From Candidatus Bathyarchaeia archaeon (GTDB lineage Archaea; Thermoproteota; Bathyarchaeia; 40CM-2-53-6), in the NCBI GenBank assembly GCA_049517415.1, contig JBEKSC010000006.1:17228-81227 (forward strand): DNA of 64,000 nucleotides. Reading direction: 5' to 3'. A program made the position numbers and the translations under genes. This document shows, one piece after another, positions 1 to 64,000 of the stretch. The notes under the pieces are model-generated. The model was not told where the DNA came from, ran no database searches, and was given only the letters and a program-made list of their open reading frames with translations. The number at the start of each line of letters is the position of its first letter. The first letter of the stretch is position 1.

Positions 1-392
1 AATGAGTAAATGTAGGATTCAGATAATGTGGAGGCCGCAACATATTCTGCGGGTGAGATTGGAAGCCAATTCACGGTATCTGTATTCAGCGATTGGATTG
101 GTTGGCTAATTTCGTACAGAACTCCGAAAAGGATGACGGCGGAGGCAATGCCCACGGGTACTCCTGCCAAAGCGGTTGCTTCGATACCGGTGACGGCTTC
201 TAGGAAGAGTGGGGGGCCCTTCGAGAGCAGTAAATAGCCGGCTAGGCCGAGACCAACAAGCAGCACTAAGTCCACTGCTAGGATTGTACGGGGTTCTCCG
301 AATATTCGGGCCAAGGTCTTGCTTCGTTGAGTTCCTCGAATTTGAGAGCGTGTCAAGACGACGGCAAGCTTGTACACCGTCTTGATTCTCAT
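1..392 (-). CDS. ABC transporter permease, runs off the window edge
   Basis: Manual translation MRIKTVYKLAVVLTRSQIRG...LVLLVGLGLAGYLLL...VNWLPISPAEYV is hydrophobic. Its ATG overlaps the stop of the upstream ABC ATPase (ATGA). Confidence 0.75.
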   Translation of the reverse strand, partial: MRIKTVYKLAVVLTRSQIRGTQRSKTLARIFGEPRTILAVDLVLLVGLGLAGYLLLSKGPPLFLEAVTGIEATALAGVPVGIASAVILFGVLYEISQPIQSLNTDTVNWLPISPAEYVAASTLSESYIYS

Positions 393-1162
393 CGGGTGAG
401 TGCCTCGACGATATCGCGGGTATCAGATGTTCCTGTTAGTTTCAGAAAGACTTCTTCAAGCGTTGAGCCAGATGCCCCTCCTTTAGCCCTAAGTTCCTCC
501 GAGGTCCCTTCGGCCAAGATCTTCCCGTCATACATGATTACGATTCGGTCGCAAATGGCATCGGCTATTTCGAGAACATGCGTACTGAAGATGGTTGGAA
601 TGCCATCGTCCTTCAGTTTATGGATCAGGTCCTTGACTATGCGTGCGCTGCGTGGGTCCAAGGCATTGAGGGGTTCATCCAGAACCAGAATTTGTGGGCG
701 GTGGAGTAGGCCCGCTATAATTGCCAGTTTCTGTTTCATCCCCTGTGAGTAACCATGAATCAGCTCGTTTTCTCGACCTTCTAAGTCTAGGGCCTTCAGG
801 AACTCCGAGATCCGCTCTTGTTTTGCCTTGGCCTCAAGTCCGTGGACGTCGGCAACGAAGTCAAGGTACTCTATCCCAGTCAGAAACTCGTACAGCCTGG
901 GGCTTTCGGGCACGAAGCCAACAATTTTCTTGACCGCGATCGGGTCTTCGGCAACATTCACCCCTTGAACCAAGATGCTGCCAGCGTCAGGTTTCATGAT
1001 CCCTACAATAATTTTCATTAACGTAGATTTCCCGGAACCATTTGGGCCTAACAATCCAAGAACCTGGCCACTATCGACGGCGAAACTGACACCCTTCACT
1101 GCCCTTATGGTGCCGAAACTCTTGGCTACGCTGTCAACCTGAAGTGCTTTCACTAACGCCAT
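389..1162 (-). CDS. ABC-2 type transporter ATP-binding protein
   Basis: Walker A GPNGSGKST, signature YSQGMKQK, Walker B ILVLDEP, H-loop STH. Confidence 0.95.
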   Translation of the reverse strand: MALVKALQVDSVAKSFGTIRAVKGVSFAVDSGQVLGLLGPNGSGKSTLMKIIVGIMKPDAGSILVQGVNVAEDPIAVKKIVGFVPESPRLYEFLTGIEYLDFVADVHGLEAKAKQERISEFLKALDLEGRENELIHGYSQGMKQKLAIIAGLLHRPQILVLDEPLNALDPRSARIVKDLIHKLKDDGIPTIFSTHVLEIADAICDRIVIMYDGKILAEGTSEELRAKGGASGSTLEEVFLKLTGTSDTRDIVEALTR

Positions 1163-1250
1163 TTATCATCCGCCACCCTACTGATCTGTCCTTCCCGGTG
1201 AAACCGAAAGAGCTTAGAAAAACCTCGCGTTCCACCCTCCCGACCCAACG

Positions 1251-1427
1251 TTGAGCACCGCAGCGGCGCAGGATTCGGAAACCAAACCATTATGCAACAT
1301 ACCGTTATGCGGCAGGGAAGCTGATTGGCAGGTCGAAATGTTCGGTAAAGTCGAGTATTACTGTGAGAGGCACCGACCAGGCGTCCCCGAGAAATTCATG
1401 AACCGCCTCAAAAATCAAAGCTCCTAA
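1251..1427 (+). CDS. small putative zinc-finger protein (58 aa, not in ORF track)
   Basis: TTG-start ORF MSTAAAQDSETKPLCNIPLCGREADWQVEMFGKVEYYCERHRPG... with C-x4-C...C-x2-H fills the intergenic gap. Confidence 0.6.
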   Translation: MSTAAAQDSETKPLCNIPLCGREADWQVEMFGKVEYYCERHRPGVPEKFMNRLKNQSS

Positions 1428-1439
1428 TCCATTTTCTTG

Positions 1440-2594
1440 TCAAAGCTTTTCGAGAAACGTATCGATTTCGTGGTCGGTGTTGTAGAAGTGTGGTGAAACC
1501 CTTAACGTGTTCGCTCTTGGCGCGACAACTATGTGCTCTTGTAGAAGCTTCCTCGAAAGCTGTGTCGCATCTTCGACTTCGAATGTAACGATTCCACTCC
1601 TGCGGCCTGCTTCCAGCGGGGAAGTGATCTTCTTTTTCTTCTTTTCCAACCCTTCAACGAGTCGGTTGTTCAGGTGTTCTACGAGAGGTTCGCGTTCTTG
1701 TGGGGTATACTTGAGGGTGAATTCCAACGCGGCCTTCGCGCCCATGACAGCTATGACTGCCCATGTTCCCAACTCGAATCGGGTGGCATCCTCCGCTGGG
1801 GTGACGCTACTAATATCGAAGGGGCGTTCGAAAATTCCTTGTTTGGAACGAACTCTGGCCACGACGGAGTCGGAGATTCCGTGCCATCCAACTACGCCTC
1901 GGTCGAGCTGCTTCAAGGTCTGGCGGCTTACGTAGAGAAACGCTGTTCCATGTGGGCCCATCAGCCACTTGTATGTCCCACAGGTAAGAATATCGACGTC
2001 CATTTTGCGGACATCTACTGGTATGACTCCAGCGGAGTGAAACACGTCGACTAACATTAGGGCGCCGTGGGAATGCGCGATCTGAGTGATAGCCCGTATA
2101 TCTTCTCTGCAGCCGTTTATCCAAGAGACATGATCAAGTGAGACTGCGACCGTTTTGTCATCGATCGCTTTCTCAAAGTCTGAGGTGGGGACTTGACCGT
2201 TCTTCGCCTTTAGGACTCTTACTTCAGAAAGCAAGCCCTTCTGCTTCAAGGCGTGCCAAAGGTACACGTTGGTGGGGAAATTCAATTCGCTCACAACAAT
2301 GTTCTGCCCAGGCTTCAGGGGAAGGGCGTCAGCGATCGCTGCTAGGCCTGATGAAACGTTCGGAATGCAGGCGACCTCATCCAAAGTGGCATTGATGAGG
2401 CGGCCGAAGAGTTCGCGTGTTTTCACGATTTCTAGCAGCCAAGCTTCCCATTTTTCCCCATAATCTCTCCACTCGTCCAGAAACGACCGCATCGCAGCGT
2501 GTACGCTCATGGGTGGGGGGCCTGCTCCCGCATTATCAAGGTACACGTTGCCGGCTAGCAATGGAATCTGTTGCCTAACCTCTTCCACATTCAA
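1440..2594 (-). CDS. class V PLP-dependent aminotransferase-fold enzyme
   Basis: YLDNAGAG, LVDVFHSAG, GTYKWLMGP (PLP lysine), LRVSPHFYN. No catalytic Cys of SufS/IscS. Confidence 0.9.
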   Translation of the reverse strand: MNVEEVRQQIPLLAGNVYLDNAGAGPPPMSVHAAMRSFLDEWRDYGEKWEAWLLEIVKTRELFGRLINATLDEVACIPNVSSGLAAIADALPLKPGQNIVVSELNFPTNVYLWHALKQKGLLSEVRVLKAKNGQVPTSDFEKAIDDKTVAVSLDHVSWINGCREDIRAITQIAHSHGALMLVDVFHSAGVIPVDVRKMDVDILTCGTYKWLMGPHGTAFLYVSRQTLKQLDRGVVGWHGISDSVVARVRSKQGIFERPFDISSVTPAEDATRFELGTWAVIAVMGAKAALEFTLKYTPQEREPLVEHLNNRLVEGLEKKKKKITSPLEAGRRSGIVTFEVEDATQLSRKLLQEHIVVAPRANTLRVSPHFYNTDHEIDTFLEKL

Positions 2595-2685
2595 GCCTAG
2601 GCCATCCCGCGTTTCAAGCGGAAGTGGGGCCGGGTATTAGAGCTTACAGTAGGAAAGAGGCTGATGTGTTCAGCTTCAGTTCGAG

Positions 2686-3876
2686 TTATTCTGTTTTCTT
2701 TGTTTCTTCTTCTGTCTTCTTCTTCGTGTGGTCCGGATGGGAAGTGTGGGTAGTGGTAGAGGTAGTGCTAGTGTGCATCTCTGAAGCAGGTTCTAGTTGC
2801 GTCGCCTTGGGATTCGGAGGATTGTTGGCGCGGCCTCGGCCGACAACAGCGAAGGCGATGATTGCTGCAGCCACGAGTATTGCGAGTATTCCAGCGGCAA
2901 TTGTTAGGTAGAGGACCGTGGAGTCTGCGCGCCACGAAGCTACAGCCGTCATAGGCCGATTCACTTGTACGCTGGTCGTTTGGCTGTTGGATTGAACGTC
3001 ACCCTGCCAACCGTTGAAGATTATGCTAACGCCATAGGACGTGCTGATAGGTGTTGAAACGGAGATTTGGGCTGTGCTACCTGCGTTGTACCAACCTTGC
3101 CCGGAGGGAACACCTTGGTCGCTCAACACGTTAAGGTAGTACTGCTGCGCGTATTCTGAAGTCACAGTGTGGGGCGCATTCATAGTGACTGATAACGAAG
3201 AACCGGATTGGTTGCTTTGTCCATCAACGTTCCATCCCTGGAATACGATTCTGCTTGAACTGTCTCCGACGGGCGGGCTTGCACTATTTACCGTCGCGGT
3301 GTCGCCTGCGTTGTACCACCCTCCACCTTGAGGTGCTGGTGCGCCTTGGGGTTGAGTTTGCACGCTGAGAAGGTACTGCAACTGGTAGACGGCAGTGACC
3401 TTCATCGCTGAATTCACAGTCACTGTCCCGCTATTTCCGACACCGGAGTAATCACCGCTCCAATGGGAGAAAACATACCGCGTGTTCGCGGAGGACTGAA
3501 TGGTGGTCTGAGTAACTGAGAACGACGCTGAACTCCCCTGGTTGAATGTTCCGCCACCAGTCACCGTTGCAAGATTGGCTGGATCAGTTGCGACGGTCAA
3601 AGTATACTGGTACTGGTACGGGCTGCTATAGTAGCCATAGTAGTTGCATGAGTAGCCATAGTTGTAGTACCCATAGTAACAATCATACGGGTAGTAGTAG
3701 CTGTAATAGTACGGGTAGTAGTAGCTGTAATACCACGAGTAGCCGGAATAGTTGTACGAATGATGATGATGCGGAGTATAAGCCGCTACTTGAGCTGTCT
3801 GCCCTGACAATACAACAACAAAAGCGGCCATCACGAGAACTGCAACTGCGAATTTAGGTAAGTAACTCGTTCGCAT
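2686..3876 (-). CDS. membrane-anchored surface protein with His/Tyr-rich N-terminus and three beta-sandwich (InlB B-repeat-like) repeats
   Basis: Signal peptide, PHHHHSY followed by a Tyr-rich tract, repeats of YxLxV...GxGWYxxG...FxxWxG, C-terminal TM helix and charged tail. Confidence 0.8.
   Translation of the reverse strand: MRTSYLPKFAVAVLVMAAFVVVLSGQTAQVAAYTPHHHHSYNYSGYSWYYSYYYPYYYSYYYPYDCYYGYYNYGYSCNYYGYYSSPYQYQYTLTVATDPANLATVTGGGTFNQGSSASFSVTQTTIQSSANTRYVFSHWSGDYSGVGNSGTVTVNSAMKVTAVYQLQYLLSVQTQPQGAPAPQGGGWYNAGDTATVNSASPPVGDSSSRIVFQGWNVDGQSNQSGSSLSVTMNAPHTVTSEYAQQYYLNVLSDQGVPSGQGWYNAGSTAQISVSTPISTSYGVSIIFNGWQGDVQSNSQTTSVQVNRPMTAVASWRADSTVLYLTIAAGILAILVAAAIIAFAVVGRGRANNPPNPKATQLEPASEMHTSTTSTTTHTSHPDHTKKKTEEETKKTE
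3686..3732. repeat. 24-bp-period tandem repeat inside the Tyr-rich coding region
   Basis: tacgggtagtagtagctgtaata at 3686-3708 and 3710-3732, encoding YYSYYYPY twice. Confidence 0.85.
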
Positions 3877-4101
3877 TCTAATCCCGTAGAGTTGCGCTGT
3901 CCCTACTTATTTAGTTATTTGCTGATATGAAGCCTAACTACGCGCTGTAGTACGCGTAGCGAAAAACAGCGGAAATCCCTTGCCTCAGAGGATCGCTACA
4001 CCCCCTAGGGGGGCCTCCGCGCGTGCGCGCCGAAGCGGTGACTGTTGGTATTTCAACTCCTTTTAAGTATGGGTGGGGGCCTCCTTGTTTTGGTGTTTTG
4101 C

Positions 4102-4332
4102 TTGGTTGTCAAGGCATATGTGTTGGTTCAAGCCCAGTTAGGTCGGGCTCGGTATGTAGCCAAAGCAGTCGCTAAGGTTCGGGGTGTGAGGATGGTTCAT
4201 GCGGTAACCGGCATATACGACGTTATCGCATACCTCGAAATGCGTGACATGAATACTCTCTCCGAATTAGTGATGAAGAAGATTCAATCAGTGAAGGGCG
4301 TTGAGCGTACTCACACGGCCATTGTCGTGTGA
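4102..4332 (+). CDS. stand-alone Lrp/AsnC ligand-binding (RAM) domain protein
   Basis: KAYVLV...VHAVTGIYDVIAYLE...IQSVKGVERTHTAIV. Start moved to in-frame TTG 4102. Confidence 0.9.
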   Translation: MVVKAYVLVQAQLGRARYVAKAVAKVRGVRMVHAVTGIYDVIAYLEMRDMNTLSELVMKKIQSVKGVERTHTAIVV

Positions 4333-4333
4333 G

Positions 4334-5146
4334 TTAATCACCACTTTCCTCAAATTCCTCGTATACTCCGTTACTGTTCCAGTTGGGCAAGGAATACTTC
4401 CGAGTGTATAAGCTCGTAAACAATCTCTCTTCATCAGCTCGGAGCCCATCTGCTTCTAGTTTTGCGTTTAGGATTTCTTGAGCAGATTCCTTGAGTTTTG
4501 ACTGAACCTCTTCTACGCTTACCTTCCTTCCTAGAGTTGCCTCCAGAGTGGTTACCGGAAGCCATCGGCTGCGCACGTAATGAGTTGCCTGCTTCTGCCT
4601 GCTCGGAGCAAGAACCGATTCCAGAATGTCAACATTGGTGGAAACCAAAAGTGAGCCATGCCAAAGTGCAAAAACTTTTCCGGAAGCGGCGGCTCCTCCC
4701 GAGATTTTTCTCTCTCCGAGCATAATTGAGTTGGGTGCAAGAAAACTGCCTTTCAACCCGAAACTGCGTAGAGTATCGAGGACAATGGCGGATGCAGTCT
4801 CATTCAGCCTTAGCTTTGTGCATCTCTCTCCTTGTTGAATAACGATTGTGAAATTGAGGTTTCCTTCATCTTGGTACACGGCGCCCCCGCCTGTAAATCG
4901 GCGAGCGATTTGGATGCCGCTCTGCTGGCAGAGGGAAGTGTCAACTTCTGTTGATGCCATTTGAAAGCGGCCGAGAATGACGCTTTGTGGGTTAACCCAT
5001 AGTCGTATCGTTGGTCTAAAGGTGGGAGAAAGCGCGCTGCGAGCCAATGCTTCCTCAATGGCTAAGTTCTGGAACACGGAGCCGTAGCTCTGTTCCAGCA
5101 GCCTCCAATGATCTGAGGCCGTTGGTCCACCTACCAGGGACGGCAT
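4334..5146 (-). CDS. lplA: lipoate-protein ligase A family protein
   Basis: NLAIEEAL, RRFTGGGAVYQDEGNLNF, RKISG, HGSLL motifs. Start uncertain. Confidence 0.88.
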   Translation of the reverse strand: MPSLVGGPTASDHWRLLEQSYGSVFQNLAIEEALARSALSPTFRPTIRLWVNPQSVILGRFQMASTEVDTSLCQQSGIQIARRFTGGGAVYQDEGNLNFTIVIQQGERCTKLRLNETASAIVLDTLRSFGLKGSFLAPNSIMLGERKISGGAAASGKVFALWHGSLLVSTNVDILESVLAPSRQKQATHYVRSRWLPVTTLEATLGRKVSVEEVQSKLKESAQEILNAKLEADGLRADEERLFTSLYTRKYSLPNWNSNGVYEEFEESGD

Positions 5147-5898
5147 CGCGTTATGATCCTTCTTGGAATGAACGGTTCCAGCCTTCGGTTCCTTAGGATT
5201 TTTCCTAGCTTCGGAATCAGCCCTACTGCGTCGGTACCGAGCTTGCATGCAAGGGACTGCAAGGTCAATGTCTCAGATTCTATAGATACCGTGTCCCTTT
5301 CAATCCTCGACTTTTTCACGGCATTTTCGGCTTCGTGGCGAAAACAGTCGGTAATTTGAATGCGGTCTAAGCCGGTTGCAAGCAACGATGAAAATCGTTC
5401 GATCTGGGAGTCTGCAAGCCAACCCTCAACTACTTGTATGTCCGGCTCTAGTCTCGTGAGTCGAACCGTTGTCCGGGTGCCGGGGACGAGGCAGTATGCG
5501 TTTATGATTTCGTTATTTCGTAGGGGTTTTCCATCTCCGAGTTGCGCGCGTAGGGTGGCGAGCCCTATTTTGACGTTCATGGGCCTTGGTGTTTCTACGC
5601 CGATATCGATCTCGAGGCAATCATCTGTCTCTCCGCTGACAATTCCTTGGTAAACTCCTTGCGCCTCCAGATTGGCGGCGTTTGTGTGGGCCTGGCCAAG
5701 GTCACGACATAATAGCTCCCTTAGAATATCTGAATCTTCACCTTCCAAGTCCAACCTCGCCCAACCATTCCGCGAGAATCCATCAAGTCTGATAGAAGCA
5801 CCCAGTTCACCCTTCACAGCGCGAATAGCCTTGTCTAATTCCGCCTGGAAATCTTTCGCGGTGAATTGGCCTGGTCTTTGCAGGATTATGAGTTTCAT
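5131..5898 (-). CDS. DUF2110-like conserved archaeal protein
   Basis: Lies directly downstream of tfe as in many archaea. GED...L and DIG motifs. Confidence 0.6.
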   Translation of the reverse strand: MKLIILQRPGQFTAKDFQAELDKAIRAVKGELGASIRLDGFSRNGWARLDLEGEDSDILRELLCRDLGQAHTNAANLEAQGVYQGIVSGETDDCLEIDIGVETPRPMNVKIGLATLRAQLGDGKPLRNNEIINAYCLVPGTRTTVRLTRLEPDIQVVEGWLADSQIERFSSLLATGLDRIQITDCFRHEAENAVKKSRIERDTVSIESETLTLQSLACKLGTDAVGLIPKLGKILRNRRLEPFIPRRIITRCRPW

Positions 5899-5913
5899 TG
5901 GGCACAGCGTTTC

Positions 5914-6453
5914 TTATCTGCTGAGTTCGGCCTCCAGCCTTTCAATCTTGGATTCTAAGACGGAAACCATATCCGCATTCTCAGAGCTTTCCAACTGGTT
6001 CCCGCATTTTGTGCACTTGAAAGAAGTCTCCATCGCATCTTCAAAGGTGACGCGGACGTCGCTGTCGGTCTTACATATGAAGAAGGTGTGAGCTCGTTCG
6101 AAGCTAAGCCTTTGCTTCAACTTGTCCAACGCTCGTTTCTTCCGGCTTCGGATAAACGCATCTAACTGGTCGGGCTGAAGCCTCCAGTAGAAAATGAACC
6201 AACCAGTCTTCTCATCTCTCACGCGTGTGCATGAAACCAAGCCGTGGTCGTAAAGCTTGTAGAGAATCTTTCTAACCGTGTTCAGCCTTACTTCTTTGTT
6301 GAAACGGGTCTTACAGTCGTTTGTAATTATTTCATCAGTTCCTTCACCGACTGCCTTTAGGCTGTTGACAACGGTGACGGCTTCCTCGCCTCCGAAGAGG
6401 TTTGCGACCTTAATGAGTTCCTCATCCAAGACTGACAATGCCATGACCGCCAA
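5914..6453 (-). CDS. tfe: transcription factor E alpha subunit
   Basis: Winged helix VRKILYKLYDHGLV...RDEKTGWFIFYW plus zinc ribbon (FKCTKCG). Confidence 0.95.
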   Translation of the reverse strand: MAVMALSVLDEELIKVANLFGGEEAVTVVNSLKAVGEGTDEIITNDCKTRFNKEVRLNTVRKILYKLYDHGLVSCTRVRDEKTGWFIFYWRLQPDQLDAFIRSRKKRALDKLKQRLSFERAHTFFICKTDSDVRVTFEDAMETSFKCTKCGNQLESSENADMVSVLESKIERLEAELSR

Positions 6454-6567
6454 GTGAATGTTTATGTTTCTAGCGTTTCACTTCGCATTAACTCTTTGTC
6501 GCGGTGTTTGACGCGTGGGCAACTTTTATACGAACCTGCCTCGTCTAGCCTTCGCGGGCCGTCTAGA

Positions 6568-6756
6568 ATGAAGGAAACGGTTGCCACATTGGGCTTCGTT
6601 CTGTTCTTCGTAGGCTCAATGATGGATATCGCTGGCTCAACCTCAGTAACACAAGGTGGAACCCCCGCACCGCTCTACTTTAGGGTAGGTATAATCGAAC
6701 TATTCGGGTCTCTTATTTTTCTGGTCGGAATCTACCTCATCATAAAGACTCGGTAA
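6568..6756 (+). CDS. small two-TM membrane protein
   Basis: MKETVATLGFVLFFVG...LIFLVGIYLIIKTR, two hydrophobic segments. Confidence 0.55.
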   Translation: MKETVATLGFVLFFVGSMMDIAGSTSVTQGGTPAPLYFRVGIIELFGSLIFLVGIYLIIKTR

Positions 6757-6767
6757 GCCGGGTTGAA

Positions 6768-7322
6768 ATGCCCACAAAGAAGTCTCGACGGAAATCCCGC
6801 GTGATGGTCCTCCGACTTGGACATAGAATTCCAAGAGACGCCCGGGTTACTACCCACGTGTGTTTGACCGCCCGCGCCCTAGGCGCAGATGGCATCTACA
6901 TCTCCGATGTTCATGATAGGGAGCTCGTTGAAGGAGTCAACAGAGTCGTCGATGGTTTCGGAGGGCGCTTCATCATCGATGATGGGAAGCCATGGAGGTC
7001 AACCGTTAATGAGTGGAAGCGCGCGGGCGGGAGGGTTGTCCATTTAACCGCTTACGGTATGCCGCTACCTAAAGTCGTATCGAAGATTAGGCGTTCTAAT
7101 GCGGACAAATTGGTCATAGTCGGGGCAGAAAAGGTGCCTGGCGAAATTTACGGTTTAGCAGACTGGAACGTCGCCGTGACAAATCAACCGATTAGCGAAG
7201 TCAGTGCATTGGGCATCTTCTTAGACTGGCTGTTTGGGCACCGCCGGCTTGAGGACCGGTACGCAAGCGCACGAATTCAGATAATTCCCACTGCGCATGG
7301 AAAAACTGTCATCGGGAATTAA
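6768..7322 (+). CDS. trm56: tRNA (cytidine56-2'-O)-methyltransferase
   Basis: VLRLGHRIPRDARVTTHVCLTARALGA, VVHLTAYG, VGAEKVP, NQPISEV. Confidence 0.95.
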   Translation: MPTKKSRRKSRVMVLRLGHRIPRDARVTTHVCLTARALGADGIYISDVHDRELVEGVNRVVDGFGGRFIIDDGKPWRSTVNEWKRAGGRVVHLTAYGMPLPKVVSKIRRSNADKLVIVGAEKVPGEIYGLADWNVAVTNQPISEVSALGIFLDWLFGHRRLEDRYASARIQIIPTAHGKTVIGN

Positions 7323-7831
7323 TTGGTATCCGTAGGCTTCTGTTTTTCCTTTACCCGAATTATGTCGCCTAGGGTGAACTCCGCAGGGGCAGCCATCTTG
7401 AGAGCAGGCGTCGCCTTGCGTGGAACCAACAGCTTGATCCTAAGCTCATGCTCCAACTCTCTACACAACCGTGAGTCAGGAGCGATCTTGCCGGTCTCGA
7501 TCTTCTGTATTACAGACAGTCTTTCCTTAACTCTCCCGGCAAGTTCCGCTTGGGACAATCCCATCTTCATGCGACGGCTCCTAACCAAGTCTGAGTAGTT
7601 GTCTGCAACCTCCGACTCCTCCATTCCTCTTGGCAATTCTGGGGCTCTCCGATGAATTGCACGGGGCATTCGAAGCGTGCTGCGCGCCAATGGCCGCGTG
7701 GGAACCGGTCGTTCTTCTTGGTATGGTATGCCTAGGTGCTGGCAACTTGAGCAAACAAGCATCTTTGCTCCTTCAACACGCACCGTGAAAGCAGGACCAA
7801 CGATCACATTTCCGCAGATATCGCAGTTCAA
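7319..7831 (-). CDS. mbf1: archaeal multiprotein bridging factor 1 (zinc ribbon + HTH)
   Basis: CDICG...VEGAKMLVCSSC, HTH LSQAELA...IQKIETG, C-terminal TLGDI. Confidence 0.92.
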   Translation of the reverse strand: MNCDICGNVIVGPAFTVRVEGAKMLVCSSCQHLGIPYQEERPVPTRPLARSTLRMPRAIHRRAPELPRGMEESEVADNYSDLVRSRRMKMGLSQAELAGRVKERLSVIQKIETGKIAPDSRLCRELEHELRIKLLVPRKATPALKMAAPAEFTLGDIIRVKEKQKPTDTN

Positions 7832-7906
7832 GAGACAGCTACCACCGTCGCTTGCGCGAACTAGAAATTTAAATTGGCTTATTTGTATAACGTCGAAGCA
7901 GAGAAC

Positions 7907-8425
7907 ATGTATCCTCCCTCCCTAGCTGAACTTCGAAAATTGATTGGTATAGCGAACTACCAATTTGGAGAGGGAGTAGGTCACGCTCTGTTCAATAATC
8001 AGGTTCGGATCGAACGCTCAAGGCGGACTGGAAGGGTTCGGCACATCTATCGAGATGGACATTTGATTGCAACCCTGCGCCCTACGGACGGCTACCTCGC
8101 CTTAACCCCCAATGGCGCACGTATACTATTATCAAAAATCAAGACCCTAAGGAACCTAGTCGTAGTCCAAACGGACGTCTCCGACGTCGTTAGAAGTGGC
8201 GGGGACGTTTTCGCAAAACATGTTGAACGTGGTGATTCGAGCATTAGACCCGCGGAAGAGGTTATCGTTATTGACGAACAAAAAGCGTTGGTCGGCGTCG
8301 GAATTGCTGTTCTGAATGGGCATGAGATGATGCACTTTAGGAGGGGGGTTGCTGTGAAGCTGCGGAGAGGAGTTGATGAGTCTTCTGAGAGCCAGGCGAC
8401 TAATGGCTCAGGGGTCCTCGACTAG
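7907..8425 (+). CDS. PUA-domain RNA-binding protein (archaeosine TGT C-terminal-like)
   Basis: IANYQFG, SRRTGRVR, ATLRPTDG, DVFAKHV, RGVAVKLR. Confidence 0.85.
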   Translation: MYPPSLAELRKLIGIANYQFGEGVGHALFNNQVRIERSRRTGRVRHIYRDGHLIATLRPTDGYLALTPNGARILLSKIKTLRNLVVVQTDVSDVVRSGGDVFAKHVERGDSSIRPAEEVIVIDEQKALVGVGIAVLNGHEMMHFRRGVAVKLRRGVDESSESQATNGSGVLD

Positions 8426-8621
8426 CTTCGCTTAGGGGTCTTGTGCCTGACAATAAGGGAAACTGCAATCGAGAAGGTTAGTGCGAATACAAATCACGTA
8501 ACGTTCGCAGCAGTGTAAGCTCCATGCGTTGAGTTTGCTAGAGGCCGTTGAGTCTTCAAACTCGAGTAATTCGCGAAACTCTTATTGTGTTGCGCTAATC
8601 AAGCTTTAGCGATGAGAGGAA

Positions 8622-9011
8622 TTGGCGTATAAAGCATTGAAAGCAGCCCGCGGTGCGCCGAGCGGCCGTGATGCGATGCGCATGATGCAGAAAATGGGAA
8701 TGAAAGTTGATGAGGTTCCGGCAGTTTCTGCAGTCATCATAAAGACAGCTGGGAGGGAAATCGTAATCGAGGAACCCAACGTAACTTTAGTCACAGTCCA
8801 GGGACAGGCGATGTATCAGATAGCAGGCGGCCGAGTGTCAGAATCCTCGATTGAAACGCCCATTCAAACGGCTCCGTTGGAATCGGACGTTCAGCTAGTG
8901 GCACAGCAGACAGGGAGGTCGTTAGAGGAAGCCAGGAAGGCTTTAGCAGAAGCTGGCGGAGACCTGGCGAAGGCAATCTTGACTCTTAAGGGTCAGACAT
9001 CTACGGGCTAA
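8622..9011 (+). CDS. nac: nascent polypeptide-associated complex protein
   Basis: MRMMQKMGM NAC domain and C-terminal UBA (DVQLVAQQTG...GDLAKAIL). Confidence 0.93.
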   Translation: MAYKALKAARGAPSGRDAMRMMQKMGMKVDEVPAVSAVIIKTAGREIVIEEPNVTLVTVQGQAMYQIAGGRVSESSIETPIQTAPLESDVQLVAQQTGRSLEEARKALAEAGGDLAKAILTLKGQTSTG

Positions 9012-9679
9012 GGCGCAAGTATTGGCGCTTCGATGACTTCAACTTTAGCCATTCTACTTTTAATTCGTTTCAATCTGAAGAAGTCTTCGCGTTCCGCTTC
9101 TTCAAGGTGCATTTCAATATACCGTATTGTGCCCACCATTCGTGGGATTACAACGTATTCCAATGAATTTACGCGTCTCTTAGTCGCAGCTATCGCTTCG
9201 GCCAGCTTTTTGACCGCGGCTTCGGCACTGGATAGTTCCGCTATTGCTTTGATAGCCTCAGCCATTCTCAGCGTTGCTTGATCAAGTTCTATGGATGTGT
9301 CATAGGCATTGTACGGGAATCCATTTAGGGGCTTTACATTCACTTGGATATATGGGATTGTGACGCCAATCACATTTCTTGTCTTCGTCTCTATTGAAAA
9401 TCTATCATCAACACCAATTGAAGACTGCTGAAGTCTGGTGTAACCCATTGCCATTTGAGCTGCAACGAAATCGTCGTAGGCCTCGGCCAACAAGTTCTGT
9501 GCTTTGCTTCGGAGGGCAGTAATGTCGCGGACGAACTGAAAGAATTCAATCATCAAGGCGTCGAGCTTCTCTCTAAGAAGGTCGCGTCCCCTTTCTGCAA
9601 TCTTCCTTCTCTTCCGTAGCGTGAGAAGTTCCATTCGGGTTGGGTGGACGCCGGCAATCAGTTCGGGGATCACGTTCAC
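9008..9679 (-). CDS. atpD: A/V-type ATP synthase subunit D
   Basis: PTRMELL...[32 protein letters not shown]. Confidence 0.96.
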
Positions 9680-11070
9680 GCTCCGGTCCGGTATTTGGGA
9701 TGATACTGTTTGATTGTTGCTGGGTCGACGCGTTTAAGCTCATTTTCAGGCAGCGCGGCTAGAAGGTTCCATCCTATCTCTAGCGTTTTCTCAATGTCGC
9801 GGTTCTCGTACTCCCCTTGCCCTATAAAGCGTCGCTCGAAGTCGTCAGCAAATTTCAGGTACATTTTATCCCTAGCTGAGAGTGCTTCTTCTCCGACTAC
9901 GGCCACTAGGTCTCTGAAGGCTCTACCCTCGGCGTATGCGTAGTAGAGCTGGTCGGAAACTTCCCTGTGGTCCTGCCGTGTCCTTTCCTTCCCAATGCCT
10001 TCGCGCATAAGTCGGGAGAGGGATGGAGATACGTCGATTGGTGGGTAGATGCCTTTTCTGTGTAAACCTCTGTCCACGATCAATTGGCCTTCGGTGATAT
10101 ACCCAGTGAGGTTGGGGATGGGATGCGTGATGTCGTCGTGGGGCATTGTCAGAATGGGCATTTGGGTTATTGATCCCTTTGCACCACGGATTCTTCCGGC
10201 GCGTTCGTATATCGTGGATAGGTCAGTGTATAAGTAGCCGGGGTAGCCTCTCCGTCCGGGGACTTCTTCACGGGCCGCCGAGATTTCCCGTAAGGCTTCA
10301 GCGTAATTCGTCATGTCCGTGATGATGACGAGTACGTGCATGTCCAGTTTGAAGGCGAAGTACTCTGCCGCGGTTAGGGCCATTCGCGGAGTGAGAATTC
10401 TCTCTATCGCTGGATCGTCAGCCAGGTTTACGAACATTGTAACATGTTCGAAAGCGCCTTGCTTTTCGAAGTCTTCTCTGAAAAATCTTGCTTCATCCGC
10501 AGTAATTCCGATCGCAGCGAATACGGTCGAGAACGGTTCGCCTGTCCCCCGGACCCTTGCTTGCCGCGCGACCTGAGCAGCCACGCGATTATGGGGGAGC
10601 CCCGCGCCAGAGAACAATGGGAGTTTCTGTCCCCTAACGAGGGTATTCATTCCATCTATAGCCGAAACACCGGTCTGAATGAACTCGCGGGGGTAAGTCC
10701 TTGCGTAAGGGTTAATGGGCGAACCGTGGACGTCCCAGTAATCCTCCGGAATGATCCGAGGGCCGCCATCTATCGGGTTCCCGCTTCCATCAAGAATTCT
10801 GCCTAACAGATCGCTTGATACGGGAAGCTTAACGGTCTCGCCCAGGAATCGCACGCTTGTGGAAGAAACGTCAAGCCCAGATGTTCCTTCAAAGACTTGC
10901 ACAACGGCTAAGTCACTGCGAACTTCGAGAACTTGACCGCGTCTTTCTTCGCCTGTGGGGGTCCGAATTCTGACTAGTTCGCCGTAACCAACGCCTTTGA
11001 CGTTTTGAACGAAGAGAAGTGGGCCTGAAATTACATTAACCGTTGAATATTCGCGAACGATAACGGACAT
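9676..11070 (-). CDS. atpB: A/V-type ATP synthase subunit B
   Basis: [44 protein letters not shown]. Confidence 0.98.
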
Positions 11071-11079
11071 TCTCTCAAC

Positions 11080-12870
11080 TCATTTTGCGACTTCAAGAAG
11101 TTCGCTGTTTAGTTTCTCGAATTCGTGGTCCATCTTGGTCGTAAGTTCTTTTGCAAAGGCGCCAAACGTCTGGGATGGTTGAATCTTGGCTCTTGCAATT
11201 TCCTCTTTAACCGGGATTTCAAGGGTTCTCTGAAGTGGAACGCCCTTTTCCGTGGATTCTTTCATCTTCTCATAGAACTTCAAGATGAGCGACATTAAGC
11301 CGAAGGTCTTTTCGGGAGAGCAGTAACTGTCGACTGGGTGCAGGGCGCTCTGAATGAGGAAGTCTTCCTTAATCATACGGGCCGCCTCCAGGACCACCCG
11401 TTGGCTCTCGGAGAGAGCGTCAGGCCCGACGAGCATCACAATTTCCCGAAGTTCCTCATCCCGCTGAAGCAGTGCCATGCCATCTTTTCGAAGATTGGAC
11501 CATTCCGGACTAATGTCGGTCCGGTACCAGTTTTCAAGTGAATCCAAGTAAAGGGAGTAGCTGGTCAACCAGTCAATCGCGGGAAAGTGTCTCCGCTCAG
11601 CTAATGGTTTGCTTAACGCCCAGAATACCTTCACGATCCTAAGCGTATTCTGAGTGACTGGTTCTGAAAAGTCACCCCCAGACGGGGATACCGCGCCCAC
11701 GATAGAAACTGAACCAAGCTTGTTCGAGTCGCCACCGATTACTTTGACCCTGCCCGCCCTCTCGTAGATTTGAGCTAATCTTGAAGCCAAGTAGGCAGGA
11801 TAGCCTTCCTCGCCAGGCATTTCCTCCAGCCGGCCGGAGACTTCTCGTAAAGCCTCAGCCCATCGTGAAGTAGAATCAGCCATCAATGCCACATCGTAGC
11901 CCATGTCTCTGAAGTACTCAGCCAGTGTCACGCCCGTGTACATACTCGCCTCGCGGGCGGCGATGGGCATATTTGATGTGTTCGCCACCAGGATTGTCCG
12001 TTCCATCAAAGGTTGGCCGGAACGCGGGTCCTTGAGCTCTGGAAATGTTTCCAGAACCTCGGTCATCTCATTTCCACGTTCACCGCAGCCGACGTAAACG
12101 ATCACATCCGCATCAGCCCACTTGGCAAGCTGGTGTTGGGTTATCGTTTTCCCGGTCCCGAAATCGCCAGGAATTGCGGCTGTACCACCTTTTGCGATTG
12201 GAAAGAAGAAGTCGATGATTCGTTGGCCAGTTATGAGGGGCGTGTCGGAGGGGACCTTTTCGCGGGTGGGGCGAGGAATGCGGACTGGCCAGGAATGCAT
12301 CAAGTACAACTTGATTACGCCGTGGCTTGTTTCAACTTCAGCTATCGGGTCTTGGACTGTGTACGATCCTTTCGAGACAATTGATTTGAGCGTCCCGTTC
12401 ACGTCTGGGGGAACCAGAATCCTATGCTTCACTAGAACAGTTTCGGGAACTTCACCGAGGGCATCTCCGCCGGTAGCTTTGTCTCCCTTTTTCATAGCCG
12501 GAGTAAATTCCCATTTCTTCTTTCGATCAAGCGCTGGTGCTGTTATGCCTCTTCGGATGAAAGGTCCTCCCTCTTCGAGGAGAAAGGGTAAGGGTCTTTG
12601 TGTCCCGTCGAAAAACTGATTCACCAATCCCGGCCCGAGTTCAACTGAGAGGGGTTTGCCTGTTCGCTCTACGATTTCGCCAGGTTTGATTCCCGTAGTC
12701 TCTTCATAGACTTGGATTGTGGCAGTGTCTGCTTCGACCCGGATAATCTCACCAATAAGTCCTGAGCTGCCCACCTTGACAAGTTCGTACATGCGGGACC
12801 CAAGCATGCCTGATGCTACGACGACTGGTCCGGCTACCCGTTCAATTTTCCCGGGTTTGAAGCCTGACAA
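11080..12870 (-). CDS. atpA: A/V-type ATP synthase subunit A
   Basis: P-loop GDFGTGKT, GCGERGNE, DSTSRWAEALRE, EEGYPAYL. No intein. Confidence 0.98.
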   Translation of the reverse strand: MSGFKPGKIERVAGPVVVASGMLGSRMYELVKVGSSGLIGEIIRVEADTATIQVYEETTGIKPGEIVERTGKPLSVELGPGLVNQFFDGTQRPLPFLLEEGGPFIRRGITAPALDRKKKWEFTPAMKKGDKATGGDALGEVPETVLVKHRILVPPDVNGTLKSIVSKGSYTVQDPIAEVETSHGVIKLYLMHSWPVRIPRPTREKVPSDTPLITGQRIIDFFFPIAKGGTAAIPGDFGTGKTITQHQLAKWADADVIVYVGCGERGNEMTEVLETFPELKDPRSGQPLMERTILVANTSNMPIAAREASMYTGVTLAEYFRDMGYDVALMADSTSRWAEALREVSGRLEEMPGEEGYPAYLASRLAQIYERAGRVKVIGGDSNKLGSVSIVGAVSPSGGDFSEPVTQNTLRIVKVFWALSKPLAERRHFPAIDWLTSYSLYLDSLENWYRTDISPEWSNLRKDGMALLQRDEELREIVMLVGPDALSESQRVVLEAARMIKEDFLIQSALHPVDSYCSPEKTFGLMSLILKFYEKMKESTEKGVPLQRTLEIPVKEEIARAKIQPSQTFGAFAKELTTKMDHEFEKLNSELLEVAK

Positions 12871-12945
12871 TTTAGTTTCCTCTAATTTAGAGCCGCTGTC
12901 ATATTGAAGGTTCTTACTTATTGCTTTCGTTACGAGTACGCCGGA

Positions 12946-13965
12946 CTAATCCGGTGAGCTGATTAGGTGTTCTCCCTCTTCCATTATTTGCTTGTCGTCA
13001 ATCCAGATACTGCACTTCAGCATTATGCCATCAACATGTGTCTTCGCGCTCCAATCTGCACCCGTCTCTTCGGCGTAGGGGTCGCCGAATGCACAATGAA
13101 CTGAAGGGAATTTTTCATCTTGTAGCAAATTCCCCGTCAGCCGTTCCAGAAATGTGTTTGTGCCGATTGCAAATTCTCCTAGCCGTGTCCCGTTGGGATC
13201 CTCGCTGAGATATCCCTGAAATTCGCGACGCAATTGCTCGTTTGCGCATGTGATAGAGGCGAGCTCAACACGAGAATCTTTTACGTGCAGTGTTACAGGG
13301 GTTTTTGAGAGAATACCATACTTCGGGCTGAACCAGTCCCCGAGCTCATCGATCACCATCTTGCCATTTGCTTTGTAGGCTGCGGTGAATATCTCACCGT
13401 CCGGAAGATTCCCCCACATGCCCTTTTCAGCGTTGAGCCCGTCGGACACTTTCCATCTCCATGATGGATGAAACTCGACGTTAAGTTCAGTTCCTGCCTT
13501 GTTAACTACCCTTGCCTTCTTACAACCCTTCACAACTTGATCTATTTTATTTGTGAGCTCAGAGATCTTTCTGTAGTCAGCACACATTCCAGTTTCCATG
13601 AGTTCTCTTGTAATACCGGGCATGTGTGCGTGCCTAGCGTATTTTATCGCTGTCCGGATGAACGGCCCTCTAACCGATAGCTCTCCCTTCTGACTAGCCG
13701 CCGCGTAGAACGTAACATTTGCCCATGGAACTAGGTCAAGTATGGGTTTCGGTAATTCCTTCGCAGGGCGCTCCGTATAATCTTCGAGGATTAGCAGTTT
13801 TACGTTCCCTTTGGATCTCTTGTCGGCAGCCTTGGAAATGGCATCGCCAACCTCGAACGTAGCACGGTCAGTCAAAATCAATACGTGCTCCCCATACTTT
13901 ACTGCCATACAAACGTCTACAGCGTTTCTCGCACCTTCTGCTAAAGTTCCCATAGCTTGGATCAC
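12946..13965 (-). CDS. M29-like (aminopeptidase T) metallopeptidase
   Basis: NLPDGEIF, LGEFAIGTN, LQDEKFPSVHCAFG, THVDG. Confidence 0.88.
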   Translation of the reverse strand: MIQAMGTLAEGARNAVDVCMAVKYGEHVLILTDRATFEVGDAISKAADKRSKGNVKLLILEDYTERPAKELPKPILDLVPWANVTFYAAASQKGELSVRGPFIRTAIKYARHAHMPGITRELMETGMCADYRKISELTNKIDQVVKGCKKARVVNKAGTELNVEFHPSWRWKVSDGLNAEKGMWGNLPDGEIFTAAYKANGKMVIDELGDWFSPKYGILSKTPVTLHVKDSRVELASITCANEQLRREFQGYLSEDPNGTRLGEFAIGTNTFLERLTGNLLQDEKFPSVHCAFGDPYAEETGADWSAKTHVDGIMLKCSIWIDDKQIMEEGEHLISSPD

Positions 13966-14699
13966 TTCGAAGTCTCTGACCTACTAATTCTCCTTCGAGT
14001 TATGACAATGATGAAGAACCCTTCTGCGATCAGTACGATGCCGAATATTGCCAGATTTAGTGGAAGCAAATATGTTACTTCAAGTCTGGGGTAGTAGTTT
14101 TCACTCGGAACTTGGTCATGCGTGAAGAATTGGGTAGTATAGAGGCCGGTTGCATATTCTTGGGTGTCTTTCACCACGAGCCCATCGTTATTCACGCCTG
14201 ATTGCCAGTCTCTCATTATGTCGGTTACGTCCCAACTCATATACACCAGAGGCCCGTACCACCCACCTTGGCCTGGCGGAACTGGAGATATGGCGTGGTG
14301 CTCATCCGTGAAGTTGGGTTGGTTAACCCAGTTGACCCCCGTTTCATTCCAAGGCTGTTCGAGGCGGTAAACTCCGTAAATTCTGCTCGTTGAATCTTCA
14401 GTGCCCAATGCTGGGTCGCCTTTGGACCACAACCGTAGGCGAAACTCGGCTGAAACAACCCAAGCCTCTGACGGAATCGAGCTCACATTGAATTCTATCC
14501 AACCTCTCATGTTGTATGGCGGCTTGTTGTAAGAGGTGATCTCAAAATTATCAGAGTGGCCGTTATTGGCCAGTGGAACTGATTGCCAACTGTAACTATC
14601 CTTATCCGGATAGATTGTTGTGACCTTGACTGATGTCATCCAAAACGTACCGGCCGTGGAGACGACAAGAATGAGGATTAGTAGGAGGCTGCGTTTCAT
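13962..14699 (-). CDS. DNRLRE-like domain membrane-anchored protein
   Basis: RGWIEFNVSSIP...SAEFRL, WNETGVNWVNQP, WDVT, PRLEVTY, with N- and C-terminal hydrophobic helices. Confidence 0.75.
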   Translation of the reverse strand: MKRSLLLILILVVSTAGTFWMTSVKVTTIYPDKDSYSWQSVPLANNGHSDNFEITSYNKPPYNMRGWIEFNVSSIPSEAWVVSAEFRLRLWSKGDPALGTEDSTSRIYGVYRLEQPWNETGVNWVNQPNFTDEHHAISPVPPGQGGWYGPLVYMSWDVTDIMRDWQSGVNNDGLVVKDTQEYATGLYTTQFFTHDQVPSENYYPRLEVTYLLPLNLAIFGIVLIAEGFFIIVITRRRISRSETSK

Positions 14700-14769
14700 T
14701 GAAGGAAACCTATTGGGTAGAGGAAGAACAAATGGTCAAAGCCATAAAACCTACGTTAATGTGATAATT

Positions 14770-15112
14770 ATGGGCACAATAAGCGAGACGCAATTGAAAG
14801 CCAGCCGGGAAGCCTCCGGAACCGTCAAAGAGAAGCTTATCGCATTCGAGAAAATTCCTGAAATCAAGAATTGACTTGACGGCAGCGACCTCAAACCGTC
14901 CACGCGCGATTATTATGCAAAGAGACTCTTAGAGTTCATCGAGAGGGCTCCCAAGAATCCTAGGCCAGTTGCCATAGAGATCAACGGAAAAGTAGCTGAG
15001 ACAACTACCAACCATGGACCTCCTCTCTTTTCACATGAGGGCCGCCGTGAAATCCTTTCTCGACTATTACGAGGCAGGAGTTCCCGTGTTTGAAAAGTTG
15101 CCATCGTATTGA
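14770..15112 (+). pseudogene. remnant of a tyrosine recombinase N-terminal (core-binding) domain
   Basis: Reading through TGA 14872-14874 and one frameshift gives IPEIKN*LDGSDLKPSTRDYYAKRLLEFI...FHMRAAVKSFLDYY. No catalytic domain follows. Confidence 0.5.
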
Positions 15113-15219
15113 TGGGAGCAGTGAAATTTGGATACGTGATTCTCACTTGTGTGGATGCCACGAAGGCCTATGTAAGCCCGATTGCGGAGTTCGAAGCGAG
15201 TCGCGGACGGTATGGGTTC

Positions 15220-16091
15220 ATGGAGTTCTGGTTCGTTCTTGCTATACTCTCCGTGTTTCTATGGGGGTTTCGCCAACATTTTTGTCAAGCTGGGCACCCC
15301 GAAGCTTGGAGTAACTCGGATGGCCGGCCTCGTAGCAGTCATTGAGGGCATGATCTACTTTGCAGGCTTCTTCTTTTGGCACTACAACGCAGCTATTGAC
15401 TTGGAGTACGGTGTGCTTGCAGCGGCTTCAGCATTCGTCGGAACAATTGCTTACCTCTGCTTCTTCGAATCAGTGGTGGAGGGTCAAGTCGCAATCGTGG
15501 GAACCATATGAGCCGCCTATCCTAGCCTGACCGTTATCGGCGCACTGGCATTCCTATCGGAGTCTCTGACGGCTACGCAGTTGGTCGGGGTCGCCGCTAT
15601 AATCTGCGGCATCGTAGCCTTAACGTACGAGCGGAGCCCACATTCACGGTATTCCATCCCAAGAAGATCCTTGCTCTTCGCGCTGTTGGCGTTCGCGCTT
15701 TGGGGTTTCTGGAGTCTGACCGCTAAAATTGCGGTCAGCAAAATCGGTCCAGGAAATGTCTTCGGCTTCTACGTAATCTCATCAGTGACCGGGCCTTTGG
15801 TTTACATGTGGTTTCGAAGAATTAGACCCGGGCCTTTGAATGTTGAGAAACCATCATGGATCTCTTGGTTTTTCGGAGCGGCTGGGCTTGCTTAATGTCT
15901 CTGGCACGCTGGTTTTCTCATTTGCGCTGAGTTTGGGGTTAGCGTCACTTGTGGTCCCCATATCAAGTGCCTACCCGCTTGTCACCGTGACGGTAGCCAT
16001 GCTATTGCTCGGTGAGAAATTGAATCGGCTTCAACTGACTGCTCTCGCCTGTGTGATAACGGGCCTACTCATGATCGCGTTTATTGGATGA
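15220..16091 (+). pseudogene. EamA/DMT family transporter pseudogene
   Basis: Fragments MEFWFVLAILSVFLWG / ANIFVKLG...VGTI*AAYPSLT / ...PISSAYPLVT...LLGEKL are joined by a frameshift near 15265, TGA at 15509-15511 and a frameshift near 15890. Confidence 0.85.
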
Positions 16092-16186
16092 TCGTAATGG
16101 TGGGCTCGATTACTAACTTATCTCACCTTTGAGAGGTGTAGCGACACTATATGGATAGGGCTGTGCATGGAAGTATTGGTTGACTA

Positions 16187-16645
16187 TTGATGATCGTTGA
16201 GGATGAAGTGAGTCGCGTCTTTGATTCTGGTTTGAACTGTGCGGAATCTCTGCTGCTCGTCGTAAGCAAGTATACAGGATTGGAGAAAGACAGTGCTCGA
16301 TTTATCCCAAGAGTCGCTACGGGTTTTGGTGGAGGCATCGCAAGAAACGGTGACATGTGTGGAGCTCTTTCTGGTGCGGTGATGGCGATCAGTCTGGCGC
16401 TGGGCCGAGACCGCCCAGATCAAAGCGGCGATCAATGCTATACAGCCATCGATCAATTCTACAATGATTTCGTGAAGGCCTTTGGGTCATCTAAGTGCCG
16501 TGAGCTTACTCATGTCGATTTCAAGACGCCCGAGGGAAATGCGATTTACCGTGAAAGGGTTCATCGTGAGCGTTGTACGCCTATCGTGGAATGGGCAGCC
16601 AAGACGGCAAGTAGAATTATCAAGGAAAAACAAACGACAAATTAG
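16187..16645 (+). CDS. C_GCAxxG_C_C family putative redox protein
   Basis: NCAES, GFGGG, CGALSGA, FGSSKCREL, terminal C. Confidence 0.9.
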   Translation: MMIVEDEVSRVFDSGLNCAESLLLVVSKYTGLEKDSARFIPRVATGFGGGIARNGDMCGALSGAVMAISLALGRDRPDQSGDQCYTAIDQFYNDFVKAFGSSKCRELTHVDFKTPEGNAIYRERVHRERCTPIVEWAAKTASRIIKEKQTTN

Positions 16646-16875
16646 ACCGGTAAGTTGCATCAAGATTACTCTGAAAAACTTTCACGAAGAGGTTGAGCGG
16701 TTTTCAACCGAGAAGAAGCAATCTTCGGACTCTTAGGCGCGGTGGTTCATACCTTGAATTTAGGCGAAGCGACCTACTTTATCAACAGAGCGCAAGCAGT
16801 GTGGCTTATCCTTTCCACGACCATCTGCTTCATTTTCTAATAGTGCGAAATACCCGCGTTCGAACCCATGAACAT

Positions 16876-17703
16876 CTACTTCGCCTGCGGATATGATCCT
16901 AAGACTTTGAGAAACGTGGTTGACTTCGCCAGTGCCTCAAGAGCTTCGCCACACTTGCCCTCTGAACGATGCCCTTCAAAATCCACGAAGAAGTGATATT
17001 CCCACGGAACGGTTCTGACGGGCCGTGACTCAATTCGCGTGAGGTTAATTTCTCTCGAAGCTAGTTCACCAAGGACTCTTTGAAGTGACCCTGGTGTATG
17101 TGGGGTTCCGAATACAACCGATGTCTTATCTTTGCCTGTCGCTGGCGCGTCTTTCGGACCTATTACAAAGAAACGCGTGAAATTCTCTGGAAGGTCTTCT
17201 ATGTTACGCTGAAGAACCTTTAAGCCATAAATCCCAGCCGTACGTTCGCTCGCGATCGCCCCTGCTTCGCGGAGGTGCCTCTCCTTTATCATTTTAGCAC
17301 TCCCAGCTGTATCGTAGGCTGGTTCAGTCGCAATTTTTGATCGCTCAAGGAATTCTGCGCATTGAGCTAGCGCTTGCGGGTGAGAGTAGACAACTTTCAG
17401 ATCCTCCAGCTTTGTATCAGGCAGCGCAAGCAAGCAATGATTAATCCGTATCTTCACTTCGCCAGATATCTTCAGAGCCGTTTGAAGCAGCAGGTCATAA
17501 GTATCATTAACGCTTCCCTCTAACGAGTTCTCGGCAGGTACGATTCCATACTGAGCACGTCCATCTTCAACTGCCTCGAATACTTGGCGCAGTGTGAGAC
17601 ATGGTAGTTTTGCTGTCTTGGTTCCAAAATGGGTCGCGGCAGCTTCCTCACTGTAAGCGCCATGTTCGCCTTGGAAGGCAATAACGTGAATCGTTTCCTT
17701 CAC
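16876..17703 (-). CDS. pheA: prephenate dehydratase
   Basis: AFQGEHGAYSE, ENSLEGSV, SHPQALAQC, NFTRF, ACT domain NLTRIESRP. Confidence 0.96.
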   Translation of the reverse strand: MKETIHVIAFQGEHGAYSEEAAATHFGTKTAKLPCLTLRQVFEAVEDGRAQYGIVPAENSLEGSVNDTYDLLLQTALKISGEVKIRINHCLLALPDTKLEDLKVVYSHPQALAQCAEFLERSKIATEPAYDTAGSAKMIKERHLREAGAIASERTAGIYGLKVLQRNIEDLPENFTRFFVIGPKDAPATGKDKTSVVFGTPHTPGSLQRVLGELASREINLTRIESRPVRTVPWEYHFFVDFEGHRSEGKCGEALEALAKSTTFLKVLGSYPQAK

Positions 17704-18283
17704 AATTGTACCCTCGACTAATTCACAGTAAATTGACCGCTCAACCAGTTAGAAAATCTCACTTTACTCAGGCGCAAGGATTTCTGGACTCTTGCTCAGA
17801 GCATTTGAGCATATATCCGATATATCAAGACACCTTAGTTCTTCTAAACCTCTAAACCAGACCAAGTGAGCCTAACCGCAAGAAACCCTAGCCACGGCTG
17901 AGATGCGCATCACATCCGCTTTCTCATCCTCTGTTATGGAAATCGCGACTGCTGGATTCGCGTATCACGTGTTGGTGAGAGATACATTCTTGAGTCAACA
18001 AGAAAGCCTGTGCGCCAGAGTTCCTCAGTTTCTCCAACTATCCGACAATTCCTAGCTAAAATGAAATTGGCAATGAGTGAAATGAGGTATTCCTCAAGGC
18101 GCTCGTCATCGGGATTCGTCAAGATCAACGCGCCCTGAAACTAATCTCGTCTCGATACTCGTGCTGGGACATATGGATTCGAAGTTGATTGCAATAGTCC
18201 CACTAGCACACGTATCACAAATCGTAGAACTAAAATCGTTGCACGCATATCTCTACTGGAATAGGGTCACGGAGATATAGGGT

Positions 18284-18544
18284 GTGAGCAAAGTTTTACG
18301 AAACAGTGCTAGTGTTGTCAGGGCCTGTGTTTTGATTCGCGTCCGGCCAGGGCAGCACTATCAAGTGGCCAAGGAAATAGCTTCCTTCGAAGGCGTGAAC
18401 AGCGCCTTTGCTGTTATGGGCGCGGCAGATGTCGTGGCAAGGATCCATGTGGAGGACATGAAGGCGCTTGCGGCTCTTGGAACTAGGATGGGGGACTTGG
18501 CGGATGTCGTAACAACTGAAACATTGGTTGCCGCGGAGGTCTGA
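18284..18544 (+). CDS. stand-alone Lrp/AsnC ligand-binding domain protein
   Basis: RACVLIRV...AVMGAADVVARI...VVTTETLV. Confidence 0.85.
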   Translation: MSKVLRNSASVVRACVLIRVRPGQHYQVAKEIASFEGVNSAFAVMGAADVVARIHVEDMKALAALGTRMGDLADVVTTETLVAAEV

Positions 18545-18547
18545 TCT

Positions 18548-18826
18548 ATGGTCCATGCTGTGATGTTTATCAAGAGCGGGGGCAAAGTTCCAGACGCGGC
18601 TAGGCTCGCTGCGGAACTTAAGCGCATACCTTATGTCACGGAAGCATATGCGGTCTTCGGTAGATTCGATGTCGTCGCATTCTTCGAAGGCAAGGACGTC
18701 AGGGAACTCTTCACGTCAGTTTCTGAGGCCACCAAGCTTGAGGGGATAATGAGTTCGGAATCTGTCGTTGAGACCCAGGCGAATCAGGAAACGCCCGACT
18801 ATGGGAAGGGATCCTTCTTTGGCTGA
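18548..18826 (+). CDS. stand-alone Lrp/AsnC ligand-binding domain protein
   Basis: VTEAYAVFGRFDVVAF...LEGIMSSES. Confidence 0.85.
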   Translation: MVHAVMFIKSGGKVPDAARLAAELKRIPYVTEAYAVFGRFDVVAFFEGKDVRELFTSVSEATKLEGIMSSESVVETQANQETPDYGKGSFFG

Positions 18827-18854
18827 TCTGCTTATTGATTTTGAAGCTGCGTCT

Positions 18855-20234
18855 CTATTTCTGTGAAACTAAATCAAAGAAGCGGATGTAGGATTCGATT
18901 CCACGATAATAGGTGGGCAGGTGCTGTTTCTCGTTAGGGGCGTGGATATTGTCGTCAGGTAGGCCGAATCCCAATAGAACTGAGTCAACGCCAAGTTTGG
19001 TTTTGACCATGTTCACCACGGGAACGCTACCTCCTTGGAGTTGAAAGAGCGGCCTAACTCCAAAAGTCGCTTGTAGGGCTGACGCAGCTGCTCGCATAGC
19101 TGGCGTGTTTCGATCAACAAGAACAGCCGGGGAGCTCGTGAGATTCTTGACCTCCCAGGTCACGGTTTGAGGCGCATTCTTGCGCAAATACTCTTTCAAC
19201 TGATTCTCCACAGCCCTATTGTCCTGTTCGGGAACAAGCCGCGTTGAAATCTTTGCCATGGCCTTTGCGGGCAAGACGGTCTTCGATCCCTCGCCAGTGA
19301 ACCCGGAGAGGAGCCCGTTTACTTCGAGAGTAGGTCGGCCCCCAATCCGCTCAACAGTCGTGAATCCTTTCTCTCCGTACAGCAGCTTTGTCCCGGTCAT
19401 CTCTTGCCAAGCTTGGTCGGAGATTGGTATGCGCGCCAATTCAGCGCGTTCTTCTGTTGAGAGAACACGGACCTTATCATAGAATCCAGGCAAAGTGATA
19501 TGCCCATTTGCGTCGTGCATTCCTGCAATTAATTCACAGAGCACTTGCGCCGGGTTATGGACTGCTCCCCCAAAAACTCCTGAGTGCAGGTCACTCTTCG
19601 CCCCATAAACCCAGACCTCGAAGTATCCCAAGCCACGAAGCCCGTATACAAGGGAAGGCAAGTCAGCTCTTAGGATCTGTGAATCGCAGTTTAGGACAAC
19701 ATCACATTTCAGTTTGCTCTTGTACTTTTCCACAAATGGTTCGAGGTTTCGCGAACCAATCTCCTCTTCACCCTCGAAGAACATCTTCACATTGACCGGC
19801 AAGCCCCCTGATTTTAGCCATGCCTCCAAGGCCTTCAGAACTGCATGACCCTGTCCCTTCATATCAGAAGCCCCACGAGCGTAAATATTGTCTCCCCGCA
19901 CCGAAGGTTCAAACGGAGGTGAAGCCCACTCGTTCAAAGGATCAACTGGCTGAACATCATAATGGCCGTACACTAAAACGGTGGGTTTGCCTGGAGCGTC
20001 AAGCCACTCACCGTAGACAACTGGATGTCCAGCGGTGGCAAGAATCTCAACTTTCTTGAAACCTATGCCGTTCAACTGATTTGCAAACCATTCAGCGCAA
20101 CGTTGAACGTCTTGCTTATGTTCGGAAAGTGTAGAGATACTCGGAATTGAGAGGTACTCTCTGAATTCCGCTAGATAACGATCGTGATCACGTTTTGAGG
20201 ATTCGATAACTTGCTGGACAGAGGTCATGGACAC
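18855..20234 (-). CDS. M20 family dipeptidase
   Basis: YGHYDVQP, ARGASDMKG, EGEEEIGS, DLHSG, HAPNE. Confidence 0.95.
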   Translation of the reverse strand: MSMTSVQQVIESSKRDHDRYLAEFREYLSIPSISTLSEHKQDVQRCAEWFANQLNGIGFKKVEILATAGHPVVYGEWLDAPGKPTVLVYGHYDVQPVDPLNEWASPPFEPSVRGDNIYARGASDMKGQGHAVLKALEAWLKSGGLPVNVKMFFEGEEEIGSRNLEPFVEKYKSKLKCDVVLNCDSQILRADLPSLVYGLRGLGYFEVWVYGAKSDLHSGVFGGAVHNPAQVLCELIAGMHDANGHITLPGFYDKVRVLSTEERAELARIPISDQAWQEMTGTKLLYGEKGFTTVERIGGRPTLEVNGLLSGFTGEGSKTVLPAKAMAKISTRLVPEQDNRAVENQLKEYLRKNAPQTVTWEVKNLTSSPAVLVDRNTPAMRAAASALQATFGVRPLFQLQGGSVPVVNMVKTKLGVDSVLLGFGLPDDNIHAPNEKQHLPTYYRGIESYIRFFDLVSQK

Positions 20235-20419
20235 TCACAGGTTAGATAGATTAAGTGATATTTCATCTTTGCATTCTAGGTTGAGGCCAAAGTAGCGGGC
20301 TGTCGCAAAGCAAAAATCCTTGAATCCTCCTCTCCGGGTTCTCAGACAATAATGACGTCTACCCGACGAGGCGGAACCTGTTAGGGTAACTTGAGGAGGC
20401 GAAAACAATCTTACCATTC

Positions 20420-21022
20420 GTGCTTAGCTTGCCCAGGATGAAGTCCATTCCAAGAAGCGGGTGGATTACACACGGAATATCATTGCAGGATGTTGAATCA
20501 GTTGCAGACCATTCATTTTCAACTTGTTCGCTCGCCCTCCTCATCTCAGATCTCGAAGCGCAGCGAGGAGAACATGTGAACATAGAGCGCGTGTTGCGAT
20601 TAGCCCTTCTACATGATTTGTCCGAATCCTTAACCTTCGACATTAGCAAGGCGTACTTAGAATACTTAGGTCCGAGCGGCGCGGCTATCAAAAGGGATCT
20701 GGACCACTCAGCTTGGAGGCACATAGTCGACGGCTTGCAGAATCCTAAGCTCCATCAAAGCTATTCAGCCCTTCAGAAAGAATTCGAAGCGGAAAAAACT
20801 TTTGAATCTAGAATTGTCCACGCCGCCGACAAGTTGGACATACTCCTCCAGATAATTGAATACCACCGCAGAGGCTACCCAGAATACATGTTAGCGGACC
20901 TATGGAGTGGAACGGTCAAGAAGCTCCGTTCCTGTAGGATCCAGTCGGCCGTAAAGATTCAAAGGATCCTAATCCGCGAAGCCAGAAAGAAGCGCACTCG
21001 AAAATATCACGGTCTCAAATGA
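20420..21022 (+). CDS. HD-domain hydrolase (YfbR/HDDC2-like 5'-deoxynucleotidase)
   Basis: PRSGW, ESVADHS, ALLHDLSES, VHAADKLD. Confidence 0.9.
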   Translation: MLSLPRMKSIPRSGWITHGISLQDVESVADHSFSTCSLALLISDLEAQRGEHVNIERVLRLALLHDLSESLTFDISKAYLEYLGPSGAAIKRDLDHSAWRHIVDGLQNPKLHQSYSALQKEFEAEKTFESRIVHAADKLDILLQIIEYHRRGYPEYMLADLWSGTVKKLRSCRIQSAVKIQRILIREARKKRTRKYHGLK

Positions 21023-21446
21023 TGTGAATGTAGTTAATGGGTAGCTGCACCACGCCTACTCCGTTCTCGTATATCCAAATGCCAAACTCCCCAGAACTTG
21101 GTTCTGCAACTAGGGACAACGCGTAGGGCGAGAATTGGTAGAAGCCCATGTGAGTTTGGAGGTCCGTCTGTGAGAGAAAGAGGCCGTGACCAGGATGAGA
21201 ATGGTACCATCCCACAATGCGTCCCTCTATTTTTCCTTCAACGATATCGCTTGCGACCTGTGCAAGGCGCTGGGGCGGAAAAACGCAGGAAACTTCATTT
21301 GTTTCGTTCCCTCCGGCTATGATGTCATTGACCCAAAGCGAATCGTCCTCTAAGGCTCCCATTAGCAGGCCTATTCGCTCGAAGGGCCGGTTCACGTCGC
21401 GTGCAATTCGCTCGATTACACGGTTCGTTATGAATACCTTAAACAA
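21015..21446 (-). CDS. JAB1/MPN/Mov34 metalloprotease
   Basis: ERIGLLMG and VGWYHSHPG...LSQTD (JAMM motif). Confidence 0.9.
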   Translation of the reverse strand: MFKVFITNRVIERIARDVNRPFERIGLLMGALEDDSLWVNDIIAGGNETNEVSCVFPPQRLAQVASDIVEGKIEGRIVGWYHSHPGHGLFLSQTDLQTHMGFYQFSPYALSLVAEPSSGEFGIWIYENGVGVVQLPINYIHII

Positions 21447-21668
21447 CTTTGGTCACGGAACTAAGGGCAACCTCGAGGGCGTCAAGATAAGATTTCAACC
21501 CTAAACTCCAAAGGATGCAGTCTTCCACGACGGCTTATTCACCATGAACCTGTCCATTAAAGACGCCTGTGTGCTGCTGACCTCTGTTCTAAACTGTGAA
21601 CGGCTTGTTCAAAAGCGCGGCATTAATGCGAGGGTGCTCATCATGCAGCTGAGTCAGAAAAGCAGGAG

Positions 21669-22409
21669 GTGCAATGCATGAGTGAAATTGTGAGTAGAAG
21701 GCTCTACTATTTGGCCGCTGTCGCTATGGTCGCGATTGTCCTCATCAGTGCGATAGCCCTTGTTCGGCCTCCAACCGTTCAAACTATCGGTCAAAACGCG
21801 ACTCCGAAGACGATTGAAGTTACTGGTACAGCAACCCTAAGTGCGCCGCCCGATGAGGCAATATTGGTTTTGGCCGTCCAAACACAAGCGACATCTGCGA
21901 CTCAAGCTGCTGCCGACAACGCGGCAACTATGGCAAATGTCTTCGCGGCCCTAACCAACCTGGGAATTGACAAGAACTCGATTGAAACAGTGTCATACAC
22001 GTTGTCACCGGTTTACGATCAAACGACCTCCTCTAAGGTTGTCGGGTATACCGCACGGAATGCGATTCAAATCACGTTGAAAGACTTCAGTTTGGTCGGC
22101 AAAGTGCTGGACGCCGCTGTCTCTGCCGGAGCAAACGAAGTGCAGGGAATCATGTTTACCCTCTCGAGCACGGCACTAACAACACTTCAGGAACAGGCAT
22201 TAGGACAAGCGCTTCAGGACGCAAATGGTCAAGCGCGAGCGATGGCTTCGAATCTAGGCGTCAGCATAGTCGGTCCAATATCAGTGTCGCCCGGCTACAG
22301 CTACCAACCAAACTCCTTAACCTTCAATGCCGCTTTACAACCAACACCGATACAACCAGGCACGTTACAAGTAACAGTCACAGTGCAAGTAACTTACCAA
22401 TTCGCGTAA
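21669..22409 (+). CDS. SIMPL (DUF541) domain protein
   Basis: IEVTGTA...PDEA, GYTARN, LDAAVSAGANEV, PIQPG...VTVQVTY, N-terminal TM. Confidence 0.92.
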   Translation: MQCMSEIVSRRLYYLAAVAMVAIVLISAIALVRPPTVQTIGQNATPKTIEVTGTATLSAPPDEAILVLAVQTQATSATQAAADNAATMANVFAALTNLGIDKNSIETVSYTLSPVYDQTTSSKVVGYTARNAIQITLKDFSLVGKVLDAAVSAGANEVQGIMFTLSSTALTTLQEQALGQALQDANGQARAMASNLGVSIVGPISVSPGYSYQPNSLTFNAALQPTPIQPGTLQVTVTVQVTYQFA

Positions 22410-22417
22410 GCCTAGAG

Positions 22418-23050
22418 CTAAAGGCCTAAGAAACGTGGCGTCACGTACGATTCAAAGTAGGCGGCGATGGCGAACAGAACTACCGACAACAATGAGAGCA
22501 ATAGCGTATCGCTAACTCCCTCCTTTAGAAGCGGCCGGTTCACGCTACGGCCGCTCAACTTTTCATATAACGACCGCGTAGTCGTAATGTGCCAGCGTGC
22601 AAGTCCAGCAAACTCCAGTATGAACGCCGGGATCTCGAAGACCCCATGAGGCGTTAAACCAGCGATCGTGTACATTGCACCTTTTGTGATATTAGTAAAA
22701 GAGATAACTGCACCTATCACGACAGCATTTGCAAGCAGTTCGTAACCCAAACTAAAGGCGCCGATGAAAGGGGCCCAAACCCATATTCTAAGAGGATTCC
22801 AGAAATGTCCGATGTTGTTTAGAAAAATCAAAAAGTAAAGGCCCTTCGTATAGGGTGGGGGTATTGCAACATAAGCCCTAGTCGAGCCGACTAGATCTTC
22901 GAGGCCTTTCATTAGTTCCGGAGATGTCAAGAGAACGGCGTATGCAATTACCGCCGTCAGAATGATTATTGCGAAGAACGTTATCGCGACCGCTGAGATC
23001 AAAAGCTTGTTTCGAACGAGGGCCCCGCGTATGGCTGCGGTAATTGACAT
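22418..23050 (-). CDS. SpoIIM (stage II sporulation protein M-like) membrane protein
   Basis: IFLNN, PHGVFEIPA, AAYFESYVTP. Start trimmed to avoid overlap. Confidence 0.85.
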   Translation of the reverse strand: MSITAAIRGALVRNKLLISAVAITFFAIIILTAVIAYAVLLTSPELMKGLEDLVGSTRAYVAIPPPYTKGLYFLIFLNNIGHFWNPLRIWVWAPFIGAFSLGYELLANAVVIGAVISFTNITKGAMYTIAGLTPHGVFEIPAFILEFAGLARWHITTTRSLYEKLSGRSVNRPLLKEGVSDTLLLSLLSVVLFAIAAYFESYVTPRFLGL

Positions 23051-23058
23051 TGAAGGCA

Positions 23059-23964
23059 CTAACTCGCTTGCTGCGTCCCGCAGTGAGGGCAGAACTTCGC
23101 GCTTTCCGGTACAGCCCCGCCACAAGTTACGCATTTTCTAGTTGGTGACTGAGGCCTCAGAAGGGCAAGAATCTGGTCTTCATATAGCGCTTGGTCTTGG
23201 AAATGTTGATTATAGTCTTTCAAAAGTGTGTAGAACCAATATATCCAAAAAAGCCCGCCCGTTATCGCGGTCAATATCATGAAAAGTAACGGGTCTCTCT
23301 TGTGAGGCCTAGACGGAGGAAGGGTTGAAGGTACGATGCCTGCCTCGTTTAGGGCTCCGAGCAGGGTTGTTTGGTAGTTGGCCTGAAGTTCCTCGTGTCT
23401 GCGCAAGTCCTGGGTAAGGTTGAAGGCCACAATCAGGCCGACAACTGGTGTCACAAACAGGTACAGTACAGACCAAAGACCGGCAGGCCGATCGCGCTCT
23501 TCTAATATTGATTCCTCCGACGATTGCCAGAGGCGGAAGGCATTTTCGTTCCCCGCTACGCTTGTCTTCGAAGTTAAGTATTTTTGAAGAGTCGAAAAGA
23601 GTCGTTGCTGTCTCCTGAAATGGCCGTTTCTTCTTTCAATCATGTAGTAGATAGCAAAAGCTCCAAACGCGAGTATGATGTAAAATGACACAATTGCGAA
23701 ACCGTATAGCGCAAGAATTTCGCTCGCAGCTGTAATGGCACCTTCAGGTTGCTGAAGGCTGCCAATTCTTGAGACAACCGAGACAAGGATTCCGATGAAT
23801 GAGACTGCAAGGCCAATCCCCATCAAAATCGGCAGTATGGGCACAACCATCCATAGGTAGCCCATCCTTCGGTCGGTCGAAGAACGCCTCCGTATCAATT
23901 CCTCTACCTGTTGAATCAGTAATTGGGGCTGTATTGGCGTCTTTATACCCCCAACCTTGACCAT
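23059..23964 (-). CDS. DUF4234-like membrane protein with C-terminal zinc ribbon
   Basis: LTAITGGLFWIYWFY and terminal CVTCG...FCPHCG. Start trimmed to ATG 23964. Confidence 0.75.
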   Translation of the reverse strand: MVKVGGIKTPIQPQLLIQQVEELIRRRSSTDRRMGYLWMVVPILPILMGIGLAVSFIGILVSVVSRIGSLQQPEGAITAASEILALYGFAIVSFYIILAFGAFAIYYMIERRNGHFRRQQRLFSTLQKYLTSKTSVAGNENAFRLWQSSEESILEERDRPAGLWSVLYLFVTPVVGLIVAFNLTQDLRRHEELQANYQTTLLGALNEAGIVPSTLPPSRPHKRDPLLFMILTAITGGLFWIYWFYTLLKDYNQHFQDQALYEDQILALLRPQSPTRKCVTCGGAVPESAKFCPHCGTQQAS

Positions 23965-24025
23965 AATACCTCTAGGGATAATCTCATAATGCTCATCGAT
24001 AGTATTCTTGGTGAGGTTTAAGTCA

Positions 24026-24262
24026 TTGCCAAAGGCTTTCGTCTTCATGAATATTGACGCTGGCTCAGAGAATGAGATTTTAAAAGACCTACGTCAAGTT
24101 CCCGAGGTTAAAGAGTCCTATTTCGTATACGGCGTCTACGACATAGTGGCAAAGATTGAAACAGATACAATGGATCGCCTGAAAGAAGTCATCACCTGGA
24201 AAGTCCGCAGGCTGGACAAGATTCGGTCCACCCTAACTACCATTGTCAGCGAAGGCAAATAG
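24026..24262 (+). CDS. stand-alone Lrp/AsnC ligand-binding domain protein
   Basis: PKAFVFMN...VYGVYDIVAKIE...IRSTLT. Confidence 0.92.
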   Translation: MPKAFVFMNIDAGSENEILKDLRQVPEVKESYFVYGVYDIVAKIETDTMDRLKEVITWKVRRLDKIRSTLTTIVSEGK

Positions 24263-24309
24263 TAATTCCGAGTTCCGCCTCGAACCGATTCTAGGCGGAG
24301 GGCTTAGAG

Positions 24310-25467
24310 TCAGCGGTAGGGGAGGAACTCTTTGCCAAGCAATTCGCGGGCGACAACGATTTTGTTAATGTCCGTCGTTCCGTCCCCGATCATTGCTCCA
24401 CGTATTTCTCTCAATCTGTATTCGTCCAGGCATTGAGTCGTGAAGCCGATTGCGCCTCGATTTTGAAGGCAGTCGTTTACGATTTCGAAGCATAGTTCCG
24501 GCACGTACCATTTGATCATAGCTGAGTACTTCGTTATCTTCTCACCTTTGTCTTTAGACCAAAGCGTCTTGTAACAGAGCAGCCTGGCGGCTTCGAGCCT
24601 CGTGTAACCTTCAACAATTCGGGATTGGACTGATTCATATTTCCCGATAGGTCGTCCAAAGGCTGTACGTTGCTTCACGTAATCGATATTTTCGTCTAGG
24701 GCCGCTTCGGCCATGCCAACGCACCATACTGCTATTAGCGATCGCATGAGGTCGAAAGTTTCCATCACGTAATAGAATCCTTTTCCTTCCTCCCCAATCA
24801 AGTTGGCAACTGGAATCGTCACGTCCTTCAACACGAAACCTCCGAAGGAGAACAACTTCCACCCAAGTGCATCGAGGTCATACCTTTCTATTCCCGACCT
24901 GTCCATCTCAACGAAAAACATGCTAACGCCCTTTGCTCCACCCTCTGGGTCCGTCTTAGCGAGAACACAATACGCTCCACATTCGTTTATGCCAGTGATG
25001 CATTGCTTCTCGCCATTAAGCACATAGTTATCCCCTTTCCGAATTGCACGCGTAGTAATGGAAGCAGCATCCGACCCCGCGGAGGGTTCCGTGTTCGCGA
25101 TTCCAAGCAATCTTTCACCCTTCGCCATCGCCGGCAGCCACTCCCGTTTCAAGTTCTCCGGCCCATGCAACGATAGAATCTCCCCCATGATATCGCCTAG
25201 CGGAATCTGCCATCCTGCACGCGCGATTTCCTCGACGAGAATTCCCATAGTGACTGCGTCAGCTTCCTGGCCGCCGAACTGCTTGGGGAACCTCAAACCC
25301 AAGAGGCCATTCTGGCCCATTTTACGGTAGAGTTCCCAAGGGAATTCGCCCTTTCGTTCCGCGTCTCTAATTTTCGGTGCGACTTCCTTCTTGGCAAATT
25401 CTCGAACAGTTCTACGGAAAAGTTCCTGCTCTTCGCTAAAACCAAAATCGAGAGGCATTTCACTCAC
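24310..25467 (-). CDS. acyl-CoA dehydrogenase
   Basis: TEPSAGSD, LNGEKQCIT, QRTAFGRPI, IGDGTTDI. Confidence 0.95.
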   Translation of the reverse strand: MSEMPLDFGFSEEQELFRRTVREFAKKEVAPKIRDAERKGEFPWELYRKMGQNGLLGLRFPKQFGGQEADAVTMGILVEEIARAGWQIPLGDIMGEILSLHGPENLKREWLPAMAKGERLLGIANTEPSAGSDAASITTRAIRKGDNYVLNGEKQCITGINECGAYCVLAKTDPEGGAKGVSMFFVEMDRSGIERYDLDALGWKLFSFGGFVLKDVTIPVANLIGEEGKGFYYVMETFDLMRSLIAVWCVGMAEAALDENIDYVKQRTAFGRPIGKYESVQSRIVEGYTRLEAARLLCYKTLWSKDKGEKITKYSAMIKWYVPELCFEIVNDCLQNRGAIGFTTQCLDEYRLREIRGAMIGDGTTDINKIVVARELLGKEFLPYR

Positions 25468-25696
25468 GGTTTTAGTTCCGGTTTACCATGCGTTGGGCTC
25501 TTAAGGTTGACTAGCAAACCAGTGAGCTCAAAGAGTTCACCTTCAGACGGCGCGAGGCCGTTCCCCTCGGTGGGGTCAACCGTTCACTAACTTTTCAGAC
25601 CGTCTTGTTCTTGAATCATGGACTTGAAAAGTATTAGCTTAATTGGTTAGTTACGGGGTAGATTTATAACGAAAGAGAACGTGTTCGTTCTCGCTC

Positions 25697-26104
25697 GTGC
25701 GAGAGGTCCGAATTTTGGACGAGCTTGAGCAAATACGCGAAAAGAAATTACGTGAGCTGGTTGGGCGGATGTCAACACCGAGCATAGACAAACCGATTGT
25801 TATCAGTGATAGGAACTTTGAGCAAACGGTCAAGAATTACCCTCTAATTGTAGTTGATTGCTGGGCGGCCTGGTGTGCTCCGTGCCGCGCAATCGCACCC
25901 GTGGTGGAGGAGCTTGCGAAGGAGTACAGCGGGAAGGTCGTGTTTGGAAAGCTGAATGTTGACGACAACCCAGAGACTGCTGAAAAGTTTGGCATTAGGG
26001 CGATACCCACACTGCTTGTGATGAAGAATGGCAGTGAAGTGGACCGCATAGTTGGCGTACTACCTAAGAACCAACTTGAAGCGCGGATAGGGTCAGTTGC
26101 TTAG
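25697..26104 (+). CDS. trxA: thioredoxin
   Basis: WCAPC active site, IPT cis-Pro loop. Confidence 0.95.
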   Translation: MREVRILDELEQIREKKLRELVGRMSTPSIDKPIVISDRNFEQTVKNYPLIVVDCWAAWCAPCRAIAPVVEELAKEYSGKVVFGKLNVDDNPETAEKFGIRAIPTLLVMKNGSEVDRIVGVLPKNQLEARIGSVA

Positions 26105-26221
26105 AGTTAACTCAAAACGAAATCTGTTACAATTCGTTCCGCGCCACGCTCATTTGCTGGCGTGTCACCCAAAGCGCATCTTAAGAACAGCCATTCAAAG
26201 TAATACGTTAAGGTGGCTTAG

Positions 26222-26746
26222 GTGGGAATATACGAATTTGAAGGGCGTATTCCAACAATAGCATCCAACGCGTACGTCGACGAAGACGCAAAAGTTCTAG
26301 GCGATGTTACAATAGGGCCGCAATGCTACATTGGTCCAGGCGCTAGAATCAGGGGAGATTACGGGACGATTACAATAGGTGAAAAAACGAGCATACAAGA
26401 AAACTGTGTCCTCCACGCAAGGATCAATGAAAAATGTGAAGTCGGCAACCACGTTCAAATCGGGCACGGGGCGCTTCTTCACAACTGCACAATCAAGGAC
26501 TATGCTGTGATTGGCGTTGGCGCAATCGTCAGCGATTACGGGACAGTTGGAGTCTGGAGCATCATAGGTGAGGGGGCAGTAGTGGCTAGCCATCAAACGA
26601 TTCCTGACGGTAAAGTTGCCGTCGGGGTTCCCGCGAAAGTTATTCGAGACGTTGTAGACGCCGATAAACAACTTTGGACTAAGTACAAGGAAGCGTACGC
26701 TGACCTGGCATTGCGTTATCCTAAAGGCCTGAGGCGTATAAAGTAG
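26222..26746 (+). CDS. gamma-carbonic anhydrase family (left-handed beta-helix) protein
   Basis: Hexapeptide repeats, RGD, QENCVLH, GHGALLH, GVPAK. Confidence 0.93.
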   Translation: MGIYEFEGRIPTIASNAYVDEDAKVLGDVTIGPQCYIGPGARIRGDYGTITIGEKTSIQENCVLHARINEKCEVGNHVQIGHGALLHNCTIKDYAVIGVGAIVSDYGTVGVWSIIGEGAVVASHQTIPDGKVAVGVPAKVIRDVVDADKQLWTKYKEAYADLALRYPKGLRRIK

Positions 26747-26777
26747 AAACGAATCAGGTCTTCGGCAATCTTAATGT

Positions 26778-28346
26778 TTGAATTCCAGCAAGACATCCCG
26801 ATGGGCGATGCCCAAAGATCTAATAGCGGTTCTTGATTTCGGAGGCCAATATTCTCACCTCATCGCTCGCCGAGTAAGAGAATGTGAAGTCTATTCAGAA
26901 CTACTGCCATACACAATGACATCGCAAGATATCCTGAAACTGAAAACGAATGGTATTATTCTCTCCGGCGGTCCAGCCAGCGTATACGACGAGAATGCTC
27001 CCAAATGTGACCCCGAGATTTTTCGGTTAGGGATACCTGTACTGGGGATCTGCTACGGCCTGCAGGTCATGGTTCAAATGTTGGGCGGTCGCGTGAAGGC
27101 GACAGAGCGCCGAGAATATGGAAAAACACAGCTGAACATAATTGACCACTCGGATCTGTTCCAAGGAATCAACAGCCCCATCGCTTCATGGATGAGCCAC
27201 GGGGATTATGCAGAAACTCTACCCGACGGCTTCGAGGTTATGGCCAGCTCAGAGAATTGCAAAACTGCCGCCATACGGAATCCCTCACGCCGATTATACG
27301 GGGTGCAGTTTCATCCGGAGGTCGCACACACAGAGAAGGGCTTGGAAATCATAAGGAATTTTGCGACGAAAATAAGCTCTTGTTCCCAGAGCTGGAATCC
27401 AAAGTCGATAATCGAAACCGCAGTCCAACAAATTCGCTCCGAAGTTGGCGATGCCGACGTCCTATCGGCTGTAAGCGGAGGAGTCGACTCAACAACTACC
27501 GCAGTTCTAGTACAGAGGGCCGTCGGCAAACGGCTAACGAGTATTTTCGTAAATCACGGCCTCTTGAGGAAAGATGAGGAGAAGGTAGTCCTAAGGGCTT
27601 TGCGGGACAGACTCAAACTCGATGTACGCTATGTGGACGCTTCTGAAAGATTTCTCAAACGCCTCCAAGGTGTGGCTGACCCTGAACAGAAGCGGAAGAT
27701 TATTGGTGAAGAATTCATCAAAGTCTTCGACGAAGAGAGTTCGAAAATCGGGACCTTTCAGTGGCTAGTTCAAGGAACGCTCTACCCAGATGTCATTGAA
27801 AGCGCGGGGACTGGTAGCATCGCGTCTCGGATCAAAACTCATCACAATGTTGGGGGGATTCCAGAGTGGTCGAGGTTTAGGATTCTTGAACCGCTAAAGT
27901 TTCTGTACAAGGACGAAGTTCGCAAGATTGCACGAGAACTTGGTCTCCCTGAGGCGATTGTGAAAACACACCCATTCCCAGGTCCTGGTCTAGCGGTTCG
28001 GATTGTTGGAGATGTGACGGAGGAGAAGATTCGCATCTGTAGAAACGCTAGCGCAATAGTGGAGGAAGTCGTAGCCAGCCATGGCCTTTACGACTCAGTC
28101 TGGCAAGCATTCGCTATCGTAGGCGATGATCTAGTAGTCGGAGTGCTTGGCGATCAACGCCAATTAGGGCATGTTGTAACTGTCCGTATCGTCGAATCAT
28201 CGGACGGTATGACCGCAGACTGGGCTAGAATTTCGTCTGATGTCATGGAGGAGCTCAGCAGCCGAATTACGGGGGAAGTGCCTGGCGTAACCTGGGTGAC
28301 ATACGCTATAACCTCGAAACCGCCCTCCACGATTGAGCCGGGGTAA
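26778..28346 (+). CDS. guaA: GMP synthase (glutamine-hydrolysing), fused GATase + ATPPase
   Basis: LDFGGQY, GICYG, QFHPEV, SGGVDS, IKTHHNVGG, PFPGPGL, KPPSTIE. Confidence 0.97.
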   Translation: MNSSKTSRWAMPKDLIAVLDFGGQYSHLIARRVRECEVYSELLPYTMTSQDILKLKTNGIILSGGPASVYDENAPKCDPEIFRLGIPVLGICYGLQVMVQMLGGRVKATERREYGKTQLNIIDHSDLFQGINSPIASWMSHGDYAETLPDGFEVMASSENCKTAAIRNPSRRLYGVQFHPEVAHTEKGLEIIRNFATKISSCSQSWNPKSIIETAVQQIRSEVGDADVLSAVSGGVDSTTTAVLVQRAVGKRLTSIFVNHGLLRKDEEKVVLRALRDRLKLDVRYVDASERFLKRLQGVADPEQKRKIIGEEFIKVFDEESSKIGTFQWLVQGTLYPDVIESAGTGSIASRIKTHHNVGGIPEWSRFRILEPLKFLYKDEVRKIARELGLPEAIVKTHPFPGPGLAVRIVGDVTEEKIRICRNASAIVEEVVASHGLYDSVWQAFAIVGDDLVVGVLGDQRQLGHVVTVRIVESSDGMTADWARISSDVMEELSSRITGEVPGVTWVTYAITSKPPSTIEPG

Positions 28347-28433
28347 GGATTAGGAAATCTGGTGAATACACATAGGCCTCGCTCAGGTCTTGAGCGCAGA
28401 AAAAGAATCGGCGAAAAAGTTACGGTTTGTTGA

Positions 28434-28781
28434 TTACTTTGGTTTGAATGAGTGACCGCAACCACAGGTCTCGGTTGCATTCGGGTTGTTTACCCTGAAG
28501 CCCTCACCCATGACTGATTCAACATAGTCGACTTCAGATCCATCCACGTATTGCGCACTTTGTTCGTCAACTAGAAGTTTTACTCCGTGAGCTTCAATGA
28601 CATTGTCGCCGTCGGTCTGGTTGTCGAAGGCCAAACCGTACTGGAAGCCGCTGCAGCCACCGCCCGAAACATAGAGGCGCAGCCCGACGTTCTCTTTGCC
28701 TTGCTTCTCCATCGCCGCTTTGACTTTCTCAGCAGCCTTCTCAGTCAACGTAATCTTCATGGTGGTTGGGGAGTGTAGCAT
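28434..28781 (-). CDS. HesB/IscA/ErpA Fe-S carrier protein
   Basis: GGGCSGFQY and NPNA...CGCGHSF. Confidence 0.95.
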   Translation of the reverse strand: MLHSPTTMKITLTEKAAEKVKAAMEKQGKENVGLRLYVSGGGCSGFQYGLAFDNQTDGDNVIEAHGVKLLVDEQSAQYVDGSEVDYVESVMGEGFRVNNPNATETCGCGHSFKPK

Positions 28782-28910
28782 TCTAATGCACTATATTGCG
28801 GATATTACGTATGGATTATTTAAGTTTAGGTCACTGAAAAACAACCCAAACGCATAACAAACGCCCCATATCCAAAGTGGATGTAGGCGCTTTTCTGGAG
28901 GTTTACCTTA

Positions 28911-30047
28911 TTGACGCAGAGCCTCGGCATGGTTTACAGCGACGCCTTCCAGCAGTACAATTTTGGGCCGACTCATCCATTGAAACCTACTAGACTGAAG
29001 TTGACCTTCGAGCTGATGAGTTCAGTCAAGTTACTTGCTTCGCCAAACGTGGTGATTTGCGAACCACGTGAGGCGAGCTCTGATGAACTTATGCTCTTCC
29101 ATGATGAAGATTATGTCAACCTAATCCATGAAGTTAGCAAGACGGGCGAAGGCTTTCTCGATTTAGGGGACACTCCCGTCTTCAAAGGTTGCTATGAGGC
29201 GTCAGCACTCGCGGTCGGCGCGTCTCTGAAGGCGGTTGATATGGTAATGTCCGGTCAGGTAACTCATGCCATGAACATTTCTGGTGGGCTACACCATGCT
29301 CATCCAAGCCACGCTTCAGGTTTCTGTATCTTTAACGACCCAGCTATCTCGATCGCCTACCTGAAGAAAAAATACTCCCTGCAGAAGATCCTCTACTTGG
29401 ACGTGGATGCGCATCATGGAGATGGAGTAATGTATGGTTTCTATTCAGACGCTGGGGTCTTGGACATAGACTTCCACGAAGACGGCCACCATCTTTTTCC
29501 TGGTACTGGCTTCACGGACGAAATAGGGGAAGGTAATGCCTCCGGACTTAAGATCAATATACCATTGTCCCCCTTAACGGGCGACGAGCCGTACATGGAG
29601 CTGTTCCGGGAGATCGTTCCCGCCGCAGTAAGGAAGTATAAGCCGAAAATCCTGCTACTCCAATGCGGAGCGGACGCGCACGCAAACGACCTACTTGCTC
29701 ACTTGCAGCTCACCACCAAGTCGTACGGAGAAGTCGGGAAGATCGTTCATGAATTAGCTCATGAGGTTGCTGGCGGCCGCCTCGTAGTTTTTGGCGGCGG
29801 CGGATACAATATAGCCAATGTTGCGAGAACGTGGACGGTTGTTGCTTCTGCTCTGATTGGGTACGCGCTCCCGAAAGAGGCCCCAACGGTCTGGCAGAAG
29901 ATGTTTGAAGCTCTAGTCGGAGAAGAGGCTCCAGAATGTATCAGCAGTGAGGGGGAAGCGAAGCATGCACTTCCGTCCGACGTAATGCAGAATCAACAAG
30001 CCGAGATTCTAAAGGACCTGAAACGAAGAATATCCTATCTATCGTAG
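28911..30047 (+). CDS. AcuC/histone deacetylase family protein
   Basis: HPLKP, GGLHHA, SGFCIFND, DVDAHHGDG, FPGTG, GGGGY. Confidence 0.95.
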   Translation: MTQSLGMVYSDAFQQYNFGPTHPLKPTRLKLTFELMSSVKLLASPNVVICEPREASSDELMLFHDEDYVNLIHEVSKTGEGFLDLGDTPVFKGCYEASALAVGASLKAVDMVMSGQVTHAMNISGGLHHAHPSHASGFCIFNDPAISIAYLKKKYSLQKILYLDVDAHHGDGVMYGFYSDAGVLDIDFHEDGHHLFPGTGFTDEIGEGNASGLKINIPLSPLTGDEPYMELFREIVPAAVRKYKPKILLLQCGADAHANDLLAHLQLTTKSYGEVGKIVHELAHEVAGGRLVVFGGGGYNIANVARTWTVVASALIGYALPKEAPTVWQKMFEALVGEEAPECISSEGEAKHALPSDVMQNQQAEILKDLKRRISYLS

Positions 30048-30068
30048 CCTTTCAAAGCGAGAAGAGTT

Positions 30069-30947
30069 TCAGGCGTTCTCTGCTATTGATTCCTGCGGCT
30101 TCAGGACTCCTGTGAGGAGGTCTTTTTGAACTCGCAGATAGTCCTCGGGTGTCCCAACGTCCGCCCAGTAGCCCTCATGCTTGTAACCGAAGATTGTGCC
30201 TTCCCGCGTGAGCTTAGGAAACACATCTAACTCGAGCGAGGTTCGCCTTCCCTTTGGAATCTTGGCGAAGACGGACGGGCGAATCACGTAGACGCCAGCA
30301 TTTACCCAAACTTCACCAGTTGTTTGTTTCCGCGGTTTCTCAACGAAGCTTACAACTCTGTTATCGTTATCGAGTTCTACGGCGCCGAACCTTGTCGGTG
30401 TCTTCGTCTTCGCTAAAACAACTGTGGCAAGCGAGTTAGATTTCTTGTGAGCGTATATTAATTTGTCAAGGTCGAGTCCTGAAAAAATCACGTCGCCATT
30501 GAGGGCGAGGAAATCGGAGTTTATCAACTGCTCAGCATTCTTGATAGCGCCTCCTGTGTCCAGGGGTTCTTTCTCGAAGCTGAAACGCAATCGTATCCCA
30601 AGCCGGTGCTCGTCCAAGTAGCGCACAATTTGTTCCTGAAGGTAGCCTACTGCCAGTACAATCCTATCAAATTCGTATCGTTTCAGGTACTCAATTTGGT
30701 ACTCAATCAATGCTTGGTATCCTATCGGCAGAAGAGCTTTGGGTGTCGAGAAGGAGGTTGGCCTGACTCGAGTTTCAAGCCCACCGCACAGGATTAATGC
30801 TGTCCTTTCCGGGCGAAATTGTTCCATTCCAAGTTTCAAAAGAAATTCTGCTGTCTGGGATCGGTTGGTAAAGCGTGCACCGTCCACAAGTAAGTCCACT
30901 TTATGCATGAGCAATGGGTCTATGGTCATACTGAAACGGCGTTTCAT
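30069..30947 (-). CDS. ribbon-helix-helix domain fused to NDP-sugar nucleotidyltransferase domain
   Basis: N-terminal RFSMTID...VD...NRSQTAEFLL (RHH), then LCGGLETR...PKALL, EPLDTGGA, NGD, EKP, NAGVY, WADVGTPEDY. Confidence 0.85.
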   Translation of the reverse strand: MKRRFSMTIDPLLMHKVDLLVDGARFTNRSQTAEFLLKLGMEQFRPERTALILCGGLETRVRPTSFSTPKALLPIGYQALIEYQIEYLKRYEFDRIVLAVGYLQEQIVRYLDEHRLGIRLRFSFEKEPLDTGGAIKNAEQLINSDFLALNGDVIFSGLDLDKLIYAHKKSNSLATVVLAKTKTPTRFGAVELDNDNRVVSFVEKPRKQTTGEVWVNAGVYVIRPSVFAKIPKGRRTSLELDVFPKLTREGTIFGYKHEGYWADVGTPEDYLRVQKDLLTGVLKPQESIAENA

Positions 30948-30956
30948 GGCTAACTA

Positions 30957-30986
30957 GTAATACACCATATCCTTTAACTGTATTAC
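30957..30986. promoter_or_regulatory. GTAATAC-N16-GTATTAC candidate operator flanking a TATA-like element
   Basis: GTAATACA...TGTATTAC perfect inverted repeat around CCTTTAA, between divergent genes. Confidence 0.65.
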
Positions 30987-31013
30987 GGTCAATTCGTACT
31001 CGGTTTATGTTCA

Positions 31014-31127
31014 ATGGATACATGCCCGGCTTGCGGAAGCAGGGACTTGGAATTCGTAATGTCTCAGGAGCAAGCAGCTCAGATCAAATGCGCGAACTGC
31101 GTGAACATTTGGTGGGACCAAAGCTAG
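31014..31127 (+). CDS. zinc-ribbon microprotein 1 (37 aa, not in ORF track)
   Basis: MDTCPACGSRDLEFVMSQEQAAQIKCANCVNIWWDQS, paralog of 31351-31503. Confidence 0.75.
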   Translation: MDTCPACGSRDLEFVMSQEQAAQIKCANCVNIWWDQS

Positions 31128-31290
31128 TCCAGAGAACAAGTCGCAGCAAACTTAGCGCGCCCTATTGCCACAAAGAAGACTAGCCTACCTCTGCGTGTAA
31201 TTACTCAAGCAGAGAGTAACTCGTTCACGAGTCCTGCGGATATGTGATGCGTAGAAGGTCATACTGCGACGACTATTATTGGGTAGAGAA

Positions 31291-31320
31291 GTATTACCAG
31301 AAATCCTTTAATTGTATTAC
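31291..31320. promoter_or_regulatory. GTATTAC-N16-GTATTAC candidate operator flanking a TATA-like element
   Basis: Same spacing as 30957-30986. ATCCTTTAAYTGTATTAC is shared (17/18). Confidence 0.65.
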
Positions 31321-31350
31321 ATTATTCTGTGAAGGCTAGCGGTCACCCAC

Positions 31351-31503
31351 ATGATGCGAGTTTGTCCGGCCTGCGGAAGTCGACGAATACAATTGAAACA
31401 GAGAAACACCTCCGAAGTGCGGATTGAATATTTGCCTGCGTTTGAAGAGTTCACCCAAGTTGTATGCGCTAACTGCCACAACCTGTGGTGGGATCACAGC
31501 TAA
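31351..31503 (+). CDS. zinc-ribbon microprotein 2 (50 aa, not in ORF track)
   Basis: MMRVCPACGSRRIQLKQ...QVVCANCHNLWWDHS. Confidence 0.78.
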   Translation: MMRVCPACGSRRIQLKQRNTSEVRIEYLPAFEEFTQVVCANCHNLWWDHS

Positions 31504-31547
31504 TCAGGGAACACGTGAGAGCCCCATCGCTGTGGGGATATGAAGTC

Positions 31548-33908
31548 CTAACTCTTCTTCTCTGCGCATTGCTTTCTTGCAGCGTCTAGAACGACTCTCT
31601 GTTCGACTTGGGCAACCATCCTTCGTGTGTGGACTATGACGTCTGGGTTCACGGAGATGCTATCTATACCTGATTCAACAAGAAACTTCGCGAATTCAGG
31701 ATAGACGCTCGGCGCTTGGCCGCAGATGCTTACGGTCTTACCGTAGCTGTGAGCTGTGTCGATGAGTTCTTTGATTGCTCGTTTAACAGCGAGGTTTCTT
31801 TCGTCAAATAATGGCGCCAAGACTTCATTGTCCCTGTCGGCGCCGAGTATCAGCATTGTTAGGTCATTGCTGCCGATTGAGAAACCGTCCGCACCAGCCT
31901 TGCAGAACTCATCAGCCAATATTATGTTGCTGGGAATTTCTGCCATAATCCAGAGTTTGAAATCCTCTGACTGCACCAACCCTTCCTGTCGGAGGAGCTC
32001 ACGGATTTTCACAAATTCGTTCACCGTGCGGTTGAAGGGGATCATGCACCAAAGGTTTGTCATACCCATCTCGTTTCTGACTTTCTTGACCGCAGCAATC
32101 TCAAGCTTGAATGCTGGCTCGAACCTCGGGTCAGTGTACCGGCTCGCGCCTCTCCAACCGATCAGCGGGTTAGCTTCTTTGATGGCACCCTCATATTTTT
32201 CTCCGCCTTCGAGTGTTGCGTATTCGTTCGTTTTGAAGTCGCTGAAGCGCAAAACTACCGGTCTCGGGTAGAATGCCCTACAGATCGTTTCAAGTCCTGT
32301 TGACAACTTGTCAACGAATTCTTCAGGGTGCTTTTGTTCAATAAGCATCATAGGATGCTTCTTGACATGATCGCTTACGATGAATTCCATCCGTAGTAGG
32401 CCCACGCCGTCGACTGGTAACTGTGCGATTCTGTTGGCTAACTCTGGTTCACCAAGGTTGACGAAGATCTTTGTTCCGGTAACAGTTGGGTCCTTGAAAG
32501 CCGCCAATCCATCTGCTGCCGGTTGAGGTTTCGTTTCGAGCTCCGGGCTTTCTAGCACTATTCCCTCGTACACGAGACCCATCTTTGCGTCAACTGTCAC
32601 CTCTTCCCCGGTATGTATCGTGTGAGTTCCAATTTTGGTTCCCGTTATGCAGGGGATTCCTAATTCGCGGCTCACAATGGCGGCATGGCATGTCATACCG
32701 CCGGCATCGGTGACGATTGCCTTTGACTTCTTCATTGTCGGCACCCAGTCGGGTGTGGTCATTTCTGTGACGAGGACTTCACCGTTCTGAAAGTCGCTTA
32801 CGTGATCTACTGTTAGGATAACGTGTGCCTTACCCGCTCCGCGCCCAGGCGATGATGGAAGCCCCTTAAGGATAATTTTCTTCTCCGCCGCAACGAGAGG
32901 CGTGGGTTTCTTAATTGGGCTCTTCTTGAGGGACCAAACTGTTTCGGGTCTAGCTTGCAGTATTAGGAGTTTTCCGGTCTGTGAGTCAAGTCCCCATTCA
33001 ATGTCCATTACATGGCCGTAGTGTTGTTCAATAGTCAACGCGTATTTGGCTAGTTCAATTACTTCTTCATCTGTGATTACTTGCCGATCCTTGAGATCGT
33101 CTGGAACCTTCTTCTCCTCTGTTCCCCCGATCTTATTTCTCACAAGCATGATAGTTTTCGTGGGTATTTCCTTTCGGATGATTTTCAAGCTCCCCTTATC
33201 TACGTAGTAGTCGTCAGGAGTGACAGTGCCCTTCACGACGTACTCTCCTAACCCATAGGATGCTTCAAGCAGGATCAGGGATTCATCGCCATTGGTTGGA
33301 TCCATGGTGAACATAACGCCGCTGGATTCGGAGTAACACATCATTTGCACTATTGCAGAAAGTGCGACGTCCGCGTGTTCGAAGCCTTTCTGAACTCTGT
33401 AGAAGATCGCGCGGTCTGTGAACAGACTCGCATAGCATTCCTTGACGCTCTTAATCACGTTGCCTACTCCAGTAACGTTAAGGTAGCTCTCCTGTTGACC
33501 TGCGAAGCTCGCGTCGGGCAGGTCTTCAGCAGTTGCAGAGCTTCTAATGGCGACGAACGGGTTCTTGACTTTCTCTCGTTCGGCGAGTTTCTCATAGCCG
33601 TCGACTATGACTTGTTCAAGTTCCTTCGGCATCGTTGCGGAACCAATCATCCCCCTAATTTCAGCACCAACCTTCTGAAGTGTGATCGTGTCGTTTGGGT
33701 CCTTCAAAACCTTCAGGGAAGTAGCGATCTTAGATTCCAGCCCATTCTTCGCTAGGAACAACCTGTACGCATCAGCAGTAAGGGCGAAGCCGTAAGGTAT
33801 CGGAACCTTCGTCTTGGAAGTCATTTCGCCCAGGCTTGCAGATTTACCGCCTACGAGTGGAACATCTTGCTTACTGATTTGTTCGAACCAAAGTAGAAGG
33901 GGACCCAT
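31548..33908 (-). CDS. ppsA: phosphoenolpyruvate synthase (pyruvate, water dikinase)
   Basis: VGGKSASLGE, RSSATAEDLPDASFAGQ, LQARPETV, GGMTCHAAIVSRE, SIGSNDL. Confidence 0.97.
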   Translation of the reverse strand: MGPLLLWFEQISKQDVPLVGGKSASLGEMTSKTKVPIPYGFALTADAYRLFLAKNGLESKIATSLKVLKDPNDTITLQKVGAEIRGMIGSATMPKELEQVIVDGYEKLAEREKVKNPFVAIRSSATAEDLPDASFAGQQESYLNVTGVGNVIKSVKECYASLFTDRAIFYRVQKGFEHADVALSAIVQMMCYSESSGVMFTMDPTNGDESLILLEASYGLGEYVVKGTVTPDDYYVDKGSLKIIRKEIPTKTIMLVRNKIGGTEEKKVPDDLKDRQVITDEEVIELAKYALTIEQHYGHVMDIEWGLDSQTGKLLILQARPETVWSLKKSPIKKPTPLVAAEKKIILKGLPSSPGRGAGKAHVILTVDHVSDFQNGEVLVTEMTTPDWVPTMKKSKAIVTDAGGMTCHAAIVSRELGIPCITGTKIGTHTIHTGEEVTVDAKMGLVYEGIVLESPELETKPQPAADGLAAFKDPTVTGTKIFVNLGEPELANRIAQLPVDGVGLLRMEFIVSDHVKKHPMMLIEQKHPEEFVDKLSTGLETICRAFYPRPVVLRFSDFKTNEYATLEGGEKYEGAIKEANPLIGWRGASRYTDPRFEPAFKLEIAAVKKVRNEMGMTNLWCMIPFNRTVNEFVKIRELLRQEGLVQSEDFKLWIMAEIPSNIILADEFCKAGADGFSIGSNDLTMLILGADRDNEVLAPLFDERNLAVKRAIKELIDTAHSYGKTVSICGQAPSVYPEFAKFLVESGIDSISVNPDVIVHTRRMVAQVEQRVVLDAARKQCAEKKS

Positions 33909-34093
33909 GTTTCAATTCCTCTCTCAGTTTCTTTGAAACGTAACACTTCTGGGCGGAAACCTTCAGAATAAGTAATATCTACGTAGGGTAATTACGAGAA
34001 TTTAGATTGATAGGCGGCCTTTAAATCGAACACGATTACCAAAGCCTATCGCCACTTCTGCGAGATGCGCACTAGAGCTCAGTATAGCAGTTC

Positions 34094-36763
34094 TTGAGGA
34101 GAAACGGTTTGTACGTTTACTTGTTCGAAGAAGGCAGCACGAAGCTCCGGAACCTCCTTGGCGGCAAGGGGGCAGATTTAGCAGAGATGACAGGCCTCGG
34201 CCTCCCTGTCCCACCTGGCATGACCGTAACAACCGAGGCATGCAACTACTACAATTCTCACGGGTCAGAGTTCCCAGATGGGCTTGAAGACGAAATCCGC
34301 GTGAAAATGAAAACCATTGAATCGAGAACCCAAAGAACCTTCGGAGACGCTGCAAATCCGCTGCTGGTTTCCGTTCGGTCCGGTGCACCAATCTCAATGC
34401 CGGGAATGATGGATACGGTACTTAACCTTGGTCTGAACGACAAAACAGTGAACGGGCTCATCCGACAGACGAGTAACGAACGATTTGCGTACGACGCCTA
34501 CAGACGTTTCGTTCAGATGTTCGGCAAAGTAGTACTCGGAGTTAGGGGCGACGCTTTCGAATCAATCATTCGACAAAGCAAAGAAAGGTTGGGTTTGAAA
34601 TCTGATGTTGAAGTCGACGCGAAGACCTGGGCGACACTAGTTCAAGAATTCAAAGGTCTTATCGAAAAGGAGACGGGACAGGCCTATCCCGAGGACCCCA
34701 GGATCCAGCTGCAGATGGCAGTTGCGGCAGTCTTCCGATCATGGAATGGGCAACGGGCGGTCTTCTACCGTCTGACCAACAAGATTCCTGAAACGCTTGG
34801 GACGGCGGTCAATGTTCAGTCCATGGTCTTCGGAAACATGGGCACTGATTCAGGGACCGGCGTTTGTTTCACGAGAAACCCTTCATCGGGTGAACCAAAG
34901 CTATTTGGCGAGTTTCTCTTGAACGCGCAGGGCGAAGACGTCGTTGCCGGAATCAGAACGCCTAAACCAATAGCCCAACTAGCCGATGAAATGCCCACCG
35001 TCTACAGCCAATTGCTCGATGTGTGCAAACTCCTGGAACACCATTTCAGGGAAATGCAAGATATCGAATTCACAGTTGAAAGAGGAAGGCTATTCATCCT
35101 TCAAACCCGCTCAGGGAAGCGAACCGCCACTGCCGCCGTCCGAATCGCTGCCGATATGGTCAAGGAAGAGCTGCTTACGAAGCAACAGGCACTGCTTCGG
35201 ATTCTGCCCTCGCATCTCGAACAACTTGTCCACAAGCAGATTGATCCAAGCTTCAATGCCAAACCGATAGCTACTGGCTTACCAGCGTCGCCTGGTGCTG
35301 CAACTGGGAAAGTGATTTTCGATACTGACGAAGCTTACTCTTTGGGCTCCAACGGAGAGGACGTCATACTCGTTAGGGAGGAGACTACACCGGAGGACAT
35401 TCACGGTATGGTTGCCGCTAAGGGAGTGCTCACGAGCAGGGGAGGGATGACATCTCATGCCGCGGTTGTGGCCCGAGGGATGGGAAAGCCCGCCGTCGTT
35501 GGTTGCGAACAGATAAGCATTGATCTGGCCACTGATTCCTTGCAGACGCGCAGGGTTACGGTAAACAAGAATGACATAATCACAATCGATGGGACCACTG
35601 GTAATGTGCTACTCGGCGTTGTGCCCACAATTGAACCGAAGCTAAGTGATGAAGCCCAGCAATTGTTAACCTGGGCTGATGAGACTAGAAAGCTCGGAGT
35701 CAGGGGGAACGCTGACACTCCAGAAGGGGCTATCGTGGCTAGGCAGTTTGGGGCTGGCGGGATTGGCCTTTGTCGAACCGAACGAATGTTCAACGCACAG
35801 GACCGGCTTCCCATTGTCCAAGAGATGATCCTCTCGACAACCGAAGAGGAGCGGTTTCGCGCTCTGGAGAAGTTGAGGCCTCTACAGAAGGAGGATTTCA
35901 AACAAATACTGCGCAATATGCATGACCTACCAGTTACGATCCGATTATTGGATCTTCCACTCCACGAGTTTCTACCCAAATACGAAGAATTGACAGCCGA
36001 AGTTGCCTCGCTGAAGGCGACAGGCGCCGACGCGGATTTGCTGGATTCGAAGGAACGAATGCTCAGGAAAGTCATGACATTGGCTGAACATAATCCAATG
36101 CTAGGCCATAGGGGCTGCAGACTTGCGATAAGCCACCCTGAAATTTACGAAATGCAAACTCGCTCTATCTTCGAAGCCGCAGGCGAATTGCAACGCGAAG
36201 GAGTTAGAGTTCGGGTGGAGATCATGCTCCCCCTTGTTGGAGCTGCCAATGAGATTCGATTCCTGCGCGAAAAGATAACCTCCGTGGCCTCTAAGGTGAT
36301 GGAGGAGAAGCGCATCAATATCGATTACAAGATAGGGACTATGATAGAAGTTCCTAGAGCTGCATTGACGGCGGACGAAATAGCCCGCTATGCTGATTTC
36401 TTCTCCTTCGGGACAAACGATCTCACGCAGGCGACATTTGCATTCAGCAGGGATGATGCGGAAGCGAAGTTCTTCAAGGACTATTTCGACAAGAAGATCC
36501 TGAACTCCAACCCATTCGAGGTTCTTGACAGAGAAGGCGTTGGTAGGTTAATGCGCCTGGCTGTGGAGGCGGGTAGGAAGAGCAATCCTCAGCTAAAGGT
36601 TGGCATTTGTGGTGAACACGGCGGGGAGCCAAGCTCAGTTGAATTCTGCCATCAACTGAACCTCGATTATGTTAGTTGTTCCCCATACAGAGTCCCCGTT
36701 GCACGCCTCGTCGCAGCCCAAGCAGAAGTCAAGGAGAGAATGATTTCAATCAGCGAAAACTGA
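34094..36763 (+). CDS. ppdK: pyruvate, phosphate dikinase
   Basis: LLGGKGA, VRSGAPISMPGMMDT, QGEDVVAG, GGMTSHAAVVARG, GLCRTE, SFGTNDLTQ, CGEHGG. Confidence 0.97.
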   Translation: MRRNGLYVYLFEEGSTKLRNLLGGKGADLAEMTGLGLPVPPGMTVTTEACNYYNSHGSEFPDGLEDEIRVKMKTIESRTQRTFGDAANPLLVSVRSGAPISMPGMMDTVLNLGLNDKTVNGLIRQTSNERFAYDAYRRFVQMFGKVVLGVRGDAFESIIRQSKERLGLKSDVEVDAKTWATLVQEFKGLIEKETGQAYPEDPRIQLQMAVAAVFRSWNGQRAVFYRLTNKIPETLGTAVNVQSMVFGNMGTDSGTGVCFTRNPSSGEPKLFGEFLLNAQGEDVVAGIRTPKPIAQLADEMPTVYSQLLDVCKLLEHHFREMQDIEFTVERGRLFILQTRSGKRTATAAVRIAADMVKEELLTKQQALLRILPSHLEQLVHKQIDPSFNAKPIATGLPASPGAATGKVIFDTDEAYSLGSNGEDVILVREETTPEDIHGMVAAKGVLTSRGGMTSHAAVVARGMGKPAVVGCEQISIDLATDSLQTRRVTVNKNDIITIDGTTGNVLLGVVPTIEPKLSDEAQQLLTWADETRKLGVRGNADTPEGAIVARQFGAGGIGLCRTERMFNAQDRLPIVQEMILSTTEEERFRALEKLRPLQKEDFKQILRNMHDLPVTIRLLDLPLHEFLPKYEELTAEVASLKATGADADLLDSKERMLRKVMTLAEHNPMLGHRGCRLAISHPEIYEMQTRSIFEAAGELQREGVRVRVEIMLPLVGAANEIRFLREKITSVASKVMEEKRINIDYKIGTMIEVPRAALTADEIARYADFFSFGTNDLTQATFAFSRDDAEAKFFKDYFDKKILNSNPFEVLDREGVGRLMRLAVEAGRKSNPQLKVGICGEHGGEPSSVEFCHQLNLDYVSCSPYRVPVARLVAAQAEVKERMISISEN

Positions 36764-36830
36764 TTACGCTCATCAAAAGTGATCTGTTCAGTATCACCAC
36801 ACCATAAGTTGCGATTTCAGGTAAGGATCA

Positions 36831-38552
36831 TTGTCTGAGAGCCGACCAGTCGTCATGGGTACACGTGGTGCCATTACCACTTCAAACTATATGGCAACAT
36901 CGGCCGGATTTGAAATCCTTCTGGCCGGGGGAAACGCAATCGATGCTTCCATTGCTGCAGGATTGGCGCTGCATGTTGTCGAACCACATATGAATGGAAT
37001 CGGCGGCGAAACCCCAATACTTCTGTACTCTGCTAGAAAGCGTAGAATCTTTGCCATATCAGGGCAAGGGCCTGCCCCAAAGGCAGCGACTCTCGAATTC
37101 TTCGAAGGAAACGGAATCAGGTTAATTCCAGGCGACGGTCTTCTTCCCGCAACGGTCCCCGCGTCCTTTGACGCATGGATTACTTGCCTTAGGTTTTTTG
37201 GAACGATGACTCTCAGGGAAGTGATTGCCCCCGCCATTAGACTGGCCGAGGAAGGTTTTCCGGTGTATGCCGCGCTTCATGAGATTGTGACGCGACATGC
37301 CAAGCGTTTTCTCAGCGAATGGCCTACAACTGCAAGAATCTATCTTCCGCGAGGCAGAATTCCTCGAATTGGCGAGGTTCTGAGGCAAAATGAACTGGCG
37401 AAGACTCTTCGCAGCCTAGCGGAGGCGGAGCGCCGCGCTGGGAAGAACAGGGAGAAGGGGCTCGAAGCAGCGAGGCACTATTTCTACGAAGGGCCTATAG
37501 CGCGAGAGATCGCGCAGTTCGCGGCAAAACGATCATTCAAGGATGCAACCGGAAAATATCACAACGGGTTAATCACCGCGGAAGATCTCGCCGACTACAA
37601 AACGAGAATAGAGAAAACTGTCAACATAGACTACAAAGGTGTAACCGTTCATAAATGCGGACCTTGGAGCCAAGGACCCGTTCTCCTCCAACAGTTACGA
37701 TTGCTTGAAGACTACGATCTAAGACGACTTCGACACAACTCAGCCGACTATATTCATCTAATCACGGAAGCATCAAAGCTTGCTTTCGCGGACCGGGAAG
37801 CTTTCTACGGTGACCCGCTTTACACCGACGTTCCTCTCACAAGACTACTTTCGCGGGACTACTCTAGGAAGAGAAAGGAGCTTATCGACATGAGAAAGGC
37901 GTCACTAACACTCCGGACAGGCAGCGGATCTCACATCCCAGTGTCAGAAGGTACTCGGCTCTATACTGGTGACACGACCCACCTTGATGCCGTCGACTCA
38001 GATGGTAACATGGTTTCTGCAACCCCTAGCGGCGGGTGGATTACGAGTTCTCCCGTAATCGAGGGTCTGGGGTTTCCTCTGGGAACACGAGGCCAAATGT
38101 TCTCATTAGACGCTGCACACCCGAATTGTCTGGCGCCAGGGAAACGCCCGCGAACAACGTTAACTCCAAGCCTCATCAGTTCGAAAAGACGACCTGTTCT
38201 GGCCTTTGGGACGCCTGGCGGAGACCAACAAGACCAGTGGGCACTTCAATTCTTTCTCAATTTCATGGAGTTCGGCATGGATCTCCAGGCAGCGATCGAT
38301 GCTCCATCGTTCCATAATCAGCATTTTCCAAGCTCCTTCTATCCTAGGAAGGCCGAGCTTGGCAGCCTGTACGTGGAAGGGCGAATACCCAGAGGAATCG
38401 TGAACGAATTGAGGAGTAGAGGTCATAACGTGATTGTCCAAGGTGATTGGGTGAACGGCCGTATGACAGCAGCACATTATGATTGGGAGAATAATGTAGT
38501 GAGTGCCGCCGCCTCGTCGCGATATCAGATAGCCTACGCATTAGCACATTAA
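36831..38552 (+). CDS. ggt: gamma-glutamyltransferase family protein
   Basis: GGNAIDA, GIGG, GDTTH (nucleophile Thr), PGKRPRTT, GTPGGDQQ. Confidence 0.93.
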   Translation: MSESRPVVMGTRGAITTSNYMATSAGFEILLAGGNAIDASIAAGLALHVVEPHMNGIGGETPILLYSARKRRIFAISGQGPAPKAATLEFFEGNGIRLIPGDGLLPATVPASFDAWITCLRFFGTMTLREVIAPAIRLAEEGFPVYAALHEIVTRHAKRFLSEWPTTARIYLPRGRIPRIGEVLRQNELAKTLRSLAEAERRAGKNREKGLEAARHYFYEGPIAREIAQFAAKRSFKDATGKYHNGLITAEDLADYKTRIEKTVNIDYKGVTVHKCGPWSQGPVLLQQLRLLEDYDLRRLRHNSADYIHLITEASKLAFADREAFYGDPLYTDVPLTRLLSRDYSRKRKELIDMRKASLTLRTGSGSHIPVSEGTRLYTGDTTHLDAVDSDGNMVSATPSGGWITSSPVIEGLGFPLGTRGQMFSLDAAHPNCLAPGKRPRTTLTPSLISSKRRPVLAFGTPGGDQQDQWALQFFLNFMEFGMDLQAAIDAPSFHNQHFPSSFYPRKAELGSLYVEGRIPRGIVNELRSRGHNVIVQGDWVNGRMTAAHYDWENNVVSAAASSRYQIAYALAH

Positions 38553-38618
38553 TGCGAGTGACTCTCGAAGCGCCATTGAAGATAAGCACACACTGGTAGG
38601 ATACCTATACAATTGTAC

Positions 38619-38648
38619 TGGTGGGCCGGGAGAGATTTGAACTCTCGA
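38619..38648 (-). repeat. orphan tRNA 3' segment (T-arm + acceptor strand + CCA)
   Basis: Minus strand reads TC-GAGAG-TTCAAAT-CTCTC-CCGGCCC-A-CCA. It is 24/30 identical to the tRNA-Val 3' end at 39477-39506. Confidence 0.9.
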
Positions 38649-39506
38649 GCAGTCTTGAGTACTTTCATTCATCTCTGGTTCTTCTTGCTTTCAAGAAACT
38701 CTCTATATTCGGAAGAGTGGGCCATTGATTCCGGAAGGAACGAAAATCGATATCATAACAAGAGTCCAGTCAGGTCAGTCGATTCGTCACGTTGCACAAG
38801 ATCTTGGCATTCCACTTTCAACTGCTTACCATCACGGCCGGAGTTTCTGTAATCATCAATCGCGAATCGAGATGAACATGCTGAGGCAAGGCCAGCTGGG
38901 TTACTTGCTAGGGATGTTCGTAGGAGACGGGAGTCTCATTCGGGATAAGCCTCGAGGGGAGTTCCTTGTCAAGATTGCTTTGAACAGGAGAAGAGATTTG
39001 GACATTGTTCAATTCGTTACGCTAATGTTTGAAAAAGCAGGTAAGAAAGTCAACTTTCTAACTGAGCGAGGCATGATCATAATTAGAGTCTGGTCTAAGA
39101 TTTTCTATGAATTCATCGAAGATTACGTTAAGCTCGAAAGAAACCATCTATCCCATCATCACACGAAAATTCTCTTGCGCACCCAGCGATGGACTCGGGA
39201 GTTTGCTCTTGGTTTCATTGGCGGCCTAATAGACAGCGATGGCCATGTCGTTAGCAACTGGAAAGGCGGTCATTACGGTGCGGTAGTGACTACGAGTAGT
39301 AGTTCTCTCAAACGACAACTCTGCAGTCTATGCGACGCTCTTGGTATCAATGTGACCAGCCATGTACAAGCGCGTGACCCCTTTCAGGGCAAGTCTCTTT
39401 ATTCAGTGTATATCCGGTCGCCTGATTTGCATGCATTATGTGGAACACTACTTTCCGTAAAACATTCGAGGTTTCATGGTGGGCCGGGGCGGATTTGAAC
39501 CACCGA
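38649..39506. mobile_element. putative 858-bp homing-endonuclease element inserted in tRNA-Val
   Basis: Bounded by two tRNA 3' ends in direct orientation and containing only a LAGLIDADG gene. Confidence 0.6.
38725..39498 (+). CDS. HTH + double-motif LAGLIDADG endonuclease
   Basis: N-terminal HTH (SIRHVAQDLGIPLSTAY), motifs YLLGMFVGDG and FIGGLIDSDG. The last 22 nt are antisense to the tRNA 3' end. Confidence 0.9.
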   Translation: MIPEGTKIDIITRVQSGQSIRHVAQDLGIPLSTAYHHGRSFCNHQSRIEMNMLRQGQLGYLLGMFVGDGSLIRDKPRGEFLVKIALNRRRDLDIVQFVTLMFEKAGKKVNFLTERGMIIIRVWSKIFYEFIEDYVKLERNHLSHHHTKILLRTQRWTREFALGFIGGLIDSDGHVVSNWKGGHYGAVVTTSSSSLKRQLCSLCDALGINVTSHVQARDPFQGKSLYSVYIRSPDLHALCGTLLSVKHSRFHGGPGRI

Positions 39507-39571
39507 CCACCTGTTTACAGTTTGTTGTCTCGTGTCAGGCAGGTATCCTAACCAGACTAGACGACCGGCCC
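39477..39571 (-). tRNA. tRNA-Val(GAC) with encoded CCA and a 17-nt intron (39514-39530) at position 39/40
   Basis: GGGCCGG-TC-GTCTAGTCTGGTTAGGAT-A-CCTGC-CTGACAC-G[intron]CAGG-TGGTC-GGTGG-TTCAAAT-CCGCC-CCGGCCC-ACCA gives a full cloverleaf after intron removal. Confidence 0.93.
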
Positions 39572-39744
39572 AAAGTGGCGTTGAATGAAGAGCGCAGAGA
39601 AATAAAGACTACCCAATAGGTTGCACCCTTTCCGAGAGTTCCATGAGCCTGAGGTTGGGTCGAAGCGACTTTAGGGCGCCAACTTCGTTAAGAAATCGGA
39701 AGGTCTTTTTGTGAAGAGGAGAAATGTTGTAGGAGCTGGTAGGT

Positions 39745-40098
39745 TTGCCTAGACTTTACGACCAAATAATGCGTTTTGATAAACAGGTCCGCTTCGCTGC
39801 CATTGTGGATGGCCACGGCCGAATCTTGGAAGGGGGCATGCGTGAGGGCGTTGAGCCAATCGAACCCCTCGAAAAGACACCACACCTAATCGCGATGTTG
39901 GTCTCATTTCAGAAAGCTGAAGACCTGGCAGATTTCTTCGGCAGACCCGAGTATTCAATCCTGGTTCATGAGAAGATAATGGCCCTGCTCTTTCGTTCGG
40001 AGAAGAAATTCGTGCTTGTTACGGCCAGCAGGAAATTCAGCCTAAACAAAATTGCAAGGTTACGGAACTTGATTATGAAAAGGCGCCAAAAGCGCTGA
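39745..40098 (+). CDS. DUF6659-like (roadblock/profilin-like fold) protein
   Basis: VRFAAIVDGHGRILEGGMREG...P pattern typical of this TACK family. Confidence 0.65.
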   Translation: MPRLYDQIMRFDKQVRFAAIVDGHGRILEGGMREGVEPIEPLEKTPHLIAMLVSFQKAEDLADFFGRPEYSILVHEKIMALLFRSEKKFVLVTASRKFSLNKIARLRNLIMKRRQKR

Positions 40099-40113
40099 AG
40101 ACGTTTAATCTGA

Positions 40114-41298
40114 TCAGTCGCTCGAAGGGGCGACTGTTAAGGGCAGAGCTGTTCGAGGTTCCGCTGGTTCCTCAACTGTGGTCGGCCGACCCTTATCAAA
40201 AATCCTACGAATCCATTGTGTCACGTATGTTGATGGTAGCTCCCAGAGCATGACCCTCTTGCTGTGTCGCATCGAATCATACATGAAACAGATGTGTGTG
40301 CAAAAACATTGATCGAGCTCCACCTGACGTACTTCCATCTTCCGTTCCAGTGAACCCCAAAACTCTTTGAAATTCATCCCATAACGTCTTAGGTTTCCTA
40401 TGGGTTTTCGGAGTTCGCAGACCCTTACATCCCCATTGTAATCAATGACTACTGAGGTTTGACCTGCTGTGCATGGCATCTTCCACTTTGCGCGCTCAAC
40501 ATAATTCCGATATTGCGTCTCATAGCTGAAAGCGTACCCTGCCTTCCAATACGCCCTCATCAATGGATCCAGCAATGATTTCTTCCGCGAGGGTTTCGAG
40601 AGATATCGGAAATTAATCGGTAATACTTCTCGATAGATGCGTCCGAGCTTCTGTGGTTCTACTACTTGCAGCGCTGGGTCTTTTGGGTCTCCGCGTATGA
40701 CTTGGAAGTAGTGCCCATCGAGATCGCTTTTCTCCTGGAAAAAGCGGACCATCATTGCAATTTCATTTTGATTTTCCTGTGTAATGACCGAATTTATGTA
40801 GAGTGTGAAGTTGGGCCAATGAGTTCTCAGAGCTTGAAGTTCAGCGATTGTGGCGAGGGCCTTCTCGAAGTTTCCTTGGACTCCCCTAATCTTGTCGTGC
40901 GTCTCGCCGAGACCATCTATTGAAACGTCGATTTCAAGGTGAAGTTCGGGGCATGTATGCAGAACTTCTTTCACGACCTGGACAGTTTGGACGGTGGGGA
41001 GCCCATTGGTCGGGATGCGTACATCGCGAATCTTGTTGTTGCGGTAGAATAGTTGTATTATTCCAGCAAGGTCCTTTCTAAGGAAAGGTTCACCGCCGGA
41101 TACCCAAAGGTCGTGAAATTCAGGCATCGTTGATGAGAGTTTAGTTAATTCCTCAAATGTGAGGTCGCCCTTGCGGTTTAGTTCAAGCCAGTAGAAGCAT
41201 GTTCGGCATCTGGCGTTGCAGATAGAGGTTACAAAGAGGATGACTAGGTCAAGCTGTTTTACGAAGAGGGGTTTTACGAACGCTTCACGGTGAGGCAA
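40114..41298 (-). CDS. radical SAM/SPASM-Twitch protein
   Basis: CNARCRTC, SGGEPFLR, SIDG, PCTAG...GDVRVCE, CFCTHIC. Confidence 0.92.
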   Translation of the reverse strand: MPHREAFVKPLFVKQLDLVILFVTSICNARCRTCFYWLELNRKGDLTFEELTKLSSTMPEFHDLWVSGGEPFLRKDLAGIIQLFYRNNKIRDVRIPTNGLPTVQTVQVVKEVLHTCPELHLEIDVSIDGLGETHDKIRGVQGNFEKALATIAELQALRTHWPNFTLYINSVITQENQNEIAMMVRFFQEKSDLDGHYFQVIRGDPKDPALQVVEPQKLGRIYREVLPINFRYLSKPSRKKSLLDPLMRAYWKAGYAFSYETQYRNYVERAKWKMPCTAGQTSVVIDYNGDVRVCELRKPIGNLRRYGMNFKEFWGSLERKMEVRQVELDQCFCTHICFMYDSMRHSKRVMLWELPSTYVTQWIRRIFDKGRPTTVEEPAEPRTALPLTVAPSSD

Positions 41299-42493
41299 GC
41301 GGTTTCATTTCCGTCAACTTGTAAATCCGACCGCGCCATTCGATTTTACGGGTTCGGGCCGAATTAATTATGCAGTATGTCATAACCCAAGGAACAATAA
41401 GGCTTGTGATTGCTTCTTTGAATTTCGCTCTCCGGAATTCTTCTTTGAATTGTGGCATGGCTCGACTGAAAGTCGAGTTGCGCTGGGTGCTTCGCATCAT
41501 GCCTAGGAGGCATGGCGTGAAAAGCAAGGCTGATGGCACCAACCACAATGGGGCCATCATAACCCCACATACAAAGCTAATGAGGCCCAGCAGAAACACG
41601 AAATCGAAAAATGCGTAAGCTCCCGCCGCATAATTCCAGAGGCCCTCGTTGTAGACCTTAGTTAGAGCAGTCTGACGAGTCGTCCACCTTAGAAATTCGT
41701 GCCGGTCAGTTTGATTGAAAGTGGCGACGGTGCATTGGGGAAGAAATGTTGTTCGGTAACCATGCTTTCTTAATGCGGCGTTCAGGGCCAAATCGTCGCT
41801 GATTGCGGTGGACCATATGCGCCTAATGCCAATCTTATCAAGCGTTTCTGCCCTTACAGCCATCGCTCCACCCCAAGGGAAATTGTACCGGTCGTTGAAG
41901 AGCAGGTTCGTTCCAGAAGCGTTCCACGCCGACTCAGCGTAGGACCAAAATCCGCCCCGAGAGGGGAAGAGCCAACGAAAACCAGTTGTAGCTCCCACAG
42001 ACTCATCGCTGAGTGGATCAACTAGATTTCCAAGCCAAGTGGGCGTTACTCGTGCATCGCTATCTACAAAGGCGTAGACCTGCGCTTGTCCCAAATCTCG
42101 CGACAAAGCGGTTAGGAGCGCTGCAACCTTCCCACTAGCAGAGACCGCGGGATCTGAAGTGTAAATATGATCATTTCCATCCGAGCAACGCGACAATACT
42201 GACTTGGCTACGGCGTAAGCTGGGTCTTCAGTTGAATCAACAACAATTGCAGTGTGATAGTCATCGTACTTTTGGTGTAACACGGCTGCTAGGTTTTCTT
42301 CTAGACCTGGTTCTTCTCCTTTACACGCCATGATCAGGCAGACCCGGGGGCGAAAACCTAGCTGCGGCCTCGCAAGCGCCTCTGAGGCTTTACGGTCAAA
42401 TTCCAAACCCAAGTACAAAGAGTACAACGAAGCTGCGGCAGCCAGAAAACCAACTATGAGGAGGAAAACGTAAAGGCCCTCTCCAGGGGACAG
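41285..42493 (-). CDS. GT2 glycosyltransferase (ceramide glucosyltransferase/HpnI-like)
   Basis: KGEEPGL, SGKV, FVDSD, WGGAM, SDD, RWTTRQ. The frame extends to a CTG at 42493, adding an N-terminal TM. Confidence 0.88.
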   Translation of the reverse strand: MSPGEGLYVFLLIVGFLAAAASLYSLYLGLEFDRKASEALARPQLGFRPRVCLIMACKGEEPGLEENLAAVLHQKYDDYHTAIVVDSTEDPAYAVAKSVLSRCSDGNDHIYTSDPAVSASGKVAALLTALSRDLGQAQVYAFVDSDARVTPTWLGNLVDPLSDESVGATTGFRWLFPSRGGFWSYAESAWNASGTNLLFNDRYNFPWGGAMAVRAETLDKIGIRRIWSTAISDDLALNAALRKHGYRTTFLPQCTVATFNQTDRHEFLRWTTRQTALTKVYNEGLWNYAAGAYAFFDFVFLLGLISFVCGVMMAPLWLVPSALLFTPCLLGMMRSTQRNSTFSRAMPQFKEEFRRAKFKEAITSLIVPWVMTYCIINSARTRKIEWRGRIYKLTEMKPLASP

Positions 42494-42525
42494 AGGATAT
42501 CCCCACTAATGCTGGATATATGTAA

Positions 42526-42720
42526 CTAAGCTTCGATAACTTCGCATCTAATCTGTTTCAGCAACACGGCGGCTTGTTCCGGATCAATCTTGATTGTGTA
42601 CAGCTGACTAGCAGTTCTGAGCTTCAGTTTCACAATATCCTTCAGCCGTTTCACACGGCATTCTGTAGCTCGCTCTGAAATCTTCAAGAATTGTTCCGTG
42701 TCAGAAATCTCAGTCGGCAT
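42526..42720 (-). CDS. rpl38e: 50S ribosomal protein L38e
   Basis: MPxEIxDxxxFL...VK...VKLKLRT...LYT pattern of eL38. Confidence 0.8.
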   Translation of the reverse strand: MPTEISDTEQFLKISERATECRVKRLKDIVKLKLRTASQLYTIKIDPEQAAVLLKQIRCEVIEA

Positions 42721-42771
42721 TCTAGCTCGGCTCTCTAAGAAAGGTTGGGAGAATATAAACCTGAACAGAAT

Positions 42772-43617
42772 TCAGGGCGTGAAAATCAGCAGCTCTTCTT
42801 CGTATCGCCTTCCATTAACTATTGAACCGGGAGGTCTTCTCTCAACATGCCTTTTGGCAAGTAGCTCACCGAGTTTTCTGTCAGCCTCCTCGCGCGAAAT
42901 CGAGGGGTCGGTGAGCATCTTGAGTGGTACATCTACTCTGAGAGGGCGAGAGGGCATCACGTGGCGTGTTATTTTGTGAGGCAGGAGGTGCCCCGTGAGG
43001 CCGAATTCGCGAATTTGCTGTTTGCTGAAAATCGGCACAGAAATAATGAGATTCAGTTCGTTTGACTGCATTTTTTGCAGAGCAGTATCTTCCGGCGAGT
43101 AAGTCACAGCGTGTCCTTGCTTGACCATCGTTTTTTCGAGGCTTGCAGCCGTTCTTGCGAGTTGAACTGGGTCTATCGATTCAGGTAATGAGAACTCTGC
43201 ACTGGTTCTGGTTAATATGATAGTTTGAGAATCGTTGTTCATTTTCCCCAGCTCAACCTTTCGCGATGAGTAGTGTAGCCCAGCGTCTTTTAGCAGTCTT
43301 TCCGCGACTGTTTCAGCGTCGTCTACCGCGAAAAGCCTGAACCATGCTCCTACTTTGATTAGGGGGTTGTCGTAGTCGACCAGGCAGCAAGGAACGAAAC
43401 GACATTTTAGCAGCCTCAATGAGTTGAAGCGGTGCATTCCATCTAGAATCACATAATCTTCCTGATCAACGATCAGTGGATCTCGTAGTTCTCCCACTCT
43501 CAGAACATCATTCGCGAGTGATCCAACAACAGGGTCTATGACTTCTTCGTGCGGCTTGAGCTCGTCAAGGTTGACCATGGAAATTCTGAAACTCAGCTTT
43601 GACCCGCTAATTTCCAT
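42772..43617 (-). CDS. ParB/Srx-like N-terminal domain protein (SerK/SbnI-like)
   Basis: LKPHEE, PLIVD, ILDGMHR, PHKITRH. Confidence 0.75.
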   Translation of the reverse strand: MEISGSKLSFRISMVNLDELKPHEEVIDPVVGSLANDVLRVGELRDPLIVDQEDYVILDGMHRFNSLRLLKCRFVPCCLVDYDNPLIKVGAWFRLFAVDDAETVAERLLKDAGLHYSSRKVELGKMNNDSQTIILTRTSAEFSLPESIDPVQLARTAASLEKTMVKQGHAVTYSPEDTALQKMQSNELNLIISVPIFSKQQIREFGLTGHLLPHKITRHVMPSRPLRVDVPLKMLTDPSISREEADRKLGELLAKRHVERRPPGSIVNGRRYEEELLIFTP

Positions 43618-43759
43618 TCTTCAAGCCTCGCAGCAAGGTCGGTTGGAGTAGGCTGTAAGCGTTACTGACAAGTGTTCGGTTTGAAAAGGGCGGTAGGTCA
43701 GCAGAAGAAAGAGTAGGGGAAATAGTTCGAACTGTTCCAAACGCGTCCTAAGATGGATT

Positions 43760-43906
43760 CTACTTCGTGAACTTCGTCATCTTAGTGCCGCAAGTCGGGC
43801 ACGTCGCACGCATCATGTTGCGGCCCTTGGCAGTCTTTTCCATCGTGGTTTGATCGTCGGGCACAGTCTTCTTCTCCTTACATTTCACACAAAACATTTC
43901 GGCCAA
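43760..43906 (-). CDS. small basic zinc-binding protein (DUF5679-like, 48 aa, not in ORF track)
   Basis: MAEMFCVKCKEKK...KGRNMMRATCPTCGTKMTKFTK with a GGAGG RBS upstream. Confidence 0.85.
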   Translation of the reverse strand: MAEMFCVKCKEKKTVPDDQTTMEKTAKGRNMMRATCPTCGTKMTKFTK

Positions 43907-44112
43907 TGAACATTCCCTCCCCTTTCTCAATCGACTTGATGTTAGCGGATGGCGAAGCCATAAAAGGCTTTGCTAATTCAGACTAGAAGTCGCAACATTT
44001 CTAAACGAGCTATGTAAGTTTTGATTAGTCAAAAGCAATCCTGAAATTGAAACTCGCCAGAAACGATGGAACCATAAGCAAGTTAAGTTAAAACAGGGCG
44101 TTGGTTGATTGA

Positions 44113-45048
44113 ATGCCAGCTCGAAAGCTAATCTCAATTATCGGCACCGGAAAGTTGGGAAGCGCCGTCGCCCTGCAGGTCGCGCAGAGAGAACTAGGCG
44201 ACCTGAGACTTGTTGACATAATTCAGGGTCTTCCACAAGGAGAAGCCCTCGACCTTGGACAGATGGCAGCAGAACAAGGTGTAGATGTTGATGTTCTCGG
44301 GTCAAACGATTACAAAGACATTGCGGGCTCAGACGTCGTTGTCGTCATTGGCGGCTTAGGTAGAAAGCCGGGTATGACGAGGCTCGATCTGCAGGAGAAG
44401 AACGAAGTAATCATCCGAAGCATTGCCGAAAAGATCGTGGAATACGCTCCCAAAACATTAGTCTTGATGGTGACCAATCCGCTCGACGTGATGACCTACC
44501 TCGCTTGGAAAGTCACGGGATTCGATCCTTCTCGAGTCTTTGGCCAAAGCGGAATGCTGGACACGATGCGCTTCAAATATTTCATCGCGAAAGCACTGAG
44601 AGTCTCGACGAGTTCGGTTCAAGCCATGGTCATAGGTGAGCATGGCGATTCAATGGTTCCGCTGCCTAGGTATTCAACTGTGAACGGTGTTCCGATAACC
44701 GAGTTGCTCTCAGCCGCGGAAGTCAATGATGCCGTTGACCATACCAGGAAGATTGCTGCTGAAGTCATTGCGCTGAAGGGAGCAACGATTTACGCCCCCG
44801 CGAGCGGAATTGCGCGAATGGTTGAGACCATCATCAAGGACAAGAAGATGTTGTTATGCATGACAGCCCACTTGAATGGTCAATACGGACTCAAGGACGT
44901 GTATGTTGATGTTCCGGCGATTCTGGGCGCACACGGTGTCGAACGCGTAATTGAACTGAAGTTGAACCATGAGGAATCTGAAGCCTTTCAGAAATCTGTG
45001 GAAATTGTGAAGGCAGCCTGTGGCAATTTGAAAACGGTCAAGCCTTAG
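44113..45048 (+). CDS. mdh: malate dehydrogenase (LDH-like)
   Basis: IIGTGKLG, GRKPGMTRLDL, VTNPLD, LDTMR, GEHGDSM. Confidence 0.93.
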   Translation: MPARKLISIIGTGKLGSAVALQVAQRELGDLRLVDIIQGLPQGEALDLGQMAAEQGVDVDVLGSNDYKDIAGSDVVVVIGGLGRKPGMTRLDLQEKNEVIIRSIAEKIVEYAPKTLVLMVTNPLDVMTYLAWKVTGFDPSRVFGQSGMLDTMRFKYFIAKALRVSTSSVQAMVIGEHGDSMVPLPRYSTVNGVPITELLSAAEVNDAVDHTRKIAAEVIALKGATIYAPASGIARMVETIIKDKKMLLCMTAHLNGQYGLKDVYVDVPAILGAHGVERVIELKLNHEESEAFQKSVEIVKAACGNLKTVKP

Positions 45049-45050
45049 GT

Positions 45051-45824
45051 TCATTCCCGGCGAGCCCTAGCTACTCGGTTTGCTATTTGCGCGGCGACAA
45101 CGCCCGCGGCTATACCTGAGTCAATGTTTACAACCGATAGTCCAAGGGAGCACGCTTGAAGCATGGCCATTAATGCCGCTCGCCCTTTCCCACCATAACC
45201 GTAGCCCGACGAACTAGGGACAGCAATGAGGGGTATGTCGACTAGCCCCGCCACTACTGTCGGTAACGCCCCTTCGCGGCCCGCTACGACGATTAGGCAG
45301 TCAACGTTGTTCTTTACCATACTCGCCACTGGTTCGACCAATCGGTGGATGCCAGCGACTCCCGCGTCTGCTTCAAGAAAAGTTTCGCAACCCATTTCTT
45401 CCGCAATCACTGCTGCTTCTTCAGCGACTGGAAGGTCAACAGTTCCGGCAGTTATGATGCCGACCCGACCGCCAGTCTCGATTTTCTTGTGACCAGTATC
45501 ACTGATTACGATGGTTGCGGCGTGCGGTGGTTTTCTCACGTTATAATTACGGAAGTGTTCGCTTAATTTCTGTAGTTGCTGCTCGCTCACTCGGCTAACG
45601 ATCGCTCGACCATTTCTCGTAACCATGAGGTCGCAAATTTGAAGCAGGTCCCCGGTAGATTTTCCTTCAGCGAATATTATCTCGGGGACCCCGCGTCGAA
45701 CCATCCTTCCAATATCCAGCCGAGCTATCTTGGCAATATTCTCGATAGTATTGACTTTCAACGCCCTCTCAGCATCATCGACAGAGATTTCGCCCTTGTG
45801 TAGTTTCTCAAGAATTTCTCGCAA
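45051..45824 (-). CDS. larB: nickel-pincer cofactor biosynthesis protein LarB
   Basis: GVPEIIFAEGK, AGTVDLPVAEEA, DAGVAGIHR, AGREGAL, VVNID. Confidence 0.93.
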   Translation of the reverse strand: MREILEKLHKGEISVDDAERALKVNTIENIAKIARLDIGRMVRRGVPEIIFAEGKSTGDLLQICDLMVTRNGRAIVSRVSEQQLQKLSEHFRNYNVRKPPHAATIVISDTGHKKIETGGRVGIITAGTVDLPVAEEAAVIAEEMGCETFLEADAGVAGIHRLVEPVASMVKNNVDCLIVVAGREGALPTVVAGLVDIPLIAVPSSSGYGYGGKGRAALMAMLQACSLGLSVVNIDSGIAAGVVAAQIANRVARARRE

Positions 45825-45881
45825 GAATGTTCGCCAGCGTGGAAATGCCTAAGTACAAAGAGCTATGAGACGTAACATAAA

Positions 45882-46778
45882 ATGTTAACAGCAAACAAAC
45901 CCAATCGATCGAGAGAACTAGACCAGGATTTGGCGGGAATCCCACCAGCTCTTCGCATTAAGGCGGAAGAAGCAGTTGGGATAATCAGAGGGTTCGGCAA
46001 AGTGCTCGTCGCCTTTTCGGGCGGAATAGACAGCACACTTGTTGCACGCCTAGCGATGCTCGCAGTGGGCAAGAATGCTGTCGCCGTGACGGCCGACTCC
46101 CCAAGCCTTCCAACGGCGGAACTGGGGGAGGCTAGAAGCCTTGCTAAGGAAATTGGGATAGAGCACATCGTGATACGGACTGAGGAGCTTGACGATCCGA
46201 AATATGTTTCCAATCCAGCGAACCGATGCTACTTCTGCAAGAAGGAGTTGAGCGAGAAACTCAAATTGGTTGCAGCGGACCTTGGAATCTCGGTTATCGT
46301 TGATGGAACCAATGCGGATGACCTGTTCGCACATAGGCCAGGTGGAGCGGCACTAACTGAGGAAGGCGTTAGAAGGCCGTTGTCAGAGGTAGGGATGACG
46401 AAGATTGAAGTTAGGGAACTATCGAGACTACTCGGCCTGCCGAACTTCGATAAGCCCTCAATGCCATGCCTGTCTTCAAGAATCCAATATGGCCAACTCA
46501 TAACGCCGGAAAAGCTTGAACGCGTGGAAAAATCTGAGAACCTCATTCGCCAGCTGACAGGCGTGAGAGAGCTGCGTGTCCGAGATCACGGAAACCTTGC
46601 TAGAATTGAAGTTGGAGTAAATGAGCGTAAGCTCTTCTTCGATGAGGCCCTCCTCGAGAAAATCGGGAATGCATTGCGTGCCTTCGGTTTCAATTACGTC
46701 TCTTTAGATGTGTTCGGATATAGAACTGGAAGCATGAATGAGGCGTTGCTTTTCAAAAATAATGCCAAACAGGAATGA
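45882..46778 (+). CDS. larE: LarE family sulfur transferase
   Basis: AFSGGIDS, NPANRCYFCK, DGTNADD, RPG, PCLSSR, RVRDHG. Confidence 0.93.
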   Translation: MLTANKPNRSRELDQDLAGIPPALRIKAEEAVGIIRGFGKVLVAFSGGIDSTLVARLAMLAVGKNAVAVTADSPSLPTAELGEARSLAKEIGIEHIVIRTEELDDPKYVSNPANRCYFCKKELSEKLKLVAADLGISVIVDGTNADDLFAHRPGGAALTEEGVRRPLSEVGMTKIEVRELSRLLGLPNFDKPSMPCLSSRIQYGQLITPEKLERVEKSENLIRQLTGVRELRVRDHGNLARIEVGVNERKLFFDEALLEKIGNALRAFGFNYVSLDVFGYRTGSMNEALLFKNNAKQE

Positions 46779-46796
46779 GCGTTCTAGTTAGAAACT

Positions 46797-47111
46797 TCAG
46801 CCTCCGTGGGCAATGGGAAGAATCGCAACTTCGTCCTTCTCAGTAACCACGGTTTCCAACCCGCTCAAGGTGTTGATCTCGCGCCCAGAAATCATGATCA
46901 AAGCATTTGCCCTAGGGTCTGAGGTTCCGCTTTGCAACAAGAGTTGCTTTAGGCTTTCGAATTCTTTCCGGGAAACAAGTTGCATCAGCAGTGAACGGAC
47001 GGTCGGAGCTTCCCCAACTTCAAACAAAAGTTCATTCGTTCTAACGGCCGTCCTGAAGACACCATAGAACTTAAGGCGGATTTTCATTGCCACACCTGGT
47101 GATTCAATCAT
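46797..47111 (-). CDS. MoaD/ThiS (SAMP) ubiquitin-like protein
   Basis: Beta-grasp pattern with C-terminal PIAHGG. Confidence 0.9.
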   Translation of the reverse strand: MIESPGVAMKIRLKFYGVFRTAVRTNELLFEVGEAPTVRSLLMQLVSRKEFESLKQLLLQSGTSDPRANALIMISGREINTLSGLETVVTEKDEVAILPIAHGG

Positions 47112-47286
47112 TCCACTAGAGTAGACTAATTGGTGAAAACATGCGTATCAAAGGCCTTCGAGTAAATGAGTCATTTTTGCATTAGAAGCCCTAAATTTCT
47201 CGCTTCAGTTTTAACATGTAATGTTCACTTAATGTTAATTATCGTATTTCGAGAGGTTTGCTCATTGCGTTCAGTAGCTGATTCGT

Positions 47287-49797
47287 ATGCGTAAAAGAGG
47301 CTTTTCCACAGCGCTTGTTGCCCTTTCCCTAGTCCTTTTAGCGGCTTCCGTGGCACCCGCAAGCGCCCAACAGGGCGTTTGGAGGGACATCAACCCAACC
47401 GCGTACATCAGCCCCCCCGCTAATCCTCAACTGAATTCAGTTTACATGCTTTCATCAACCGAAGGTTGGTCAGTAGGCGACTCACGACTTACAACAAACA
47501 CTACGACTGGCCTACCTGCGATCTTCCACTATGATGGTTCTACTTGGAATCTGGTGCCAGCGCCAAAGTTTCCAGATTTCCCTTCACAACCATCAGCATA
47601 CAACTTAACGTCAATAAGTTTTGGACCGCCGGGTACTCCCATCAGCAGAAACGACGGGTGGACCGTAGGGTACAACAGCACCCTCACACCATGCAACTTG
47701 GATGATGCTTCGCAATGTACTGCCTCGAATGTCACGCCTAACGCAACGGCTCTCCATTGGGATGGCATAACTTGGAGACTTCAAACCGCTGGACTATCGG
47801 GCCTAAGCGCAGGCCCACTTTGGTCTGTCTCAATGGTGAGTTCCACGGACGCGTGGGCGGTGGGACAGACCGTCAATGGTAAAGCGGGAACTTTCTGGCA
47901 TTGGACAGGTGTGCCGGGACTTGGCGGGGGTTGGAACACTCCACAAGCACCTGTACCATCAGCGCTGTTCTCTGTTTTCATGGTAAGTGCCTCCGAGGGT
48001 TGGGCTGTTGGGGCTGCTGGTAAGATCTTCCACTACTTTGGGGGAACCTGGACATCGTTCCCCTCACCGGTCACTACGGCGCTTAGGTCTGTTTTCATGA
48101 TTAGCTCCACGGAGGGGTGGGCGGTGGGAGACGGAGGCGTAATAGTTCACTACGCGAGCGGGACTTGGACGGGGCCGGTTAGCCCCGGGACGACGACAAG
48201 TAATCTCTTCTCAGTCTTCATGGTATCCTCAACTCTGGGTTGGGGAGTCGGTGCCGCCGGTTCAATTCTCCTCTATTCAGGGGGGTCTTGGTCTGCCTTG
48301 CCGATTAACCTCATACCAACTTCTCCGACTCAGCTTTTCAATTTCACTTCAGCGTTCTTTAACACGGCCACCGACGGCTGGGGCGTAGGGACGGCCGGCG
48401 TAATTCTCCATTTCGACGGAGCGAACTGGGGTACCGTCACCAGCCCGACGTTGAACAATTTCACATCCATATCCTTCGGACCACCATTAGTTGGGCCTGC
48501 GAGTCCTAATGACGGATGGGCTGTTGGTAATTCATCGACGATAGCCCCATTCGAACCCACGATCTATCACTGGAATGGTTTCATGTGGACTAAGGGTTCG
48601 GCAATTGGGTCGACGAATGATCTGAATTCTGTTTACATGCTTTCAACTGGAGATGTGTGGACTGTGGGTGGTGGTCCTCGTTCTACTGCCTCGTGTTCAG
48701 CGTCGCTCTGCCCGGTGATATTGCATTACACAGGCGGTGCTTGGAACACTTTGACCCCTCCCCCTGGATCATATAGTTTGAAATCGGTTTTCATGGTCAG
48801 TTCCACGGAGGGTTGGTCCGTCGGGGAAGCCGCTAATCCCTCAGACGATGGCATGATTTTGCATTACACAGTTAGCGGTGGAGTTGGGTCTTGGGGGATC
48901 TTCCCAGGTTCGGCAACGAATGGTTATGGCATCCCGTTACCATCATTGAATTCAGTGTTCATGCTCGGTCCGAATGAGGGTTGGGCTGTCGGAGATAATG
49001 CCACAATATTGCACTACACGGTCACGGGGGGCATCGGAACGTGGAACTCACTAACTGTGAGTGGAAGTCCGGGGCTATCTCCTGACGCAAACCTTACCTC
49101 TATTTTCATGCTAAGCCCAACGAGCGGATGGGCAGTCGGTGGAATTCAGGCGGGAAGTTCATTTTCCGCTGGTCCAGTTATCCTATACTGGGACGGAACT
49201 AAGTGGACTCCGGTTGCAACGCCTACTATCCCTGGAGGAAGTTCACCAACCGGGATAACCAGTGCAACGCTGAAGTCCGTGTACTGCTCTGGACCTAATG
49301 ATTGTTGGACAGGAGGATTCCCGGGTAAGCTTCTCGCGACGCTCTTCCATTGGGATGGTGTGGCTTGGAATCAGGTTACGCTTTCACCTGCTCTACTCGG
49401 GCAGGACGCTTCGTTCCAAGGGGTGCCTCCCACCTTGACCTCAGTCTACATGATCTCGCCGACTGACGGCTTCATCGTCGGGTCAAGCCCTGGATTTGCA
49501 AGTCTCCCTACCAAGACATTGTCAACGGTACTGGAATTCGCGCCGTTCGGGGGCGTATTCTCGGAGACCTTGACCTCAACGATCGTTTCAACAGTCACGA
49601 CCTCAACCAGTCTCTTAACAAGCTCAACAGTGTCCACAGTTACGGGGCTTACTTCAACCACGAGCACGATCGTTTCGACTACTACGCCGCCAAGTGGAAT
49701 TCCAGGGTTCCCGGTCGAATCAATATTGGCGGGTGTAATTCTTGGACTCGTTGCGCTGGGCCTCCTAAGACGAGTGCGATCGAAACGAGTTAGGTGA
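47287..49797 (+). CDS. secreted beta-propeller-like repeat surface protein with PGF-like C-terminal anchor
   Basis: Signal peptide, repeated LxSVxMxSxxxGWAVG...H(W/Y)xG..W, Ser/Thr linker, IPGFPVESIL-TM-RRVRSKRVR. Confidence 0.85.
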   Translation: MRKRGFSTALVALSLVLLAASVAPASAQQGVWRDINPTAYISPPANPQLNSVYMLSSTEGWSVGDSRLTTNTTTGLPAIFHYDGSTWNLVPAPKFPDFPSQPSAYNLTSISFGPPGTPISRNDGWTVGYNSTLTPCNLDDASQCTASNVTPNATALHWDGITWRLQTAGLSGLSAGPLWSVSMVSSTDAWAVGQTVNGKAGTFWHWTGVPGLGGGWNTPQAPVPSALFSVFMVSASEGWAVGAAGKIFHYFGGTWTSFPSPVTTALRSVFMISSTEGWAVGDGGVIVHYASGTWTGPVSPGTTTSNLFSVFMVSSTLGWGVGAAGSILLYSGGSWSALPINLIPTSPTQLFNFTSAFFNTATDGWGVGTAGVILHFDGANWGTVTSPTLNNFTSISFGPPLVGPASPNDGWAVGNSSTIAPFEPTIYHWNGFMWTKGSAIGSTNDLNSVYMLSTGDVWTVGGGPRSTASCSASLCPVILHYTGGAWNTLTPPPGSYSLKSVFMVSSTEGWSVGEAANPSDDGMILHYTVSGGVGSWGIFPGSATNGYGIPLPSLNSVFMLGPNEGWAVGDNATILHYTVTGGIGTWNSLTVSGSPGLSPDANLTSIFMLSPTSGWAVGGIQAGSSFSAGPVILYWDGTKWTPVATPTIPGGSSPTGITSATLKSVYCSGPNDCWTGGFPGKLLATLFHWDGVAWNQVTLSPALLGQDASFQGVPPTLTSVYMISPTDGFIVGSSPGFASLPTKTLSTVLEFAPFGGVFSETLTSTIVSTVTTSTSLLTSSTVSTVTGLTSTTSTIVSTTTPPSGIPGFPVESILAGVILGLVALGLLRRVRSKRVR

Positions 49798-49804
49798 TGT
49801 CCGA

Positions 49805-49999
49805 ATGACCGAAATCAAAGAAATTGCTGAATATAGAATGGGTCGTCGGTCAAAGAGAATGGCTAACATAACAGCCACTCTCCCCGTTCAGCTTCTGGAT
49901 AAGGTTGATGAACTCATCGACGAGGACAGAGCCCCGTCTCGCTCATACATTATTAGAGAGGCGGTAAGGAAGTATCTTAAGGAGTTCGAGCGCACTTGA
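49805..49999 (+). CDS. CopG/ribbon-helix-helix regulator
   Basis: NITATLP...VDELI...SRSYIIREAVRKYL. Confidence 0.88.
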   Translation: MTEIKEIAEYRMGRRSKRMANITATLPVQLLDKVDELIDEDRAPSRSYIIREAVRKYLKEFERT

Positions 50000-50059
50000 C
50001 GTGTTCGTGTGGCACAGGACAACACTCAAATAGCATAAGATACACTTCGAATAATCGAT

Positions 50060-52630
50060 ATGAAGGTCAGGTATAAGTTGTCTAGAAGGAAGCTTCCGGT
50101 TATTTTGGCACTGGCGGTGTCCATTATTGTTTTGGTATCCAGTTTAGTACCTTCAACAGCAGCTACAGCCGGACAATGGCGGCTGCTGAGTCCCACCGAA
50201 TATACGCCTTCTCCCACATCGCAATTGAACAGTATCTTCATGCTCAACGGCGGAACGAGCGGGAAAGGCAGCGGAAACGGTTGGGCTGTAGGCCAGAATG
50301 GAGCCATATTCTACTGGGACGGATTTTCATGGAACCAAGCCGGTCCAACTTCGTCATGCACTTATAATTCAGTCAATTTCGGAGGGCCGCTCAACCCCGT
50401 TTCAAATGGCGTACAAACATCCTCTGGATGGACAGTCGGACAGTGCAGCGGGACTACAGCGACTTCACTCTACTGGAACGGGGTCGGATGGCAAAGCTAC
50501 TCAGTCCCCGCGTCGGGAACATCTGTTGCGAACTCCGTTTTCCTGGTTCAATCATCATCGTCAACAACCGGCACCGTGATTGCGATTGCCGTAGGCAACG
50601 ATGCGTCCGGCGGGGCGATCTGGACTTGGAACGGAGTTCCAGGACAGGGAGCAGGTTGGGTTGAACTCTCCCCAGCGCCTACACCGAACCATCTCAACTC
50701 GGTATACATGACATCGTCTTACCTTTCTACATGTACAGCACCTGGTGTTCAAGGAGTGGCTGTAGGGGACTCGGGAACTATACTCACAGATTGCGGGACT
50801 TGGACTGCTGTAGCGACTCCCGTCCCAAGCACACCATTGTACGGTGTCGCAATGTCTTCGCCGACGAGTGGCTGGGCCGTTGGGGGCTCCTGCACGATCT
50901 TAAGCACAACTCCTGCAGGTCCGACAACTTGGGCTACGTATTCGCCAACACCATGCCTCGACCCGTCCGTAACGCTGAGGTCAATCGTAATGCTAAGCTC
51001 ATCAGAGGCTTGGGCCGTAGGCGATTCAGACGCCAACGGTAATCCTACGATACTTCACGGGACATCCCTAGATTCAACGCCTCAATGGACACAGATTCCA
51101 GTCAATCAAGTCACGCCCAAAGGACTGGCATCAAGTGTAGGCCTTAATTCCATAACCTTCGCCCCTACGGGCGGAAACCTATGGGCGGTTGGCGCGTCGG
51201 GTGTTGCTGCTTTCTGCCAGAGCAATTGCAGTTCAATGTCAGGCTCACTTTGGAGTACGACAACGTCGCCATTGACGGGCACGACTACTCCCTATCAACT
51301 TAATTCCGTATTCATGGACAGTGACAGTGACGGATGGGCCGTAGGTCAAGCCAATCCTTCGGGCGCGCCAGCTATTCTCCAGTGGAACGGATACAGCTGG
51401 ACTCAAGCCGCCTCTGTGAGTCCGCTTGTCACTGCACCCCTGTACGGCGTGTCTATGTCGGGCTCGTCGAACGCGTGGGCGGTAGGTGGAGCGAGTGCGA
51501 CACCATCAACCATCTATTTCAACGGTAACGTGTGGAGCGGAGTTGCCGCTCCAAGCTGCACATGCATTCTCCAGTCTGTGTTCATGATAAGTGGGTCCGA
51601 AACTTGGGCAGTTGGGACAAATGGCGTAATCATGCACACCACGACAACGGGCGGAACGTTCTCGTCTACCACAAGTCCCGTACCCGCAGTAGCCGCCCTA
51701 GATACTGTCTTCTTCGCGGATTCGCAGAACGGCTGGGCCGCAGGAACCTGTACCGCAGTTACAGCTAACTGCTTAGCCGTCGGTGACCCAATAATAATCC
51801 ACACGGCGACAGATGGAGGCGATAACTGGGGCACGATTTTTACGGCCGGCAGCGGCCTACCGACCCCATCGGGTACCTCGTACACTATTACATCGTTGTT
51901 CTTCCAGGACAACTCTCACGGTTGGGCATCTGCGTCAAGCGGGTTGGCTCATCCGACCCTCATCCTCTTCTGGAACGGCGTTTCGTGGACTCAGGTGTCC
52001 GCAATAACGACGAATCCAGACGACGACCTGTACGGTATCTCAGTGGAAGGTGGCACCCCTGCAACTGACGGTTGGGCGGCCGGTCAGGATAGTGTTACAC
52101 ATCTTCCGGTGACAATCCACTACGATGGTACCTCGTGGACGGAGATGTCTCTGAGCCCCGCTATTCCAAACCAGGGTGTGCTACTTGCGCTCTACCTTAG
52201 GTCAAGCACTAACGGATTGGCCGTCGGTCCGGGCTTTGGTTCCGACACGCTGTCACTAATTCTTCACCTCGATCCTCCGGGCTCATTCCAGAACACCGTC
52301 GTACAACAGGTAACTGTAACGAACGTCGTCACGACAAGCGCGACTTCAACTACGAGCAGCACATCGGTTACTTCACAGAGCACATCAACGACTGCGAGTA
52401 CATCATCAACGAGTACTTCGAGTACCTCACCGCCGACTACGATAGTGAGTACTACGGTGGCGACCGTCACACTCGGGAGCACACCAACGTCTACGACTAC
52501 TCAGGTGACGAGTTCGGTTTCAACGCCATTGGCGCTCCCCCCAATGCCAGGCTTCCCACTGGAATCGATACTTGCGGGCATACTCGTTGGCATGGCAGCT
52601 CTGACAATTCTCAGACGACGCAGGAAGTAA
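50060..52630 (+). CDS. paralogous secreted beta-propeller-like repeat surface protein
   Basis: Same repeat consensus, many Cys, Ser/Thr tract, MPGFPLESIL-TM-RRRRK. Confidence 0.85.
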   Translation: MKVRYKLSRRKLPVILALAVSIIVLVSSLVPSTAATAGQWRLLSPTEYTPSPTSQLNSIFMLNGGTSGKGSGNGWAVGQNGAIFYWDGFSWNQAGPTSSCTYNSVNFGGPLNPVSNGVQTSSGWTVGQCSGTTATSLYWNGVGWQSYSVPASGTSVANSVFLVQSSSSTTGTVIAIAVGNDASGGAIWTWNGVPGQGAGWVELSPAPTPNHLNSVYMTSSYLSTCTAPGVQGVAVGDSGTILTDCGTWTAVATPVPSTPLYGVAMSSPTSGWAVGGSCTILSTTPAGPTTWATYSPTPCLDPSVTLRSIVMLSSSEAWAVGDSDANGNPTILHGTSLDSTPQWTQIPVNQVTPKGLASSVGLNSITFAPTGGNLWAVGASGVAAFCQSNCSSMSGSLWSTTTSPLTGTTTPYQLNSVFMDSDSDGWAVGQANPSGAPAILQWNGYSWTQAASVSPLVTAPLYGVSMSGSSNAWAVGGASATPSTIYFNGNVWSGVAAPSCTCILQSVFMISGSETWAVGTNGVIMHTTTTGGTFSSTTSPVPAVAALDTVFFADSQNGWAAGTCTAVTANCLAVGDPIIIHTATDGGDNWGTIFTAGSGLPTPSGTSYTITSLFFQDNSHGWASASSGLAHPTLILFWNGVSWTQVSAITTNPDDDLYGISVEGGTPATDGWAAGQDSVTHLPVTIHYDGTSWTEMSLSPAIPNQGVLLALYLRSSTNGLAVGPGFGSDTLSLILHLDPPGSFQNTVVQQVTVTNVVTTSATSTTSSTSVTSQSTSTTASTSSTSTSSTSPPTTIVSTTVATVTLGSTPTSTTTQVTSSVSTPLALPPMPGFPLESILAGILVGMAALTILRRRRK

Positions 52631-52839
52631 TCGGCGGCGCTTCGTCTCAGGTTACAATTTAACAGGTTCTTCGCGTCGTCCCAACGATAGTCTCTATGAC
52701 GGAGACAGCCAATGTTAGGCTTCCACTACGCAACAGGCTGTTAAACCACTGCATCATGGTCACTGGAAAATGACATGGGTTTGAGGGTTTTTGCGGGTAG
52801 GTTTATCTTCCGAGCTACCAGCACGACTATTGATTTCGG

Positions 52840-53391
52840 TTGAGGCTCACATCACTAATCACAATATGCATCGTTCTGGCGGCTTTAATTGGTACTTTGA
52901 GTTTGACCGCCCCAGCCTCAGCTAACAGCCCCCAACAAATGACGAGCATTAGCTTTACGGTCACAACGACAACCAATTACCAGGTCCAAACGGGCGGTGC
53001 GTTACAGGTGAATTTTAACTCAGTTCAGGTGGACACGACTCCACCGCAAGCCTACTCTTTCGGAGTCGAAGCCCAGACATCCCCTGGGCTGTGGATAACT
53101 AGGCTGCACTGGGTATTTGGCGATGGTTCGATCCTAGATGTCCCATATTGTTGCCAGAACGAGGTCAGCGAGGTACAGTACCACGCGTATTCTCAGCCCG
53201 GGTCATACACAGTATGGGTATGGGCTTATGATAACGCAGGGAACTTTGGCTACGCAGCCGTCCCCGTAAACTGGGTACAACCTCTTCCAGAGTACCAAGC
53301 CCCCGGCCTGCCCCTCCTTATGTCCGTATTTGCCATCCTCATAATCGCGACTTACGCAAAGGACAAACGCCCCTTCCGCAAGCTCGTCTAG
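52840..53391 (+). CDS. secreted PKD-domain protein with PEF-like C-terminal anchor
   Basis: WVFGDG...HAYSQPGSYTV...DNAGN, LPEY-TM-basic tail. Confidence 0.8.
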   Translation: MRLTSLITICIVLAALIGTLSLTAPASANSPQQMTSISFTVTTTTNYQVQTGGALQVNFNSVQVDTTPPQAYSFGVEAQTSPGLWITRLHWVFGDGSILDVPYCCQNEVSEVQYHAYSQPGSYTVWVWAYDNAGNFGYAAVPVNWVQPLPEYQAPGLPLLMSVFAILIIATYAKDKRPFRKLV

Positions 53392-53399
53392 CTGGCCTG

Positions 53400-53765
53400 C
53401 TAGAAATCTCCGTGCAACCTGGACCGTGTTACAATATTGCGCTGGTGGCGAGTAGAAGTTCCGTCGTTCCTATTTCGTTGAGACTTGGCTAATTCACCAG
53501 CGAGACCCGGCCATTTCGCTCGTGTGTTACTTCGGACTTGGCATCTTGCCCGTTTTGATGCTTTCAGTGGCCGCGTGGGGACCAGGGTTTCTAAGTCTCG
53601 TAGGAGGCCTTCCTTTGCTTCAACGGATTGCTTCACACACGCGATCAACACGAACTTTGCCAACTCGTTGAGGGGCACTCCCCTCGACATGGCCTAGGCC
53701 TGTAAACCGCTTAGTATTGGGGGATCGAGGCGTAAAATGAGCCGAGGGTTACCTTCGTTTGGCAC
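53400..53765 (-). pseudogene. ribbon-helix-helix protein interrupted by an in-frame TAG
   Basis: GTG 53765 gives MPNEGNPRLILRLDPPILSGLQA*AMSRGVPLNELAKFVL, with TAG at 53694-53696. Confidence 0.6.
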
Positions 53766-54057
53766 CGTTTGGCACCACCCCTTGAAGGGTGGATCCACCC
53801 TAGCCTAATCTCCTAGAACGCGGCAGAACCGTTTTGCCGGTTCTGCTGCGTAAACGGGGCACCCGTTAAGAGTGCTGCATCAGCGGGGCATTATGCCCTT
53901 CAGCCTACGCTGATAACTTATCGGCTGGTCTTTCGCTTCTAGCAGCCTAATCCGACTTGAACATGGCTTGAATTTCTAGTTGCGTTAGCGAAGAGGTCTA
54001 GAAAGAGAGGCTTGCCGTAATATTCCTAGTTCGGTCTGTTGGCAGCGACGGTCTAGG

Positions 54058-55110
54058 CTACCATTTGGGGCGAGTAGGATGGCTGATTAAGTACTTCGAG
54101 GTCGCTGGACTTGAGGTTGGTATACAGGCATTAGCCCCATTCGTGGCGCACACGATAGATCTGGTCGCTCCCACTAGTTCTGGTAGCGTCGTGTTAGGTA
54201 AGTATGCTAGCCATATCTCGCTGTACCCAGGGTTTCCGTTCGATGTTGCAGCGTAGAAAACGTAGATTCCGTCTGACCTAACGACTACTTCTTGATCTCC
54301 GATCTGGTTGAATCGTTCAACCGTGCGAGCAATCAACGGATTTGTTTTCCAGTACACCTGCGTCCAGTGTACTCCATCAGCTGATGTGGATAACGCTATT
54401 TGGAGTACTGGCTGTGAGTAGTCATTCCAAAACATGTAGTAAACACCATTGTCATAAATCACATCTTGGTTCCCAACCTTGAAACCCTGTGCCCTTCCAC
54501 CAAGCACTGGATTCACGGAGTTTCTTACCCAGTTGTGAATTCCGTCAGGAGATGATGCTAGGCATGAGGAGAAATAACCAGAACCTAAAGCGTTGTTAGG
54601 GGTACACTCGTAGTACATCAACCAACTTCCGTCTGGCAACTGTAGCACCGAAGGGTTGTACTTGTCGCCATCGTAGCCTTGATTCCCCAAGACCCCATAC
54701 TGTTGCGCGAAGTGAGTCCAATGTATTCCATCATTGCTCCACTGCGTCAGTAACCCTTGCGTGTAGAAGTATAGCGTGTTCGAGTCATGACGAATAATCA
54801 TTGAAAGCCTTTGATCGGTGACTCTACCGAACTTCGACCATTTAACAGCATCAGAGCTTTCAGCGTAACATGTTTGCGATACATGCCACATATTGCAACT
54901 ATACCACATCCGCCAAACACTGTTCTCATAAATCACGGTTGGTTCCCCAATCATCCCCGTAACCCCACCTTCAACTCCGAGAGAAGGGGTCATAATTCTT
55001 GACTTTCGCCAACCGAAACTACCGGCCCGAACAGGAAAAACACTAACTCCCTGAACGAACCCAAGAAGCAAGATACAGATGACCAGAAAGCTGTAGATTG
55101 CAATCTTCAT
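54058..55110 (-). CDS. secreted five-bladed beta-propeller glycosidase-like protein (passenger)
   Basis: Signal peptide, EPTVI...WRMWY, S.DG.hW repeats, NPV/NPL motifs typical of GH32/GH43/GH130-like folds. Confidence 0.75.
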   Translation of the reverse strand: MKIAIYSFLVICILLLGFVQGVSVFPVRAGSFGWRKSRIMTPSLGVEGGVTGMIGEPTVIYENSVWRMWYSCNMWHVSQTCYAESSDAVKWSKFGRVTDQRLSMIIRHDSNTLYFYTQGLLTQWSNDGIHWTHFAQQYGVLGNQGYDGDKYNPSVLQLPDGSWLMYYECTPNNALGSGYFSSCLASSPDGIHNWVRNSVNPVLGGRAQGFKVGNQDVIYDNGVYYMFWNDYSQPVLQIALSTSADGVHWTQVYWKTNPLIARTVERFNQIGDQEVVVRSDGIYVFYAATSNGNPGYSEIWLAYLPNTTLPELVGATRSIVCATNGANACIPTSSPATSKYLISHPTRPKW

Positions 55111-55114
55111 CGCA

Positions 55115-55708
55115 TCATCTGACTTTTTGCCTGGAATTGCGGAGTTCATTAAGAAAGGCTTGGGGACGAACAATTAGAATGAATGGTTTTAGGATTTTTG
55201 CGGAATCGGTGAAATCACGGTCCTTTGTTACGAAGTGCGTACATTGGTTTCCATGAATTGCTATCGCCAAGTGCAGAGAGTCATACGCATCAAAACCCAT
55301 TCGAACGTAAGGCAGAGCCTTGTTCCAATCGGGCAAGGAACTGAATGTCAGTCTCCCAAGCTTTCGTCCTCGGATTATGGCCTCAGTGATTTCAGTTCTG
55401 ACTTCGTGAAGCTCACGAAGTGACAGCCAATAATGCGGATGTGTTCGAACTCTTTCCGAGTAACGCAAACTAAGTTCTTCAAGAAGCATGCGAAACTCTG
55501 CTCTCGATCTTGCGTAATTATGAATCGCTTCGAGAACTGTCCACCAAGAAAACACAAATTGATGAGGCTTGAACCTTCCTTGAAAGATTCCGTCCACAAG
55601 AGGGAGACAGGCTTTGACATCTACGCCAAGTCTCTTTCTAACGGGTATTTCAACGGTTTTCAGGAACAGCCAATCTGTAACAACAGAACTTTCAAGATAC
55701 GCTTTCAA
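55115..55708 (-). CDS. PIN-domain (VapC-like) nuclease (passenger)
   Basis: AYLESSV, VLE, DAYDSLHLAIA, FVTKDRDF. Confidence 0.85.
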   Translation of the reverse strand: MKAYLESSVVTDWLFLKTVEIPVRKRLGVDVKACLPLVDGIFQGRFKPHQFVFSWWTVLEAIHNYARSRAEFRMLLEELSLRYSERVRTHPHYWLSLRELHEVRTEITEAIIRGRKLGRLTFSSLPDWNKALPYVRMGFDAYDSLHLAIAIHGNQCTHFVTKDRDFTDSAKILKPFILIVRPQAFLNELRNSRQKVR

Positions 55709-55822
55709 GGATAGAGCCAGTTCCAGAAGCTCTTTTTCTTGCGCCTTTTCGGCTTCTTTTTCTTTGGCAAATAACTATCTTCTGTGGCGTTGGTAAGTTG
55801 TTCGCATTGAAAAAATGACCGT

Positions 55823-57157
55823 TTAGAGCATCTTTCCTATATCCTCTGCATCCAAGTATCGTAGCACTTGCTTGATTTCGCTCTCTGTCAGTCCTTTCTT
55901 GTTTCGTAGGTAACCGATCATGCCCTGTAGCCATGTTAGGCTTGCTTTGCCTTTCTTATATCTGCGAACCACTCCGATAGCAGCGCGTTTCCGATACTTC
56001 GCCTTGTTCTCCGTTTCCTTGGGGGGACTGCTCCTATTCTCAGTGCTTTGCGTAATCATCGACTTCCATCGGTTCCTTCCAAGTCCCAGATTGAGGTTAG
56101 CGGCTTGAGCAGGAGTTTGCCCATCCAGAGCCATGTGTGGACGAATGAAGTTGTAGTACAAGCGATAGCCTTGCATTGTCTCATTCGCTGTTGGGTCATT
56201 GTCGAAAGCTCGCATGACCTTGGTTCTTTCACGCATAGTCGAGTGGAGCCTCTCGATGGCATTGTTGTTCGCTAGGTCAATGAAACGTGGCTTGCGAATA
56301 TGCTTGGTTCCCTTGTACCGTAGCGTTTCATCGTATGCGTTTGCATAGGACACCAACCCATCGGTTACTATGGTTGCTGGGGCTTTCTTCGCACGGTCTA
56401 ATCCATCAAGAAACAAGTTGCGAGCATCTCTATCTGTCCTAGCCTTAGTTAGTCGAGAAGCAATTAGGAATCGAGACTCGCTATCCATTAAATTCCACAG
56501 CCAACGATATTTTCCATTGACATTTTCTACTGTTTCGTCTGCATGCCATTTGTTCGAAACTTGAGGCATTAGTTCGTCCGCGTATTCCTTCATTAGCTCA
56601 GTGTATCTCTGAGTCCACCGGAGAACCGTCGAGTTGTTTACTGTGACATTATAGAATTGCTTGAGATGGTCAACTATCTTCCGTAGCGAAATTCCCTTGA
56701 AGAACAGGTCGAGACTTGCAGTAATGACCTGTGGGCTGCACTTCATTCGGGAGAATCCTAAGTCAACTACGAATCTGCGCTTGCATGCTTTACACCAGAA
56801 AATCTGGGTTAATCCCCTTTGATTTTTGCGGGTTCCTCTCTTGACTATGCGGCTGCTCTGGCAGTAGGCGCATTCTGTTGGTTCAGTTTCTTCGCTGCGG
56901 GGGATAGTGTCGGGTGAAGTAATAATCGAGTCTCGAAGCGTCAAACTGAAAAGCGTACTTTGAATATGCTTGCAAGCGACTTGGCGATGCACATGATCTG
57001 GACATTCGCAACTCCATTCCTCACCCTTCTTAGTTACTAGATACCAGCCGTTCCCAGACTGGGACTTAACTTTGTATGTCGAAGCGTCAACTCTCTTGAT
57101 CTGGTTGCCTTTCGCATAAATCGCAAGGGCTCGTTGCGGTCGTTGGTCAACCATCAT
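55823..57157 (-). CDS. IS6-family DDE transposase with N-terminal SWIM and zinc-ribbon domains
   Basis: CECPD...CKH (SWIM), CxxC...CxxC, WHADET, IVTDG, NNNAIERLHSTMRER, YNFIRPH. Confidence 0.93.
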   Translation of the reverse strand: MMVDQRPQRALAIYAKGNQIKRVDASTYKVKSQSGNGWYLVTKKGEEWSCECPDHVHRQVACKHIQSTLFSLTLRDSIITSPDTIPRSEETEPTECAYCQSSRIVKRGTRKNQRGLTQIFWCKACKRRFVVDLGFSRMKCSPQVITASLDLFFKGISLRKIVDHLKQFYNVTVNNSTVLRWTQRYTELMKEYADELMPQVSNKWHADETVENVNGKYRWLWNLMDSESRFLIASRLTKARTDRDARNLFLDGLDRAKKAPATIVTDGLVSYANAYDETLRYKGTKHIRKPRFIDLANNNAIERLHSTMRERTKVMRAFDNDPTANETMQGYRLYYNFIRPHMALDGQTPAQAANLNLGLGRNRWKSMITQSTENRSSPPKETENKAKYRKRAAIGVVRRYKKGKASLTWLQGMIGYLRNKKGLTESEIKQVLRYLDAEDIGKML

Positions 57158-57178
57158 GGCAGTTCAACGTTCACGGAG

Positions 57179-57274
57179 TATATCTACGTAGATATATCAG
57201 CATTACGGTATCTCCGTAGATAACCGAAGCTACCGCCAACGCTTAAATACGTAGATAAAACATCTACGTAGATA
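57179..57274. promoter_or_regulatory. four ATCTACGTAGAT-type palindromic boxes in a divergent promoter
   Basis: TATATCTACGTAGATATA 57179-57196, TATCTCCGTAGATA 57209-57222, TACGTAGATA 57248-57257, ATCTACGTAGATA 57262-57274. Confidence 0.8.
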
Positions 57275-57475
57275 GTGCTAAGCTTGCCCAAGTGGAAGAA
57301 AGACGCAAACGAGTTTACTGTTGGCGTCAATCACAATGAGATTAGAGGATACCAGAGTTCAATACCCAAACCCGTCATGGAAACGCTTGGTAACCCCGAT
57401 AAGATCACTTTCGTAGTCAAACCCAAGAATAAGGTAGAAGTCCAAGCCGCAAAAACGGATACCGCAGAACAATAA
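57275..57475 (+). CDS. small AbrB/SpoVT-like DNA-binding protein
   Basis: GYQSSIPKPVMETLG...ITFVV...VEV swapped-hairpin pattern. Confidence 0.7.
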   Translation: MLSLPKWKKDANEFTVGVNHNEIRGYQSSIPKPVMETLGNPDKITFVVKPKNKVEVQAAKTDTAEQ

Positions 57476-57485
57476 GGGGGAAATC

Positions 57486-58115
57486 TTGAACAAGCCATCT
57501 AAGCATAGTAAGAGTGAGGAACCGAAGAAAAAGAAGCCCTACAACAGATGGGACATCGCGCTCGTTGTCATAGTACTGTTACTGGGTCTCCTTGGATACC
57601 GTTTGTTTACTCAACCTTCTGGTCCAATCACCACGACATCGACAAGTTTAGCAGCCTCAACTTCCTTTTTGCCTATAACCGCCACAAACTACAGGACGCT
57701 TGGTCTTTCAGACTTCAATTTGACCCATAGTCCCGGCTGTCTTAGAACTGACCCGAAAACAAGATGGCTTGTTGAACACTTCGTTGTAACCGTCTACAAT
57801 CGCTACAAGGAAGCTACAGTATACTTCAATGCGTCAGTTTATGTCGCAAATATCGCATGGGCGGATGGGTCCTTCACATTCGACTCATTGAAGTCGATTC
57901 TTGAGTTCCAAGGACCGATTTACAATCAAACAATAAAATTCACAGTGGACTTCCCTATAAGCGGCACAGCTTATGGCCAATCCTACGCTAGCACCCAAGT
58001 CGCAACAGGACTTTTTGGTGTGTTTGTAGGGGTAGAGCAAAACGCCCCTCCTCTAGTCTATCCTGCCGAACCAAACATTGCGGTTTCTAGTCTTGCTTCT
58101 GCCTGTTCAGGCTAG
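57486..58115 (+). CDS. membrane-anchored hypothetical protein (passenger)
   Basis: Basic N-terminus, one TM, Ser/Thr linker, beta-rich domain. Confidence 0.65.
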   Translation: MNKPSKHSKSEEPKKKKPYNRWDIALVVIVLLLGLLGYRLFTQPSGPITTTSTSLAASTSFLPITATNYRTLGLSDFNLTHSPGCLRTDPKTRWLVEHFVVTVYNRYKEATVYFNASVYVANIAWADGSFTFDSLKSILEFQGPIYNQTIKFTVDFPISGTAYGQSYASTQVATGLFGVFVGVEQNAPPLVYPAEPNIAVSSLASACSG

Positions 58116-58365
58116 GCAGTTCCTCATCAAAAAGAAACGAGATAATGCCGACTGTTCCACAAGAAATGCCGAGCCCTAAGACCAGATGCCAAGCATCCGT
58201 ATTCATCAAAACAAATCTTCCAATTGTTGTTAAGGACAGAGGTTCGCTAGTCAGAACTACACAAAGAACTTCAACAAAGAGGCAACTTATCCAAAACCTG
58301 CCGAACCAAGCGTATTTGTGATTAGTTGCCTTTTGCAGCCGTTCTGCGAGGCGTTCAAAAACCAA
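58087..58365 (-). CDS. small membrane protein (passenger), uncertain
   Basis: 92-aa ORF with two hydrophobic segments. Confidence 0.4.
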   Translation of the reverse strand: MVFERLAERLQKATNHKYAWFGRFWISCLFVEVLCVVLTSEPLSLTTIGRFVLMNTDAWHLVLGLGISCGTVGIISFLFDEELPSLNRQKQD

Positions 58366-58487
58366 CTAGAAAGCCCCTATCGGCCAAAATGCCACGGTAA
58401 TGCAGCAGCCCTTGGGGAAGACTCGACCGCGCAGCAGAACCGTTTTGCCCAGCTTAAAAAGCCCTTATATATTGAAGCGGGTTACGA

Positions 58488-59105
58488 ATGCTCAATTCCC
58501 CCTTATATAAGGTGACCAACCTGCCGGGCAAGAAGGCATTCATAAACATCGAAAACGTCGTCGCCTCGGCTACTCTTCATCAAAACATTGACTTGAATTC
58601 AATTGTTCGCGTATTTCCCGGCGTCGAGTACCGACCTGAACAATTCCCCGGCCTAGTGTACCGGTTGAAGAAACCGAAAACGGCGACACTAATTTTCAGC
58701 TCGGGAAAGATGGTTTGCACTGGTGCAAAGTCGGAGCGGCAAGCTCGAAAAGCCGTGATGAAAGTTGTCGATGAACTGAAAAGGAATGGCATCGTCATAC
58801 TTGGCAAGCCGGAAATTCAGATTCAAAACATCGTTGCCTCAGCTGGCCTCGGCGGATACATCGACTTGGAGAAATCCACCTACTCGCTGAAACGCACAAT
58901 GTACGAACCAGAGCAATTTCCAGGCTTAATCTATAGAATGGACGACCCGAAGGTCGTCATACTTCTATTCGCGAGTGGAAAATTGGTCTGCACTGGGGCG
59001 AAGAAGGAAACTGAAGTTCACAGGGCCGTTACTAAACTTCAAGAAACCCTTGAGGAAAAAGTTCTCATTGCGTACGAAGGAGCCGAGGCACCTCCCAAGT
59101 CTTAA
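58488..59105 (+). CDS. tbp: TATA-box binding protein
   Basis: Two repeats of NxVAS...YxPEQFPGL.YR...P....L.FxSGKxVCTGAK. True start probably 58512 (GTG) or 58521 (CTG). Confidence 0.98.
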   Translation: MLNSPLYKVTNLPGKKAFINIENVVASATLHQNIDLNSIVRVFPGVEYRPEQFPGLVYRLKKPKTATLIFSSGKMVCTGAKSERQARKAVMKVVDELKRNGIVILGKPEIQIQNIVASAGLGGYIDLEKSTYSLKRTMYEPEQFPGLIYRMDDPKVVILLFASGKLVCTGAKKETEVHRAVTKLQETLEEKVLIAYEGAEAPPKS

Positions 59106-59150
59106 GGGCGAAACCGAAAATAAGCAAGGTCCGCCAGTAGCTTCTATTGA

Positions 59151-59420
59151 TTGGCGATGGCGGAGAAACGAAAGATCGGAGCCTACGTTCTGATTAAGAT
59201 CGCTCCAGGCAAGTCGAGGAGCATTGTCGAGCAGTTATCGAAGGTTGAAGGTGTGAAGACAGCGCACCCGGTCACAGGGATGTTCGATATTATCGCATAC
59301 CTTGAAGCTGCCGACATCAACAGCCTCACTGGAACCGTGAGGACACGCATACAACCATTAGGCGGCGTGCTTCGCACGCACACGGCGATAGTGGGTGAAC
59401 TCGTCACCACAGGTGACTGA
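59151..59420 (+). CDS. stand-alone Lrp/AsnC ligand-binding domain protein
   Basis: AYVLIK...HPVTGMFDIIAYLE...GVLRTHTAIV. Confidence 0.92.
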   Translation: MAMAEKRKIGAYVLIKIAPGKSRSIVEQLSKVEGVKTAHPVTGMFDIIAYLEAADINSLTGTVRTRIQPLGGVLRTHTAIVGELVTTGD

Positions 59421-59464
59421 GACCCGGAACTCGCTTATTCTTGAAGGTTATTCGAAGTTATGCT

Positions 59465-60007
59465 CTACTTGCGCTTACTAGTAGACTTCGATTCGCTATA
59501 TTCAACTAGGATGATTAACGCAATTAATAGAATTATGAGAGTAATCCCTAGAGGCCCGCGGAGTTCTAGGCTTATCAGCCCGATGTAAGGGACCTTCATT
59601 ACGTATACTCCCATGAGATTCTCAGCCGGCACCCTCCAGCCATCCTGAACACTATTGTGGTCGCCCTTAGTTTCAAAGAAGAGTGAACTTCCATTGTTAA
59701 CAACAGCAATGACGCGATGGACTATCGGCATATCATACTCGTACGGACTGTGGAAGATGATGATCGTTCCCACCGTCACGGTTTGTGGGTCGACGCCCCG
59801 AACAATGATGATGTCCCCAACGTTCAGTACGGGAACCATGCTTCCCGATGATACGACCATCAACGGGGAATCGGTGTGAAGCGCCAAACGCATCACTTCA
59901 ACCCCGCCATAAGTTGCCGCGAAAAGTATAGCGATAAGTATCAAGACTCGCACAGTAGGATTCTTGAATGCTCGGACGGCCTTTGAGGAGGTATTGTCCT
60001 TGGACAA
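59465..60007 (-). CDS. signal peptidase I (Sec11/SipW type)
   Basis: VSSGSMVP, GDII, IVHRV, TKGDHN, VPYIG. Confidence 0.95.
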   Translation of the reverse strand: MSKDNTSSKAVRAFKNPTVRVLILIAILFAATYGGVEVMRLALHTDSPLMVVSSGSMVPVLNVGDIIIVRGVDPQTVTVGTIIIFHSPYEYDMPIVHRVIAVVNNGSSLFFETKGDHNSVQDGWRVPAENLMGVYVMKVPYIGLISLELRGPLGITLIILLIALIILVEYSESKSTSKRK

Positions 60008-60071
60008 GCTTAGGTCGCACTTCGAAACCGTTCATCATTGATATTTCTTTCGCATTCGCCAGGAGCCTGAT

Positions 60072-60416
60072 TCAGGACTTTGAAGCCGACGGCTGCACTT
60101 GCATGAGTCGCGCAAGTTCAAGCGTGGCGCGCTCTCCGGCTTCCAAGAAACTTATTCCGCCTTCGGTGATTTTGTAGATGCGACGGCCGCGGCCCTTTTC
60201 CGATTCCCATTCTCCTTGAATGTAACCGTCCTCTTCAAGTGAATGGAGTAAAGGATAGAGTGTTCCCGCGCTTAGGTAAACTCGATACTTGTCTCGGATT
60301 GCAATATTCACTTCGTAACCCCATTGAGGCTTCGCGCGTAGCAGCCTAAGTATGATTAGGTCAAGGTTGTTCTTGACCACCCGTTCTCGCCAATCTTTCT
60401 CCATGTTTCTTATCAA
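60072..60416 (-). CDS. PadR family transcriptional regulator
   Basis: GYEV...SAGTLYPLLHSLEEDGYI...RRIYKITEGG. Confidence 0.93.
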   Translation of the reverse strand: MIRNMEKDWRERVVKNNLDLIILRLLRAKPQWGYEVNIAIRDKYRVYLSAGTLYPLLHSLEEDGYIQGEWESEKGRGRRIYKITEGGISFLEAGERATLELARLMQVQPSASKS

Positions 60417-60543
60417 GCGTTAAGCCTCGCAACTTAGCATGCAAGCGACTAATGCGATACCGTTACTGCCTTCACGCCCTGAATTATAAGTTCCCATTGG
60501 TTTCGGGCAATAGGGCAAGAAGCCGGTCAGTGATGTTTACTAA

Positions 60544-60771
60544 TTATTCAACGATGCTGACTTGGCTTCCTTGACCGAGGCCAAGTGGCTGCTCCTCGAA
60601 TTTCACCACTAGGAAGTCTGTCTCAATCCCGATGACTTTGCCTTTGAAGTTTTTTGTCTTCGAGAATTGGAAGCTTGCATCGTGCCCTATGAAACGATCC
60701 AAGTCGGTCTCGGAGACCGTTATCCATGCCTTGTTTTCAGCGTCGTCAAATGTGATAACTACACCTATCAA
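60544..60771 (-). CDS. divergent ribosomal protein L35Ae-like beta-barrel protein
   Basis: IGVVITF...RFIG...FKGKVIG...VVKFEEQPLGLGQGSQVSI follows the archaeal L35Ae pattern. Start trimmed to TTG 60771. Confidence 0.55.
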   Translation of the reverse strand: MIGVVITFDDAENKAWITVSETDLDRFIGHDASFQFSKTKNFKGKVIGIETDFLVVKFEEQPLGLGQGSQVSIVE

Positions 60772-60857
60772 CCTAGCCGACCTAGTTTGGTAGGTAACTG
60801 TTGTAAGTCTTGAAGTTTTCCAACCGACATAGGCCATTGACTTTGATTTTTAGGCCT

Positions 60858-61331
60858 CTACTTGCCTATTTCCTCCAGTCTGTGCCTTCGTCTTTCCTCA
60901 GCCTCCTTCCAGCGACGTTTTTCCTCGTCCGTCTCGGCTTTCAAAGGAGGGACTTGGATAGGCCTATGAGACTTGTCGAGGGCGACGCAGGTGAGGAAAC
61001 ATGTGCCCGTGTGCCGAACTTCTCCTGTTATGGGATTCTCTGCTTCGACGCGGACACCAATTTCCATCGAAGTCCTGTGAACATAATTGATGGAACCGAT
61101 TAGTCGTAGCATGTCGCCGATGTAGACTGGGGAATAGAAGTCCATTCGGTCTATCGATGCAGTTACCACGTTGCTGCGGGCGTGCTTGAAGGCAACGATG
61201 GATGCTGCTTCATCAATCATTCTGAGAATGCTTCCGCCGAACACGTTTCCCGCTACATTCGCATCCATGGGCATCATTATTCGGACCATGGTGGTTGAGG
61301 ATTGGCTTGGGGTCTTGGAGGTTTGAGCCAT
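60858..61331 (-). CDS. acyl-CoA thioesterase (hotdog fold)
   Basis: DANVAGNVFGG...DEAA, VTAS, TSMEIGV. Confidence 0.93.
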   Translation of the reverse strand: MAQTSKTPSQSSTTMVRIMMPMDANVAGNVFGGSILRMIDEAASIVAFKHARSNVVTASIDRMDFYSPVYIGDMLRLIGSINYVHRTSMEIGVRVEAENPITGEVRHTGTCFLTCVALDKSHRPIQVPPLKAETDEEKRRWKEAEERRRHRLEEIGK

Positions 61332-61538
61332 GATTATTGACCGAATGTCAAGGGAGGTGACCTTAGGGAATAATGGTTTCTCCGGTTGAATTCAGGGGCG
61401 TGGGTCGATTCGAGAGCCTTCACGAGTGGATCTACCCAAGAATTGGTTGTTTAGGCACCCACACCTTTCACCTTAGTTTTGGTTTGGAAAGAATTAATAT
61501 AGATAAGAGCGAATGGCCGCCTTAGTTCACCTTGTACG

Positions 61539-63215
61539 GTGGTTAATATGGAGACAATTCAGGTAGAAAGGGCCGAGACTAAGCTAATCAGGGAAACCAG
61601 AAGCATATGCCCTGATTGCAACAGGATTCTTGCCGCAAATGTCTTCGAGCGTGAAGGCAAGATTTGGTTAGGCAAAACTTGTCCGGAACATGGCGAGATA
61701 GAGGAGCTGTACTTCGGTTCCGCCGACATGTACTACAAATTCGCTAAATTCTCCCATAATGGCAAAGGTATCGAAAACCCAAACGTCCCGTTGGAGAAGT
61801 GTGCTTGCCCAACTAACTGCGGCCTATGTACGAGTCACCTTAGCCACTCAGGGCTAACGAACCTCGTAATCACCAACCGCTGCGACCTAACCTGTTGGTA
61901 CTGTTTCTTCTACGCTAAGAAAGGAGTCGAGGGCGCATACGTCTATGAACCCACACAGGCAAAGATTCGTGAAATGGTTCAAGTCCTCCGCGCTGAGAGG
62001 CCTGTACCAGGCAATGCAATCCAAATCACAGGCGGAGAACCAACGCTACGGGAAGACCTACCCGAAATCATCCGAATATGCAAGGAAGAAGGCGTTGAGC
62101 ACATCCAGCTGAACAGTAATGCAATCAATATGGCACAAGATCCCGACCTCGCAAGGCGAGTCAGGGAAGCCGGAGTCAATACAGTTTACATGAGCTTCGA
62201 CGGTGTCACCCCAAGAACGAACCCGAAGAACCATTGGGAAGCACCCATTGCAATTGAAAACTGCCGACAAGCAGGACTAGGAGTAGTCCTCGTCCCGACA
62301 GTCATCAAGAGCATAAATGACCACGAATTAGGCGGCCTCATCAGATTCGGCCAAAGAAACATGGACGTAATCCACGCTGTGAACTTCCAGCCAGTCTCGT
62401 TGACAGGTCGGCTGAGCAAGTCCGAGCGCGAGAAATACCGAATAACGATTCCAGACTGCATCGAACGCATCGAAGAGCAGACGAACGGAGAAGTTCGAAG
62501 GGAAGATTGGTTCCCGGTCCCAAGCTGCGTTCCAATAACTCACTTCGTCGAAGCACTAACGAAACGCCCAAGATACGAGCTCTCAATCCACTTTGCTTGC
62601 GGAGCTGGCACCTACGTATTCAAAGAGGGCGACAAGCTAGTTCCGATCGCATCGTTCGTTGACCTAGAAGGCCTCCTCGAATACTTGGAAGAGAAGGCTG
62701 ATGAGCTTAAGGCTGGCAAGAACAAATACCTCGTCGTTGCGAAAGTGCTCGCTAAGATGGGCACCTTCATCGATAGAAGCAAACAACCAAAGGGCCTAGC
62801 ACTCAGTAAGCTCCTCTTCAACGCACTAGTAAAGAACGACTACAGCTCCCTCGGAGCATTCCACCACAAATCCATGTTCCTAGGCATGATGCACTTCATG
62901 GACAAGTACAACCACGACGAAGAACGCCTCCGAAGATGCGACATTCACTACCTGAGCCCAGACATGAGAATCATCCCGTTCTGCGCGTTCAACGTAATTC
63001 CAGAGTGGTATAGGGACGCGATACAACCAAAGTACGGAATCCCAATCGAACAATGGGAGAAAGAACACAAGACGACCCTCGAACAAGGATTGTACAAGGG
63101 CACGCTCAGAAAGGGTAAGGGACACGCAGCAGGTTGCGGATGCCCACTCGGCGCACTAAACACACCAAGCTCCGAATTACTCTCAATCGAGAACGGCATG
63201 ATAAAGGGCAAGTAA
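61539..63215 (+). CDS. tes: tetraether lipid synthase (radical SAM, Tes/GDGT-MAS)
   Basis: N-terminal SICPDC...CPEHG, CPTNCGLC..H, TNRCDLTCWYCF, NFQPVS, C-terminal RCDIHY...IPFC. Confidence 0.9.
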   Translation: MVNMETIQVERAETKLIRETRSICPDCNRILAANVFEREGKIWLGKTCPEHGEIEELYFGSADMYYKFAKFSHNGKGIENPNVPLEKCACPTNCGLCTSHLSHSGLTNLVITNRCDLTCWYCFFYAKKGVEGAYVYEPTQAKIREMVQVLRAERPVPGNAIQITGGEPTLREDLPEIIRICKEEGVEHIQLNSNAINMAQDPDLARRVREAGVNTVYMSFDGVTPRTNPKNHWEAPIAIENCRQAGLGVVLVPTVIKSINDHELGGLIRFGQRNMDVIHAVNFQPVSLTGRLSKSEREKYRITIPDCIERIEEQTNGEVRREDWFPVPSCVPITHFVEALTKRPRYELSIHFACGAGTYVFKEGDKLVPIASFVDLEGLLEYLEEKADELKAGKNKYLVVAKVLAKMGTFIDRSKQPKGLALSKLLFNALVKNDYSSLGAFHHKSMFLGMMHFMDKYNHDEERLRRCDIHYLSPDMRIIPFCAFNVIPEWYRDAIQPKYGIPIEQWEKEHKTTLEQGLYKGTLRKGKGHAAGCGCPLGALNTPSSELLSIENGMIKGK

Positions 63216-63383
63216 GCCATAACACGGCTTCGCCCTTCACCGTATTTTTCCTTCCATCTTCGGCGCTACTGTAGATTCCGCGCCGGATTTGCTTGCATCA
63301 AAATCCGACAATCTGTAAACCTGAACATTTTTGTGTTGAACCAATTCTTAGTTTAAGTAGGATTTCGGTGAGGAGGCTCTGGC

Positions 63384-64000
63384 ATGGAACCCGATTATGA
63401 TGTCATAATCGCCGGGGCCGGAATTGCAGGAATGATTACCGCAGCATCTGCAGCAAAGCACTCTAATCAGAATCTTAAGATCTTAGTCGTTGACCGGAAC
63501 CCTAGGTCTCAAGCAGGAATGAAAACAGCGACTGGTTGGGTTTGCGGAGACGCAGTCAGCAAGAACAGCATAGATTACTTGGCCTCAGAGGTAGGGATGC
63601 AGTATGGCAAACCTGAGCTGGAGCAAGCCGTCCATGGCGTGGTCGCATATTCCCCAGACCATCAATCAAAAGCCATGTTCGACGGAGAGGGGTTCGTATT
63701 AAACCGAAAACTCCTGCCCCAGAGGCAGTTGAAAGACGCGGAAAAACTTGGCGCAGAATTCCTGTTCGAGGCCTATGCTGACGCCCTCGTCCACGAGGAC
63801 GGTTTCATCAAAGGCATTCATTGCAGATCCTCGAAGGATAACTCCAGCTTCAAGAAAACTGCGAAGCTAGTTGTGGACGCCACGGGATCAGCCTCGCGCC
63901 TCCGAACAAGCCTTCCAATAAACAGCTATATCGAGAAAGAGATCGATAAGCAAAATGACATGGAATCAACCGGACGATACATTCTCAAATTTGACGTTGC
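63384..64000 (+). CDS. geranylgeranyl reductase family flavoprotein, runs off the window edge
   Basis: Manual translation MEPDYDVIIAGAGIAG...VCGDAVSK...LNR...VVDATG, with a GGAGG RBS upstream. Confidence 0.88.
   Translation, partial: MEPDYDVIIAGAGIAGMITAASAAKHSNQNLKILVVDRNPRSQAGMKTATGWVCGDAVSKNSIDYLASEVGMQYGKPELEQAVHGVVAYSPDHQSKAMFDGEGFVLNRKLLPQRQLKDAEKLGAEFLFEAYADALVHEDGFIKGIHCRSSKDNSSFKKTAKLVVDATGSASRLRTSLPINSYIEKEIDKQNDMESTGRYILKFDV

What the first reader, a model, noticed from the sequence alone, without database searches (positions are those of the whole stretch)
38619..39571. Integrase-free LAGLIDADG element that appears to replace the 3' end of a tRNA
Seen: tRNA-Val(GAC) is followed 858 bp downstream by a second T-arm/acceptor/CCA segment. 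The two copies are identical except for three T-stem pairs that are fully swapped yet paired in both (GGTGG/CCGCC versus GAGAG/CTCTC), which decay of a duplicate would not produce. The only gene between them is an antisense HTH-LAGLIDADG endonuclease; there is no integrase or transposase. Established: integrative elements restore tRNA 3' ends using integrases, while LAGLIDADG enzymes usually spread from introns or inteins. Inference: a minimal selfish element that cuts the native tRNA allele and homes in by repair, supplying a recoded cleavage-resistant T-arm, so it stays harmless without splicing. This is my best candidate for an undescribed system in the window.
Basis: partly seen in the sequence, partly recalled or inferred. 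Interest (0 to 1): 0.9.

Follow-up and report, generated by a model that had tools for sequence, protein, structure and literature searches.

The report
Homing endonuclease element replacing tRNA ends
A small selfish gene cassette in an uncultured archaeon sits on the end of a valine tRNA gene, supplies its own working copy of the tRNA's last third and leaves an older copy stranded behind it, a lifestyle so far described only for some fungal mitochondrial genes.

Summary
tRNA-Val(GAC) lies at 39571..39477 on the minus strand. It is followed by a single antisense HTH-LAGLIDADG gene (38725..39498) and by a second variable-loop/T-arm/acceptor/CCA copy (38651..38619). That copy differs by three compensated T-stem pairs.

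The arrangement recurs. The same ~1-kb block, about 90-94% identical in DNA, sits in at least three unrelated genomic contexts. Fifteen distinct relatives of the gene all abut a tRNA-Val 3' end. None of the 15 has the GAGAG/CTCTC stem in the working tRNA. Twelve of the 14 that can be judged have that stem in the orphan.

A second, unrelated LAGLIDADG family does the reverse in 4 of 4 loci. The two families are found stacked behind one tRNA. Related genes sit the same way at tRNA-Thr and tRNA-Pro.

Contig C6, which holds the window, has no integrase match.

The best reading is a free-standing homing-endonuclease element that converts tRNA alleles by break repair and carries a replacement 3' segment. 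Cleavage itself is untested.

The closest known kind is the fungal mitochondrial mobile ORF that carries a foreign gene C-terminus. I file this as a new variant of that kind, at tRNA genes on archaeal chromosomes.

The parts
39477..39571 (-). tRNA-Val(GAC) gene, 95 nt, CCA encoded, with a 17-nt intron just 3' of the anticodon loop
   Evidence: Rfam tRNA, 46.4 bits. Parsed by hand. Compared with relatives. It is the only tRNA-Val(GAC) found in the genome.
39514..39530 (-). tRNA intron (AGACAACAAACTGTAAA). The borders are ambiguous by about 1-2 nt.
   Evidence: Taking it out restores CCTGC/GCAGG, as in intron-free relatives. The intron is identical in L097 and similar in G007. Other species carry unrelated introns.
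39477..39509 (-). Working copy of the repeated 3' segment: variable loop TGGTC, T-arm GGTGG-TTCAAAT-CCGCC ('class C'), acceptor 3' strand, A73, CCA
   Evidence: Repeat D1. The class C stem is seen only in G000, G007 and G020 among 19 same-genus genomes.
38725..39498 (+). HTH-LAGLIDADG endonuclease gene ('LAGL1'), 257 aa, TTG start. It runs antisense to the tRNA. Its last 7 codons and its TGA stop lie in the tRNA acceptor and T-loop.
   Evidence: Pfam. The GDG and SDG motifs are invariant in 15 sequences. AlphaFold2 model, pLDDT 84.7. Best fold match is I-DmoI, E 1.9e-10. dN/dS is 0.17-0.29.
38652..38724 (+). Spacer between the orphan and the ORF start, with a TATA-like TATATT at 38704-38709. 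Presumed promoter of the endonuclease gene.
   Evidence: Read from the sequence only. The stretch is conserved with G007 and L097 inside the shared block. Promoter function was not tested.
38619..38651 (-). Orphan 3' segment: TGCTC, T-arm GAGAG-TTCAAAT-CTCTC ('class A'), acceptor 3' strand, A, CCA. No tRNA body lies upstream of it.
   Evidence: From the T-stem to CCA it is identical to the intact class A tRNA-Val genes of G003, G005, G006 and others.
38619..39616 (.). The shared block: orphan, endonuclease gene, whole tRNA and about 45 nt upstream of it
   Evidence: 90% identical over 998 nt to G007, with unrelated flanks. 90.5% to L095 and 93-94.5% to L097, each starting exactly at 38619.
38553..38618 (.). 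66-nt spacer between the ggt stop codon and the orphan, shared with sister genome G014
   Evidence: The G000/G014 alignment runs through ggt, this spacer and the orphan, and breaks at 38648. It resumes at 39479.

Best explanation
This is a free-standing homing-endonuclease element that lives on the 3' end of a tRNA gene. The unit has three parts: a replacement variable-loop/T-arm/acceptor/CCA segment that completes the working tRNA, one antisense HTH-LAGLIDADG gene whose stop codon lies in that T-loop, and a second copy of the tRNA 3' segment at the far end.

Inferred mechanism:
1. The enzyme cuts tRNA-Val(GAC) genes that carry the GAGAG/CTCTC T-stem, probably near the junction of variable loop and T-stem (positions about 43-49).
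2. The break is repaired from an occupied allele. The conserved tRNA body serves as one homology arm and the orphan 3' segment as the other.
3. The recipient ends up with a whole tRNA that has a different, still base-paired T-stem (GGTGG/CCGCC or GCCGG/CCGGC), the endonuclease gene, and an orphan.
4. The cut site is now split by the insert and altered in the working tRNA, so the occupied allele is immune. The tRNA stays functional without any splicing.

A second LAGLIDADG family does the reverse, bringing GAGAG/CTCTC and stranding GCCGG- or GATGG-type ends. The two families can therefore invade one after the other and pile up behind the tRNA.

Shown by comparison: the block structure and its borders, horizontal spread, the split of T-stem alleles by enzyme family, stacking, chimeric tRNAs and decay.

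Inferred and not shown: cleavage, the position of the site, and repair as the route.
For: 1. Enzyme. The protein has two LAGLIDADG motifs with invariant acidic residues, an I-DmoI-like fold and evolves under purifying selection, dN/dS 0.17-0.29.

2. No integrase. Six Phage_integrase matches in the genome, none on contig C6. The shared block holds one ORF.

3. Spread. The block 38619..~39616 is 90-94% identical in G007, L095 and L097, with unrelated flanks. dS between G000 and G007 is 0.20 for the endonuclease gene. Two of three host genes tested are saturated (dN 0.27-0.37); the third gave no estimate.

4. Old association. 13 of 15 aligned homologues, down to 45% identity, end in HGGPGR(I/T/N). 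That is the antisense reading of the tRNA acceptor and CCA.

5. Allele split. There are 15 distinct LAGL1 loci after merging copies at least 99% alike. The working T-stem is class C in 4, class B or B-like in 11, and class A in 0. The orphan is class A or derived from A in 12 of the 14 that can be judged. None was found in L106 and L107. L094's contig ends too early.

6. Reverse family. At G004, L099, L105 and L104 the copy next to the LAGL2 gene is class A and the far copy is B, B-like or GATGG/CCGTC, in 4 of 4.

7. Stacks. L099 reads tRNA(A)-LAGL2-orphan(B)-LAGL1-orphan(A). L105 reads tRNA(B)-LAGL1-orphan(A)-frameshifted LAGL2-orphan(B).

8. Direction, seen at tRNA-Thr(GGU). In G063 the orphan has the T-loop intron found in intact genes of its genus-mates G064 and G024. 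The working gene, from the anticodon stem onward, matches another genus, G046 and G047.

9. Variable conversion tracts. G000, L097 and G007 share the intron with the block. L094 has the class C stem but a different intron.

10. Host tree. G000's tRNA (type I body, class C stem) disagrees with its clade, which is type II with class B.

11. Decay. G007 has a 5-bp deletion. L097 has an IS605/TnpB-like insertion. G073 keeps a 139-aa remnant. G015 keeps a 38-codon trace (E 9e-8) and G019 a 39-codon trace (E 0.005) beside class B tRNAs.
Against: - No cleavage or homing experiment exists. The target site is inferred only.
- The orphan beside ggt is class A, but G000's clade has class B. Here the orphan is not plainly the genome's own displaced end.
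- G020 has the class C stem and no LAGLIDADG gene in the 402 nt available downstream.
- At tRNA-Thr in G018 both copies have the same T-stem, so a changed stem is not always part of the design.
- The same kind of tRNA-end repeats flank cargo that is not a nuclease: two ABC-transporter genes in G014, a UPF0175/DUF3368 pair in G037 and a trypsin-like protease on G000 contig C11 (named from reading its sequence, no family search was run on it). Another process can therefore fill such slots.
- That the orphan is 'always class A' could partly reflect descent from one founding insertion rather than repeated cutting of class A alleles.
Confidence: 0.75

Rival explanations
1. The two tRNA 3' copies are attachment-site halves left by a tyrosine-recombinase element. 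That element was either larger and has decayed, or it was a mini-element moved by an integrase encoded elsewhere. The LAGLIDADG gene is only cargo.
For: Integrase elements also restore tRNA 3' ends and leave a partial copy. G000 has one such case: an orphan tRNA end at C2:122864, next to an integrase match at C2:121864-122361. Non-nuclease cargo flanked by tRNA-end repeats exists in G037, G014 and C11.
Against: No integrase match lies on contig C6. The block shared with G007 and L097 is about 1 kb and holds one ORF. The longest exact identity between the two copies is 12 nt. The imported tract varies in length between loci, as L094 against G000 and the G063 chimera show, which is not what a fixed crossover gives. 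Fifteen loci of one LAGLIDADG family and four of another each keep their own T-stem pairing.
Confidence: 0.1
2. The interval between a tRNA 3' end and an orphan copy is simply a hot spot for cassette exchange by ordinary homologous recombination between species. The LAGLIDADG gene is one of several passengers, or a domesticated DNA-binding protein, and does not cut the tRNA gene.
For: In G014 the interval holds two ABC-transporter genes that are 85-93% identical in DNA to G013. The flanks are 53-76% identical. The borders lie exactly at the orphan and the tRNA. Six relatives of the protein sit beside a thiolase gene with no tRNA and no duplication.
Against: This does not explain why LAGL1 loci never have class A in the working tRNA while LAGL2 loci always do. 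It does not explain why the ORF's end is built into the tRNA across 45-90% protein identity, or why the catalytic residues are invariant. It does not say how the first orphan arose.
Confidence: 0.1
3. The second copy is a local duplicate of the tRNA end that is decaying, or a chance match.
For: None beyond the repeat itself.
Against: The motif is expected 0.00 times by chance. Six of the seven differences are compensated stem changes. The orphan equals intact tRNA genes of other species. The same layout recurs in many genomes.
Confidence: 0.02

Closest known systems
Mobile endonuclease ORFs (mORFs) of fungal mitochondria that carry a foreign gene C-terminus: Allomyces macrogynus atp6; Glomus sp. 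atp6, atp9, cox2 and nad3 (PMC3630166, passages read; the Allomyces paper itself was not read)
   Same: A LAGLIDADG or GIY-YIG gene is inserted near the 3' end of a host gene. It brings a foreign copy of that 3' end, which is used. The native 3' end is stranded about 1 kb downstream. The imported and native ends differ in sequence but keep function. Spread between species is inferred.
   Different: The host gene here is a tRNA on an archaeal chromosome, not a mitochondrial protein gene. The endonuclease gene is antisense and ends inside the tRNA rather than being fused in frame. Function is kept by compensated stem pairs, not synonymous codons. Two reciprocal enzyme families alternate and stack at one site.
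Intronless homing by free-standing phage endonucleases (T4 seg and mob genes; recalled, apart from the abstract of PMC2790892 seen in the listing)
   Same: A free-standing endonuclease gene lies between or beside genes. It cuts genomes that lack it. It is copied in by repair together with flanking DNA. Sequence differences protect the carrier.
   Different: Those elements do not duplicate or replace part of the target gene, and they belong to the GIY-YIG or HNH families.
Archaeal intron-encoded LAGLIDADG enzymes such as I-DmoI and I-Tsp061I
   Same: They give the best fold matches: I-DmoI 2vs7, E 1.9e-10, TM 0.66 on the target; I-Tsp061I 2dch. They are monomers with two motifs.
   Different: Those genes sit on the sense strand inside rRNA introns that are spliced out. 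Here there is no intron around the gene (one search finds only the tRNA), it is antisense, and it has an extra N-terminal HTH.
tRNA-targeting integrative elements with tyrosine recombinases, including those catalogued in Thaumarchaeota (PMC6563490; term search of its main text)
   Same: They target a tRNA 3' end, rebuild the tRNA and leave a partial direct repeat.
   Different: There is no recombinase in the unit or on the contig. The imported tract varies in length. That paper's main text has no occurrence of 'LAGLIDADG' or 'homing'. Its supplements could not be seen.

Membership tests
LAGLIDADG homing endonucleases, two-motif monomers | Two LAGLIDADG motifs, each ending in a catalytic acidic residue | tested here: met
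   G67-D68-G69 and D172-G173 are invariant in 15 sequences. The alignment to PI-SceI covers both motifs.
LAGLIDADG homing endonucleases, two-motif monomers | Tandem alpha-beta-beta-alpha-beta-beta-alpha fold | tested here: met
   AlphaFold2 model with pLDDT 84.7 and pTM 0.81. Foldseek finds I-DmoI, I-Tsp061I, PI-SceI and I-SceI at E 1.9e-10 to 5e-6.
LAGLIDADG homing endonucleases, two-motif monomers | Site-specific double-strand cleavage of an allele that lacks the gene | not testable with these tools
   Only indirect: the split of T-stem alleles by family.
Mobile ORFs carrying a foreign gene 3' end (fungal mitochondrial type) | The endonuclease gene is flanked by an imported, used 3' end and a displaced 3' end of the same host gene | tested here: met
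   The tRNA-Thr chimera of G063 shows the direction. G000's tRNA disagrees with the host tree.
Mobile ORFs carrying a foreign gene 3' end (fungal mitochondrial type) | The displaced end matches the host lineage's own allele | tested here: inconclusive
   Met for G063 at tRNA-Thr. Not met for G000, whose clade has class B while the orphan is class A.
Mobile ORFs carrying a foreign gene 3' end (fungal mitochondrial type) | The endonuclease ORF is co-oriented with, and often in frame with, a protein-coding host gene in an organelle | tested here: not met
   The ORF is antisense to a tRNA gene on an archaeal chromosome.
tRNA-targeting integrase elements | A tyrosine (or serine) recombinase is encoded in the element | tested here: not met
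   Phage_integrase gives six places in the genome, none on contig C6. The 1-kb shared block has one ORF. Serine recombinases were not searched separately.
tRNA-targeting integrase elements | Identical core repeats and a fixed crossover point | tested here: not met
   The longest exact identity is 12 nt. The imported tract ends at different places in L094, G000 and G063.
Intron-encoded homing endonucleases (group I or bulge-helix-bulge introns) | The gene lies inside a spliced intron of the host RNA | tested here: not met
   The upstream tRNA copy is complete with CCA. The ORF is antisense. No intron family was found in the window.

The most novel reading that the evidence does not exclude
Two unrelated LAGLIDADG lineages run a standing cycle at one tRNA gene. 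One converts GAGAG-stem alleles to GCCGG or GGTGG. The other converts them back. Each invasion pushes the previous element downstream, so the DNA behind the tRNA is a layered record of past invasions.

On this reading, T-stem polymorphism, chimeric tRNA genes and some intron gain or loss in this archaeal group are driven by endonucleases rather than by drift. The orphan is a working part of the element: a portable homology arm that lets it, and sometimes host genes such as the ABC transporter of G014, cross between species whose flanks no longer match. Sister families do the same at tRNA-Thr, tRNA-Pro and other tRNAs, including a mirror-image form at tRNA 5' ends.
Probability: 0.45. Interest if true: 0.9.

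Novelty: new variant of a known kind. Interest (0 to 1): 0.8.

Why it matters
- It shows a third way, besides introns and inteins, for a homing endonuclease to sit in an essential gene without harm: by bringing a spare part. It does so for an RNA gene, where base-pairing rather than the genetic code sets what counts as a silent change.
- It would explain orphan tRNA halves, mosaic tRNA genes and T-stem variation in these archaea.
- It would explain why tRNA finders report absurd kilobase 'introns' there.
- It offers a natural test of whether tRNA gene interruptions help or hinder mobile elements. That idea is recalled from the literature and was not checked here.
- It points to a set of natural LAGLIDADG enzymes with paired, closely related target alleles. 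That is useful material for studying how specificity shifts.
- The borders seen in G014 suggest that the same repeats let host genes move between species.

Tried and rejected
- Group I or other intron around the ORF: Rfam at gathering thresholds finds only the tRNA in the window.
- A second tRNA-Val(GAC) in the genome: ARAGORN's candidate on C1 is a different tRNA.
- Wider distribution of LAGL1. Only G187 matched among the 400 other genomes sampled from the phylum, at E <= 1e-10, as two frameshifted pieces at a contig end with no tRNA in the DNA held. One named genome record was found.
- A duplicated thiolase 3' end beside the thiolase-linked relatives: none in the 8 loci checked, which cover 5 distinct places because three pairs of loci show the same place.
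- Empty against occupied forms in public runs. Only assembled contigs of four runs could be laid. Contigs run unbroken across 38443..39561 in X15, X16 and X5, and two contigs overlap there in X12. No contig joins the ggt side directly to a tRNA body of this organism. The 'joints' 38648>39532 are intact class A tRNA-Val genes of other organisms in the same samples. This shows co-occurrence and nothing more. Contigs drop rare variants, so it says nothing about polymorphism.
- Expression: no RNA holder was listed among 24 runs.
- Minimum-free-energy folding of the spliced tRNA did not return a cloverleaf and was not used.
- How G014 came to have the orphan on the far side of the ABC genes: several scenarios were considered and none fits all the junctions.
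- Literature. Searches listed no paper describing LAGLIDADG genes flanked by duplicated tRNA ends in archaea. I read term-matched passages of PMC6125680, where all 39 archaeal group I introns are in rRNA genes. I also read passages of PMC6563490, PMC3630166 and PMC7642518. The others were seen as listings only. Supplements were not available. That no such paper turned up is a statement about these searches only.
Full report
WHAT IS IN THE WINDOW

The minus strand carries a tRNA at 39571..39477. Rfam scores it 46.4 bits against a cut-off of 29. ARAGORN calls it tRNA-Ser(tga), which is a miscall. Read by hand, the gene is:
- acceptor GGGCCGG;
- a D-arm with a 10-nt loop;
- anticodon stem CCTGC;
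- loop CTGACAC, which gives U33, anticodon GAC and A37;
- then G, a 17-nt insert, and CAGG;
- variable loop TGGTC;
- T-arm GGTGG-TTCAAAT-CCGCC;
- acceptor 3' strand, A73 and an encoded CCA.

Taking out the 17 nt restores CCTGC/GCAGG, as seen in intron-free tRNA-Val genes of relatives (L026 and L030). A scan of the whole genome for its 5' and 3' parts found no other tRNA-Val(GAC).

Start to start, 858 nt further down the same strand, a second variable-loop/T-arm/acceptor/CCA segment lies at 38651..38619. No tRNA body precedes it. The two 33-nt copies agree at 26 positions. Six of the seven differences are the three T-stem pairs 50:64, 51:63 and 52:62, which are paired in both copies. The seventh is in the variable loop. 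The motif is expected 0.00 times by chance.

Between the two copies there is one sizeable ORF, 38725..39498 on the plus strand, 257 aa (the ORF list also shows a 79-aa and a 40-aa frame there). It matches LAGLIDADG_3 (E 3.4e-12) and Hom_end (5e-8). It also has a weak helix-turn-helix match at residues 6-35, below Pfam's cut-offs. Its last seven codons and its TGA stop are read from the antisense of the tRNA's acceptor strand and T-loop.

The neighbours are a gamma-glutamyltranspeptidase gene (ggt, 36831..38552) and a DUF6659 gene (39745..40098). The Phage_integrase model finds six places in the genome, none on the contig that holds the window. This is the genome's only LAGLIDADG_3 match.

THE PROTEIN

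An AlphaFold2 model built on 15 homologues has mean pLDDT 84.7. It shows three N-terminal helices followed by two alpha-beta-beta-alpha-beta-beta-alpha halves. Its best fold matches are the archaeal intron enzyme I-DmoI (E 1.9e-10), then PI-SceI, I-Tsp061I and I-SceI. The acidic residues that end both LAGLIDADG motifs are invariant in the 15 sequences.

Intact copies evolve under purifying selection, with dN/dS of 0.17-0.29. Two host genes compared between sister genomes give 0.13-0.19.

THE SAME BLOCK IN OTHER GENOMES

I searched 40 relatives for the tRNA region. One same-genus genome, G007, has the same layout: a tRNA with GGTGG/CCGCC, a 90%-identical endonuclease gene, and an orphan with a GAGAA/CTCTC stem.

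The DNA identity between G000 and G007 is 90% over 998 nt. It starts exactly at the orphan's last base (38619) and ends about 45 nt upstream of the tRNA (39616). Outside that stretch the two genomes have several kilobases of unrelated genes on both sides.

Metagenome contigs L095 and L097 match the window from the same first base, at 90.5% and 93-94.5%. Again there is no match in the flanks.

Synonymous divergence of the endonuclease gene between G000 and G007 is 0.20. Two of three host genes tested are saturated, with dN of 0.27-0.37; the third gave no estimate. The block is therefore much younger than the split of its hosts, which means it has moved between lineages.

ONE ENZYME FAMILY, ONE PAIRING OF ALLELES

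The large protein database holds 27 relatives of the protein. In an alignment of 15, thirteen end in HGGPGR followed by I, T or N. That is the antisense reading of ...CCGGCCCACCA. The gene has therefore been built onto this tRNA end for as long as the family has diverged, down to 45% identity.

A metagenome scan returned 23 loci. I merged copies at least 99% alike and added G000 and G007. That leaves 15 distinct loci of this family ('LAGL1') at a tRNA-Val 3' end.

I name the T-stems as follows: class A is GAGAG/CTCTC, class B is GCCGG/CCGGC and class C is GGTGG/CCGCC.
- The copy that overlaps the ORF's end is class C in 4 loci, class B or B-like in 11, and class A in none.
- The copy beyond the ORF's start is class A, or a decayed class A, in 12 of the 14 loci that can be judged.
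- None was found in L106 or L107. L094's contig ends 66 nt before the ORF.

THE REVERSE FAMILY, AND STACKS

In G004 the tRNA-Val has a class A stem. It is followed by a different antisense HTH-LAGLIDADG gene of 316 aa ('LAGL2'). Only the motifs align with LAGL1, with BLASTP E 0.015. It matches LAGLIDADG_3 at E 5.7e-16. An orphan with GATGG/CCGTC follows it.

Three metagenome loci also hold LAGL2 relatives.
- L099 reads tRNA(A) - LAGL2 - orphan(B-like) - LAGL1 - orphan(A).
- L105 reads tRNA(B) - LAGL1 - orphan(A) - frameshifted LAGL2 - decayed orphan(B).
- L104 has the L105 order, with only a 34-codon LAGL2 remnant.

In 4 of 4 LAGL2 loci the copy next to the gene is class A and the far copy is not. 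The two families thus carry opposite alleles and have invaded the same tRNA in both orders.

WHICH COPY IS IMPORTED

The clearest case is at another tRNA. Relatives of LAGL2, 305-323 aa long, sit in the same antisense way on the 3' end of tRNA-Thr(GGU) in G018, G063, G060, G065 and G023. An orphan was found in 4 of these 5.

In G063 and G060 the orphan T-loop holds an insert of about 20 nt. Among 25 tRNA-Thr(GGU) genes of the family, four intact genes have such an insert: G052, G062, G064 and G024. G064 and G024 are genus-mates of G063.

The working gene of G063, from the anticodon stem through its canonical intron to the 3' end, instead equals the genes of another genus, G046 and G047. So there the stranded copy is the native one, and the working 3' half came in with the endonuclease gene.

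THE HOST TREE AND THE WINDOW'S OWN HISTORY

T-stem classes can be read in 19 same-genus genomes: 8 are class A, 8 class B and 3 class C. G009's contig ends inside the tRNA. For G008, G012 and G022 no tRNA-Val(GAC) locus was retrieved.

I built a tree from six flanking proteins for 12 of 15 genomes. G007, G017 and G001 were left out because less than half the columns were filled. The tree puts G000 next to G014, inside a clade with G018 and G004 and beside G013, G015 and G016. In that group the tRNA has a 'type II' body and a class B stem.

G000's tRNA has the other body type, an intron shared with L097 and G007, and a class C stem. So the whole tRNA was converted together with the block. L094 has the class C stem but a different intron, so the converted tract varies in length between loci. 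Break repair produces that pattern. A fixed recombinase crossover does not.

The same tree shows that the class A orphan beside ggt is not the expected native stem of this clade. Either an earlier LAGL2-type invasion had made the ancestor class A, as in the cousin G004, or the orphan travels with the element. I cannot tell which.

DECAY

- G007's copy has a 5-bp deletion in the HTH region.
- L097's copy is split at window position 39276/39277 by a 1.19-kb insert encoding a 347-aa IS605/TnpB-like protein. I named this protein from reading its sequence, with no family search.
- G073 keeps a 139-aa remnant, 97% identical to L105's protein.
- Two of the eight class B tRNA-Val genes that lack an intact endonuclease gene keep a trace of the LAGL1 C-terminus against the tRNA end. 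G015 has 38 codons (E 9e-8) and G019 has 39 codons (E 0.005). This suggests that class B reached those genomes with an element that has since decayed.
- G020 has a class C stem and no trace of the gene in the 402 nt available downstream.

A WIDER SUPERFAMILY

LAGL2 relatives occur in 16 of the 105 genomes searched in the order, with up to six places in one genome. I examined 29 loci.
- 12 abut a tRNA that passes Rfam's cut-off.
- 4 abut the same tRNAs as recognised by sequence.
- 6 abut tRNA-like sequence below the cut-off.
- 7 abut none, and 6 of those sit beside a thiolase gene with no duplication.

Targets include tRNA-Pro(UGG) with an orphan (G016). There is also a mirror-image form in which the gene lies upstream of a tRNA on the same strand, with a repeated 5' end (L118; L109, L111, L112 and L114).

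WHAT DOES NOT FIT

In G014, the sister of G000, the same orphan stands at the same place beside ggt. Homology with G000 breaks exactly at the orphan's inner edge (38648) and resumes at the tRNA's 3' end (39479). Between those points G014 has two ABC-transporter genes.

Those genes are 85-93% identical in DNA to G013's, while the flanks are 53-76% identical. That is more than G013 shares in the same genes with its own sister G016, at 73-92%. G013 and G016 have the same genes but no orphan.

So a foreign host-gene cassette fills the slot that the endonuclease gene fills here. I have no single scenario that explains all the junctions.

Other non-nuclease cargo between tRNA-end repeats occurs in two more places. 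G037 has a UPF0175/DUF3368 pair. G000 contig C11 has a trypsin-like protease, named from reading its sequence with no family search. At tRNA-Thr in G018 both copies have the same T-stem.

MECHANISM, WITH ITS STATUS

Shown by comparison:
- a 1-kb unit with fixed outer ends;
- spread between lineages;
- one ORF and no recombinase;
- enzyme-family-specific pairing of T-stem alleles;
- stacking in both orders;
- chimeric tRNAs with variable conversion tracts;
- decay.

Inferred:
- LAGL1 cuts class A tRNA-Val genes around the junction of variable loop and T-stem. That is where the orphans begin and where they carry small changes.
- The break is repaired from an occupied allele, using the tRNA body and the orphan as arms.
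- The occupied allele is immune because the site is split and the working stem differs.

I put this at 0.75. The main rivals are a recombinase acting from elsewhere, and a recombination hot spot with passenger genes. I put each at about 0.1.

COMPARISON WITH WHAT IS KNOWN

The design matches the mobile endonuclease ORFs of fungal mitochondria. Those insert near the end of atp6, atp9, cox2 or nad3, bring a foreign C-terminus that is used, and strand the native one about 1 kb downstream (PMC3630166, passages read).

It differs from them in host (an archaeal chromosome), in target (a tRNA), in orientation (antisense, ending inside the tRNA), in how function is kept (compensated pairs), and in the reciprocal pair of families.

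It works like intronless homing of phage seg and mob genes (recalled), but those do not replace part of the target.

It is not an intron-encoded enzyme, and it fails the tests for an integrase element.

Six literature searches listed no paper describing this at tRNA genes or in archaea. The survey of integrated elements in Thaumarchaeota does not contain the words LAGLIDADG or homing in its main text. Supplements were not available.

The one named public record with a 90%-identical copy is titled 'archaeon RBG_16_50_20'. A paper's table lists that name under Bathyarchaeia. The window's sequence is held by peat, wetland and soil runs.

VERDICT

It is a new variant of a known kind. Interest 0.8.

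Noticed in passing
L097:1761-2885 (corresponds to window 39276/39277): In a 93-94% identical copy of the block, the endonuclease gene is split by a 1.19-kb insert. The insert encodes a 347-aa protein that looks like an IS605-family TnpB, with CxxC...CxxC near the C-terminus. I named it from reading the sequence; no family search was run.
   Followed up: partly
L046 (G014:C3) 6772-8608, against window 38649-39478: The sister genome has two ABC-transporter genes exactly between the orphan and the tRNA. They are 85-93% identical in DNA to G013, whereas the flanks are 53-76% identical. A foreign host-gene cassette fills the same slot.
   Followed up: partly
G000 contig C11:14678-15969 (outside the window): A tRNA, a 325-aa trypsin-like (DegP/HtrA-like by eye) protease gene, and a second copy of the tRNA's last 30 nt lying 1185 nt downstream. 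ARAGORN reports this as one tRNA with a 1194-nt intron.
   Followed up: partly
G000 contig C2:122864 (outside the window): An orphan tRNA 3' end lies beside a Phage_integrase match at C2:121864-122361. This is an ordinary integrase-type attachment site in the same genome, and a useful contrast.
   Followed up: no
L026 (G037:C97), between the tRNA-Val and a second 3' end 1074 nt downstream: In another family of the order, a UPF0175 gene and a DUF3368/PIN-like gene lie between a tRNA-Val(GAC) and an orphan 3' end. They look like a toxin-antitoxin pair. There is no LAGLIDADG gene.
   Followed up: partly
L040, L041, L044, L126, L133-L136, L145: A subgroup of about 316-aa HTH-LAGLIDADG genes lies directly downstream of a thiolase gene in six places (G041, G042, G043, G044, G055, G060). 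No tRNA is nearby, and no duplicated thiolase end was found where I looked (L145 was not checked).
   Followed up: partly
L118, L121, L123-L125; L109, L111, L112, L114: Mirror-image forms. The LAGLIDADG gene lies upstream of an intron-bearing tRNA on the same strand. In L118 a 19-nt copy of the tRNA 5' end lies upstream of the gene.
   Followed up: partly
L117 (G001:C26) 2394-2530: A 40%-identical LAGL2 relative is followed on the same strand by a whole tRNA and, 7 nt later, by a stray tRNA-Val-like 3' end with stem GAGGG/CCCTC.
   Followed up: no
window 38872-39498: The protein database holds this gene only as a 206-aa form (P0002, 100% identical, 80% coverage). That form starts at an internal methionine and lacks the HTH. 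Homologues support the longer 257-aa reading from TTG 38725.
   Followed up: partly
whole genome G000: Most tRNA genes carry introns, often more than one and at non-canonical positions. ARAGORN with introns allowed finds only 30 tRNAs and misnames several.
   Followed up: no
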